This document shows, in pieces, positions 1 to 64,000 of a stretch of 64,000 nt of DNA. Origin of the DNA: Ruditapes philippinarum (lineage: Eukaryota); NCBI RefSeq assembly GCF_026571515.1, contig NW_026853973.1, positions 434,001-498,000 of the forward strand, in the 5' to 3' direction. The position numbers and the translations under genes are program-made. Positions within the stretch are counted from its first letter, which is position 1; every line of letters begins with the position of its first letter. Below the pieces are notes generated by a model, which made no database searches, was not told where the DNA came from, and was given only the letters and a program-made list of their open reading frames with translations.

Positions 1-181
1 CCAGCCAGCGCATCCGTGCAGTCTGATTAGGATCCATGCTGTTCGCTGACAAACCGTATAACAAGTAGTGAAACTGATAACAAACAGCATGGATCCTGAT
101 CAGACTGCGCGGATGCGCAGGCTGGTCTGTATCCATGCTGGTTGCAAACCCATTATGTTGGTTTTGTCATGATGCAGCTCA
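1..181. mobile_element. Palindromic MITE-like element, left end cut by window edge (same family as 44640-44876 and 58700-58933)
   Basis: Long inverted arms (CAGTCTGATTAGGATCCATGCTG ... CAGCATGGATCCTGATCAGACTG) ending GCAGCTCA; close match to two other copies in the window. Confidence 0.85.
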
Positions 182-804
182 TATAATTAACTTTTATCTT
201 ACATCAATACGTTAAAATTGCAGAAGCTGTGAGTGTGACTGAGCTGTGTAGCAATTGTTTTCTTTACTGAGGTCAAGAATTTTTTTTTGAAAAGTTTATC
301 TGTAAAGTAGTCTGTAAGTCATGGAAAATCTAACTTGACCCAATTAGATTGAAAATTCGAAACTCTACATGTATAGAAATGTCAAACTACTTGTTTAATT
401 ATATGGTTTTCATTGTTATTGCTTAAGACAGTAATTTCTTTAGATTTTAAATACCTACTTTAAATTTAGTATTAATTTTTTTAGATTAAAAATACTTTCT
501 TTGAAAAATTTATTCACTGTTGCAGTTTTTTATTACCAGGGTCATATACGTACATTAAATTTTAAATTTCAGGAATGTTGGCTTTTTTTGCCTCTCTTTG
601 TGTGAACAAAATATCAGCAGTAATATAAAATTCTTCTCCACATACCTTACAAATTCATGTAGCAATTATAATATATGCCAAGTTAATATCTGCAGTGGAA
701 GTAAGTTTGAGCAGAACTTAGCTCTTTTTGTAATCTATTTTAACATTAATACACAAATATGTTTGAAGCACTATGAATATTCTGTTATAACTATGTTATT
801 CCAG

Positions 805-3800
805 TGGTACCTGCAGGGAGTGGCGTACAACAGCAGATTCCTATACCTGTACAAATAAATCAAGATGGACAGATTGTAAGTTCTCAAATATTTTACCTTC
901 AGCCTTAATCTTCCTTTACTGTATATAATGAGCTGCTCATGTCATCAGTTTATACCAGTCTGTATGGTCATGTGGTTTTGTAAGTATATAACCAGTTTGT
1001 ACATCCATGTAGTCTGGTCAGAAAATAACCAGTTTGTACATTCATGTAGTCTGGTCAGTATATAACCAGTTTGTACATCCATGTAGTCTGGTCAGAAAAT
1101 AACCAGTTTGTACATTCATGTAGTCTGGTCAGTGTATGACCAGTCTGTACATCCATGTAGTCTATCGAGTCAGAATATAACCAGTTTGTACATTAATGTA
1201 GTCTGGTCAGTATATTACCAGTCTGTACATCCATGTAGTCTGGTCAGAATATAACAAGTTTGTACATTCATGTAGTCTGGTCAGTATATGACCAGTCTGT
1301 ACATCAATGTAGTCTAGTCAGAATATAACCAGTTTGTACATTTATGTAGTCTGGTCAGTATATAACCAGTCTGTACATCCATGTAGTCTGGTCAGAATAT
1401 AACAAGTTTGTACATTCATGTAGTCTGGTCAGTATATGACCAGTCTGTATATCCATGTAGTCTGGTCAGAATATAGCCAGTCTGTACATCCATGTAGTCT
1501 TGTCAGAATATAACCAGTTTGTACATTTATGTAGTCTGGTCAGTATATAACCAGTCTGTACATCCATGTAGTCTGGTCAGAATATAACAAGTTTGTACAT
1601 TCATGTAGTCTGGTCAGTATATGACCAGTCTGTATATCCATGTAGTCTGGTCAGAATATAACAAGTTTGTACATTCATGTAGTCTGGTCAGTATATGACC
1701 AGTCTGTGTATCCATGTAGTCTGGTCAGAATATAGCCAGTCTGTACATCCATGTAGTCTGGTCAGAAAATAATCAGTTCTGTACATCCTTGTAGTCTGGT
1801 CAGTATATAACCAGTTTGTACATTCATGTAGTCTGGTCAGTATTGACCAGTCTGTACATCCATGTAGTCTGGTCAGAATATAACCAGTCTGTACATCCAT
1901 GTAATCTGGTCAGTATATAACCAGTTTGTATATCTATGTAGTCTGGTCAGAATATAACCAGTCTGTACATACATGTAGTCTGGTCAGTATATAACCAATT
2001 TGTACATCCATGTAGTATGGTAAGAAAATAACCAGTCTGTACATTCATGTAGTCTAGTCAGTATATAACCAGTCTGTACATTCATGTAGTCTGGTCAGTA
2101 TATAACCAGTCTGTACATCCATGTATTCTGGTCAGTATATAACCAGTCTGTACATCCATGTAGTCTGGTCAGTATATTACCAGTCTGTACATCCATGTAG
2201 TCTGGTCAGTATATAACCAGTCTGTACATCCATGTAGTCTGGTCAGTATATAACCAGTCTGTACATTCATGTAGTCTGGTCAGTATATGACCAGTTTGTA
2301 CATCCATGTAGTCTGGTCAGTATATTACCAGTCTGTACATCCATGTTGTCTGGTCAGTATATAACCAGTCTGTACATCCATGTAGTCTGGTCAGTATATA
2401 ACCAGTTTGTACATTCATGTAGTCTGGTTAGAAATAATCAGTCTGTACATTCATGTAGTCTGGTCAGAAAATAACCAGTCTGTACATTCATGTAGTCTAG
2501 TCAGTATATAACCAGTCTGTACATTCATGTAGTCTGGTCAGTATATAACCAATCTGTACATCCATGTATTCTGGTCAGTATATAACCAGTTTGTACATCC
2601 ATGTAGTCTGGTCAGTATATGACCAGTCTGTACATTCATGTAGTCTAGTCAGAATATAACCAGTCTGTACATTCATGTAGTCTGGTCAGTATATAACCAG
2701 TCTGTACACCCATGTAGTCTAGTCAGTATATAACCAGTCTGTACATTCATGTAGTCTGGTCAGTATATGACCAGTCTGTATATCCATGTAGTCTGGTCAG
2801 AATATAGCCAGTCTGTACATCCATGTAGTCTAGTCAGAATATAACCAGTCTGTACATCCATGTAGTCTGGTCAGTATATAACCAGTCTGTACATCCATGT
2901 AGTCTGGTCAGAATATAACCAGTTTGTACATACGATGTAGTCTGGTCAGAATATAACCAGTCTGTACATCCATGTAGTCTGGTCAGAATATAACCAGTCT
3001 GTACATCCATGTAGTCTGGTCAGTATATAACCAGTTTGTACGTCCATGTAGTCTGGTCAGAATATAACCAGTTTGTACATCGATGTAGTCTGGTTAGTGT
3101 ATGACCAGTCTGTACATCCATAACCAGTCTGTACATCCATGTAGTCTAGTCAGAATATAACCAGTTTGTACATTCATGTAGTCTTGTCAGTATATAACCA
3201 GTCTATACATCCATGTAGTCTGGTCAGTATATTATTGGTCTGTACATTCATGTAGTCTGGTCAGTATATAACCAGTTTGTACATCCATGTAGTCTGGTCA
3301 GTATATAACCAGTTTGTACATCCATGTAGTCTGGTCAGTATATGACCAGTCTGTACATCCATGTAGTCTGGTCAGAATATAACCAGTCTGTACATCCATG
3401 TAGTCTGGTCAGTATATAACCAGTCTGTACATCCATGTAGTCTGGTCAGTATATAACCAGTCTGTACATCCATGTAGTCTGGTCAGTATATAACCAGTCT
3501 GTACATTCATGTAGTCTGGTCAGTATATAACCAGTTTGTACATCCATGTAGTCTGGTCAGTATATAACCAGTCTGTACATCCATGTAGTCTGGTCAGTAT
3601 ATAACCAGTCTGTACATCCATGTAGTCTGGTCAGTATATAACCAGTTTGTACATTCATGTAGTCTGGTTAGAAATAACCAGTCTGTACATTCATGTAGTC
3701 TGGTCAGAATATAACCAGTCTGAACATCCATGTAGTCTGGTCAGTATATGACCAGTCTATACATCCATGTAGTCTGGTCAGTATATAGCCAGTATGTACA

Positions 3801-6800
3801 TCCATGTAGTCTGGTCAGTATATTACCAGTATGTACATCCATGTAGTCTAGTCAGAATATAACAAGTTTGTACATTCATGTAGTCTGGTCAGTATATGAC
3901 CAGTCTGTACATCCATGTAGTCTGGTCAGAATATAGCCAGTCTGTACATCCATGTAGTCTGGTCAGAAAATAATCAGTCTGTGCATTCATGTAGTCTGGT
4001 CAGAAAATAACCAGTCTGTACATCCATGTAGTCTGGTCCGTATATAACCAGTTTGTACATTCATGTAGTCTGGTCCTTATATAACCAGTTTGTACATCCA
4101 TGTAGTCTAGTCAGAATATAACAAGTTTGTACATCCATGTAGTCTGGTCAGTATATGACCAGTCTGTACATCCATGTAGTCTGGTCAGAATATAGCTGGT
4201 CAGTACATCCATGTAGTCTGGTCAGTATGTAACTGGTCTGTACATCCATGTAGTCTGGTCAGTATATGACCAGTCTGTACATCCATGTAGTCTGGTCAGA
4301 AATAACCAGTCTGTACATCCATGTAGTCTGGTCAGAATATAGCTGGTCAGTACATCCATGTAGTCTGGTCAGTATGTAACTGGTCTGTACATCCATGTTG
4401 TCTGGTCAGTATATGACCAGTCTGTACATCCATGTAGTCTGGTCAGAAAATAACCAGTCTGTACATCCATGTAGTCTGGTCAGTGTATGACCAGTCTGTA
4501 CATCCATGTTATCTGGTCAGAATATAACTAGTCTGAACATCCATGTTACGCCTGGTCAGAATATAACTAGTCTGTACATTCATGTAGTCTAGTCAGAATA
4601 TAACATGTAGTCTGGTCAGTATATAACCAGTCTGTACATCCATGTAGTTTAGAATTTTTATTCTACAAGTTGCTCTTTTTCATATTTTGATTTTAAAATA
4701 ATTGAAATTTCCATGGGACAGTCCTGCACAGTGGAAGTCTATGATTACAAAAAATAAATTGTTAATTGGGCTTTTATATTAAACTCTTAAGATGATACCC
4801 AGTTTACCTCAACCCCCATTATAGTTTTGTTTTACTTAAAAAAGTTCAATTTGTATAGGAAATCAAAAAAAAAAATAGAATAGGATTACTGTTTGTTGGA
4901 GACTTTATTGTTACCAGTAATATTTACTTTGTATTTCAGAGTAATGCAGCTAGCATGGCATTTTCTGCCCAGGGTGGAATGTTCCCTCAACAACTTCAAG
5001 CTCTAGTCAATGTTAACCCAGGTGCTCAACTTACCCTTCAACAAACAGGTAATTTACAAATGATTGGGCATACACAATTTAGCTGGAATAAACATTTTGT
5101 AACCAACAGTTGAAGATAACAGTTAAAAATAACAACAAAAACATCAAAATAGTGTCAACATAATTCAACCATTTCTTTCATCAGATAAATTAACAGTTTA
5201 CAAAACTTATCAGAACATAAATGAGAATGTTTAGGAATGCCAGCAACAATACTTAAATTGGAAAAAAAAGCATTGTAAAATGTCTTAAGATGGAGAATTT
5301 CAGAGTAATCAAAAGGAACTTCTGGAACACATAATAAAAGAATAGCTTCTTTTGGTAGTCTTGTGCATCTAAGTAACATCAGGGCATTTCCTTTTATATA
5401 AAAATTCATTTTTAAAGAAAATTGACAAAAAATTTAATGCAGACAGACAATTAGAAATTTTATAATTCTCAGTTTAGGGAAAAACGTGTTTTTCATTGGG
5501 AATGCCTCTGTTTACCGGTAGTAGGTTATAAGAGGGTTATAAGGGAGAAAAGGTGTTATAACTATTGTAAAGTTGAGAATCATCTACAGATGTCTGACCC
5601 ATTGGATGATCCCAACCATTTTTTCATGTCATGTATTTAAATGCTCATTTTGTTTTGTTTCAGCCAATGGTCAGTATATATTGCAAGCATTAACCCCTAG
5701 TGGTCAAGGTCAGATGGTAAGCATGGGTCAGCAAATCATACAAGCCCAACCAGGACAAATACAACAAGTACAGGTATGCAATTCAATATGCTGCTCAGTA
5801 TATTTCAATTATAGTTCTTACAAGTGTCACTTTAAGTATGTTATGTTCATCCTACTCACCACTACACCAGCATTGTTGGTACAAATAAAACAACTTTAAC
5901 AATTAAATCTGCCAGTCATAGGAAGATACAATATGATGTCTTTTTGATATTATTTTTGTGTGTGCGTTTATCTAAAGGGGAAAAAACATGGAATAATTGT
6001 TCAAAACTTTGAAAGATTTCTGAGATGAGATGTTTATCTTGAATTTATTTACATTTAAATAGTAAAGAGCTGTATAACTGCTGCCTGTAGTTTGAAAAAT
6101 TGTTGTTTAAACTTTTTTTAAACTTTATGAAAGAATACTACAACAGTATGAAAGAAATATGTTTGTATTTCTTCTTAAGACAGTTGGGACATGCATGAAA
6201 TAAAATTTTCATGTTTGTTAAATAACAGAGATATAGCTTTATACCCATTAATAGTTACTGTGTATATGATAGTCACTGTGTATTTCACTATAATGTTCTG
6301 TTTTTAGGGACAAAATCTTCCTCAATTTGATGGTGTACATGATGAAAAACACACAGATACAACTGACACAGAGCACAGAGATACAGATACACTAAACACA
6401 GAGCAACCCTGTTCCTCACAAGACAGTGAGCCTAGCTGTTCTGGTGCTTGTGGTTGCTACAAGCAAGAAGTTGAGATTGAATTTGAAGCTTCCAAAGCAA
6501 TGTCAAAAAAGTTGGCGAGAGATATCAAAAGAAGTATAAAAAGCCGGGTACCTCAATTAGATGGAAACCATGACACAAGTTCATCAGATGATGATGATTA
6601 TGATGATGATGATGGGAATGATGATGATGATGAGAAAGAGGATGGTGAAGAAGAGGGGGAAGAAGAGGTAAAATATGTCACTATTGTGAATATTAGTACC
6701 CTACTGGTTTCACCATCTAGGGAACTTTAGGTTTGCTTTCTGGCCATCTGTGAGTTAGTCTGCTCATGCACAAAACTGGATCACATGATAACTCTTAAAG

Positions 6801-9800
6801 TACTAAAAATATTTTTATGAAACTTAAAATATGGAAATATGTCAGTATGGAGAATATGCACATTATTTTTTCTTCCTAATTGAAAAATCTTTTTGCTATG
6901 ACAACAAATGGACTTGAAATATTAGGCAGGCAAACTTTACAATGATACAGACAAAGATTGACCTTGTTCATTTATGGCAAAATTGAAAGGCCATGGCCCG
7001 TCATAGTGTTACTGATATGGTTCTTATGGGGTTTGAACATGTAGGGGACTTTGTGTTATATGCAATACTTTGATGATTGCTTATTATTTTGTTGTTGACT
7101 ATAATGCAAAAGAGATTTTTTTTTTTCAATTAATTCTTGTTTCAATTAATGTACTTATTACCTTATTATTCCAAGAATAGGGAGAGCTGTTGTACTCACC
7201 CAGGCTTTCGCATCTGTGTTTATGCTGTCATTGCTGTAACTCTTTGGTTTCTCAGAAACTCCAAAAAAAAAATGTTTAAGAAATAATATCGGTCTGAGTG
7301 GTGTTTAACACTGGTTTAGAGTTTTGATCCGTATGATGCCGTAGGCCTGAGTGGTTAATTTTTTCGCATCAAAACGACTTATTTGAGAGTATAATAGGAG
7401 GTCACTGTACAAAGCCCTTATCTCTTAAATGAACTGAATTTAGTCACAAGAGCTAAAAAAAAGAAAAATCTTGTTAACTATATAGTGTTGTTATCCAAAT
7501 ATCTTGTTAATTGGTCTCCTAGTTTGCTTTGATGATTTCTAGGTCAAGTTCGAATATGGGCACCTGGGGTCAAAAACTAGGTCACTGCCCAAATATAGAA
7601 AACCTTGTTAACACTCTAGTGGTCACATTTTTGACACAATTGTCAAACTTGGTCAGGATGCTTGTCTTAGTAATTGCTTGGATGAGTTTGATGGGTCAGA
7701 TGAGCGATCTAGGGCCATCTTGGCCCTCTTGTTTCTTTTTGTTACTTTTTATGCCACCGCAGCATCTGCGATGCGGTGGCATATAGCGATTCACCTGTGT
7801 GTGTGTGTGTTTGTTTGTGTGTGTGTGTGTTATATAGATTATATAGTGAACTTAAAAAATCTTCTTGTGAAAAACCACTTGTCCAATTTCAACCAAACTT
7901 GGCAGGATTGTTCCTTGGGTGAAGGGCTTCCAAAGTTGTTCAAAGAATTTCATTCCATGCAGAAATCTGGTTGCCATGGCAACCAAAAGGAATTATAAGA
8001 ATAAATTTAAAAAATCTTCTTGTAAAGACCCAAAAGGCCTAGAGCTTAGATATTTTGCATAAGGCATTGTCTGGTAGACCTCTAACAAGATTGTTCAAAT
8101 TTTAGCCCTGGGGTCAAAATTGGCCCCGCCCCGGGGGTCATTGATTTTCACTATGTACATATAGTAAAAACTTAAAATACCGTCTTGTAAAAACCCAAAA
8201 GGCCTAGAGCTTAGATATTTTGCATAAGGCATCATCTGGTAGACCCTTACCAAGATTGTTCAAATTATAGCCCTTGGGTCAAAATCGGCCCCGCCCCGGG
8301 GTCATTTATTTTCGCTATATGTACATACAGTAAAAACTAAAAACACCTTCTTGTAAAGACCCAAAAGGCCTAGAGCTTAGATATTTTGCATAAGGCATTG
8401 TCTGGTAGACCTCTACCCAGATTGTTCAAATTATAGCCCTGGGGTCAAAATCAACCCCGTCCCAGGGGTCATTGGTTTTCCTTATATGTATATAGTAAAA
8501 ACTTAAAAAAAAAATCTTCTAGCAATTGACAAATGCTAGGGGTTAGATATTCTGCATGAAACATTGTGTTGTAAACCTCTGGCAAGATTGTTCAAATTAT
8601 AGCCCTGGGGTCAAAATTACCCCCGCCCTGGGGGTCATTGATTTCAATATATACATATAGTGAAAAATAAAAAAATCTTATTGTCTGAAGGTACAAGGCT
8701 TAGATCTAGCTTTAATATTTGTTAAATAATATCATCATATGAAAGGTACTCTACCAAAGATGTTCAAATTTTGCCTCTTGTGTCAAAATAAGCCCCGCCC
8801 CTGGGAGCCATAGGTTTATCTTATATGTATATAGTTAAAACTTAAAAAATCATCTTCTCTAAATTGACAAAGGATAAAGTTAAGATATTTTGCATGAAAC
8901 ATTATGTAGTGAACCTCTAGCAAGATTGTTCAAATTTTAGCCCTGGGGTCAAAATTGGTTCCGCCCCGGGGGTCATTGATTTTCATTATGTACATATAGT
9001 GAAAAAAAAAATTTGTCTGAAGGTTCAAGGCATAGAGCTTTGATGTTTGATATATAATATCATCTATAGGTCCTCTACCAAAGTTTTTCAAATGTCAAAA
9101 ATTGGCCCTGCATGGGGGCAGTGATTCTCATTATGTACACGTAGTAAAAACAGAAAATAAAACAAATGTTTTCTGAATGGGAGAAAGCTATAGCTTAGAT
9201 ATTTGACTTGAAATGTTGTTTTGTGGACCTGTATCAAGATTGTTATTAAACCCTTGGGTCAAAATTATGCCTTGCCCAAGGGGACAATGACCTACTTTCT
9301 TGTCCTTTGATGTACAGCAATGACATTTTGACCATGTGCACAGTTTTAGTTGTAAAATTGAACTTTGACCTAGATTTTGATGATGTGACCTACTTTCTTG
9401 TCCTTTGATGTACAGCTATGAAATTTGAACCATGCGGTGGCATAGCATTTTTCTCAAATGCAATCTTGTTGAAATTTAAGTTACTTTTCTCTTAACAGCC
9501 CTGACAATGTTAGACTTGTCAGCAAAACTAAAATTGAGATGCCAAATGGGGAAAACCTTTAAAAAGTAGTCTCGTCATTGAAAAGTGTGAAATTATATTT
9601 TGATAATTTTCACTGTGAAGTTATCAAATATAATTTTCATAGATAAATCAGTAGTCCACTCAAAAGCATAAAATAAAGGTCAAATAGTGGTAATGGGTTG
9701 TTTTGAAAAGAAAGTTAGAGACAAGTCTAAACTTTTGTTAAAAGACAAGGAAATTCCGCAGATTTTGGGTGAATATTATTTGTGTAACTAGAAACTCATT

Positions 9801-11705
9801 CATTCATGTGAACTATTTTGATGATCAAGTGGAAGATTTTTCTTCAAAAAAGAGGGAGATTTTAGAATTTGCAATAAACAAAGAAGGAAATTCTGACATG
9901 AAAAATAGCGAAATTTCTTTAATTTGTGAAAATACCCCTTATTTTAAGAAAAAACTTTGAAAATACGACTGGAGAAAGTGGGAGTTTGCCACTAAAAGTG
10001 GGAGAGTTCACATATTGTATGCTCATTTAAAATAGAACCTATGCATTCATGATTAATTTTGTAGGAGCCTTTGAACTCAGATGATGATGTCAGTGAAGAA
10101 GATCCTACAGAACTGTTTGATACAGATAATGTAGTTGTTTGTCAATTTGAAAAGGTAGGCTTACATTATATTGTGAATACTTGCTTACCAGTAAAAGTTG
10201 ATGGTTAAATTCTTTTGACTGAATTACAGATCGTGACATATGTCATCTTACATTTTAAGTATAAAATTACAATTGCCTGTGAAATTTCCTAGAATAACTG
10301 GAACAAATATTACAATTGAATGCTTATTTTTCACTGACATAAAACATATTAAACCTTTACTTTTATGGCAGTAAATGAACTAAAGTAATTAGAATTAAAA
10401 TCCCATAAAACATCTTATCAGTTGTTTCATACTGTAATAACTAATATACCCGTCTTAATTATGATGGGTAAGGTATGAAAGTTTGCTATGGATTTACGTT
10501 TTTGTATTTTTATGCCCCTTGGCAAACAGTAATTGAACTGTATATTTGCATCGGGTTAAATAATACAGTCCGGTTTGATACAACTAGTTGCTTTATATGA
10601 ATATACATCAAAATCAAGGCCATGATTATGCCCGTTTCTTTTTCTTTATTTGTCACCCCTTATTACACAAGCAATTTAGCATTTATGTCTTATTTGGCAA
10701 TTGAATAGTTTTCAACTCCATTAAAAAATAATATCATGCCACCAATTTTTTTTCTGACAAGAACAAAATGTCATGACTGCTGTCTCAGGTTGCATAGCTG
10801 TGTTAAAATTTATAATTTTTCTTAAGTGTTGTCTCATTTGAAATGTTTAACTGAGTGACTGATTAAAACTTTTTGGTAAATTGATTACTGATCAGAATCA
10901 TTGCTAGGGTCGTATGTGTTTACCAAACACAGGTTAAGATACAATTTTAAAATAGAAAACCAGATCTTGTAAAAGCACCATTTATTTTTTCATAGGATGT
11001 TTCTTCGTTTCATACACTTAGTTACACATCTCACACTGACATTCTGTTTTGGAAGTTCATGTACTCTATACAGCTTTACTTGCTCCATTGTAAACTGGGT
11101 CATATATTAAAGAAATGATAAATGTGTTTCTATATCTTTCATGGGATTATTAGAATATAAGCAGAGTCACAAATTTGTATCACTTTGATTTTTTTGTATA
11201 TAAAAGTCATTTATCTTATATATTTCTTATATAAAATCAGGGCAGTTAGAAATTGTGGCAGTCATAAATTGTTGTAGTTGATTATTGGCTAAAATCAATC
11301 TAAAAGTTCTTAAATCTTTTTAAAAGCGTTGACAAGCTACTCCCTTATTATTTATGTTTGATAAAAAAAATCTGAATAGTATATCTTGGTGATAAAAAAG
11401 AAATGTCTAAAAGTTTTTACCTAGTTCTTTCTTTTGTGTAGTAATTTTACTTCAGAATGGTCAATAACTTTGTTGAATTGAATAAAGTGTCAGTTGTTTA
11501 CTGTGTGAAGTTTTTCTCCATCTGCTTTCAAGTGGGTGTCATATTAAAATTAGTGAAAAAAACAGGTAAATCTCATAGAAAAGGTTTTCTTTTGCAGATA
11601 AGCAGAAACAAAAGTAAATGGAAGTTTAATCTCAAAGATGGAATTATGAATCTAGAAGGAAAAGACCATGTGTTTCAGAGAGGTATTGGTGATGCAGAAT
11701 GGTAG
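805..11705 (+). CDS. GTF2A1: Transcription initiation factor IIA subunit 1 (alpha/beta precursor), 3' part; exons 805-875, 4940-5048, 5664-5773, 6308-6667, 10065-10154, 11598-11705
   Basis: All exons have AG/GT boundaries with compatible phases. Translation gives a Q/G-rich linker, QLDGNHDTSSSDDDD (Taspase 1 site plus acidic tract), EPLNSDDDVSEEDPTELFDTDNVVVCQFEK and ISRNKSKWKFNLKDGIMNLEGKDHVFQRGIGDAEW*, the hallmark TFIIA-beta C-terminus. 5' exons lie upstream of the window. Confidence 0.95.
952..4649. repeat. Intronic minisatellite, 37-bp unit (CCAGTCTGTACATCCATGTAGTCTGGTCAGTATATAA), roughly 100 copies
   Basis: Directly visible tandem array with point variants and no unique spacers; copy number estimated from length/37. 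Confidence 0.97.
6692..7072 (+). mobile_element. Degraded HINE/DINE-like (non-autonomous Helentron-type) element
   Basis: 5' TTAGTACCCCTAC with matching sub-terminal inverted GTAGGGGAC plus a short palindrome near 7041-7070. Confidence 0.5.
7165..7733 (+). mobile_element. Degraded HINE/DINE-like fragments
   Basis: Core-repeat motif GGGGTCAAAAACTAGGTCAC and 3' end TCAGATGAGCGATCTAGGGCCATCTTGGCCCTCTTGTT with terminal hairpin. Confidence 0.55.
7746..9470 (+). mobile_element. HINE/DINE-like element with ~165-bp internal tandem core repeats (copy 1)
   Basis: 5' TATGCCACCGC...GCGGTGGCATA inverted repeat, (GT)n microsatellite, ~165-bp tandem cores, 3' GCGGTGGCATA plus GCATTT..AAATGC hairpin, T-rich flanks; second copy at 16326-19051. 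Confidence 0.85.
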
Positions 11706-12005
11706 TCATATTTACTCTATGAACAGTGAACTTGGAACTGTGATCTGTAAACCAGTCCAAAAATGTTGCAGACTGTATCTCTTTTTTTCTAGCATTTTTC
11801 TATTACTTTACAATTAAGTGCAGTACCAGTCCAGACTGTGTTTTTTGTGTGTAAAAATCATGGTTTAATTTTAATCATTTAATTTTTTTTTCAAATTGTT
11901 CTGGCTTTGATCGGTTTTATATATGTTGTATTACAAAATAATTATTTGCCATATGTAATATTATTGTTTATTGTTTGACAATGATATTTCACCCAAATTC
12001 TGACA

Positions 12006-12011
12006 AATAAA
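12006..12011 (+). terminator. Candidate polyadenylation signal for GTF2A1
   Basis: First AATAAA about 300 nt after the stop codon; more distal sites also exist. Confidence 0.35.
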
Positions 12012-13547
12012 GAGATAATGTTTAAATATAAATCATCCACGATTGAATATTTGAAATTCATTGAAACATTTCTTCTAAACTATCAATTGTATATTGTGAT
12101 GCTTTAAAATATACCTTTATATAGATGAAAGAAATTAGAAATTGTTTGTATTAAATCTAAACAAAAATAAAATAGCTTTTGATTTGGTTTATAATTTTTG
12201 TATTGATAATTGTCATTAAAGTTTAAGTGATAAGGAACTGTACCAAAGGGATGACTGAAATACATTGCTGCAATAAATTAATAGAAAAAAGGTCTTCTTT
12301 TTTTCAAAATTGTCACAGCCATCAGTGAAGAACATGGTTGAACTGTCTAAATTAGCAGGTTGGCCTGGCTAGATTGGCAGGTTATTTTTGGTTTTAGAAG
12401 TTTTTTCCCCGCATCATGGCTTGCTTAAAAATGTAATAACAAGATGAACTAGGGAACTGCATAAAATGTACATAGATTACTTTCAAATACATGCAGATAA
12501 TATAAATGAAAATAAATTTGGTAGATGATATAGAGCTCTATATACATTGTTAGAAATTTGAAAAAAATCAACAAAAACAATCAGTTCTTTTCTATATTTT
12601 CTGAAAAGTGAACTGAAATAGGATCAAAGGTTAAAGAGGGAAATATAGAGGTTGAGCAGGAGCTAGTCAGGTATATATTCGAACAAAGCAGTTTTAATCA
12701 TGTTTCATAGGTTTGTGGGCATTAGTCTCTCCACATATCATGCTGATTATTGCCAACACATGAATCCATCTCAATATTAATGATTTCTTTATTCTGTTCT
12801 GTTCTGTTTGTATGAAATGTTTTATTTTGTTGTAGGTACCATTTTGCTACTGTTGTTTGTGAATAAGTTTTATATGGTATTTTATGATGATACAAATGTG
12901 TATATTGATACATTTTGATTTTTGTTGTACATTTTGCATTCATATATCATAATGTTACAGAACAAGCATAGATGTAGAGTTATTATTAATAACTTAAGAA
13001 TACATCAGCGAAGGGTCCAGACTCCCCTGTTAAAAAGAAATTCCTAAATTTTATTACCAATATCAAACTAAATCTGATTGGTTGAAATGAATCAAAAATT
13101 TGAAAATTGACCAATCATAGATTGTGATTTTTAGACTGGTTTACTTGTTTTTGTTGGTATATAATTTTGGAACCTTGTGTAGATAGGTTTATTGTTTTGT
13201 TACCTGTGATTGGTTAATAGTTATGAGGGCGCCAAACTTCATCTGTAAAAATGTATAGATGTTCATACTAATTGATAAATGAATTTGTATGAGAATTCGG
13301 ATTTTCAGAAATACATTGTAGTTGCATGTTATTTGTTTTAGACTCATTATTAATGAGAATTCTTAATGAGAATTTGATTCAACTGCATTCCATTGCCATG
13401 TTAAAAAATAGAGAAGTATCTTGCAAATTCTGTTTTTTATTTACACCCAGTTCTTTTAATTCTGTATCTTTTCTTAAACGTCTGTTGAAATATTTTTGAA
13501 TGATGAATGAGAGATGTTATCTCTTTACGTTTGTTTGTGAAAGAATG

Positions 13548-13797
13548 TTAACTCTTAAGCCTGCTGGCAGCAACAGATTCTGCCCTTGAGTGCAGACCAC
13601 GAGTATCTGGCAAATTCATGCTGTCCATTGCAGACCACGAACCACCTGGCACTTCCATGCGGTCTGCTCATGGCCTGCACTGTTTGCTATTCAGTCAAAA
13701 CATATTTTGAAATTTTCCCTGAAAGATGTTTTATTCTCTTGCCTAGTTTGAAAGATGGACAAGTCCATTAAAGATATTTAGCATGGCATGGGTTTAA
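13548..13797. mobile_element. TTAA-flanked non-autonomous DNA transposon (piggyBac/Kolobok-like MITE), degraded; related fragment near 42410-42580
   Basis: TTAA at both ends; internal TGCAGACCA...TGG(C/T)CTGCACTGTT(T/C)GCTATTCAG motif shared with ~42410-42480. Confidence 0.5.
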
Positions 13798-16325
13798 CAA
13801 ATTCATAAGTATATCCTATATATTTTAGAAAAGATAGTCTATTGATAAAGTCCCCTAATTTCTTCTGGGTATTATAGATATATAAAAAAGATTATTTCGT
13901 CAATATTAATATTGTATATGTATTTTTTTCTTTGTTTACTTTGCAACTTAACTATTAACAATGTTCATGTTACTTGATTGCTTAGTGGTATATCTATATA
14001 CATTATAGATATAAAGTAGAATCTATGTTAAAAGGCTTTTTGTATTTCTAGTGTTGCTATTTATAGAATTTAACTGTCTCAATAAGACGTTTTATTATAT
14101 ACTTATATTTGTGAAACATTGAGATGAAATAAAATGCCTATTCTCCTTTTCAGTATTTTCAGTGTAAATATATATTTTTCACTGCAGTGAAACATATTTT
14201 CCTTATTTTCATTGGTGTCTTGCTGGACTACTTTCTTCTAAATTCAGCCATTACACTAAATTTAACTGGAAGTCTTTCAAATTGTGACGTCTAAAAAGAG
14301 AAAAAATTGTATTTAATATTATAAACAGAAAATTCAAGTTTTTTTCCCCTTAAAATACATTAAATATTTCATGAGTGGCAGTAGTGATGTTATAGTACAA
14401 TGTATACAGTACAGTAACTTTCAAAGTTTTGGTGCAAATTGATGGTATCCTCAATAAATCATATAATTTCTTTTGTGCTATATGTATGTTTAACTGATAT
14501 GTTGTTTTTATCATGAACATGATTATATGAATGGTGTGGAAATTATCTCATTAGGTCATAAATTTAAGGTCATTAGTTTAAATCTTTCATAAATAAATGT
14601 TTCTGATTTCTATGTTAAACATTTTCTGGTAGAGATAAAGTAAGACAATTATTTTTCTTCTTATGTTAAAGTAAAAGAGTTTTGCAGTTGTATACGGCTT
14701 GATTAATGAAACATTATATAACTTGTGAATGAACTGCCTTAAAGACTTACAAAATATATGAAGTTCCTATAGAATAATTTAACTTGATAACGAAAAATGT
14801 TCTTACACAATTCCTCCCTGACAACACAACGGTCTGGAAATATTTTTTTCAAGATTTATTTACCATTTGATGAAGGTTTGTACACAAATAACTTGCGTGC
14901 AAATTAATTTTAACAGATCATTTCTCACTTTGTTGTTTATAGACTAATTATTTTTATCATGCAAAATGACCCAAATATGAAAAGTGGGAGAAAGCATTTC
15001 TTTCAATCAGAGTAAGAATCACATAAAAATTGGTTTTCAATTTAATTCTTAGCATATTTCTTTATTATCCTTCGCAGATTTTTTCATTTAAATGCTTTGC
15101 TTGATATATGTAAGATTTTCAAATTATATATTTTTAGGCTTTTGACTTCAGTGGAGCTCCTTTAAAATATTAATGCTAGATGCATGAACAATGTAGTTAT
15201 CATAAAATTAATGTCATTTGTTAACATTTATAGATTAATAGTTAAAGAAAATATGATATGCTCTTATCATTTTTGTTGTTGATACATTTTGTCTTTAACT
15301 TTTTATTTTGCAAATTGATATAATGTTACATATTTCATGATTACTGGTGCTTGAAATACATTTTTTTCAATTTATTATTTTTTTGTGTTTTCTTTTTGGT
15401 GGTGTTAAGACACCATAAAATCAATATTGAATTGTGATGGGAAAATGAGAAATTATTGTTATTGAGTAGTGGAAATATGGCGTGTCACATTGTGTGTGTT
15501 CTATAACTGTTTCCTATGATGTTATTATTCAGTTATTTTGTAAGACTATATGCTTAATCTTACCTTGGAGGTTTCATAGAAGGTGAATTTGAAACTACAG
15601 TTATGAACAGATATTGTTAGTATGGTATTTTATTTCTATGTAACTTTAAGATCATTTGTGCAGCCTGGTGGACAGTGGCTGCTGCTATATTTAGTCTCTT
15701 CATTTTACAGAGTTTTCAGTTACCAAATTTTTTGTTGCCAAATAATGTTTTGGCATTTTACACATACCTGTAGATATTTTCCCCCATTTAATTTTTTTCC
15801 TTGAAAATTTCATTTTGAATATGATTATTTTAGATAGTGCTGTACCAGCCTACTTCTCATAGAAAGTTATATAAGGGTAATGATCATTTTGATTACAATT
15901 TGTTTGGCCTTAAAATTAGTCTCATTGATTAAATAATTTGTCTGTCATTAATCAGTGCTTTATTTTGTAAAGCATTATAAGAAATCATCTCTTGTTTAGT
16001 TATATAAAGGATACAAAATGTTCTGGACAGATCAGAATTCATTGACAAACTTTCCAAATGTATAATTTTCTGCAATATATTAATAAATGAAGATAGTCTG
16101 TATCATATCTTAAGTGTTGTCTATATTTGATAAAAGTTGACCAGTGAAACAGGAATTCTGACCCTAATTTTCAATTACAACTTAAGTATGATTTTCAATT
16201 ACAACTACATGTAAAGTATCAAGTTGGTGTCCAGTTTTTAAGTACATGTACTATTAGATATTGGATGGAATGAATGGTATTTTTTTGTTCAGTTGGTGTA
16301 TGTAATTTTTGTTCTGTTGGTATGT

Positions 16326-19051
16326 TTTTATGCCACCGCAGCATTCTCTGCGATGCGGTGGCATATAGCGATTCACCTGGTGGTGTGTGCGTGTGTGTGT
16401 GTGTTTGTTTGTTTGTTTGTGTGTGTGTGTGTGTTATATAGATTATATAGTGAACTTCAAAAAATCTTCTTGTGAAAAACCACTGGTCCAATTTCAACCA
16501 AACTTGGCAGGATTGATCCTTGTGTGAAGGGCTTCCAAAGTTGTTCAAAAGAATTTCATTCCATGCAGAAATCTGGTTGCCATGGCAACCAAAAGGAATT
16601 ATAAGAATAAATTTAAAAAATCTTCTTGTAAAGACCCAAAAGGCCTAGAGCTTAGATATTTTGCACAAAGCATTGTCTGGTAGACATCTACCAAGATTGT
16701 TCAAATTATAGCCCTGGGGTCAAAAATCGGCCCCCGCCCTGGGGGTCATTGATTTCACTATATGACATATAGTAAAAACGTAAAATACCCTCTTGTAAAG
16801 ACCCAAAAGGCCTAGAGCTTTGATATTTTGCATAAGGCATTGTCTGGTAGACCCTTACCAAGATTGTTTCAAAATGATAGCCCTGGGGTCAAAATCAGCC
16901 CCGCCCGGGGGTCATTGGTTTTCACTATATGTACATATAGTAAAAACTTAAAATACCTTCTTGTAAAGACCCAAAGGCCTAGAGGTTAGATATTTTGCAT
17001 AAGGCATTGTCTGGTAGACTTTCTACCCAGATTGTTCAAATTATAGCCCTGGGGTCAAAATCGGCCCTGCCCCGGGGGTCATTGGTTTTCCTTAGATGTA
17101 TAAAGTAAAACTTATAGTAAAAACAATTGACAAATGATAGAGGTTAGATATTTTGCATGAAAACATTGTGTAGTGAAACCTCTAGCAAGATTGTTCAAAT
17201 TATAGCCCTGGGGTCAAAATCGGCCTCACCCCGGGGGTCATTGATTTTCAATATATACATATAGTAAAAATCTTATTGTCTGAAGGTACAAGGCTTAGAG
17301 CTTTAATATTTGTTAAATGATATAATCTATAGGTACTCTACCAAAGTTGTTCAGATTTTGCCTCTAGTGTCAAAATTAGCCCCGCCCCGGGGGCCATATA
17401 GGTTTTTCCTTATATGTACATAGTAAAAATTTAAAAATCATCTTCTCTAAATTTATTAAGGCTGGAGTTAAGATATTTTGCATGAAACATTGTGTAGTGA
17501 ACCTCTAGCAAGATTGTACAAATTATAGCCCTGGGGTCAAAATTGGCTCCACCCCTAGGGGTCATTGATTTTCACTATGTACATATAGTAAAAAAAATGT
17601 CTTGTCTGAAGGTACTTTAAGGCTTAAGAGATTTTATATTGGGTATGTAATATCATGGGTCCTCTACTAAAAAGTTGTTTTTAAGTATGCCCCTAGAGTT
17701 GAAATTGCCCTGCCCCAGAGGCGATAGTTTTCCTTATATGTATAAAGTTAAAATGTTGGGTCGTCCGTGGCCGAGTGGTTAAGGTCGTTTGACTTCAAAC
17801 CACTTGCCCCTCACCGCTGTGGGTTCGAATCCCGACAGGGACTTTGGATTCTTTCATGTGAGGAAGCTATCCAGCTAGCTTACGGGACGTTGGTGGTTCT
17901 ACTCAGGTGCCCGTTCGTGCCTGAAATAATGCACGGAGGGGGCACCTGAGGTCTTCCTCCACCAGTAAAAGCTGGAACGTCGCGATATGACCTATACTGT
18001 GTTGATGTGACGTAAAACCCAAACAAACAAAAAAAATAAAGTTAAAACTTGAAAAAATTTCTTCTCTGAATTGACAAAGGCTAGAGGTTAAATATATGGC
18101 ATGAGACTTTGCGAAGTGAACTTCTACCAAGATTGTTTCAAATTATAGCCCTTGGGTCAAAATTGGTTCCGACCCGGGGGTCATTGATTTTCATTATGTA
18201 CATATAGTAAAAAAAAAAAAGTATTTTTGTTTGAAGGTACAAGGCATAGAGCTTTGATGTTTGCTATATAATATCATCTATAGGTCCTCTACCAAAGTTG
18301 TTCAAATTTTTCCCTTGGTGTCAAAATTGGCCCTGCCCAGGGGCAGTGATTCTCATTATGAACACATAGTAAAACAGAAAATAAAACAAATGTTTTCTGA
18401 ATGGAGAAAGCTACAGCTTAGATATTTGACTTGAAATGTTGTTTGGTGGACCTGTATCAAGATTGTTTGAAATAAAACCCTTGGGTCAAATTTTGCCTTG
18501 CCCAAGGGGAAAGTGACCTACTTTCTTATCCTTTGATGTACAGCAATGAAATTTTGACCATGTGCACAGTTTTTAAGTTTGTAAAATTGAACTTTGATAT
18601 CAGGTGATCTAGATTTTGATGATGTGACTTACTCTCTTGTCCTTTGATGTACAGCTATGAAAATTTGAACCATGTGCACAGATTAAGATGTAAAGTGAAC
18701 TTTGCTATTAGCTGACTTAGATTTTAACAAAGTGTCTTACTGTGTTGTCCTTTGATATAGTCATGAAATTTAGGCTGTGAGAAATATGACCTTCACCACC
18801 AAATTAACAAGACTCAAGTGCATTGATATATTCCTACTCTGATCTTTTGTTGGATTAACAATAGATTCAACCACTAATCTGTTGATAAGAATTAGATAGG
18901 TCAGGGATCTATGCATTATGACAATCTTCAATTGTATAGAAACAAAAATATCCGTTCCTACACTACTATTTATTGTTGTATTAATGCACACTACTATTTA
19001 GTGCTGTATTAATGCGGTGGCATAGCATTTTTCTCAAATGCAATCTTGTTT
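16326..19051 (+). mobile_element. HINE/DINE-like element (copy 2), longer, interrupted by a SINE
   Basis: Same termini, microsatellite and core repeats as 7746-9470; inserted in a T-run of a short local repeat (TTTTTGTTCNGTTGGT on both sides). Confidence 0.85.
17754..18035 (+). mobile_element. Full-length tRNA-derived SINE (central domain possibly Meta/MESC type)
   Basis: A box TGGCCGAGTGG, B box GGTTCGAATCC, conserved body, (AAAC)n/A tail, 12-bp TSD ATAAAGTTAAAA at 17742-17753 and 18036-18047. Confidence 0.9.
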
Positions 19052-19312
19052 TTTGTTCCGTTGGTAAATGTTTCGTGCTAAGTTGGGTATAAGTGATCTT
19101 TTTGTATTACCAATTCATGGTGAATCATTTCAGAGAATCTTTGCATTGTTAATATACATGAATAAATTGTCTAAAAATTCACGTTTTGTTGGTTTATTTT
19201 TTAGCTCCCTGAGATAACACAAAGTGTACTTTAAATAGCAGACCTCCATCTATTCTACAAAGGAACACATTCTTAAAACCACTATCAGGCGGCCTAGCTT
19301 CAATTAAACTTT

Positions 19313-20452
19313 AACTAGAATTATGTCTATAGGACACGGGTGCCCCCACCGCGCCACTGCTCTGTCAATCTTATGATTAGGTCAAATATTTTTTGAAAAC
19401 TAAAAATCTTTTACTAAGTAAAGGGCAAGAACTTTACAATTACTGAATAAATCCACAAGCAAACCCAAGGTGCATAAGTACACATGCTGACCAACATTCT
19501 TGTAAACTTTCAGACCTACAAGTGAAATACTTTTTGAGCTATGCATGAACAAGTTGAAAATTGCAAATCTATACTACTGTAAGTCAAGGGCAATAACTCT
19601 TACAAAACTGAAAAACAATCCACATGTAAAAGTCCCAGGTTCATTGCTTTACAGTGATGTGAATCATTATTCCTGTAATTTAGTGATGTTGATCATTATT
19701 CCTGTAAAGTTTGTTGATTCTAGCTCAAGCACTCGAGGAACAAATAACAACATAATGAAACGGTTTTTACTAAGTCAAGGGAAATAACTACAAATACTGG
19801 ATAAATCCACAAGCGAAACCCCAGGTGCAAAACTAAATATGCTGAGCAACCTTCCCGTAAGGTTTATTGACTATGTCAAATCCTTTTTGAGTTACATGCG
19901 ACACAAGTTGAAAATTGCAAAGATTTTCTTAGTCAAGGGCAATAACTCTAAAAATACTAAATAAATCCAGACGAAAACACCCGGGTGCACAACAACACAT
20001 GCTGATCAACATTCCTGTAAAGTTTTATGACTAGGTCAAATCCTTTTTGAGTTACATGCGACACAAGTTGAAAATTGCAAAACTTTACTAAGTCAAGGGC
20101 AATAACTCTAAAAATATCCAGACGAAAATACCCAGGTGCACAACTACATATGCTGATCAACAATCCTGTAAAGTTTCATGACTCTAGGTCAAATCCTTTT
20201 TGAGTTACATGCGACACAAGTTGAAAATTGCAAAATTTTTACAAAGTCAAGGGCAATAACTCTACAAATTTAAAAATATCCAGACGAAAATACCCAGGTG
20301 CACAACTACATATGCTGATCAACATACCAGTAAAGTTTCATGACTCTTGGTCAAATACTTTTTGAGTTACATTGGACACAAAAGAGAACGGACGGAAGGA
20401 CGGACGGACAAGGGTAAATCTAAATGCCCGCCACTAAAGTGGGGGCACAAAA
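19313..20452 (-). mobile_element. Second HINE/DINE-like family with ~155-160-bp core repeats and (GTCC)n microsatellite
   Basis: Sub-terminal inverted GTGCCCCCAC / GTGGGGGCAC, (GGAC)n at ~20390-20410, tandem cores. Confidence 0.8.
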
Positions 20453-23400
20453 ATATAATGCTTACAGGATGGTATATTAATTACACTGATAAGAATTATA
20501 TCAGATGATACAAAACTTGTTCCCCATCGCCCCATAAAAATACAGATTTTCTTAACAAATTTCTTAACTTATGATAGACAGGTGTTACCTTAGTCCACTA
20601 GTAAGATTATAAACTTTTAGTTTTATTTAACTTTAGGAATAATGAAGGACTAGATACGATGTTCGTTAACACAAGAAAATAACTTAATTTTCAGTGCAAA
20701 TTTAAAGCATAGACATGAAATTAATGTTTGTTGCAAATTAAAGATGAGTTTCAAAAAAAAAAATAATGTTTGAAATAAGCAGTTTTACTCAAATACCAGA
20801 TATTGGCGAGAAACGTGCCAATCACTCCTCAAGAAACACTTGAATACCACTCGGCATTTCAGATGTTGTAGAGAAAAAAAATACTTTCTTTTGGTCATTA
20901 CAAAATTTGTACATTCCTCTAGGTCTTCCATAATGCTTTACAGATATTGAAACGTCACATATATGCTGGAAAATAATGGAATGACAATATATTGTCCGTC
21001 AGGACTCTTTATTTGGACTTACTGTAAATAAGGTGTTTTTATTGTTAGAGATAATGACCGTATATAACTATAAATCAAATAAATAATTACAAAACTGTGA
21101 ACTAATGGTCTGCTCTTAATAACCTAAACAACTTTACCAGATATCAAAATATTCTAAAATCACCTATATATCATGATATATGCTATATAACCAGTTTGTA
21201 TACGGTTGTAAGCTGATAACAATCACTCATGTATATCAATAGATGCTATATAACCCGTTGTGCTGTTGTAAGCATGTGAAGATGGTTATTTGAGTATAAC
21301 AAACAACTGTTTATACCTGTAAATATTACCTGTCTACCAAGAATTCTTTTGCTTGAATTCATAGCAGCAGTCATATAGAAAATGCAAATACCACGATCGT
21401 TGTTGGCTTGTTGCACTTTTAATACACAAAATAAAAGGGAATTCTTCCTATTCATAAGGTTAAAGAGAAAAAGTATATAAAGCACATAATAAACAGAAAA
21501 TTTAAGTTTTTTTAATTAATACAGGATTTATTTTCATCTTGTATGAAAATTTTCACAATCATATTTTTCTTATGGCTACTGCCGCCCGCGAAATATTTAT
21601 TTTCATACCACTCGATGAAAATAAATCCATTATTTATAGAAGAAACTTGAATATCCTCAATATATACTGAAATAGAATATTATTAGTATTAGTATTAGTA
21701 TTTCGCAGCGTTATAGCGTAGGCGTTGATTACGTCCTACTTTTTCTGGCGCTTGAATGACGTAAGCACGTCGGGTCACATTTATATCATTCAGGCTATAT
21801 TCTCCCGTATATATCCCGTCAACTACTCACATAACTAATAATATACATGGCGTACGTGTAATATTGCTTGATAGTTGCTGAATGATCAAGAAAATCATGC
21901 ACACGCATTTGTTGAATACGGATTAAATTTGACATTGTGATTTGAAGTAAATCATCTCAAATAGTGCTTCTATGTCTCCACCAGTCAAGTTCTATGGTTT
22001 CATAATGGCTTGGTAAATAAGAGTATTGGTGTCATATTTTGATGGCACTGATAAAAAGTATTATTTTACAGACATATGAAAGACTGTTGGATAATTTTGC
22101 CACATTAAAGAGGTAAAACCTTTTAGGAGAATCCGTATAATAAATTCTTTTAACATCAAAATTCCGACCAAGGAATTTGAAGGGATTGCTACTTTGAAGA
22201 TTTCTGAAAGAAAATTAATATGGGAATGGTGTTATTGCATGAAAAATATATTTATTTACATTGTCATCAGTAACAGACTATTTTTCTTTATTTCTTCCAT
22301 GAACCAAGAGTATTTAGTGTCTTTGATTTCTGATATGATCAGGAACGATGATCAACTATTCTCAAAGAAACGAAGCTTTGCTTTTTTTTATTAAACTTTT
22401 GTTATACAAAAAGAACATCTGTGGGTGTTTCTATAAAATGCAAAACGTTTGTTATTTTCGCAAAACAAACTTGTTAATGGAAGTTATTAATCGTATTAGG
22501 CGAGTATAGTTGAATTTGATAAGAAAAGAATTTTGATAGGGTGGTAATTCAGATACAGTCTGTAGAGCATAAAGAATTATTAAGTGATTTTTCTTGACAA
22601 CTTGACAGTAAGACGGTATTGTTCTGAGAGCAGATAACCATTTATCATATCATATAATTATGGAAGGGATATATCAGGTAATTAAGTCCGAATCTGTATA
22701 ATATCTGTATAATATATTTACATGAAATTCGGCTAATCTTATCAAATAAAAGTTCGACATAATTACTTGTAAAGGTTCTGTCTAAAAGGAAATGACAATT
22801 CATTATTGGATTTAACCATTACGATGACCAAAAACCAGAGGATTATACTTTACGTACATCAGCGATACTGACAACAAATTTACACACCAAAAAACAAAAC
22901 AAAAAACCCCCCAAAAAAACAACAACAACAAGTAACCAAAAGAACGCATGGACTTTGTATAACACCTATCAGTAAAAGAAGGGATTTTCTTCCGGGCTAC
23001 ATTTATATTGTGAAGATGTCGTCATCTAATACGTTTTCAAACTTTATAGAAAAAATACAGTGAAAGAAATTTCGAATAGTTAGTTATTTATGAAATAATT
23101 GCATCTATATTTATTATATATTACATGCGTATACATGTACTTGATAGTCACTCGATGACCCTTACTGTTATATTCAATGATCTTAATACCTTAATCTAGA
23201 TTTTCTTTCCAACAAATAAGTCATATACAATACGGGCTTGATTAAATGAGATATGTTATCACCGAAGAAGAAAGAAGAAAAAAGAAATAAATCGTAGAGC
23301 TAAAGCTATTTAATAAAATTAAAAGTTCAAAGATTCAAGTTAAAAAAACAAAGTTCTGTCTAAAAGTCTTAAACAACTTATAAATCTTTTCTTTTTGTAT

Positions 23401-25237
23401 CATAAAAAACAAATGGTTCGTTCTTAAACTTTTGTGTCAACATTATAGATTTTTAAAGGAAAGGGAACTGCATTGACGTTGTCACATGTTATAACATCTG
23501 GGTTATGCAACATGTATAATTTCTTTGAAAGTTCAAAATTCCATTTCTTTATGTCAAAGCTTCTTTGCTATATTTGCATTCATTTATCAATATATTTTTT
23601 TATTACAAATACAAAGTATTTCAATAAATTTAATCATAGATGGTTATTATAATAATATTTTCAAAGATATTTTCTGAGTAAATCAACAAATCTTGGACAT
23701 ACTATAATATAAAGAATATATTACAGCACTGACAATATCTCTGATCACGAAGAATATTTCCACTAACTTACCTATTTACCTTAACCCCTAAGTGTTACAA
23801 TATAAATTAAAGGATCTAAATTATTTTAAAGTTTTACTGATAGTCATATTCAAAAATGAGTAAGGTTCTGAATAAAAAATATTGTGTTTTTCTCCTTTAA
23901 AATATACCTGTTATAATGATTCTATCTAGTTTTCAAAATCTATCAAGTACATTATTGATTTTTATTTTCACTTCTTGTCGTCTTTTGACGGTTCTTGTCC
24001 ACAGGGACCCAGCACAGTGTTGGGATAGTTCTAGCAATAAATGTGCATGTTGTATATATAATATATAGACAAGTGGTTGAACTCGCCTAATCCGCCGTGT
24101 GCCACTTGTCCAGTATAAGTCAAAATTGCAAAGTCATTTTTACGTAAATCATATAAAGCTATATATCGAATTGAAGCTTAATGACATCACCACTAGACGT
24201 TAACAATGACATAATTGTCCCCACTCAAACTGTTTTTAAACAACAAACTCGATTTTCTACGTTTGTGCATTGAACTACTTTTCGGCTCAAAAATTCATCT
24301 CTTTGGCTAATACTTTGGAAATTGCTGAAGGTAGATATCACAACCTTCTGCTTTAAATAAAACCGTTCAGGGCATGGGTGGTGACGAAAAGTTGTAGCGA
24401 AAGTTACCATTGTACTTTAACAGGCGGATGTGCCGTCATTAAACAAATATGCTACACACGCATAAAAGTACGTAAATACATACATTCATTCTGAGGAGAC
24501 GGATTGGATATAAGCAAATGGTTGCTGATCCTAAGTTTGTGGTAAAAATATTGGCATTGTAAGAAGCCTGAGGAAAGTAAAAACTCGAAAGGGTACACTG
24601 CTACTGGCTAAGATTAAAATGCTTTATCTTTTTTCTTTGACAATCTAATACTAAGGAAGAAGTAACCGATTTTGAGTTAACCAGAAAAAGAGATAGTTTT
24701 GTATAATTACTGTTGCCAAAAAAGGCCAAGTGTTCTAACCATTCGTGGCTGTAGCCATCCCGCAAACCAAATCGGCCACACATGTAAGCATTTATTAAAT
24801 CTCCAAACAATGTTCAAGTAATTCAGTATCATCAAAAAGATCTTACGTATTCTTGGCCGGATACATGTGAATTAATAAAGACATGTTTATTTAAGAAATT
24901 GCCTTAAGGTCTTAATCAGAAAGTATTTTAACCAACTAATTAAAAAGATTCACCAGAAGTTAACTAAATACTAAGACACTATAATTTGTTTTCAATCTTT
25001 AGTTCATCATTTTTGTATTAAAAAGTGATATTTTGATCTATTCTCCCCTTTTCCTAAAAACAATTAATTTCGACCTTTTGTTATTAACAGTGACTTTCCA
25101 TAAATCGCAATTCATCAGCTAAACATTCAATAAATCTTATATTTAGACTTTACACCTCAGTGTATCTCCTTTAAGTGTTAAGAGGATATATAAATAGATA
25201 AAGTAATTTATAAGAGGAATTCACGTGTGAAAATTAA

Positions 25238-25449
25238 GGGGCCTCCGTGGCCGAGTGGTTAAGGTCGCTGACTTGAGATCACAGGTCCCTCACCGCTGTA
25301 GGTTCGATCCTCACTCGAAATCTTTCATGTGAGGAAGCCATCCAGCTGGCTTACGGAAGGTCGGTGGTTCTACCCAGGTGCCCGCTCGTGCCTGAAATAA
25401 TGCCCGGAGGGCACCTGGGGTCTTCCTCCACCAATAAAGCTGGAAAAAA
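25238..25449 (+). mobile_element. tRNA-derived SINE, same family as 17754, normal 3' tail absent
   Basis: GGGGCCTCCGTGGCCGAGTGGTTAAGG head, B box, shared body. Confidence 0.85.
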
Positions 25450-28400
25450 ATCGACGAAAAAATCTCGGCGGGACGCTCTAGGATGGCCCGACTTGAGTGT
25501 ACGGTCGCCCATATGGGTTTCCGGCGGCGACCTTAAATAAACGCATTAAAAAAAAAAGAAAAAAAAGAAAATTAAACATAATCCACTGATTATTATGATA
25601 CCTTATATCATCATTTTCAAATAATCTGATAAAAAAAAAAATATAATACGAGCATTTACGTATTATGATAATGAGCCATGGCAAAAAATCGTTAGTTCAA
25701 ATTATGAAACATCCGACTTATCAGTATCGCCGTTTCATAAGCATTTCTTAGATATTTCTATGTTTCAAACATCAAATACCAGGGTGCATATTATGACATT
25801 CAACATTTAGTTCTGTCAATTCCATCACATAAAAAAGAATGTAAAATTTATAGAAAATACCTCGACACAAATGCTTACTCTCAATAATAAATACCCACAT
25901 TACAATGTAGTTATTTTGTACAAGATCTTGGAACTTTGCACGTGACTTAAACCTTAAACAAAGAAGGTTTGAATCATGCGCACAGCGGTGAATATTTGTG
26001 CCAAGTTATAATAATCCCTCCTTGTATAAAGTTTCATTAAGGTCAAGTGTAGAGTTTCGCTCTGTCCTCTAGGTATGACCTTGGCCTTTGACCTAGAGAC
26101 CTTATTTATGTGCGTAACACATGTGAAGTAATATAAAGATCAATCAGCATGTGGAGAATATGCTCTAGAAAATTATGGACATTTCATCATCTGTGTTGAA
26201 ATGATGATGCATACATTGACCTTCATAATGCTTGTTGAAAAACTTTACATCTTATTTCATATAATTTTATATACCGACAATCCCTCAAAACTACAAAATT
26301 GTCAATACACACAGTTTCTGTTTTGTTTGACTTAAGACCTGTAGATGCATGCAAATTTATAAGCTCTGGGCATTCTTGTTTTATACAAAAGAATATATGT
26401 CATCAGTCTACTTAAGGCATGTGACCACAGAAAATGACTAAGTTTGACCTCAAGATAATTGTAAGTGAAAACTTGATGCTATGCCTTTTGCCACAGGGAC
26501 CTAAAGTTAAGGCACATCACTCTGCCATGCAATAGTGAACATTTAGCCGTGTTACATTAGCCTTGCTCCGAACAAATATTTTCCTCTAACTGTAAGCGTG
26601 ACCTTGCACATTGACACAAAAATCTTGTTCATGCGCATGATACTTTGCCTAATGGTGGTGATCATTTGTATAAATCTATATTAAAATCCATACATGCATT
26701 CATATGCTCCAAAACACGTGGACATTTCATAATATCTTATGACTTGACCAAGATTATGCTGGTCAAGCTCATTACTGATATTCTTCTTTATTTCAATACT
26801 ACCGAATTGTTCAAATATTTTTATTTGACTTTTGAGTTCTAAAATGATAGTAGCCCTGGCTGCAGGGATATACATTATGCGCGAGACACCGTCTTAAAAT
26901 AATGATCTTGTGTACCAATTTATATAAAAATCCCTCAATTTATGTTTTGCTCAAGCTGTTTTTGCCACTAAGTATTACGCAAGGACAACATCGTGTAGTG
27001 GTGGTTAGTTATCTTTTTTCAAATCCGGATACTGCCTGGTCACAGCCTGATGTATAATAACCATTCTGAAAAAGAGCAAATCGCTTGTTCTTCTAGCAAA
27101 AAAGGTATGTAATACGTTGTCTCTACTGAAATTAGTTATTCGATAGCAATACCAGTTTTAAATTGATAACAAAGAAATGTAAGACTTATGTAGCAGCTTT
27201 ATTTATTATTATTGTTTACACAAATCAACATGCGCCATAACAGATAAAGAAGAAAACAAACTTTTACACAAAAAATAAAACGGAACACGAATGCTTGCTA
27301 TACAAGTTTCTGGTTAATTATTATTGTAATATCTTGATTAGCATAAAATAATGAAAATACTGTAGTACAACTGATAAACAAGAGGACGGCTAAAACGGGA
27401 CAATATACGCAATATACAAATGAAAATTTGTTTGAGTAAATAAAATAATATTTCAATTAGGAAAGAGACCCGTTCACAAAATTCGATTCAAAAATGTGTC
27501 ATCCTTATTATCCTAATGACCTCAGGATGGGAGCATTTTTGATCCTAGTGCAGAATTTATATAACTTGTGTAGCGGTCTACTTGGCAATGATACATGCGA
27601 ATTTATAAGCTCTGAACATTCTTGTTTTCTCATCAGTCTACATAAGGCATTTGGCCACAGGGAAGGACTTATTTTGACCCCCGGATTAATGTAACAACTT
27701 GATGCTACATGCCAAATATCTTCGCTCTTGGTATTGTAATTTCATATAAAAAGACTTAAATCCATTTGGTTTCCTGTAAGGGTCTATATAAACCAAGTGA
27801 CCCCAGGGGAGAGGCCAATATTGGGACATGGCAATGCTTTACACCAAATATCTTACATCTTGCATTGAAGTTCCACACATAAGTCTTAAATATCTTTTTC
27901 CTATACAAGTCTATATAAATAAAATGATACATGTGAACTAATAAAGATATGTTCACAAATATTAATACTAATTGACTCATGAGGCATAATTATTATTACT
28001 TTTGTACATTTTACTGTGATATAATTAAAACTTCATTATTTTTCTATACAAGACATAAATGAAACTAACAAATAAAATACAGCTAGAAATTCAGACATTT
28101 TATGCAATATACATGTCAAGTAATCACTGAAATTTTTAATGATACAGTTTAATATTTTTCGTATTTAAAACATCTACAATCTATATGACATTAAATATGA
28201 GTAATCAAAACAACTATTCATTTTGATAAACAAATCATTTTATTGTTACCAATACTGAGTAAAGAATTAATGTAAAGGTTCGCATATGAATCATATATCA
28301 ATTACCTGTACATCTTCAGTTTGCATGCCTTGAAAACGCACGCACGCACGCACACACACAATTTTGCTCATAACAAAAGTTTGCTCATACGCATGCTTTT

Positions 28401-28495
28401 TTATATTGTTTCAAATATTTTTAAAATAAACATACAAAATATTAAGAAAGAATATTTGTTTCCATCTCTACAATATTTATTTAACTCTTTATGTT

Positions 28496-31120
28496 TTACC
28501 TATTTTCAACGACAAAGTTCGGGACCTGACTTGGTGGTTTTTTAATAGCAACATTCATTTTTCTCCAAAACAAGTCATGACCAGCGACGTCATTTTCCTC
28601 AACAAACTCGATGTATTTGTGCATTTCAAGCCATTTCCAAACACTGTTGGGTATTTTCTTCTTTTCAAGACCACCCTTAATGACAAGTATTAAGTAATTG
28701 CGATCACGCCGAAATATACCCGAATGTGCAAAACACTCAAACAGGAAAACATTTATGGGGTCCTCAATGTAATCATTGGTAAGTATGACAATGGCTTTCT
28801 CGCTGTCCTCTATTGCACTCTCATAAGATGTTATGAAAGGTCCTGGCTTACAATCTTCTTTCATACACATTTTATATTCATTTTGATTACCCGTTAATCT
28901 GTTTACAATTGTTTCAACAAACTCTTTTTGACTTTCGGCGCAAGCAATAAATGCTTTGTAAGTATGTATAGATTGATATTGTTTATTTTTCTTATTACAT
29001 GTATATGTACTAATGTATTGATTGAACTGGAACCAGAGTCGCCGACAAGTCCATCTCTTAAAATATATTATTACAGCTACAAAGATGAGGAAAAGAACAA
29101 CGCCAGTTACTATAAGTATTGTGTAAATATCATGACATTTAAAGGACATATGACTAACCTTCGATTCAAACTCATTTAATGACAAAGGTAAGTCATTTTC
29201 ATCAACAAAATTGTATGACTCAAATCCAATCATATTGTTTTTGTGCTTTAAAAGCCATTTAAAAAAATCTTCCCTGTTACACGCATATCTTAAAGTATTA
29301 TTACGAAGATCAATAGTAAATGTAGATTTACGTCGCTCAGATGCACTTGTAAGTTGATTTAGAAGTTTTTCGGGAAGGACTCCAATCGAGTTATATCTAA
29401 GATTTATATAAGACAAATTATGTAACCCCGTGGTATCAATTGTCCAAGTCTCTATATTATTCATGCTTAAATCAATTGCTTCTAAATTGACATTATTTGC
29501 AAGGAAATCTGGAGGCAAATATGTAATTCTATTTAGAGACATGTTTAAAATTTTAAGGTTACTAAGGTGATTCATGATATAACTTGTCTTATCGTCATGG
29601 TTCAAAGAATACCCTATGAAATTTCTATCTATAAGTAATGTTTCAACTGAAGGAAATGACAGAAAAAATGTTGGATTAATGTCATAACAATAATTTCTGG
29701 ACAAATCTAAATATTCTACTTGATTAAAAGGACCAATAGGTCCCTTCCATGAATAAAGTGTATTTCCTGACAAATCCAGATGCTTCAAATAATTATCATT
29801 TGGAAAAATCGGCAATTGCTCTAATTCAAACTTCATATTACAATCATTGAACAACAATAATTCTAGATGCCTTGGAAGTGTTGGAATAGGAAAAATTGGA
29901 AAAGATTCGGAAGAATTAAAAAAAGTACATATGTCAATTGAGTCACTTGCATTCCTCAAATATTCTGGCTTCATATAAGGACAATCGTTTACGTAAGTAA
30001 AACTGTTATTTACATGCGATGATTGCACTTCCATGCTTGGTCTATGTAACTTGTTCTGGAAGCTGCCATAAAATTCAGCCACGTTTTTCAGACATCCAAG
30101 TTGCAACAGATAAAGTCCGAATGAAAAAATATTGTCGTTTAAGCTAACCGTTTTCAGCGATGTTGGCAATAGAATTAATGCATTTGTTTCTATCATTTCA
30201 ATCCGATTACTGTCAATAACAAGCTCTACAAGAGATGTATTGTGCAAAAAACATATATCGTTCATCCGTATTTCTGTTCCTAACCCAAAAGTTGGATTTG
30301 CGTGTGAATAGTTTAATGATTTGATATTTGTAAATTGTAGACTATATGATATGTTACTCAGCAACGGAAATCCCATTTTAATGTTATATGAAATGTCCAA
30401 AACTTCTAGACTTCCAAGTTCTTTGAAAGTTTCGGCTGCAATTGTGTTGATGTCACAAAACGAAATATTCAGATATATAAGATGAACAAGGTTTCTGAAA
30501 GATTCTTCTGATAAGCGATTGAATGAGCAATATCCATTAAATCCAGATACAGAAAGAAACTTTAAACTAGTTAGATTCAAAAATCCTTTGTGAAATGGAG
30601 CACCTGGAATTCCATCTATATACATTGTTTCAAGACCATTACTGCCAACAAAATCTGGATAAAATCTACGAGCTGTCTGCTGTTTGGTGTTTCCGTTCAA
30701 CTTTAGTGTTTTTAGCTTTGGTGGAAGCATGAATTTGTATCCATCTACAAAAATGTCTATATCGTTAAAACTAAGGTCCAGATGGTCAAGATTATGGAAC
30801 AATGCAAATATCCCTTCATCAAGATGCGTAATTGCATTCCTTGTTAAAATAAGAACACTTAAAAATTCACAACCTGTCAGATTTGATCTAAAAAGGTTCG
30901 GTATATCGAAACCCGTCGCTTCAAGTGATATTATATTGCTGTTTCTGACATAGGAACAAATTTCACTCAAATCTGTTCCTGTTCTATTGTTACACGTCAT
31001 TGAAATAGACAGGTCTACTGGTGAACATTCACAAGATCTGTTCGGTCCACATTCTTTTATGCCCGAGCAACACCCATAACGTATCATGGTCAATAATAAC
31101 AAAAAACGTTCCATTGTCAC
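28496..31120 (-). CDS. Toll-like receptor (single cysteine cluster type), intronless, 874 aa
   Basis: Signal peptide, Cys-rich LRRNT, many LxxLxLSxN repeats, LRRCT-like region, TM helix ILIVTGVVLFLIFVAVIIYF, TIR domain (YKAFIAC, KPG BB-loop, LFWRKM box 3). Confidence 0.95.
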   Translation of the reverse strand: MTMERFLLLLTMIRYGCCSGIKECGPNRSCECSPVDLSISMTCNNRTGTDLSEICSYVRNSNIISLEATGFDIPNLFRSNLTGCEFLSVLILTRNAITHLDEGIFALFHNLDHLDLSFNDIDIFVDGYKFMLPPKLKTLKLNGNTKQQTARRFYPDFVGSNGLETMYIDGIPGAPFHKGFLNLTSLKFLSVSGFNGYCSFNRLSEESFRNLVHLIYLNISFCDINTIAAETFKELGSLEVLDISYNIKMGFPLLSNISYSLQFTNIKSLNYSHANPTFGLGTEIRMNDICFLHNTSLVELVIDSNRIEMIETNALILLPTSLKTVSLNDNIFSFGLYLLQLGCLKNVAEFYGSFQNKLHRPSMEVQSSHVNNSFTYVNDCPYMKPEYLRNASDSIDICTFFNSSESFPIFPIPTLPRHLELLLFNDCNMKFELEQLPIFPNDNYLKHLDLSGNTLYSWKGPIGPFNQVEYLDLSRNYCYDINPTFFLSFPSVETLLIDRNFIGYSLNHDDKTSYIMNHLSNLKILNMSLNRITYLPPDFLANNVNLEAIDLSMNNIETWTIDTTGLHNLSYINLRYNSIGVLPEKLLNQLTSASERRKSTFTIDLRNNTLRYACNREDFFKWLLKHKNNMIGFESYNFVDENDLPLSLNEFESKVSHMSFKCHDIYTILIVTGVVLFLIFVAVIIYFKRWTCRRLWFQFNQYISTYTCNKKNKQYQSIHTYKAFIACAESQKEFVETIVNRLTGNQNEYKMCMKEDCKPGPFITSYESAIEDSEKAIVILTNDYIEDPINVFLFECFAHSGIFRRDRNYLILVIKGGLEKKKIPNSVWKWLEMHKYIEFVEENDVAGHDLFWRKMNVAIKKPPSQVPNFVVENR

Positions 31121-31334
31121 TATGCATCAATCAAGATGAAAACGTTATTTTAAATTATCAAACCTTTTAAACAATTTGTGTACTCATCAACGGTCGGTCT
31201 TCAGACAATTGTATGACAAGAAGTTGACTGAAATGATTATCTAATAATATCTTATCAATGTCATGCAGTTGTGATAGTGTTTGATACAAGGGACAATCTT
31301 AAATTAGCACGCAAATGTCATAGGCATTTTATAT

Positions 31335-31550
31335 ATTTGTTAGGTTCTACGTAGCACAAACACTGTAAAGGTAATATGGCGACTTCACTCATTTACCTGT
31401 GCAGGGAGACCACCGGTGCATTATTCAAGTGGCACCTAAGTAGAACCACCGACGTTCCGTAAGCAAGCTTAATAGCTTCTTCACATTGAAAAGAATCCAA
31501 CGTCTTTAGCGGTATTCGATCTTATAGCTATGAGAGTCATATGACGCCCC
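31335..31550 (-). mobile_element. Degraded copy of the tRNA-SINE just upstream of the TLR start
   Basis: Reverse complement of the SINE body (GTAGAACCACCGACGTTCCGTAAGCAAGCT...TCACAT). Confidence 0.7.
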
Positions 31551-32376
31551 AAATTTCATAGATATTTAAGGGATTTAATCTAAATTTATTTAACATGTAT
31601 ATTCAGAGTGACACAGATAAATAATAATAAAGTAATTCTTGCTTTTGACCAACACACAATAGATTGTTCCACTTAGCATTTTCTGTCTTCTTTACAACTG
31701 GCCCTCCGCACAATGTTCTTAATACGTTTTGAAAGCGTTTAATATGTGTCTCTTATTTCCCAGTCCATTGCAGCGAATACATGATCCAAATCGTTTCAGC
31801 TCATTCCTAAGAATATTCCCATTAGTACAAAACGTAGTATCAATTGGTCAGTATAGAAAGAAAACGGGGCTAAATAATCAAAGTTTAAATCTACTACATG
31901 TAATGTATTTTGTAGCATGAGCTTTGAAACAGGTACTGTGATCAAATATTTGATTTTAATAAGAAACATTATAAATGTCATGTCGGCTAAAGAGCTATAG
32001 ATTACACATTACATTACATTTGAATATATTACATTGCATTTGAATACTATTTTTTGCAATCGAATCACTATTACTAAATGCGAAATGCTGTAATGAACTT
32101 CCTGGGTTTTATGGTGTCCATAGTGATGTGCAATCAAGGTCAGATTTTAAAACATTTAAGATAATGACCTTTCTCATGTATAATTTATAACTTTGGCGTT
32201 GCATAATGATAATTTTTATCAAATTACGTTCAAACACGTCATGCATTTAATCAAAATTTCTCATACTGAAATTGATATAGTGTACCATATCATTAATATC
32301 TATGATGTATGTTTACTTTTCACACGCAAATTCTTCTTATCAGCTTGCAAGCTTCTTGATTATATCACAATTTACT

Positions 32377-35300
32377 AAAACAACAACAACAACAACAACA
32401 ACAATTTATTTCAGCATTAAGTAATATACATTTACTTTTAGCCTACAATAATATAATCATGTGTAGTGATAGGTCATATAATGATTACAGTTAGTGTTAT
32501 TATTTAAACAAAGGTGCTTTTGATTAGTTACACGAGATTCTTGGTTCATTTTAAATAGATGATTACTACTGTTCTAATTCTGTTCTCCGTTTGTTAGCAA
32601 AATATAGATATTTAGATAAATTGATAATTTCTTTCTTGTTTTGAGACATCATTAACTTATCTTTTTGCAATGTTGGCCATGTAAAATAATAAGGCTTCAA
32701 AAATTTGTGTCTTAAATCTATATATATCGGGCAAGTAAGTAGAAAATGGTACTCATTTTCAATGAGTAAAGAACGACAAAATTTGCAAGTTCTTTCTAAT
32801 CTTGGGATATTATAGTATCTTCCCCTCTCAATTTCAAGATTGTGTGATGATAGACGAAATCTACTAAGAGCAATTTTGAAACGTCTTTCTAAACTGTAAT
32901 AATCAAGATAAGGTTCGATCGAAAATGAATATTTTGTCCTACAATATGTTAAAAGTCTTTGAGAGTTATTTATTTCTGAAAACCAGGTTTGATGATATTG
33001 GTCTAATATTCTTTGTTTTATAAATTCAAAAACAGGAATATGTTGATATTTATGTAAATCCTTCCATATATCTGAAAGACCCAGTCTGTTTAATATTGTT
33101 TTAATTTGATATGCCCAGTTTTGGCCATTATAAGTTATATTGTTATCTGCATCTAGTTTTAGCATATTATACATTTGTTTTATTAGTTTGTTGTCTTCTA
33201 ATTTTTGAATTTTTAACCAATACCTAATCATGTTTATTTGTCTTACAATTTTCATTGGTTCTCTACCAAGTTCTCCATATAATCCTGTCAGATTTGTTGA
33301 TATATTAACAACTAGGATTTTTTCTTGCAAAATTTAGTGTGAATCTTTTCAATATCACTACCTTCAATATTTCCCCATACCTCCGAACAGTAATTAAGAA
33401 TTGATGCTACTAATGAATCAAATAATTAACATTTTTCACTAGTTTTGAATTCATATTGATGAAGAATAGCAAACAATCTATAAAGTGCTTTCGATGCATG
33501 TTCTGCTATGCTTTTTGTGTTCGTGACCAGTTTCCATTTTTAAAAAGGTATATTCCCAAATATTTAAAAGACGTTACTATTTCAAGTTTTTTGCCATAAA
33601 GATGAAAATCAAAATGTGTAGGTCTGCCTCTTTCGAAAATCATAACTTTGGTTATATCTATGTTTATTTTAAGTCCAAAGGTATTACAGTATATTTCGAT
33701 GTCCTTAAGCATGCTTTGTAAGGTGTCGGGATTTGTAGCAAATAATCAGCATATAAAATCAAAAATAGACTAAGCTCATTTAAGGTGAAAATTCCATCAA
33801 GGTCTGCATTTATATTACTCATTAGATCATTTACGAACATCATGAACAATAGAGGAGAACTGGGGTCTCCCTGCTTAACGCCTTGATGAGAGTTTATAAC
33901 ATCATTATGTACTACCCCATTATATTTAATAGATGCTCGTACTACAGTGTACATTGCTTTTATAGCTTTTACCATTTTAGTACTCACATTTTCTGTTATA
34001 AGTTTTTGCCAAAGAAAAGAACGATTAATTCTGTCGAAACATTTTTCATAATCAATAAATATGGAGTACAGTTTTTTACCCGAATATATGACTTTTGAAA
34101 TAATTGAGTGTAAAAGGAATATACAATCAACTGTGCTCTTACCCTTTTGGAAGCCAAATTGACTATTTACAAGTTTTTCGTGTTTTTCAGTCCATATTGT
34201 TAGCCGATTAAGTAGAACCTGAGAATAAATCTTAGATAAAATATTGTTAAGTGTTATACCACGGTAATTTTTTGCTAGTTTTAGGTCACCCCCTTTAAAT
34301 ATTGGAAAAATATATCCTTCTCCCCAGATTTCCGGGTATTGTCCATTTTTAAATATTGACAAAAGAAAAGGAGAAATTACACTGTATGAAGATTTAATAA
34401 TTTTTGCCGACACACCGTCCGGTCCGGTAGCTTTAAAATAATTTTGTTTAAATACAGCTTTATAAATTTCATTTTCAGATATCGGCGAATCTAAATCTTC
34501 ATCATGTATATTTTCAAATGTTTCATCATTAACAGAGTAAGTTTCCTCAACATTTTCATCAAACAATGTAGAAAAATGTTCATGAAGATTTTCTATTCCT
34601 ATATCATTATTTTTGGTGTTCTTTTTAAAACATTTTTTGATAAATTTCCAAAATTTTCTGGGCTCGATGCATACAATATTTTCAAGCTTTTTACCTTCTT
34701 GTAATTTATGCTTATATTTTGCCTTTGATTTAATCTTATTGTATTTAGTGCGCATTTTTACAAAATTATGTCTGTTTTCTTGATTATTGTTTTTAACAAA
34801 TAAATTTCTAGCTTTTTTGAACTCCCTTTTTATGGAATAGCATTCGTCATCAAACCATTTTGGTTTATTTAAATGATGTCTTATATTTACATTTGAAAAA
34901 GATATATTTTTACCGAATATTTCCATGGCATTTTTATATAAAATGTCAGTTAAACAAATAACCCGGTCATTTACAGAATTTGAACGACTATTATCAGTCT
35001 TAAACTTATTTACATCATAATGTCAATTAAATTTCCAGTTCTGCTATTTAAATCCCCTGTTACGTATGTTTTGCCAATTTCATTATATTTTTCTATCCCT
35101 TTTTCAATTTCCTCATAAAAATCAAAATCTTTATCGTAAAAAAATCTTTGAACAAATAGGTGGAATGTAAACAAGACAAAAATATACATCTTCAAAAAAG
35201 TAAAACATATCATGATTAATTTTCAACCAAATAATTCCAGATTGATTACTTTCTGCAATAGATATCTTAGAGTAAAGTTCGTCACAGAAGTAAACTGACA

Positions 35301-35902
35301 ACCCGCCACTGTATCTTCCTTTCTTTTTTTCCTGTAGATTTATTTCCGTGTAAATGAAAAGAACTATATCCATTAATTTCTAAGTTAATTGTATGGGATT
35401 TACTTATCCATGTTTCACTGAGAAGAAGTATGTAACTTAACGTAATTAATGAATTCTTCGTCTTGTAATTTGCGAATCAGACCGTTTACATTCCACGATA
35501 TGAATCGAAGCTCCTGTTTGGCCTAACTAGAAAGTTCATGAAAAGGCCCACTATCTCCATCTCGAACTAGTAATCGGGCTCCTGCCCACTTAACAGATTT
35601 CCCAGCTGCTTTCTCTCGTTCTAGAACTGGAAACAATTCTTTCCGTTTTGCGAAGAATTGCTTTGGTTTGTTGAACTCCCAATTCCCCTGTCCATGGCCT
35701 TCAATACGTGGTATTTGCTCTGCGCAGTGGTTCGAATTAATTCGCGTGTTTGGGGTGTTGAAATTTTTGCAAACAATCGGGCGTATTCCAGACGCTTTCT
35801 TTTGCCCTATTCTATGAGCACGAGCAATATCAATGGAGTCTTTAATGTTCAAGGCAGTATCTATTAAATTCAACACAAGTGCTTCACAATCCTCCTTTTC
35901 AG
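32377..35902 (-). mobile_element. 5'-truncated, frameshifted non-LTR retrotransposon (CR1/L2 group): ORF1 fragment, APE endonuclease, RT, C-terminal Zn-knuckle
   Basis: ORF1-like IARAHRIG..RPIV; APE motifs GRYSGG and GDLNSRTG; RT motifs NYRGITL, QFGFQKGKST, GVKQGDPSSPLLF, LYAD; RLSSHNLEIERGRY..C..C..ENEYHFLLTC; AATAAA plus (TTG)n tail at ~32378-32410; possible 6-bp TSD TTTACT (32371-32376, 35903-35908). Confidence 0.92.
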
Positions 35903-37308
35903 TTTACTCACTCTAATGATTATGAATTTTTCTGTACTAGCAAATGCTGTTGCGATAGTCTTATTTTGAGAAAAAAATTATTATATAATTATCTCTTAAA
36001 ATTCTCAGCTATATCACTGACTTGCAAAACCAAATTTATATTCATATTATCATGCCTGCCAATAAATAAGATTTATTGAAACCGCCAAATCGGATCATCA
36101 AGGCTATCATCAATAATAACCTCGGACTTAATAAGGATTGAAAGTAGTTCTGCCACGTTGTTCTAAATTTGAGGGTGTAATCTTTGATATTGTATGACGA
36201 ATGTATATATCCCAAAGAAATAAATACATTCCAAAGAAAATAAAGCGCATTTTGGTAAAATAATGATTATACATATGTCTGACAATCATAATCGATTTAA
36301 ACATGCTTACTGATGTACAATTACAACTATCAATATTGCATTTTATTACAAAATTTATAAAGTCTAACTTAAAAACTGCGACAGTCCGAAGTAAAAACAA
36401 GTACGTCTAATAGGGACACCTACATGTAGAATAGAAATTGTCCATCAATATCAATATGCTCATAATTTAATGTCTATGTTTACAAAATGGTCTCTTTTCT
36501 TAGCTACAAGAAATTATTATGTCATTGTTATGCAAGCATTACTAACATTTCTATGCACTGAAAACTTAGAACTAAAGCGTACTCGTCCTATCACAGTTAA
36601 ACACGAGTACTACGGACGTAATGAACTTTCTGTGCCTTAACGCTTCCCCTTTAATTTCAATTTTCACAACTACGCAGATCTAAACGACTCTTTTCAAAGT
36701 TTGCAGTGCACATAACCTCTCTTGTGATTTTAAAAGTCGCTAAAAATATCACGGTGTTTGTTTGCGTTTGTGGCCACAACTCACAAGATAGCCCCCTCCT
36801 TAAAAAGCTCAGTTCATTGTTACAATGTATTAAAGAAACACATAACTCTGATAACAACTGTGTGAGATAGGAATATTATCCAGGCAACATTTATAGTTAA
36901 CATGTCATCTGATGTTCATATACATTGTATATACAAATTTTATAGATGTCAGAAAGCGAAAGAATTTCGTATGTTACGACGAGCACTGGCTGCTTTACAA
37001 ACAAATAACGAAATTTATATAAAAAAGTAATTAGATAATTACATATAGAACAGATGTGAAATCTCTATTGGCAGTTCAGATAGCCTAAATGTTGTACATA
37101 TAAATAGCTTTGACATGGAAGATAGGTCTATAAAATATACAACACAATTTTGCACATCACAGTAATTACATACATGTATACATATTCAGTATTTATATAT
37201 GGCAAATAAAATCTTAGTTAAGTATAACACATATTGATTTTCCTCACTCTATTTTGTATTTTTAAGAGCTCGTCGATAGTGATATTTTCTAATGCAGTTT
37301 TGTTTCTT

Positions 37309-40300
37309 TTAAACTGGTAAAGTATCTTCGCAAGATGATTTAGATGATTCTGGGTCCGTGTCGTTTGATTCTAGCCAAGATCTTGCGTAGTCATCGGCAT
37401 TTGTTTCTGCACGATATTCATCTGAAATTACAGCAGACGAGATACTAACAACGTAAACATTGCCAAAAAGAAAAAAAGGAAAAAAAAGGAAAAGAAAGGA
37501 AGACAAATATTACGCATGCTTTAATCTTTTAAGTCTTTCAACTAAAGTTTTGTTAAAGATTTGCTTTCACGAATGTTTGGATAAATGACTCTATTATTTC
37601 AATGTTGTTTTCTTCTATGTTATATAATTATACATTTTGAATGTTTAAATTGAATTACATATACATCTATAGAATGTTTTTATTTATAAAGATCATTGAA
37701 AATTAATATCCATTTCTTTACCAGGAATGCAGCATTATATTTAATTAAAGAAATTAAATAGTAAAGAAGAACTTTTAAAGTATCTGTGACAGTTGATCTT
37801 TAACATTGAGTCTAATAGACATTTGTCTCCGGCCGCTGAATCAAACATCATGTAGTCGGTCACGTGCGCAGAAACTGGTAATCTAGGGAAGCTTGTTAGG
37901 TGGGTTGACTTAAAATTTGTTAAGATCGACGTAAAAAACAAACAAGCAAACAATATCCAGAATACAAACTAATCGTTACTGCATAAAGATAAACAGAACG
38001 AAAATACCTAATCCCAATAACACTTCTGCTCATACAGACAACACGAGAACTTACCTAAAGATGTCGTGCTAAATGAATCCTACAAGACAAACAAATGAAC
38101 CTATAGTTACAGAAAAATATTGCAATAATATGTGATATCTAAACTGTCTTAAATCAGTGGTATGTTGACTGATTATCCATTTCATTGTCACGACAGTGAA
38201 TACTTGACAAATGTTTCGTCTAGCATACGAAAACATCAAAATAGCAAAAAGTTATAGTTTTGCTTTCTTTTCAAAGAAATAACAACAATCGTACAGTTAA
38301 ATATTTAAAAAAAACATTATGCCTCAGAAATTCACATTATTGATATAGAAGTTTTAGTAATGGACTAAATATATAATGTATATACTTTTAGACAAATGAA
38401 AACTACTGCTTTATTGTGTCGTAAAGGTAGTGAAATGTAAACAAAGTTATTATTTTGACTTTCATACAAAGTACTAATTCGCTAAATATACCATTTGTAA
38501 ACAGAGAAAAATAAGTAAAAAATCTTTATGTATATGGCAAATGAGTTTATTTTGGAAACTATGACAAGATACCAAAGCTAGAACGTTTCCATTAATATTA
38601 TCTTATGCAGACACTTTCTTTCATTACCTTTTCTGCACTGACAAAGCTAACAATTTCAAGGGTCTGTTGCAGTCCTGCCCCGAATGTTTCTAAAATCGTC
38701 TCTATAGAAACAAGAAGGAAGTGTCGGTTATCATCCTCAAAATGACATACATACATCCCGACGCAGTGTAACATATCATCTTCGTCTGCTATGAAAACAG
38801 CCGCCCCACCTTCTTCCTGTTTTATAAGTCCATATTCAGGCGTTCTAAGACGAATAAGACCCCGCTTTTTATCTAGCATGATTTTAGCTTTTGCTGTTCG
38901 TGTTTGATTCCCAAAAACATATACTTGTGTTTCCTCCCAGGAATTCCTGTTATCGTAGTATGGAAAATTTATAGGGCTTATCCCTGCAACACAAAAAGTA
39001 CGTTTTTATTTGTTGTGTTTTCAATAAATCAATATTTGGAAAGGTCATATTAATATGTGTTTAATGTATGTCAGTAAAGGTAAGAATAAAAAAAATATTC
39101 AGGAAAAAAAGAAAAACATACATTTCCTTATATAAATGATAAATATAAATATTGCAATCGCTTCTCTTATAGGAAAATATTCTTTTGATAATAAATATTT
39201 TATCACTCAAAAACAGTTCCTATACACCAAAACCCCACACCAGTGTTTAATGGGCGATAAACAATACAAAGACCGATATTATTTCTAAAATATAATATAG
39301 TAACACCGCTTATATTCATTTACCAGACACTAATGTTAAAATGAATACAAATGAAGAAATTATATAACCTGCAAAAATAAACCTCCCTCCTTTCATATAA
39401 CTGTCTACCTCTTCCATGATACTTTGATTGATCTGTATTAAAGCTACCATCGTGGGTTTATCGCTTGTACCTTTTGTTTCTACGTTACCGATAGAACGAC
39501 CTTCAAGCCTTGACCCTGACCTATATAGCTGCAAAACGTTGGCATCATTGACGATGTTCTGATAGTTTAGTCTTTGACAGACGACATGACTGGCTGTGAC
39601 GAAGTAACATCTTTCATTCATTTTAACAAAAGGTCCAACTACACCTAGCATACAAGGATAAATGCCAAGTTTTGGAATTACTGAACTTCCCATTCTAAAT
39701 TGACGAACCATACCTATAATACATTAATAATTCGAGTTATTCAGGAGTCGCATTTAGGACATGCTTCGAATATATCTATATAAAATATTATAAAATATGA
39801 AACACTTTCAGATCTAGACAAAAATGTTTTGTTTACAATACGGCATCATCTCTTAAATTCGGGGTCTAGCGGGGTTTTTTTTTAAACAAAAAAATCGTTC
39901 CACTCACACAACTATAGCTTTAAATCCTGAAATTTACTTATATTTCTTAAATGCGAGCTGGCTATCAATCTTACTCATGGAAGGTCGGTGGTTCCACAGA
40001 GTGGCCGCTCGTACCTGAAATAATATACGGAGGGGTACCTAAGTTCTTCATCTCTATAAGGCTGGCAAATCACCAGTGTCGGTGTTACAAAACAATTAAA
40101 CAATAAGACCTTATACTACCAGAGAATGATGCTACGGTATTATGGACGATCATAAAAAGATAACTTTTACCGTGAATGTTTTTGTCGGGAAACCAGCGAG
40201 AATAAGCACACATGTATGTTACATCGGCATGTTCATCCATACTCTCATTGTCATCAGAGAAGTACCTAAAAATAGAACAACTTAATACAAAACGTACATG

Positions 40301-40804
40301 TGAAAGAATGCCCGAACGCCAAACTCGAAATAATTGCATGCAATAATTACAGAATATAGTATATAAGATCAAAAATAGGCGGCATTCGATGAACACAGCC
40401 CCGCAGAATTGACATTGATAGATCTAGTTAGAACATACAAATCTCAGTTCTTAACAAATTTGTGTATAATCACTCAAATAAAGGTTTGAATGTGTACGGG
40501 CATTGTTGGAAGAACTATATTGTAAAGGTAATGCATGAAGTTATATCAATTTGAATGCACGGACAATCGACTAATTTTATGCGGATTACGTATAAAACAA
40601 TGGTTGGATGCAGTTTTTGTTTCACAGGAAACAAATTAACAAAATCAACGTGTTATTTTAGGCTTTTCATCCACAGAATTGTTCTTGTTTTCCTTCTTTA
40701 CTTTATGTCTTATATTATATACTTATAATAGATATATATGGTTTATGAAAGTGGATAGCACTGATACTGAATCGGTCATCATTCATGTCTTTTAATACTT
40801 ACAT
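37309..40804 (-). CDS. Spliced ~311-aa trypsin-fold (NAL1/trypsin_2-like) serine protease homolog, catalytically degenerate; exons ending at 40803, then 40265-40171, 39713-39369, 38983-38628, 38079-38055, 37421-37309
   Basis: Phase-compatible GT/AG exons join several track ORFs. Motifs GVVGPFV..YFVTASHVV, MVALIQI, VYVFGNQT, EEGGAAVF, CVGM, SIETIL are collinear with the family pattern GxLGxFV..LTxxHV..DxALI..VxKxGxTTG..GDSGSxV..IG..TPIxxIL. An alternative donor at 39324 and the last exon are less certain. Confidence 0.72.
39950..40090 (+). mobile_element. SINE body fragment in the protease-homolog intron
   Basis: GGAAGGTCGGTGGTTCCAC...CCGCTCGTACCTGAAATAAT matches the SINE family. Confidence 0.7.
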
Positions 40805-40935
40805 GATCTTATCAAAGATTTAAACGTCCCGGGATATGTTATCTAATACTAATACAATCAATACACATAGTATCCACTTTAATCTACAAAATTTGAATCA
40901 TCACAAAGTTCAGTTGAACGAAACATTCTGTACAA

Positions 40936-40945
40936 TTTCACTTTC
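40936..40945 (-). promoter_or_regulatory. IRF-E/ISRE-like motif GAAAGTGAAA upstream of the putative first exon of the protease homolog
   Basis: Exact GAAANNGAAA tandem core ~135 nt upstream of the first donor; short, so chance is not excluded. Confidence 0.3.
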
Positions 40946-43746
40946 AATGTGGACGAGTGACTTGACAATGGTCAAATTTTAATTTTATCGAAATAATAAT
41001 TATTTTACAGTAATGAGACTACATTGCAATCTTTGATGATTTGATTATGACAATCATAGGTACATCAACCCTTATAAAAATAAATGTATTAAATAAACTT
41101 GTCTATCCTTTAATCTAAATAAAACCATTTATCATTATTAGGCAAAATTTCAAAATTTGTAGCGGCTGATTAATGCGAACACTGCAGGTCATCGGATGAC
41201 TTTGGTCTGACCTGGTTGCATGGGTATATGTAGTTGCCACCAGTAGTATATTGTCGTAACATAATATGTCCCCATTTAGAAACCATTCACAGGCATATAA
41301 TACGATTTTTGACAGATACATTTATCATACATTGTAAATTAGGTAAGCAGCTACTATTAAAACAAATTAGTTGAATTAACCTTTTGATTTGCTATATTAT
41401 ATAAACAAATATAACAATATATAAACACAACATACTAGTATATAAATAATTATACTACCCATCAGACATTAGTCCGATTGTCAATCAAATTCTTTTCAGC
41501 AACATTCCATCTTCATAAGTGACGCTCTTGTTACAGTAATCAAATTGAACTTGTTACAGTAATTAAATTGAACCACTTCATATCAAAATCTGAATATAAG
41601 TCTGGTATATTAAAGGTATAATTAATGAAAACAGTTTACACTATTTACACAGTATCACTTTTTTGAAATTAAACACTCCAACTATGATAATAACAAATAC
41701 AATTACTATATAACAAAGACACACAATCAGTTATTTAGTGCTTTAAAAACATATACATTATAATTTGGACCCATATCAAGAATATTGCAACTACTTAAAA
41801 AATCCATTGATTTTATATTATACTATTGACTACTTTACATATAAGGACGCCAATAGATAAAATGATGATTATTTTTAAAAATCTTTTAACGTGACGAAAA
41901 CATGCGGTTCTCATCATTATGTGAAGACAACAGATTTTATCATAGATTATGTAATACAAAAACAAACCTTCAAGACAGAAACAAATCAAAACAATGTTTG
42001 TAAAACTTGGAACGTTTTCATAACTTTATTTATAAATTTGGTCTCCTTGTTTCAATAATAATACGATCCAGTGCATATTGATTATTTTGATTGATCTGTA
42101 TTGAAAAAGGTATCTAAAACGACATGGATGTGCATTTATCATGATTTCAAATTATAAACGATTGATTGTGTTGATTAATTGTGTAACAGACAGATACTAG
42201 TGTGTTTTTTGTTAATGAAATTTTATCAATGTCATTAACAATATATCCGATTAAAGTAAAACTCTTGACTCAAATAGTAAATTGATTTTATATTTTGTTA
42301 ATAAATATCTAAACTTAAAAATAAATAATAAATTATTTGACACGGTAAAGGATTAAGTGTAAAGCACACGTATGTGTATGTGATGTAGTAAAATGATGGC
42401 ACCATGCGATCTGTGCAGACCAAGATCAACCCACTAATCCGTGCCGTTTGATCATGGTCTGCACTGTTCGCTATTCAGACAGGGCTTCTTTTAAATTTAT
42501 TTTTAAATTTTCCTTTAAATAGTTAGCGGTTTTGTACAGATTGGAATTTGACATGTCCATTTTAGATGTTTTGTATGTTATTTTATTTATTTTTTCGTTT
42601 CCACCAACTCGAACCATCCGTAAATTATGAGATCGTGATGTAATGTGGATAAAAATCTTTTTTCAAATATGTTTTCTTTTTCCATATCTAATATAGGGTT
42701 ATCATATAAACAACACACTTCTGATGAACTCAATATTTCAAATAGAATTTTAAATAATTTATTAGTATTGTTCTCTTCAAGTATTTGTGCACGTGATGTC
42801 CATTATCATATTGTGCGAGTTAGAATAATATTCTGCTGTTTGGGTTTTTTTCCATATTCATGTCACTCTAAATCACATTGTGTTCATTAAACTGAAAAGT
42901 GGTTATTACTTTATTAACAATAAATTACGCATTTTGTTGTTGTCAATGTCATCCCTTTCATTTACAAGTGTTAAGAAAGTCATCTTGTAAAACACACAAG
43001 TGTATTTCCAATTGTATCTTTGTTTCACTTTCACATTCTTCTTTCAAAATTGTATCACAACTTCATTATACACTGTGTGTTATTACTTTGAGTTGTATAT
43101 AGTGGTAAATTGATGGTAAGAGAAAAATTATTTGATACACGAAAAACAATAGTCACAAGTCCGCCTCCATAAGCCGATTATTTGTGTTGTCTATGTGCAT
43201 TCCAGTTATCAGTTATATTTATATATTTATCGAAACAAATATTTACGTCCACATGACGTTTTTTCTATATCTTTATAATCATTGACAAGTATTGACAATT
43301 GAAAAGACGATAGTATCAACATAACACATGTAATGACAATAAAACGGGGTTGAACTCAATATGGATCTTAAAAATTGAGCATCTGTAAAAAAAATGTCAA
43401 TTTCAGTTGATTCAGATGTGTGCTATAAGCACCAATGTGAACGCGAAAGTAAGTCAATCAGAGGGAGAGAGTTTTCATCTTTTTTTTAAAAAGCATTTTT
43501 ATAAAATTCAAAGCCTTTTTGAAGTCCCTAATCTAGTGGGTGTGTTTTGAGGCTTTAGATTTTGTATCACGTTTACCTCTAAAAAGTGCTTGACCTGGAG
43601 TCGTCAACAATCTTTACAGGAATGATAATATCCTTCCGTCGTTGGTTAACATGTATATGAAAACAGACTTAAAAAAGACGAAATAGCCGCTACAATTATT
43701 TCATCTATTTTCTCATTGATTGTCATGCAGGTAAATCTCTTTATGT

Positions 43747-43889
43747 NNNNNNNNNNNNNNNNNNNNNNNNNNNNNNNNNNNNNNNNNNNNNNNNNNNNNN
43801 NNNNNNNNNNNNNNNNNNNNNNNNNNNNNNNNNNNNNNNNNNNNNNNNNNNNNNNNNNNNNNNNNNNNNNNNNNNNNNNNNNNNNNNNN
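43747..43889. other. Assembly gap (143 N)
   Basis: Run of N. Confidence 1.
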
Positions 43890-44639
43890 ATCGGTTCACA
43901 GAGGATATAGTTTCGAGTAAATAATTCAAATGAATATTGAATGCAATAAATGTGAATTACATTCTGCACAAGAACTGATCATTTTTTTAGCAGAAATGCG
44001 TTAATTGGGATTTGTTTATTTTAAGCTTCTTTCGACTTTACGGCCGAATAACTGCTTAAATTTAAAAGGGATTAGTACTAAATGTCTTACGAGTATTGTT
44101 TAAAACTTTCCTTAGCAAAACTATAATTAACTATAATTATATATATTATATATTATATGTATATATTAATAATTCAAAAATAAGCTGCTTAGCATTGTTT
44201 GATGTCTAATTATAGAACATAATCGTAAAATGTTCGCTTACATATGGATCTTCTTATTAGTAAACAATATTATTTGACATAGATTTCATGTCTTAACTGA
44301 AAACCTTTGATATAATGGGCGTTATTACTTCCAAATAACTATCTTAATCGGCAAATGTAATTTACGTGTTATTGAACATGAATTTCAGAATAAAATACAA
44401 ACAATGCTTCATTAAAGTGATCCGTAAAATATGTTGATCGATCAAAAAAATTTGATTTCATGAAAATTTATGCATGTTGTATAAATAATTTCGACTTTTA
44501 ATAGTGACTAGTATTACTAACTTAAACCTCTTGTACTCATGTACTACGTGTATGTTAAAATTTGAAGACTTGACAAAAGATATCTGAAGCTGTTTTACAA
44601 TTATGTCGGATAATTTAATCACCTATTCTTAAGGATAAT

Positions 44640-44876
44640 TGAGCTGCGTCACGACAAAACCAACGTAATGTGTTTGCGATCAGCATGGATCCAGACCAGC
44701 CTGCGCATTCGCGCAGTCTGATCAGGATCCATGCTAATCGCTTACCAACTCTATTAAAAGTAGGGAAACTGATAGCTAACAGCATGGATCCTGATCAGAC
44801 TGCGCGGATGCGCAGGCTGGTATGGATCCATGCTGGTCGCAAACCCATTATGTTAGTTTTGTCGTGACGCGGCTCA
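44640..44876. mobile_element. Complete palindromic MITE (~237 bp, ~95-bp inverted arms)
   Basis: TGAGCTGCGTCACGACAAAAC...GTTTTGTCGTGACGCGGCTCA. Confidence 0.9.
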
Positions 44877-46820
44877 TTTAATTGTATAGTAAACAATGAC
44901 TCATCCATATATTGCACCATTCTTGTTGAAATATAGTTTTATAAACACGTGTTATTAGTTTCCGAATTATCATATGAAAAACCTTTCACTAAACGGACAT
45001 TGTATTAACATGTTAAGGTAAACAAAAAACAAAATTGTTTCACGTTTTAAATCTTGGAATCCCGTTAAACTATTAATAGTTAGATACATGTTTGTTTATT
45101 TATAGAATATCAAGCGAATATGCGTATTTTAAAATTGAAAAAATCCAAGTAATATATATAAATATATTTTCAGAAATAAATTAGATTTTACTTAAACATG
45201 AATTTTATATTTTTTGAAAATGGTTTAAAAAACGTTAGATGCTTGTTACCTGAAAAAAAAGTAGCGATAAATGCGAAATATTTTTTTTATAAAAGTAGCA
45301 ACATGTAAAAAAGTAGTATTTTGACTTCCATACAAAATACTAATTCACAATAAGTAATAGTTATATTATATAAAACGAGTTAGTTACGAGGATATAGCGA
45401 TATTAAGGGATGTTTCTGCCTTTGCCCCAGCAACTAACAAGTTTTTCATAAATTATAACTGTTTTATCGAAATTTCATAATTTTCTTGCAATAGAAATCA
45501 GCACCCCCCCCCCCCAAAAAAAGACAAAAACAAACAAACAAATAAAATAGGGCTCTTTTGTGCCTTTTCACTTTTGTTTCAAATGGAAACCGCAGATAAA
45601 ATGAACCAATACCATCTAATGCTCTAATGCTGTCGTAAGCAACCTTACAGCTATTAATAATAAGACAGTTGTTTGATGTTGTTTTCGTTGCCGCAAAAAA
45701 GGAGGAAGTAGTGTGGATTCTAGATTAAAGATGTACCAGTTGTATATTTGAAAATAAATTAAATAAATAAATTTCATTGATTATCTTTGTTTATATTATT
45801 CGGAATGTTACTTACCGCTGCCCCATTAGAGGCTCTGTGGGAAAAAACAGCTGATGCTGTATACAAAGTACGAAAAAACTCAACTGTTATATATTAGCTG
45901 AGTTTTCTTTTACTATATAAATATATGATAAAACTGCACTGTTTTATATCAATACAGTTTTCAAATGCTCAGAAAGAAAGAAAAGCAACTTTGAAACCAT
46001 GCGATAATTGTATCTATAGCCAGAAAACAACATATGAAAAAGATGGCTCTGGTAATTGGCCAAAGAATAACTTTTTTGGTTACTATAAAAATACACCCAA
46101 ATTAAAAAGCTTTTGAGAAATAAAAATAAAAGGATTTCTGAGAGAAAAAAGGCCGTTAAAATCATTCATGATAAAATGATACAGAATAAAATCATTATCA
46201 ATTTTAAATAATAAATTAATGTAACATTATTTCATAACACGAAGTACCTTTTAAAAAGATACTCGGCCGAAGTAATACTGTTTAACATGCGAAAGTATAT
46301 TATTTTTAAGTTTTCAATACAAAAAGAAATGTTGGCAATGCTTGCACAACAATGACATGATAATTATTTCTTGTAGCTATTAAGAAAATACCCATTTTGT
46401 AAAAATTGAAATTAAATTATAGCATATTGATATTGATGATTTTTCAAAGAAAAACAACTTCCATTTAAGGTGTCATTTTAACTTGTTTGACTTTATAAAT
46501 TTTGTAATCATTTACAAATTAACCTAAAAGTTAAAGACCTATCATCATTCCTGTACATTTTATAGTTTAGAACTATCCTTTACATTTTATTTTATATTGA
46601 TAGTGACAAAACTATCCCTTACATTTTATCATAATTTCATTTTAGAATAGTAAGAACTATCCTTTTTTTAGAATGTATAGAACTAACCTACGAGAAACAC
46701 GGATTTCAGTTTGTAATTTTATTATGACCAATGAAAATTCTTCTTATATTCAGTCCGTCCCTGTTAATTTTACAGGAAGTCAAACCGATAACAGACGGAC
46801 TTCGTCCGAAAAAAATCTTC

Positions 46821-47726
46821 TTAAGCAACCATTTGAGCCCGCACAGTTCCTTTAATTTGTGCTCTACAAATAGCACACTTAGAAAGTGCAGGGATACACT
46901 GAGAACAACAGGCCAAGTGGCCACACGGTAATGTAATTATACTGGCAATAGCATCAAAGCATATTTTACAAGTTACTGGCTCTTTCAATTGTCTGTTAGC
47001 TTCTTCAATATCCCTATATGTCTCGGACTCACTATCGTCTGATTCTGCTTCTAACTCTCGCTTTTCTTTTATTTCTTCTACAACTTTAACAAGATCAACA
47101 GCAGAAAAATTTCTTAATATATCTTTCTTTATCAAAGATTTAATAGCCGTATTGATGATATCCTCATTTGAACAATACAGTCTAGCTACACTCACAGCAT
47201 CCTCGTTCCTTTTCATAGCCAGTTGTACGGTGTCAACTACACCGTCAGTACCACAGGCACCTTCATCAGAATATTCATCACTTTCATCCATAATCCAATT
47301 AACATATCCTTTTCCTTTACATTGAATGACATGTCCGCACGTGGGGCTTGCCAAAACGTGTTGTTTCCAAGGGCACGCCCCTTCAGGCCAATCCTTAAGT
47401 CCTATTCCGCAATAAAAACATCTCACAGAGTCACACACTCCCGTATATGCAAATCCGGCTTCTGATAATTGATCAATTGTTGGTACTTTCATGGTTCCAA
47501 GCCAGTTTTTATAAGACAACTTTCTTGATGCTAAACAGGCATATTGTTTGTGTTTAGGCTTATCAGTTATAATTCCAAGGATTTCACATTGAGATTTATG
47601 TCCTGCCTTTTGAAGCTGTGCATTATTTTTGAAACCTGCAGCAGTATGATCTGTTAAACCACTTTCGTTCAACTGTAAGCGTTTACGAAAATAATCCTTA
47701 ACTCTCGAAAAATCAGTTGTTGCCAT
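46821..47726 (-). CDS. Inhibitor-of-apoptosis (IAP/BIRC) family protein: one BIR, UBA-like domain, C3HC4 RING; intronless, 301 aa
   Basis: BIR with AGFAYTG and CX2CX16HX6C (CFYC...H...C); helical UBA-like middle; C-terminal CKICFD..LPCGHLACCSQC..CAICR RING; TATA-like TATATA ~65 nt upstream of the ATG. Confidence 0.95.
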   Translation of the reverse strand: MATTDFSRVKDYFRKRLQLNESGLTDHTAAGFKNNAQLQKAGHKSQCEILGIITDKPKHKQYACLASRKLSYKNWLGTMKVPTIDQLSEAGFAYTGVCDSVRCFYCGIGLKDWPEGACPWKQHVLASPTCGHVIQCKGKGYVNWIMDESDEYSDEGACGTDGVVDTVQLAMKRNEDAVSVARLYCSNEDIINTAIKSLIKKDILRNFSAVDLVKVVEEIKEKRELEAESDDSESETYRDIEEANRQLKEPVTCKICFDAIASIITLPCGHLACCSQCIPALSKCAICRAQIKGTVRAQMVA

Positions 47727-50700
47727 TAAATGAATATATCTGTTACTTACAACCTCTGTAAAGTTATGACGTATTGTAAAATGTTCAACCTATATATCGT
47801 TCTGTACTTTTAGAATTTTATGTAAGGGATCCCAAAGAGAATTGCGAAATATGTAAACAATACTCACTGTTTATCTTAATTTCGAGCTATTTTTAAACTT
47901 CAATTTTCCAATGAAATGATACATATATAACGGTGTTAAAGGGATTGTTATCAATACTTTTTCGTAGCTGAAATTTTTCTTGAAATTTATATTTTAAATC
48001 AGATAAATTCTTTTTATAAAACATTTTCGGATATATCAAAGTTATATTATGCTCAAATTTAATATTTGAAAAAAAAAAAACCCAAAAAACTTATAATTAC
48101 TTAACAGTCTCTTTTGAAATATAAAATAAACATTTTTGCAATACACATTGACAATATACGTTACGTTTTAAACTCTACACACTGGCAGAATCGACCAAAT
48201 TAAGTTGACATAATGAATGCATCTTCCCAAACACAGTTTATACATTAATGTATCCAAATAAGACAAATTTAGGAAGAATTTACCGGATGTAAATAAATTT
48301 CTGCTATAAAATTATTTTACCCAAAGATGAGCATAGTGTATCTTTAGGCAAAAGTGTCGTGTTGTCATGAACCTAGTAGTAAAATCAAAATTTGTAATTC
48401 AGTTTTAAAGTACTGTTCAATAATAAAGTGTCTTAAAAATAAACCATATGGCATAATGCGAGAATACATTTTAAATATATACGCAGTACGTTATAAGGTT
48501 TTCTTAATACAGTTATAAATACATTATGAAAACTACAGTTTATTTATATTTAACCACGTACTCCATAGTTTGTACTTGTTTTCGGACACATTCTTGAACT
48601 TATTACAATGATAACACATTTGTTGTAAACAAGTTCGGGTTTATTTTCATTAAAAACTAACTTTTCATTACTAGTTTCTTTATTTGTCTTGGTTTGTAAG
48701 AAAAACTGCAGTTTTTTAATTATATCATCCTGTTTAAAAGTAAATAACCCCTTTTTTGCAGAAAAAAAGAACGATTACGTTTTATTATGAAATGCATTGA
48801 CACCACAGTAGTTATAATGTATGTAATAACTTTCTATTACATGCAAATATGATCAATGAAACATGGCTTAAAATAGATCAAACGTATTTAACTTTATCAT
48901 GACATTACATTGATTTGTGTTGATAAAGTGCGTGCCTGATATATTTAGACACCTCATCAATACATATTGAAATAACACGAAGATAATAGAATATTTAAAC
49001 TCTTACTTGTTTGAAAACATCAAATTGATAAACTTTGTTAAACTGATAAATTTTGAATCGACTAGAATTTATAAATATTAATATCTCTCTTATAGAACAG
49101 AACAGAATAGAACAAATATTTAATTTGAAAAAATAAAAAACCCACAAAAAACCAACATATTCTTGGTATGACATGGAAAAATACATGCATTTGACTCAAA
49201 ACATTTGCGACTTTTTGTTATAGATATGACCCTTGGCATATATTACTGCGCGCGGCATGAACTTGAGAAGTTCTTTACAGGTTTTTTGTTTCATTTTGAA
49301 ATTTAAACAAGTTAAATGTTGATGTTGCACATCAAAGACGCCGCCAAATGATGTGAACAGTCAATCAGCATTGAAAATCGTTCCCTATTACACTATCAAT
49401 ACAATGATTCTATTACACTTTAAACAGTCTTTGTTTTGGGAATCTCATAAATAGGATATTATATTTGTGTAGGTTCATTATTGAATGTATTGAACTCCTT
49501 GAATAAAATAATATAATGCCTGCCAGAGGCATGAAATAATTCATATAAAAATCAGTATTGAACCTATATTCATTCAATATGCTCTATAGAAATATCGTCA
49601 GAAAGGCACCCGTGTAGAATGTGTTTGATTACGAAAAGTACATGGATATCTGCACATATTCTAAAAATGTGACAAAATTCGTAGAATTTCACAGAATTAT
49701 TTTTCATGATTTGATGACGTTATGAATGAGAGTGAGTGCATATCGTTACGCGGCAAAAATGTAAAAAAAATGACTTAAATGACATGAAATAGAAGTCGAT
49801 TTTTTTTTGGTTTTGTATGTAAGATCAGGTGTATGTCTATGCTTATTGAGGGTCCATCCACACGTTAAGACACAAAAAACGGCTTTCGTTGTCGAGTACG
49901 GAAATAGGACATGTCACCAGTAAGGCCCTTAAAGACTCAATTTTGCAGCACCCGTTAAATGATCTTAGAGTATTAGCAAATGAAATGAATTTTTGAGCCT
50001 GTTAACACCTAAACGTACAGTAAACAGTGACAATAATGAAGAGGGAAGTTTGTGCCAGCAAGGAACGCCGCCGTTCAAGTCTTCTTTTCGGAATAGGAGT
50101 TCACGCACCCTAGTACCAATCCTCGTTGTCACTGCCACGTTTAAGTTCCTCTTCCCTAGGTTTCAGTCAGGAAATCGGCAGCTAACCTCATACATACTTA
50201 GTTGTGCCACCTTAAATGTTAGATGAGTTGTAGAAAGCCAATTTTGCTATCTTATACGTTACAGTGGATCTTCAATCGTCTGCCGATGCCCCGTGTGCTC
50301 GTAACGATGGGAAAAGAGAAGTGAAAACCAATTAGTGGCTACACCACTCGTGAAAATATTACATCTGATGTACATTCTGTGAAATTTATTTCGATCAAAT
50401 ATCCCCTCTCTATATAGATATGCGTACTATTTATAACAATGTGTAATATTTGTTCAGGGTTGTACTTGTTAATCTTAAACGGTACAAAGAACGTCTGATA
50501 AGAGGTAAAGAATTTGTTTCAATTTAATTTAATTCAAACGTTTACTGTATAGAACAATATTTGCATCATTTATTTAATTGAACTGCATATGTGCAATATA
50601 CATAAAGATTGTTTATAGTTCGTGCACAAATGTACTACCAATCTAAAAAAATACTTATAAGTTTCATCTCAAGAAACTTTAATGTGATCTTCAAAATTCT

Positions 50701-51371
50701 GTCAAATTTAATCTAAAATTTTGTATAAGTTTATGTTGAACAAAAAATGCGCTTATGCTGTGCACACATATCTCGGAAAGTGCATTTGTGCTGTGGCACG
50801 TGCTAACCGCTTTTTCTTATGTCACGGAGCACATTCATATTTAACATTATTGCTTTTCACAGATATTGATTAATTTATGCTAATATTGGATCAGTTATAG
50901 ATCAATATGTTGGCCACAAAATGTGTGTTATTGTAAAAGCTTCGCGAAACACCAATTACCTTATATTTTATTATGTTTGTAGGTTAACTTAGGTAAATTC
51001 GTAAATGCTACATTTTCTTCAAAGTGTTTTGTTCCATCAGAATCTGTCATTTACAGGTAATCTAACACCACAATATCTTGTTACATGATGCGTTGATAAA
51101 ATTAATGGGATTAAACGCTATTCAGTATTGTAAAAAATATAAAATATGTGTATATAGAATCTGATAAAGTAAGCATTAATATTGTCTGTCATGTGATACA
51201 TTAATACCGGTATAGGTAGCTATGTAATATCAAAAATAATACACTTATTTATTAATTACATCTGTATTGTATTTTTATAAATTTTGACCGAAATATGGAT
51301 ACATATGATATCAAGCAGAACTTTTAAAACAATTGTCTTACATCATATGTCATGATAATAATGGTCATTTT

Positions 51372-51622
51372 TTTATTTGGTTTTACATCGCACCAACACA
51401 GAATAGGTATTATGGCGACTTACAAGCTTTACTGGTCGAGAAAGAGCTCAGGTGCCCCTCTATACATTATTTCAGGCAGGCACAAACGGACACCAGAGTA
51501 GAACCACCGACGTTCCGTATGCTAGCTGAATAGCTTTCTCACATTTGTGCGGCTAAAACTTACTGTGGTGAGAGGCATGTGGTGTGAAGTCAATGACCTT
51601 GACAATTCGGCCACGGACACCT
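51372..51622 (-). mobile_element. tRNA-derived SINE copy (a second fragment lies at ~51745-51830)
   Basis: Reverse complement of head (TCGGCCACGGACACC) and body. Confidence 0.8.
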
Positions 51623-52494
51623 CTAAATGACTTTACATTACTTCTAATATTGACATGTTGTAAAATTCTTAAGAAGGAAAAACTACAGTTCAGTAGGATT
51701 TTAGTAAAGCACGCACTTTGTCATATATCGAGTTCCAGACTTTACTGTTTTTTTTTTCAGGCACGAACGTGCACTTGAGTAGAACCAACGGTCTTCTTTG
51801 AGCAAACTGAATAGTTTCGTCGTATAAAACAAACACAAGTATCAAAGCGGGATTTAAAAATTAACTGTGGTTAGGTGCACCGACCTTAAAGCATAGAACT
51901 GAAATGACCCTATACACCATATGGTATGAAATCACATTTGAAACAAGACTGGTCAGCTTAACATTGGCTAACTTGGCAAAATATCCAGTGAACTTCTGCG
52001 TTTTCCCCCATTAATACTTCTGTCCTGTGTCAATATCTGCTGATGTTATAAATGATAAAATGTATTTTGTTTCTATCTTCAGTTTTATTTTTAGTTATCT
52101 TTAAATTAAATATAAAAAAGGAAACATTTAGTTTGACGAAAACGTTAACGTCAAAAATAAAGTTGTTAACAAAACCCAAGTCAATTATTGTATCCTATTC
52201 ATTTGTTATTGAATGCATAACATTATCGGCTGAATAAACAACAATGGAATTTCTGAAGAGTTCGTCGATTCAACACCAATCCTTTACAATCAAATATCGC
52301 ATTGATTACGACGTTTTGATAAATGCACCTTTTGAGATAAATATCGTAAAGTCATATAAATCTTACTGCAAAAAGCGAAAAGTAAAAAAAAATAATAATA
52401 AGAAACAGTCGTTAAAAAATAAAACAGCCATATAACACAACAAGATGTTCTATACAAGAAAACTTTGTATTTGGTTTATACAGTATATAGTTTA

Positions 52495-52685
52495 GTTCGA
52501 TTGTGTAAGAAGCTATAAGCTTATAGACACACTTTCAAGTCCGTTCCTGGAACCAACCAAAACTGAGCAATGAGTGTAAAGTTTCTTGCTCAATAAAACA
52601 ACCACTTGCCACTTGCCACTGACGGGGTTTGAACTCATGCGGCTAGCGATCATGAGATTACTAGTCCGACGCGTTCACCACACTT
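52495..52685 (-). mobile_element. Different tRNA-derived SINE, CORE-like
   Basis: Minus strand shows B box GAGTTCAAACCCC followed by TTGAGCAAGAAACTTTACACTCATTG, resembling the CORE domain. Confidence 0.55.
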
Positions 52686-53509
52686 TGTATTTATACATGT
52701 ACATAATAAGGATTTTGACACAACTCCTGGGCGCCCTGCTGTGGTGGCTTGGGTGTGTCGGGGGCTGCGTCCTGTGAACCTTGCCTTTACCTTGTTGACC
52801 TTTATTCTCGTCTTCTATAGCAAACATTAATTTACCTAGAAATTCAATATATATTCCATTTAATATATTTACATGTTCAGTATATAGTGCATTGACATTG
52901 TATCCGCACTTTATATATTGTCATGTAATTGAATTGTAATGAAGTTGTGAGTATAGCATTAAAATTTAAAGAATTATGTAATTCCTATGCTCCAGACAGA
53001 TTATTTACCAATCTTATTAGACTGCCTGAAAATTGAAAAAGAAAATTAACTTTTGTTGAAGGACACATTCTGCTTTGAAATTTATTTGCACATTTCTTTT
53101 TCTAGCAATTCTTAGTTTACACCGATGAAGAATAAATCTACATTGCAAAAATAAATTGAAAGTTAGGGTTTTTGTCCATTTCTCGAATGAAATTTCGTAA
53201 TAAAGTGTTCTAAGTTTGTAAAGTATACTAATTTGTAAAGGTTTAACAAAAAAAATTTAAAGAAAATTTTATCAGAAAATATAGATATAAGTTTTGAATA
53301 ATATGGTTTCCTCTCATTTTTTCATTGTCAAGATGGGCTAAATGAAATATTTATTTAAAAGGATTGACTGTAATAACGAGAATAAAGGTTAACACAGACT
53401 GACAGACGGGAGAAAATTGAATCAATCACATAAAGATAGATAAAGTTTGCAGATGGACAATAAGAAAGTTATATACATTGAGATGTGATTGAAAAGAAGT
53501 AAAAATGGG

Positions 53510-54165
53510 TCAAAGACAGAAAAGGCCGGTTTGCATTTGTATACCAAATATCATGAGACTGTGATGTTGCGAAAATTTCCTACCATTGACCATTAATGTC
53601 GAAAATTTAACTAAGTTGGTAAACAGGAAATGGATGATTGACACACCTGAAATCGAATCCCACGGTATGGGACTACGTGTCAATGTTGTATGCCAAATAT
53701 CAAGAGGCAGTGATAAGTAGTTACTGAGAAAACTGTTACGAAAATTTGCTTTCATTGACCATTAATGTCGAACATTTAACTAAGTCGGTAAACTGAAAGT
53801 GGATGAGCGACGGACCTGAAATCGAATCCCACTTTATGGGACCATGTGTCTATGTTGTATGCCATATATCAAGAGACTTTGAGTAGCAATTGCTGAGATA
53901 ACTGTTCCGAAAATTTCTACCATTGACCATTTATGTCGAAAATGTAACTGAGTCGGTAAACAAGAATTGGATGAGCGACAAACTGAAATCGAATCTCAAG
54001 GTATGGGACTATGTGTCAAGGCTGTATGCCAAATACCAAGAGGCTGTGATAAGTAGTTGCTGAAAAAACTGTAATGAAAATATTTTTCCCACCCGCACGC
54101 CCGCCGCCCGACATTCACCATACTATAATCCGGGTTTGCACCTGTGCAACCCGGCAAAAAAAACC
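53510..54165 (-). mobile_element. Third HINE/DINE-like family with ~169-bp core repeats
   Basis: Three to four tandem cores (CATTGACCATTAATGTCGAA at ~53584, 53753, 53921), GC-rich microsatellite, terminal inverted CCGGGTTTGCAC..GTGCAACCCGG. Confidence 0.7.
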
Positions 54166-54533
54166 AAAAAAACGATGACACATTCAACATTTCATCTCTT
54201 TGTTTTGATTTAAAAACATGATCGGTTCAGATCCATTGTCATTAAACTCACATATCAAATACATATAAATCATATTTCCTTCAATTGTGGACAATTTTGC
54301 AGTTTCATTTATTTTCTATCAGAAAACAAATCAAAGCACAGAAGGCGCTGAATTTGTTTGGGCCTCAGTATGTCAGAAAGGTGAAGGTTGTGAGATTATA
54401 AACCAATTTGTTTTTGTATAGTGCCACCAATGCATTCCAGCGTTTTAATTGTAGTAAATTGGCTATAAGACTAATTGCAACACTGATATTCAAATTCAAT
54501 GTTTATTTGACTTAAACAATTTGAAAAACATTA

Positions 54534-54602
54534 GTGTCCTAACTGGGATTTGAACTCCAGACCTCTCGCTTCCCAAGCGATCGCGCTAACCCCTCGGCCA
54601 CG
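54534..54602 (-). pseudogene. Isolated tRNA-like head (SINE remnant or tRNA pseudogene)
   Basis: TGGCCGAGGGG A box, TCGC-TTGGGAA-GCGA arm, GAGTTCAAATCCC B box; acceptor stem does not pair. Confidence 0.5.
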
Positions 54603-57600
54603 ATGAAATTATTAAAACCATATTATTCTAAATTCAGGTTTGTAACCCTTATTATTTCGACGCTAACTGTTGATTAACATAGATGTAAATAATCATGGAG
54701 CTTACTATAAGCATGTTTATCTATAAAGAATAAAACAATATTAGAAATCTTAGACCATTCGGGAACTATTTTGTTTGAAAATTAATGCGCCTGTCATTTG
54801 ACCATCTTTACGCAGTGATCTCCCCTGAATTTTTCGGCGTAAGTATACATATAAAGGGAAGTTACCGCTTCAAAAATGCGGACTACTTTCGGCATTTGCA
54901 ATTAACAGCATCAGGGTCTGAAATTTCGCTACCATTATTTGTTTGGTCTGACGACCCAAACAAATAAAAACGCAGAAAATATGAGTATGCAATGCAAATA
55001 ATAAACTGGCATATAACTAAAATAAATTCCAAAAATATTCTTTAGAAAGCAAATATTAAAATCAAAACAACAATTGACTTTATAGACAAAAAAGGTCTTG
55101 GGCTGAAACTGTCAATAATGCAACATTCACACCATCTGCTGATACTACTAAAGTAGAAAATAACAATGATATGTCTTCTTTGGCTTATCCATGGCTTCAT
55201 TGCCATTAAGTTGCTTAAGAAATATATACGTTAATAAAATTAATACCCATTGCTTCGTAAGGATAAACGTATAAGGCTTTATTCGGTGTTAACATAGGAA
55301 TATTCTTCTTGAGAAAATAAAATATGTCTCCCTGGTCCATTTATTTATGACTCTTATTATTTTATTACAACGTAGCACCAATGACATAAAATTATACAGT
55401 CAGGTGTGCCAAATATTAGGTAATGAATTTCTGATTTCAACAGTAATAAAAAACAGCATTTCTTTCTGGTTGGTTTGCATCAGCCAAATCTAGCTAAGAA
55501 CTATGCATATTATTCCTATATCTTCACAAAAATTCAAGTAATTTTATTGAATATACACTTTTACATAAAATTTCTGCCGATTGTATTTGACGGCTCATAA
55601 GGCAATGCCACCCGACTGTCAACGCCCAAGGTCACGATGGTGTTTCCCGATGTCAGCGACGTTACTTGGATTTCTGAAGTGTCGTGCATCCGTGCATCGC
55701 TTATAACTTCTCAAAATAACGCCCGTTACATGCAATATATCTTTGGTGTCGATAAGTTCATTGATTAGAAATGTTTTCGTACCACTCTTGACGACACATT
55801 TTGATAATTTACATCGTATTTATTTTAATGGAGAGAAAATGTTAAAAAATATCATTAAATACCACTGTATAATAAAAATATAACAATCTATAATTGGGGA
55901 GTATTAAACAACATAATTTGATAAATTAAAGTGAATGTTACAGACATAAGTACTGCCTTGTTGTAATATTGATACTCATTTTATATCAATGTTTTGACAA
56001 ATAAAGTATATTTGCAATCCTTACGTCTGTTACTATATTATTTTCTGTTTTCAGTACACAAGTAATAACCGGTGTACATGACACACTAAGAAATTGAAAA
56101 TGTGTTCAGATATTTTTGTCAGCAATACATAATTGAAAGGAGATTTTAAATCTTCCTTACATTTTACATAATTACATCTTCTTTATTGGAGAACATAGTG
56201 AATGTTTTTATCTTTATCTTACATGTGTTCCTATTTTTTGCAGGTTATCAAACTGATCATTCTTTTGTAAATGAAAGGATGAGAATTAGTTTATATTGTG
56301 AGTATTTTGTGCATGAATTCCGTTTTTTTACGAAATCATCACATTTTAAAACAATGCTATTTACAATCACGAAACCATTGTTTGTTTTTTTTCTGTTGAA
56401 TTTCTTGTAATTTTCAATGTGATAATTTAGAAAGCATCATTTTTTTTATCTAGAAGTGTTTTGATGTAATGACTTTTATTACATAGAATATCAACCATTT
56501 TATCATATTTTATCATAAATCCATGCACATAGTGATTCCAATAATATTGTTTAAATCATCGCCCATGTATTGGCAATATCTCTGACAGTCAGTACCTTTT
56601 TCAGATTGGAAAAAAGGCGACAAAATGTTCACTCATAAAGAATGATACACATCCAGACATGTCCAACATAATCCATATTTAAGAGGCATATGGTATCATA
56701 CATTATCTTAAAAAAAGAGTCCAGCATTATTCATTTGTCCCGACGGCGAATGGGTATTATAGAAACACTAATCATCACGACCAAGATTTACAATTTCAAA
56801 CAAACAAACATATAGCAACATCTACTTGAAACACCTTTGAAAAGTTTGTTTTCTTTGTTTATTCTTAGCCTATTCTGATATTTCAAAAAATTATGTTTTT
56901 AAATATATCTTTATAAAAATGTGTTTGATAATGATAACGTGTGAAGCAACTAGTAAAACAGGAGCAGGAAATTCAATGTTAGAAATACATTATTTTCAAG
57001 CATCATATATAAATTATTTAAGGCGACTGTTACTCACAACATTCATTCCGAAAATGAACAGACATTGTCTCCACAAAATCCTAACAAAACAGCAAGTTAA
57101 AAATTTGTTTCAATCACTTTTATAACAGTTCACACATACTAGTTCAGTATTTTTTCTAAAGCTTCAAATGCTCGTTTACAGTGTTTTTGAGATTATCAGT
57201 TAGGCTCTTTCTAATCTGCGTGAAACAACTGTGCGAATTACATGTCCCAAAACATCAATATAGCAAGACAGCAAATGTTATTTTCTCGACATCGTATAAT
57301 TGGTATACGTAAAACTTGTGTTTCGTCCTTGTAATTTGAAAATAATTCGTTGTAATAGTTCAATAAGCTTCGTTTTAATGCGTTATATCTATTCCGCATT
57401 TTAATAGAACGCATTTCTATTCAACAGACACTGAACTTACCAATCTTAATGACAAATCAAAGGGCTGCGAGCTCTGTGGTATTTTCTGATCTTTGCAATC
57501 TAAATCGTACTGTATATCTGTATGCATTTTCCTGTATAAGTTAATTTTGAAATTCTATAATTCATCTTGCAGGGCAGCGAGTTGCAGCGACTGCGTTTAG

Positions 57601-58699
57601 ATTTTTTGCCATAACAGTTTGAGTTTGAAACATACGGTTGAATGTCAGCATTGTATTTCTTGATCTGCGATCATAAAATACAAAAACGACTTATAGGACA
57701 CAGTATTTGTTACAAGTTCATTCAAACCTGTATATATGCTGAATTTCTACACAAATACTATACAGAAAAACGAAATGATATGTACAATTTTCAGATCAAG
57801 ATATTCTTAAAGTGGCGCTTTATAAATAAATGCTATCAATTAAAAATCTCTGTAAGATTATGTTGTGACAGTGTATTGTGCTAAAATATGCAGTAAATGA
57901 ATACATGCATGATAAATCTAGAGTAATTTAATGGAATTGTGATTCTTTTATTTCATATATAAGTTACACTATCAAGCTAAGTAACAGCTATGGGGAGATT
58001 TTTTAAAGTTTAAATCTTCTACGATTCAACATCATTGCTTTGAAACGAATTAACAAATCAATTACGACCGTTTCATAGATACAGCTGTTGTGATTCATCT
58101 ATAACTTATACATAAGGTGAATATAAATTAGAAAAAGTTAGTTAAAATTAAACAGCCACACTACAAAATTATGAGGCATCTCCGTGAAATTGTTGAACAA
58201 TGCTCAAATTAAAAGATACTCTATACAGTAGAAGCTTTAATATACATGACTTTTATAAAGGTATAGGTGCAACCTATTACTTTTTTGACACAAGTGCTGT
58301 TAAAGCTGCATGTTATATAATGCATGACTATCATTAAAGCAATAACACACAGTATGTTTGATCCTTTCCAAAAAAAAAGCAAACAGTTTTCAATTTTGTT
58401 TCAATTAGATATTTTCAGTCAGTTAGACTGAAAATATCTAATATAAGAAACATCGGATTACCTAGAAATTTGATATATTCCATTTACATTTTCAGCTTAT
58501 ATTAAATGGTTATTATACTCAATTTTATCTTTTGTTATATAATTGAATGGTTAAAAAGTTATTGTATAATTTAATATAATATTGTATTATTGTATTAATA
58601 TTTAGAGTATTATGTAATTCCTATATAGCAGACAAATTATTTATAAATCTTATTAGACCGTCTGATTTGAAGGACACATTAATTGGATTAAAATTTATT

Positions 58700-58933
58700 T
58701 GAGCCGTGTCACGACAAAACCAACATAATGCGTTTGCGACCAGCATGGATCCAGACCAGCCTGGGCATCCGCGCAGTCTGATCAGAATACATGCTGTTAG
58801 CTGTCAGTTTCTCCATTTGTAATAGAGTTGGTAAGCGAACAGCATGGATCCTGATCAGACTGCGCAGGTCAGGCTGGTCTGGATCCATGCTGTTCGCAAA
58901 CCCACTATGTTGGTTTTGTCGTGACACGGCTCA
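58700..58933. mobile_element. Complete palindromic MITE, third copy
   Basis: TGAGCCGTGTCACGACAAAACC...GGTTTTGTCGTGACACGGCTCA. Confidence 0.9.
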
Positions 58934-60504
58934 TTTGTATATTCTGTTTATCTAGCATTTTCTAATAAAACTTACTTGCACAAATAAATTGAGAAATAGG
59001 GATTCGATTGGTTGTGTTATGATTGTTGGCAAAGTTTTAATGATGATTAAAAATATAACACAATGCATATATTTTTATGTATAATCAACATTGTATCTAT
59101 GTTTTGTATAGATTAATATGAGCGTCATTAATATTATAATAAAAATATCAAGTTTCGATATACTAATCATCTTCATATTAGTTTAACTTACGTAATTTGT
59201 AGAAATCTCTTAATATGAAAAATGATGTCTCGTATTTCTATATTTCCTTTATGCCTATTTAACATTTGAAATCGAAAGTAAACTATAATTTCTCTATCAT
59301 TATTTTTTTTTATAAAAGTGCAGGCCTTTTTACAGATTTAGCTAGTATTTTGAAATTGCAATATTAAAGTACTTAACTTGCGCAGTCAACAATTTTCCAG
59401 GTTAAAATATGAGCCGACTGCACGGATAAACAAGCTATACTGGTGGCATACCGTGTAGGTCTTTTATTATCTCAACTATAAGAAACATATTTACAGGTTA
59501 AAGTCAAAGAGAATTATTCAATTGATAGAGACATACCTAGCATTTTAGCATGTAAGGTTATAAATGGATATAAATATAATGCGAAAAATTTGATTTGAGC
59601 AAATTAAGATTGCTTTCATTATAAACGTTTCACTTTTATCGAAACATTTGTGACCCAAGCGATATATTGTTTATAATTTCTCATTTCCATCCTAGTTTTG
59701 TATATAATTTTCTATAAAAGAGCATATTCACTGCGTTTCAAACAAAGGATTTTAATTTGTAATATACTATGCTGCACCAAGAATGATAAAAAACTGATAC
59801 ATAAAGTTATGATAATATCGTATTTCATGATTGAAATTGTAAATAAAAATTAAAAAAAAAGACCGAAAAATTCCTATGGTAACTGTACACAGTAAGAATA
59901 TGATTGCACAATATGCAAAATGTACGAAGGAGAGACAAATGAAACACAATTGAAAAGTGTTTTTAAAAACATTTTGGTATTTTCATCACTTTAAAGGAAG
60001 CATTTTTTCTGTCTCGTTTCACTGATATATAACTAATTTCTGAAAAACAGTTTTAATTATGTTTTAAAGTTGCCAATAGAAATCAAATTTGTAAGTATAC
60101 TAACTTCATACAGTATATTAACTATATCAATAAAAAATTAAATAAATTAAAATGTGATTCGAAGAAATAAAACTATTCAATAAATGTTGTATAAATACAA
60201 GTATTTATATCCACATTCATACAGGTATACTCATGATTGATGTGGATCCATTTAAATCAATGTAAATATCACGCCATTAGTAGATAGTTTGACAATTTTC
60301 TTCCCGTTCCTAATAGGATAAGATTCTAGACAGTAAATATATGAATGGCAAATTCAAATGACAAACTGACATTTATTTCTAAACAAAGATACATTAAAGT
60401 CATGATGAGCTGTATATAAGAGGCACCTGGGACAATACATTGTCTTTATAATACACTACATTGTGGTTCATGTGTCCCGACAGCTAATGGATATAAAAAT
60501 ACTA

Positions 60505-60796
60505 GCATAATAAAAATCTGGAAACAAAGTGATCCCTCGGAAGCATTAATCACAACAAAATCACATGGAAATTGCAGACTCGGTTTGATTGAGTCTGTAA
60601 ATGAGGGATAATGAATAAGTGCACCATCCCTCACGTCCCCTAGCACCGGCTTGAGCGGTACTCAATTCTTAACACTTAATAGTGCTGGTATCAATGATCC
60701 CGAAGGACCAGAAACATATAACAACACTGAAGTGAAGTACGGGGCAACTTTTTACAGCAGCCACACAGCACTTGACACCTGCTGTTGTGAAGTATA
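60505..60796 (-). ncRNA. Candidate structured RNA or ancient repeat, copy A
   Basis: Diverged inverted paralog of 61485-61785 with conserved hairpins, including TGGTCC-TTCG-GGATCA; family not recognised. Confidence 0.4.
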
Positions 60797-61484
60797 AAAA
60801 TCTTTACCCACGAATGCTTTTGATTTTTGTATCGGTATACTTATAAGTATATCTTTATCGTATTCAATAATACATAGTGTATATTTCTCGACTGCCACTT
60901 ACACTTATAAACAGCATGATGAATCTATGTTTATAAAATGATATACGTTTAATCGAGTATCTTGAAATTTACAAATTTAACTTTTTAGTTTATTTGATAC
61001 CGGTATAATGCATTCAGACAAGAAGCTGCTATGAAAGTCATTTTGGTTCATAACAAAATTATTCTGTTAATTAAGAAATTAATCAACCTGCCGATTATAA
61101 AATAGATCAAATAAATGAATTAGAGATAATTATATTGTTTGGAAAAAATATGTAAGTGAAGTAATTGATGTTGGTATATTATCTTATCTTTTCCGCGATA
61201 ATGAAGATAAAACGAAATGTGTACATGCATTATAAAACGCCATTGGCTTTATTCCTTTACTTTGCACCTCTCTTTCTTGTGTTGTTTTAAAATAACTCCT
61301 TGAAGATCAACATCAATTAACTCTCTGAGGAAAGAACACATGAAAGAGCCATCTAACATCTGGAAAAAGAACGTTCATAGTAAAAGAACGTTCATAGTAA
61401 GAACTACTATTATGCTTAAAACATTATTTCGGGAGAAATTTGAAATTTAAAAGGAAATGTCTGTAAAAAGTTTAATTGTTTGAC

Positions 61485-61785
61485 TTATTCTTCACAACAG
61501 CAGGTGTCAAGTACCGGTGGAAGCTTTAAAATTTACCCGTAATTTACATCAGTGTTGTTTTGATTTTCGTTGCTATATTTCTCTGGTCCGTCGGGATCAT
61601 CGATTCCAGCACATTAGTGTCGACTATTGAATACTGCTTAAGCCGGTGCTAGGGGACGTTAGAGATGTTGCACTTGTATATTATCTCTCATAAAAAACTC
61701 AATCAAACCGAATCTGTTACTTACAAAATTATTGATTTCGGTGCTTCCTAGGGAACACCACTTTTCCAGATATTTTTATATCATG
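61485..61785 (+). ncRNA. Candidate structured RNA or ancient repeat, copy B
   Basis: Shares blocks CTTCACAACAGCAGGTGTCAAGT, AAGCCGGTGCTAGGGGACGT and ACTCAATCAAACCGA with copy A; compensatory change in one stem. Confidence 0.4.
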
Positions 61786-63271
61786 CAATATGTCACTATG
61801 TTGTGAAAGAATGTCAGAAAAATCTAAAAACTTCTTAGGACAGATAGAATTAATAATATCAGCATTTTCTAAATATCTATCAGACAGCTCCATGATTGAT
61901 ATTTTTGAAGATATCTTTGGTCATAAGTTTTTTTGCTCAATCAGAATAAATCATTTCTGGAATTGTGCTTAAATATCTAGATCGCGATTTTTATGATACA
62001 TTAGTCCATATCTTATTTCTTGGTGTAGCTCAATAGTGAACCAAAATGATTTTTGTTATAGAACGAAACTATGTCAGGAATCTATGCAATGTTTTTCATT
62101 ATATTGTGAACATTTTCTTTTGTACATTGACTAGAACATCTAACCTTACTTTTTAACTGAAGTCATCAATAAGAAAGATTTAATAACATGGAAGTTATTA
62201 ATCTTTCAATCTCCTGTATTTTTTCCCGCATTTATTGCCCTCTCCATTCAAGTATGATTTCTCTTTGAAATTCTAACATGGTAACCTAGTGCACATTTAT
62301 TCGTAGATTCATTCCAAGAGAACTTGTCAACAAAACTGATTGTCGGACAAGATATTATTTTAGAAAATCATTTTCTCTGAGATATGTATATTTTTACAAA
62401 ATTCAAAGGTTGCTAATGTTTTTTCCTGTTATTTAGAGTTGTACATAGTTCATACATTGTAACTGTTTGGAAGAGGACCAACGTCCCCGACGGAAATGCA
62501 TTGGTTAAAATTAATAGTTTGTATAAGATAATAATAATGTAGCTGTGCCGGAAAGAAAAAGTACACGATACTGTATGTGATAATACAATGAAGAAATATT
62601 TCACTCAGGCTGGCGAATAGAACACTTTCTTTAAATAATTCAACATTAACTCAATCCGGAGGTATTAATCAAAATAACCCCACAAGAAGCGGTAGTGTTA
62701 AAGCATCATTTTCAAGTATCATACTGATAAGTGGTTGATAGGAGTATGACACTGATACTGGTACTGATAAAAATGATGACAGAGTTTCAATGGCAGCCGA
62801 AAGACTGCTTTACAAATGTCATGAAAGGCACATATTATGTATAAAAAAATGCATTCGTCAAATGTTTCTGTACGGAACGCTTTATTTTATCCCTTCAGTT
62901 CATGGGAATTATTTTCATGTAACACATATTTTTTTTTAAAAGAAGCAATTATTTTATTGCATTTAGTAAAATATAACAATTATCGTAATATAATATTTAT
63001 CTGATGTGTTTCATTACCTTTGTAATGAACATTGAAAATTTACAATGTTTTCTACAATTTTCTTTGTATCAAAATGTATTTAGTATTTTTTTTCTAAGTT
63101 ATATTTTTTAGAATCCTGCATTCTTGCCTATAAAATAAATATTCTTGACTAATTCCCTGCATGAAATATACAGACATGAACAGTCCACGAAATATTGAAA
63201 AAATAAAAACGATACAGCAAGTCATATGTTAACTATAATTAGAATAAAATAATATAAAAATGTAAAAAGAT

Positions 63272-63412
63272 CTTCCAGCTACCTTACGGAATGTCGGTTC
63301 TACTCCGGTGCCCGTTAGTGCCTGAAATAATGCACAGAGGGGCATCTGAGGTCTTCCTCCACCAGTTAAGTTGGAATATCGCCATATGACCTATACTGTG
63401 TTGGTGCGACGT
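63272..63412 (+). mobile_element. 5'-truncated tRNA-SINE copy
   Basis: Body and tail match 17754-18035 (GGCATCTGAGGTCTTCCTCCACCAG...TATGACCTATACTGTGTTGGTGCGACGTA). Confidence 0.8.
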
Positions 63413-64000
63413 AGTTTTAACAAAGACCTGCTTTCATTTTAGAGATGTCTTTAGACAACCAATTAAGAATTTTCTTACAGTTAAACGACCTATGATTTTA
63501 ATTGTATGTGAAATATGTAAAATTCCATTTTAATAAGGCGATATGTGTACCATTTTCTGAACAAAACAGAACCAATGTTGGCCAAAACAATGTATATTTC
63601 CACTAAATATACTGTAACATACATGTGTATGGTAATGTGTTTGACGCAAAATATAGCGAATGGTTTATTACTGAATCAACCTGTAAAATATATATCACAA
63701 AACGTTTATGGTAGAAAATTAACCAAATAATGAACATTATTTCCATTTGTTTGTGTTTCATATTAATCACACTTTTCTTATTCATTATATTCATGTGTTA
63801 TATTTTATTTCATTGTTATTATTCTTAATGAACGCCTAGTTCTCAGTCGCTTGGAATGATCAACAAATTTGTAAATCTAAAGGTGACAATGGTAACAGAA
63901 TGCTTTTTTTCCAAATCATTTCAAATGAGTACTTACAAATTGAAGCTTTTTATGCTAAAACACAAGCGATTACACAAATCAAACATGCACTGTGTTATAT

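Follow-up and report, generated by a model that had tools for sequence, protein, structure and literature searches.

LOC132738577, a minus-strand gene of Ruditapes philippinarum located in a stretch of 64,000 nucleotides (NW_026853973.1:434001-498000; referred to here as the window, from whose first letter all positions are counted), encodes a domain predicted from alignment and structural modelling to have the trypsin fold of NAL1-type proteases without the catalytic aspartate and serine. Judged by its sequence, the gene corresponds to the front half of a fusion of pseudoprotease and protease, cut short, a relationship that had been missed in an earlier reading of the window made from sequence alone (the sequence-only reading), and it likely arose by truncation of such a fusion gene in clams. 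NAL1 itself is a rice yield gene encoding a self-compartmentalising protease. The literature covered, mostly open main text, describes no animal NAL1-like protease, no pseudoprotease-protease fusion and no stand-alone dead form, though alignments in supplements may hold animal members. R. philippinarum by itself carries all three forms, namely an active paralog, a fusion and a dead domain that stands alone.

Gene model, transcripts and constraint

Six minus-strand exons with AG/GT ends, including a 25-nt microexon, splice into a single open frame of 311 aa, as the sequence-only reading had modelled, and the spliced product is identical, letter for letter, to RefSeq XP_060582074.1 (isoform X2, R. 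philippinarum). The gene had been called hidden, which is in one sense incorrect, since it is already annotated in RefSeq, where it is labelled 'uncharacterized' and has at least four isoforms. A protein search with the largest exon returned the LOC132738577 protein as its sole match among 149 candidates.

All exons lie on the minus strand. The main first coding exon (41459..41469), with which RefSeq isoform X1 (314 aa) starts, is connected to the next exon by a joint (40262/41456) that skips 1193 nt and has a depth of 24.5 in contig set X1 and 293.8 in contig set X15. The first exon chosen in the sequence-only reading (40803..40804), which supplies the first two start-codon bases of isoform X2, is a minor alternative: the joint across this version of intron 1 skips 537 nt and was found in contig set X1 only, at a depth of 3.4. 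Exon 2 (40171..40265) encodes, according to splice frame, contig joints and the structural model, an acidic low-confidence N-terminal stretch. An extra exon within intron 2, with nine in-frame AG..GT candidates, was rejected, as the observed joint removes the whole 457 nt. Exon 3 (39369..39713), assigned by splice frame, joints, alignment and model, encodes the predicted first pseudoprotease barrel with His75 (39588-39586, in the motif TASH) and Met121 (39450-39448, in TMVALI), and exon 4 (38628..38983), assigned by splice frame, joints and alignment, encodes the second barrel with the motif EEGG (38816-38805) and Gly206 at the nucleophile position; the coordinates given for these three motifs in the sequence-only reading were exact. 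The start of exon 4 encodes a motif (residues 148-162) that is invariant across the four full dead domains. The 25-nt microexon (38055..38079) contributes part of a linker common to the fusion proteins; its flanking joints have a depth of 58.4 in contig set X1 and 543.3 in contig set X15, and skipping it reproduces RefSeq isoform X4. The last coding exon (37309..37421) stops after 37 codons and shares homology with the opening part of the large core exon of LOC132756836, a Ruditapes fusion gene. It is followed by a probable 3' untranslated region extending at least to 36600 (36600..37308), which is covered by a contig of set X1 (36600-37328, depth 31), has a depth of 0 in contig set X15, and contains its first AATAAA/ATTAAA at 36655.

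Four runs were mapped to positions 36600-43700. Contig sets X1 and X15 bear the marks 'RNA?' and '?' and no firm RNA label on record, and are read as processed RNA because GT-AG introns have been removed in them: GT-AG joints in these public Logan contigs cover all five introns, four of the five in both sets, and the exon depth of LOC132738577 in contig set X15 is 290-570. The junction check proposed with the sequence-only reading thus succeeded for all five introns in the contigs but not in the raw-read RNA runs X21 and X23, in which, with ~4 and 6 in 100 reads sampled, no intron joint was seen and the depth over internal exons was at most ~1.6-fold per strand.

Exon pieces showed one difference from the window in 699 nucleotides (contig set X15) and one, synonymous, in 463 (contig set X1), compared with 47 in 2293 and 50 in 2222, respectively, for non-exon pieces (Fisher p 9e-5 and 1e-3), a contrast that rests on 16 of 306 contig pieces, among the matches listed, and in which the non-exon pieces may stem from repeats or other haplotypes. 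A 3' untranslated piece of contig set X1, with one difference in 722, was left out and weakens the contrast. Constraint on the exons of LOC132738577 is, on these figures, suggestive only. Conservation in Mercenaria is mostly that of the fused form and is no sign of selection on the stand-alone form. Relatives were also sought at the DNA level in two metagenome scans, whose 125 and 24 pattern matches included no relative.

Fold, catalytic residues and fusion relatives

The AlphaFold2 model of the LOC132738577 protein, built from a 30-row alignment whose active relatives possibly bias it, is of moderate confidence (mean pLDDT 63, pTM 0.67), with the second barrel mostly at 82-91. Rice NAL1 chains occupied ranks 1-7 in Foldseek (best E 1.8e-6), in agreement with the NAL1-like trypsin fold claimed earlier. 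Over residues ~35-261, VIA-align placed the L5 protease (Z 13.7, rmsd 3.2, 173 aligned) slightly above NAL1 (Z 12.6, rmsd 3.6, 195 aligned); 106 of 48,161 chains reached Z>=8, and the best 50 of these 106 were all trypsin-fold. Family profile A4, which is dominated by active members, matched nine PDB sequences at E<=1, all of them NAL1, and the predicted model and alignment A4 together present two barrels with the catalytic motifs in the order of the chymotrypsin fold (PA clan). The Atlas neighbour of the protein is a 238-member, mostly mollusc cluster (score 0.96) with Nal1_C on 16%. Searches with the single sequence had little power: PDB gave no match at E<=10, Pfam Trypsin scored below cut-off (E 0.09-0.17), and Pfam Nal1_C did not match at E<=1. 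Only ~35 low-confidence residues precede the protease-like domain, and the NAL1 ATP-binding domain is absent. As the sequence-only reading had stated for a signal peptide, neither a hydrophobic leader nor a membrane segment was found; within the N-terminal 45 aa of both isoforms X1 and X2, 11-residue hydropathy peaked at 0.34.

Alignment to intact-triad relatives identifies His75 with the catalytic histidine, Met121 with the acid, EEGG with GDSG, and Gly206 with the nucleophile, which bears out the earlier claim that Asp and Ser are lost and His is kept; an S1-type triad (His-Asp(Glu)-Ser with GDSG) is therefore absent from the aligned LOC132738577 sequence. Across the four full dead domains, the nucleophile position is occupied by Gly in all and the acid position by M, L, I and I, and the catalytic His is kept in three, with Leu in LOC132756836.

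A sequence search of 1.84 billion representatives (50% clusters) gave 10 matches, the best of which was Mercenaria LOC123532349. In this protein (797 aa) and in Ruditapes LOC132756836 (769 aa), the dead domain lies N-terminal to a NAL1-type module that contains His, Asp or Glu, and GDSG, a triad that looks intact in sequence. After the dead domain, LOC123532349 continues with a linker, a pair of alpha/beta modules, the protease domain (TCAH, Asp, GDSG) and, at the C-terminus, a long helix. When the model of this protein (pLDDT 83) was superposed on known structures, residues 387-746 fitted NAL1 90-449 (Z ~23, rmsd 4.4-4.9, 294 aligned); they are predicted to span the NAL1 ATP-binding and protease domains, with borders as given in the excerpts of PMC12012508. 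Residues 21-241 fitted DegS (Z 14.3).

A search with the LOC123532349 core, limited to proteins of 438-1395 aa, yielded 29 matches from 3878 candidates: eight in Ruditapes, nine in Mercenaria, four in Mya, two in Saccostrea, one each in Dreissena and Potamilus, and four others. This bivalve-dominated set and the mostly mollusc Atlas cluster agree with the sequence-only description of a poorly described animal family. GDSG is present in 28 of the 29 proteins, the 29th being a fragment, and the survey for intact triads that had been proposed found it in eight Ruditapes paralogs. The dead domain occurs in two of the 29, namely LOC123532349, itself part of the profile, and LOC132756836 (E 6e-51). 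Five of the 28 proteins compared with Pfam carry some other domain at the N-terminus that scores above the cut-off: CARD_2 (one protein), DUF4559 (two), RING (one) or HEPN_DZIP3 together with Ig (one), and 23 of 28 contain no recognisable immune domain above it; below the cut-off, Nal1_C was found in 8 and Peptidase_S64 in 3 of 28. The nearest Atlas clusters of the core are bacterial (Nal1_C), cnidarian and plant. Homology of LOC132738577 to this family is indicated by a profile of 28 active members, which scores it at E 5.8e-10 (9-protein set), and by an apparently common phase-1 intron position.

The C-terminal tail of LOC132738577 (48 aa: 13 D/E, 4 K/R, 9 S) has the acidic, Ser-rich composition reported in the sequence-only reading, which missed that the tail is, by alignment, largely leftover fusion linker: residues 265-294 align to both fusion linkers, with 0 of 2000 shuffles as good in each case. 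Gene-call fragments of LOC132756836, apparently representing unspliced DNA, break at residues 125, 245, 254 and 598/599. The first three breaks match introns 3, 4 and 5 of LOC132738577, and its last exon therefore shares homology with the first stretch of a 345-codon exon, which in LOC132756836 encodes most of the core and whose counterpart in LOC132738577 is only 37 codons long. The fourth break follows the active-domain G-x-F-P motif, at a position roughly equivalent to that of intron 3 in the dead domain, which suggests that the dead domain derived from an animal NAL1-like family member whose gene contained introns. An active module was not found in the 3605 six-frame pieces of the window, among which the core profile picks out only the gene's own two large exons, at the first ranks, and tblastn of the window with LOC123532349 gave no match past residue 281 at E<1. 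A short look-alike of the core in another frame of the last exon was rejected as a frameshifted remnant because control windows equalled it in 376 of 1990 (profile) and 578 of 1990 (pairwise) cases. A repeat search of positions 32000-42000 found only short, weak pairs.

In a 38-domain tree, which is unrooted and has long branches and five fragment rows, a branch (98/90) separates the 10 dead rows from all 28 active rows; an origin of the dead domain as a recent tandem duplicate of the fusions' active domain is unsupported, given this separation. The dead lineage is probably older, judging from sequence identity, than the Ruditapes/Mercenaria split, because the dead domain of LOC132738577 is 53-54% identical to the two Mercenaria dead domains (54% for LOC123532349) versus 38% to that of LOC132756836. 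Another relative is identical to LOC132738577 at 94 of 115 residues. The single other stand-alone dead-domain model comes from a 66-kb contig and is possibly incomplete.

Possible roles of the stand-alone dead domain

We tentatively favour, with confidence somewhat short of even, a role of LOC132738577 as a stand-alone decoy, that is, a non-catalytic cytosolic regulator of active NAL1-type paralogs. The function as decoy or scaffold proposed in the sequence-only reading may now be given a candidate target, namely these paralogs, which the LOC132738577 protein would bind and dampen, or whose substrates it would hold. In rice, NAL1 trimers are built by the ATP-binding domain contacting the protease domain of the neighbour, and the enzyme is active only as a hexamer (both from the excerpted text of PMC12012508). 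Were the clam proteases to assemble as rice NAL1 does, oligomers being documented for rice only, a dead subunit could enter the rings, and its protease-like surface, with neither an ATP-binding domain nor a catalytic centre, might cap or poison them. Alternatively, the free dead domain could compete with the fused dead domain for a ligand. The pathway may, less firmly, be one of immune or cell-death signalling; an immune setting is proposed because of the sensor-type domains in 5 of 28 family proteins, the TLR and IAP encoded in the same window (weak evidence in a clam genome) and the analogy with bacterial trypsin-like peptidases joined to death-like domains. The proposed dampening would parallel the restraint of caspases by short c-FLIP and CARD-only proteins; c-FLIP regulates caspase-8. 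A cytosolic proteolytic switch of bivalves that parallels caspases, composed of NAL1-type cage proteases (about half of whose active members would use a His-Glu-Ser triad) with swappable sensors (CARD, RING, HEPN/Ig, DUF4559), an integrated dead copy and a c-FLIP-like brake, is a more doubtful extension of the decoy reading.

Instead of acting on its paralogs, the dead domain could serve as a bait or sensor that mimics an active protease and traps an inhibitor produced by a pathogen or a ligand resembling a substrate. Such capture would switch on the attached protease in the fusions (an integrated decoy), and the free copy would sequester the ligand or send a signal in trans. We consider this unlikely, although the dead domain occupies the slot held in other members by CARD, RING, HEPN/Ig or DUF4559, and bacterial trypsin-like peptidases are combined with death-like adaptor domains in predicted counter-invader systems, as far as the excerpted text of PMC8195603 goes. 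The dead domains of LOC123532349 and LOC132756836 are, moreover, 40% identical and their active domains 62%, which points to faster change, or swapping, of the dead domain; faster change would, however, also be expected from lost catalytic constraint alone, and the few exon differences among the Ruditapes contigs give no hint of diversifying selection.

LOC132738577 could also be a drifting duplicate, a truncated and still transcribed copy of a fusion gene without a function of its own. The frame that stops 37 codons into the paralog's core exon, the free duplication of the family (8 Ruditapes and 9 Mercenaria members of 29), a LINE-type reverse transcriptase 2.3 kb downstream and the almost complete lack of coverage in two raw-read RNA runs would all fit such a copy. 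We nevertheless regard it as improbable: the splice sites are intact, including those of the microexon, exon depth in contig set X15 reaches the values given above (290-570), exon pieces carry far fewer differences than non-exon pieces, the lack of a detectable core remnant downstream implies an old truncation, and, at 38% identity to the dead domain of LOC132756836, the gene did not arise from LOC132756836 by recent copying. A polymorphic locus, at which the assembly and RefSeq represent a truncated allele and the allele of other clams runs into an active NAL1 module as in Mercenaria LOC123532349, seems less probable still. It would account for the last exon being covered over ~28 bases in contig set X15 (bin mean 65 versus a joint depth of 543), for the depth of 0 at 36600-37310 in this set, contig set X1 covering both that span and the last exon, for the divergent intron 1 haplotype in contig set X15, and for the fact that LOC132738577 resembles the dead domain in the Mercenaria fusion (54%) more than its Ruditapes counterpart (38%). 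Contig filters can, however, leave holes, no fused protein with a LOC132738577-like front was present among the five cluster members or in the 50%-cluster search, and the search for longer proteins, weak evidence in itself, found only the LOC132738577 protein among 149 candidates. Least probable by far is an active enzyme in which the histidine works with another Ser, Cys or Thr. His75 is kept in three of the four dead domains, and T72, S150, S162, T166, H220 and C221 are invariant in all four; yet His is replaced by Leu in LOC132756836, Glu, Asn or Gly stands at the position of the oxyanion Gly, and C221, being conserved also in active members, is probably structural. It is by alignment only that we exclude a relocated nucleophile.

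Pairing of an enzyme with a pseudoenzyme is known in caspase-8/c-FLIP and JAK kinases. If the regulator reading is true, the clam proteins would provide a new case of such pairing and extend what makes up immunity in farmed clams by an intracellular protease pathway; if LOC132738577 is a drifting duplicate, the expanded bivalve family is still worth describing.

Comparison with known systems

Rice NAL1 (PDB 7Y77, 8PMM, 8PMG; Pfam Nal1_C PF25819) likewise has a trypsin-fold domain without a signal peptide, and it is the best Foldseek match for the models of both LOC132738577 and LOC123532349. It differs from LOC132738577, with which it shares 13-15% identity, in the ATP-binding domain, Asp and Ser that the clam protein lacks, and NAL1 as presented in the excerpts of PMC12012508 has neither the dead copy fused at the N-terminus, nor the coiled-coil tails, nor the swappable N-terminal domains of the clam family. 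Having no ATP-binding domain, triad or Pfam match, LOC132738577 is not a strict NAL1 family member; it belongs to an expanded NAL1-like family of bivalves. Also near to it are the venerid fusions LOC123532349 and LOC132756836 (both 'uncharacterized'), which contain the same dead domain and linker and share exon borders where these are seen (LOC132756836 fragments), but continue into an intact-triad NAL1-type core and a coiled coil, whereas LOC132738577 stops.

Bacterial trypsin-like peptidases with death-like adaptors resemble the clam family, by analogy only, in combining a trypsin-like effector with swappable adaptors (excerpted text of PMC8195603). The tie to bacterial anti-phage systems drawn in the sequence-only reading gained no support: PADLOC, in a 2023 library that may lack the family, gave no family at E<=1 for LOC132738577, LOC123532349 or LOC132756836, and NCBIfam gave no match for LOC132738577. 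Among animal proteins, FAM111A contains an intracellular trypsin-like domain. This domain (PDB 8S9K) superposes on the LOC132738577 model with Z 11.3, a value that numerous unrelated trypsin folds equal or exceed. The profile A4 search of PDB returned no FAM111A chain.

Clip-domain serine protease homologues, haptoglobin and protein Z are secreted, disulfide-bonded S1A proteins. They likewise have a trypsin fold without the nucleophile, and haptoglobin and protein Z superpose on the LOC132738577 model with Z 10.4-10.8 (VIA-align); they are secreted, in contrast to LOC132738577, which has no leader and descends from a NAL1-like clade. A further analogy, from the caspase field, is with short c-FLIP and CARD-only proteins, which, like LOC132738577, are dead or truncated paralogs of an oligomer-activated intracellular protease; c-FLIP, however, has a caspase fold and death-fold recruitment, whereas LOC132738577 retains a protease-fold domain, and its regulatory role is putative.

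Genomic surroundings of the window gene

The gene for the predicted NAL1-type dead protease domain (LOC132738577, minus strand) lies among minus-strand frames of several types. An IAP with a long open frame encoding BIR and RING domains, as assigned by Pfam, is located at 46821-47789, 5.4 kb upstream of the window gene and on the same strand. The Pfam RING type of this IAP is also found in the Mercenaria family member P0029, where it is fused to a NAL1-like protease. A Toll-like receptor with LRRs and a TIR domain occupies a single long open frame at 28496-31126 (minus strand; 876 aa from stop to stop), and a LINE-type element with a broken-up coding region (32569-35903, minus strand) is placed between it and the window gene. 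The reverse transcriptase frame of this element was found at 35022-33667, with a second frame at 33333-32569 and a third at 35903-35526, all on the minus strand. Exon-like frames at about 5500-6730 on the plus strand resemble the TFIIA large subunit, with a Pfam E value of 0.27, which is under the cut-off. Short dispersed repeats at 42440-42482, 41120-41210, and 38314-38450 draw many partial reads, and an assembly gap of 143 N is present at 43747-43889.

Contig coverage and possible linkage to the fusion paralog

In X15, a Logan contig run in which window-gene introns are removed, depth over the internal exons reached 290-570. At the 3' end (36600-37392), coverage apparently took in no more than about 28 last-exon bases and none of the 3' UTR; the cause is either a hole left by filtering or an allele whose 3' end differs. 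Across the long first intron (40277-41446), depth was 75-119 and the haplotype was divergent, with 28 differences in one 575-base piece; this signal represents either intron retention or a different transcript.

One window-gene exon and two exons of the Ruditapes fusion paralog (P0002, P0010, and P0048) are each listed on a contig of 1752 bases. The common figure is either a coincidence or the result of physical linkage within one sample; in RefSeq, the two genes are found on contigs differing in size.

Variation in catalytic residues and domain architecture

The nucleophile is lost in another manner, as DDGA or DVGA, in a second group made up of Logan fragments (P0013, P0014, P0015, and P0018), which remain nearer the active profile (E values of 2e-16 to 2e-23 in the profile search) and form a separate branch with support of 98/90 in an unrooted tree of 38 domains, five rows of which are fragments. 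The CARD-fused family member LOC132750552 (P0036, P0051) carries in its longer isoform a 65-residue insert containing what, judged by eye, looks like a P-loop remnant.

Of the 28 active bivalve members (P0006 and P0019-P0045), 12 have Glu and 13 have Asp as the catalytic acid, the remaining three being unscored by the pattern. Both acids occur within one gene: the RefSeq proteins P0019 and P0047 carry Glu, and the near-identical fragment P0049 carries Asp. A His-Glu-Ser triad would be unusual for a serine protease of the chymotrypsin fold.

Follow-up and report, generated by a model that had tools for sequence, protein, structure and literature searches.

An abundant non-coding repeat in Ruditapes philippinarum that shares its 5′ head with a Naiad Penelope-like retrotransposon

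Two similar elements of about 290 nt lie head to head in a 64,000-nt stretch of the Ruditapes philippinarum genome (the window), and the locus raises the question of what such a pair might be. The original prediction offered either divergently transcribed structured RNAs or an old SINE body under structural constraint. The pair itself exists as described: elements A and B align at 74% identity over 306 columns (E = 2e-47), with ends better placed at 60512 to 60795 and 61487 to 61777, respectively. The parts of the locus, in window coordinates, are as follows.

60512 to 60795, minus strand: element A, one full 284-nt unit of a young 283-nt non-autonomous family, ending in CCAGA plus a T-run
60796 to 60803, minus strand: tail remnant (8 nt) of the preceding unit, found by extending back into the unit tail
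60676 to 60795, minus strand: head of A, a long 5′ hairpin (about 60788 to 60721) and the sequence after it, homologous to the 5′ head of an autonomous Naiad
60561 to 60670, minus strand: conserved core of A, with an invariant segment, covarying hairpins H2 and H3 and a candidate pseudoknot (fold z = −3.85)
60804 to 61486, no strand: spacer between A and B, AT-rich (28% GC) and unrelated to the repeat family or Naiad
61487 to 61777, plus strand: element B, an older, decayed unit of the same superfamily, 73 to 76% identical to the 283-nt family
61622 to 61730, plus strand: conserved core of B, with H3 partly broken, scoring 90.6 bits with a covariance model whose training set includes B itself, and folding no better than shuffles

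Given the 8-nt remnant of the preceding unit's 3′ end, A is an insertion of 1.03 units. The best 40 scored matches in the genome are 92 to 97% identical to A and about 75% identical to B, and among its best matches B has no full-length relative closer than the 283-nt family. Against shuffled sequences, A folds well on the minus strand (z = −4.58; plus strand, z = −1.56), while the fold of B is no better on either strand (z = −0.72; core alone, z = +1.05). A pattern designed for a B-specific subfamily gave 117 matches, but 24 other loci retrieved were closer to A than to B, and this candidate was rejected. The spacer had no BLAST match among the collected loci, and no Naiad reverse transcriptase match was found in the window. 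A and B are two separate insertions of different age, A young and B old, and not a special gene pair.

The family to which they belong is abundant. A 20-nt core word common to the 283-nt family and a second, 629-nt family has 14,866 exact matches in the genome (reversed control, 0), and 38 of the first 100 matches listed have A's variant. DNA read depth, a rough measure taken from Hi-C reads, corresponds to roughly 1.3 to 1.5 × 10^4 copies, and genome searches with A or B returned more than 3,300 candidates (3,354 in the first look), of which the best 40 were scored each time. Of the 97 cores listed, 24 have a neighbouring core no more than 1.2 kb away, so a close pair such as A and B is unremarkable. 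Copies of the 283-nt family form short head-to-tail arrays with a 283-nt period. The second family, with a period of 629 nt and 99% identity among its best copies, has the head, core and T-rich tail in common with the first and about 350 extra nt between head and core. This sister family is very young (L062:273-2159 and genome-wide), and its folded insert has no Naiad match.

Relatives were also recovered from marine metagenome contigs, where 56 of 59 matches to a 19-nt pattern extend into family-like sequence and represent several further lineages; we infer that their hosts are other marine animals. The remaining three (L132, L133 and L138) are GC-rich chance matches, and the seven viral-contig matches to a 16-mer are all apparently due to chance (the model was run on five of them, with a best E value of 0.16). 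One distant relative (L143:592-734, minus strand) has the invariant segment and H2, with a far longer insert in the H2 loop. A core 15-mer was absent from the paper texts searched, and 14-mers of the core and head were absent from one supplement of PMC8557442. No description of the family was found in the literature on Naiad non-autonomous elements and ribozymes and on bivalve retrozymes, and Dfam or Repbase may already name it. The window holds other repeats as well: a 37-nt tandem array and several arrays with a period of about 165 nt (840 to about 4000; 7940 to 9250 and 16550 to 18510; 53647 to 54081), a separate dispersed SINE-like repeat unrelated to A and B (17805 to 17929, 25233 to 25400, 31428 to 31539, 51384 to 51840 and 63319 to 63413), and copies of a palindromic MITE-like repeat (1 to 188, 44636 to 44883 and 58695 to 58936).

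We asked what the arrays reveal about insertion. They contain one to five units head to tail, with the 3′ end fixed at the T-run: for the 283-nt family, 56 of 60 arrays stop no more than 5 nt from the unit end, and for the 629-nt family 45 of 58 do so. The arrays had been chosen as best matches to full units or by pattern, which biases them to intact copies. Unit junctions are uniform (identical in 39 of 61 and 21 of 30, respectively), and internal units are full length. The 5′ ends of the 283-nt family are spread along the unit (KS p = 0.54; 56 arrays), with a slight excess at the unit start (5 of 56 versus 1.6 expected; p = 0.02), and those of the 629-nt family are not uniform and are skewed to its 3′ half (KS p = 0.003). 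Truncation had seemed to peak 50 nt ahead of the junction, but the retrieved loci show no such hot spot, which is therefore a tool artefact. Flank duplication did not exceed that of a shuffled-pair control, and empty-site DNA reads for both insertions at locus L034 join the flanks with only 2 to 3 nt of shared T. Variants are shared at 1.13 per 100 nt within an array (80 pairs) versus 0.19 between arrays (7,423 pairs), a sixfold difference consistent with repeated copying of a single template or with a multimeric one. Neither unit, at 283 or 629 nt, is long enough to encode a reverse transcriptase.

A candidate partner was found beside the repeat. The flank of locus L012 encodes the C-terminal part of a reverse transcriptase, with a SECIS-like element downstream (33 bits, against a cut-off of 35), and longer copies of the partner have an N-terminal GIY-YIG-type region, a DKA motif, the reverse transcriptase and in-frame TGA codons. 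A Pfam scan of the partner's C-terminal 221 aa alone returned no reverse transcriptase family, and the Naiad assignment comes from translations compared by eye with portions of PMC8557442, in which clam Naiads include selenoproteins. Judged by these sequence features, which match the clam selenoprotein Naiads of that paper, the partner appears to be an autonomous SECIS-bearing Naiad, a Penelope-like retrotransposon (PLE). One young copy is apparently complete.

L238:1832-6095, minus strand: apparently full-length young Naiad of 4.3 kb, containing TGA codons in frame and, beyond the open reading frame, a SECIS-like element

This copy begins with the head directly after its tandem junction. The Naiad head is 93% identical to nt 3 to 85 of the 629-nt unit and 83% identical to nt 25 to 82 of the 283-nt unit; the head of A matches it at 87 of 122 columns (score 89; best shuffle, 40), and the head hairpin is predicted alike in Naiad, the 629-nt unit and A, with a similar one in B. 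The 5′ hairpin of about 75 nt singled out in the original prediction is, by this homology, the 5′ head of an autonomous Naiad, and the strand chosen there for A and B was the right one, being the Naiad coding strand. Among 40 scored Naiad copies, 34 have the head from its start, and in 12 of 15 retrieved copies a head stands right behind the Naiad 3′ end, the same type of junction as in the repeat. Likeness to the Naiad 3′ tail is significant only for the 629-nt unit (shuffle p = 0.006, versus 0.08 for the 283-nt unit and 0.16 for A). The L238 Naiad also has a donor-like site 298 nt short of its 3′ terminus and, some 210 nt downstream of the head, an acceptor-like site rich in pyrimidines; the two suggest a putative intron spanning the Naiad tandem junction, as in Penelope and Chlamys-3.

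Naiad and the repeat are neighbours more often than expected. Exact matches to the Naiad 3′ end number 5,123 in the genome, and of 37 listed, 12 have a core no more than 1.5 kb away, versus 3% expected; Naiad 3′-UTR pieces are present in the locus of 20 of 53 and 19 of 44 arrays, all found without a Naiad query. Nested insertions occur in either direction, with indels of 0 to 5 nt. Template switching between Naiad and the element was considered for the chimeric junctions and rejected, as longer flanks show nested insertions (L182, L193, L017, L242, L082 and L238); at L239 and L240 no far-side piece is visible. Since the chimeric joins, where both sides are visible, are later nested insertions, the co-location shows shared targets, not one reaction, and the clustering of Naiad and cores could partly reflect repeat-tolerant regions.

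These features can be set beside those of known elements. Non-autonomous Chlamys PLEs (MRC1 and Chlamys-N4_cRei) are, like the repeat, non-coding multicopy insertions arranged head to tail, and they and the autonomous Naiads resemble it in 5′ truncation, lack of a clear target duplication and sequence in common with an autonomous PLE with an N-terminal endonuclease (portions of PMC8557442 and PMC9977147). PMC8557442 describes, for Naiad and Chlamys elements, insertions in partial tandems, truncation at the 5′ end and non-autonomous partners present in many head-to-tail copies. Optional features of such elements are a tail of 30 to 40 nt, inverted 5′ copies and a microsatellite bias. The repeat has partial tandems, a fixed 3′ end, shared terminal sequence, a Naiad partner, no reverse transcriptase capacity and no target duplication; no class with such a tail was seen, the 3′ ends lying within 5 nt of the unit end, and inverted neighbours are present in some loci. 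It differs from the Chlamys elements in its animal host and Naiad partner, non-autonomous partners being described only for Chlamys in the available portion of PMC8557442. Furthermore, the common part is mainly the 5′ head and not the 3′ end, and the repeat has an additional covarying core, which the partner lacks and which persists in lineages from other datasets. The most likely reading is that the repeat is a non-autonomous partner of Naiad and that a circular or multimeric RNA was its template for reverse transcription.

The suggestion of an old SINE body came close, in that this is a retroposed, non-coding repeat, but named the wrong kind. The tRNA-derived bivalve SINEs are likewise short and of high copy number, with a conserved central domain. 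However, Rfam, ARAGORN, and word and flank tests found no tRNA-, 5S- or 7SL-derived head, no Pol III B box and no target duplication, the units are in tandem, and the partner is a PLE rather than a LINE.

We hold it probable that A is a young insertion, and B an old one, of an abundant non-coding repeat that shares the 5′ head of a Naiad and was likely copied by that Naiad's endonuclease-reverse transcriptase. This reading draws directly on the number of copies (about 15,000), the array anatomy, the shared head, the mutual nesting with Naiad and a covarying fold. In the mechanism that we envisage, the Naiad protein would bind the shared head hairpin, nick AT- or T-rich DNA and prime cDNA synthesis at the U-run just 5′ of a head. 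A U-run takes up that position only where two units meet, which makes a circular or multimeric template likely. The enzyme would run through junctions until it falls off, leaving one to five units from one template. Internal initiation and AT-rich cleavage are documented for the enzyme of another PLE (parts of PMC11167929). The core, which is missing from Naiad, might make or process the template, and this is the weakest step; its simplest role would be to cleave itself so as to release unit-length RNA for circularisation, as happens in retrozymes.

How far the core behaves as a folded RNA was assessed with 25 hand-chosen core sequences from several lineages and a structure derived from one of them. 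The 23 proposed pairs hold in 84.8% of cells. Two-sided changes number 76, versus a mean of 31.9 in shuffled controls and 4 to 15 in slid controls, these counts being inflated by relatedness of the sequences. Such changes affect 6 of 10 pairs in H2 and 4 of 7 in H3 (together 10 of 17), H2 occurs in at least five different complementary versions, and many of the changes in pairs are of the G-C/G-U kind. Among 17 full units, two-sided changes were also found in the head and in a long-range helix. Our covariance model found nothing in Naiad, and its best score outside element copies was 8.6 bits. The folds computed for circular units are likewise stable (z = −6.1 for 283 nt and −4.9 for 629 nt, with 70% and 61% of bases paired) and are strand biased (z = −6.1 versus −0.5 on the other strand). 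The 110-nt core is a conserved predicted folded RNA, strongly covarying across lineages and absent from Naiad and Rfam.

The individual stems fared differently. Two-sided changes across lineages occur in the 5′ hairpin, as proposed, in CAGACTC/GAGTCTG and in AGGGAT/ATCCCT. For the last, the single compensatory pair between A and B that had been put forward is weak alone: among 30 matches to the AGAGAT arm from 25 loci, six have the matching partner and 14 the unchanged one. The proposed TGGTCC-TTCG-GGATCA hairpin competes with a long-range helix of 12 to 13 bp that has two-sided changes. The small TAC(C/T)G stem next to the invariant segment has no two-sided change and is paired in 76.8% of cells, versus 94.4% for a rival pseudoknot that joins the invariant segment to the H2 loop with the same bases and has only one-sided changes. 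The pseudoknot fits better than the small stem and is a possible candidate. No two-sided change occurs in the most invariant part of the core, a G-rich stretch. Within the 283-nt family, variants shared by at least five arrays keep pairing at 7 of 11 paired sites, versus 25 of 131 for singletons (p = 0.003). Since shared variants keep pairing more often than singletons, selection acts on templates while inserted copies decay, as B has. Together with the covariation between lineages, this agrees with the earlier view of a structured RNA under constraint.

That the elements resemble no known RNA was also upheld. Rfam at gathering score gave no match in the window, ARAGORN found no tRNA on the elements, and an Rfam search by E-value on nine loci (L001, L002, L030, L012, L062, L041, L089, L103 and L007:700-900) gave on the element only weak matches far below cut-off. 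The hammerhead core word is absent from both strands of A, B and the 283-nt and 629-nt arrays and was seen elsewhere only in two metagenome loci, on the reverse strand and with its second half missing. Words for hammerhead, hairpin, pistol, twister-sister, Sm, C/H boxes and telomerase template, used as short motifs, are not conserved across families. Twister models had no match on element loci and, in genome searches, none above cut-off among the 80 of 14,721 (P5) and 63 of 62,726 (P3) candidates scored; five weak P3 matches are unrelated. Inspected by eye, the core bears some resemblance to the order of parts in twister: a stem of 3 bp bearing a pyrimidine-AAG loop, then a G-rich segment, then a closed hairpin. 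The core departs from twister (Rfam RF02684 and RF03154) in a loop that is one base short, in having no P2 partner in the expected place and in its lack of an Rfam match.

A strongly folded motif lies in the Naiad 3′ UTR (z = −5.44; L007:748-860, plus strand; L185; L012:2199-2326, minus strand; relatives in L098, L114 and L123). By eye, its parts follow the order of a type-P5 twister ribozyme. Rfam had no match to this motif. The PMC8557442 supplement contains two published Naiad consensus sequences that share the motif and show compensatory changes at its putative P2 and P3. Naiads have been reported to be without hammerheads.

Animal non-LTR retrozymes provide the other comparison. They too are short, low-GC tandem units that are highly self-paired, and their mobilisation by PLEs from circular RNA has been proposed (portions of PMC7229834 and bioRxiv 10.64898/2026.07.22.740005); they make circles with a hammerhead (PMC7229834, in part) and are argued to be non-autonomous PLE derivatives (bioRxiv 10.64898/2026.07.22.740005, in part). 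The repeat, known here from its sequence and predicted fold, differs from them in having no type I hammerhead, no large target duplications and one family of 629 nt. It resembles a retrozyme in array anatomy but, having no hammerhead, does not belong among them.

Transcripts were sought in two unstranded RNA runs (X23 and X24, of which 6 and 12%, respectively, were covered; tissue and selection unstated in the record). The families account for 199 and 285 reads per million in these runs, versus 16,361 in DNA. On locus L034, 84% of the aligned RNA reads continue into unrelated sequence and few are 99% alike, and the reads show neither start or end peaks nor a unit-length transcript. The signal in X23 and X24 comes from embedded copies that are transcribed passively, and circles that are short and non-polyadenylated may have escaped detection. 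Runs X21 and X22, recorded as RNA-seq, yet have the GATC ligation joints and loose ends typical of Hi-C DNA and were used only as DNA.

The most serious competing explanation retains the dependence on Naiad but makes the template a linear monomer or read-through transcript, with arrays arising by repeated jumping on one RNA and the core serving as a promoter or protein-binding element rather than a ribozyme. We regard it as possible, though not probable. The lack of any hammerhead, twister or other Rfam ribozyme match suits it, as does the G-rich invariant stretch, which lacks two-sided changes as a DNA-level promoter word would. The mild surplus of 5′ ends where the unit begins would allow for jumping on a linear monomer, and PLE transposition in vitro is independent of ribozyme cleavage (parts of PMC11167929). 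It sits less easily with full-length internal units and uniform junctions, with 5′ ends that mostly fall inside the unit, and with H2 and H3, which covary as RNA helices. For the core by itself, a role as promoter or protein-binding element is about as likely as a ribozyme-type one. The fullest version of the circular-template reading is more doubtful: the 110-nt pseudoknotted core would be a new class of self-cleaving ribozyme that cuts tandem transcripts into unit RNAs, which would circularise and serve as templates for rolling copying by the Naiad enzyme. The repeats would then be retrozymes without a hammerhead, and Naiads would use their 3′-UTR twister-like motif likewise. Should a self-cleavage assay of the core prove negative, the family would be an unannotated repeat of an ordinary kind.

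Much less probable is a relative of rolling-circle DNA transposons (Helitron or Helentron type) with folding single-stranded DNA, even though tandem arrays, one fixed end, T-rich sites and the lack of target duplication would suit it. Helitrons start with TC after an A, and the 283-nt unit, when read on its other strand, has TC as its first two bases behind a run of A, but the 629-nt unit is without that terminus. Moreover, the strand bias of the circular fold and the many G-C/G-U changes argue for RNA, and the head is Naiad sequence in Naiad sense orientation, a homology that already appears to weaken this reading. Least credible is a domesticated pair of non-coding RNA genes at this locus, divergently transcribed as in the original prediction, for which the head-to-head arrangement and the good fold of A speak, but A is an ordinary member of a high-copy family, the fold of B is largely lost, close neighbouring cores are common, the spacer matched none of the collected loci, and the two are dispersed copies of different age among about 15,000.

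What looked like a mysterious pair of non-coding RNAs is better seen as a minimal parasite of a Penelope-like element. The head hairpin common to the repeat and Naiad is a likely cis signal for a class of enzymes whose mechanism and tandem formation are poorly understood, and a 283-nt template is a far easier substrate than a 4-kb element on which to compare circle and jump models. Considering that the covarying core sits where retrozymes have their ribozyme, it may also serve as a cheap candidate for a self-cleavage assay.
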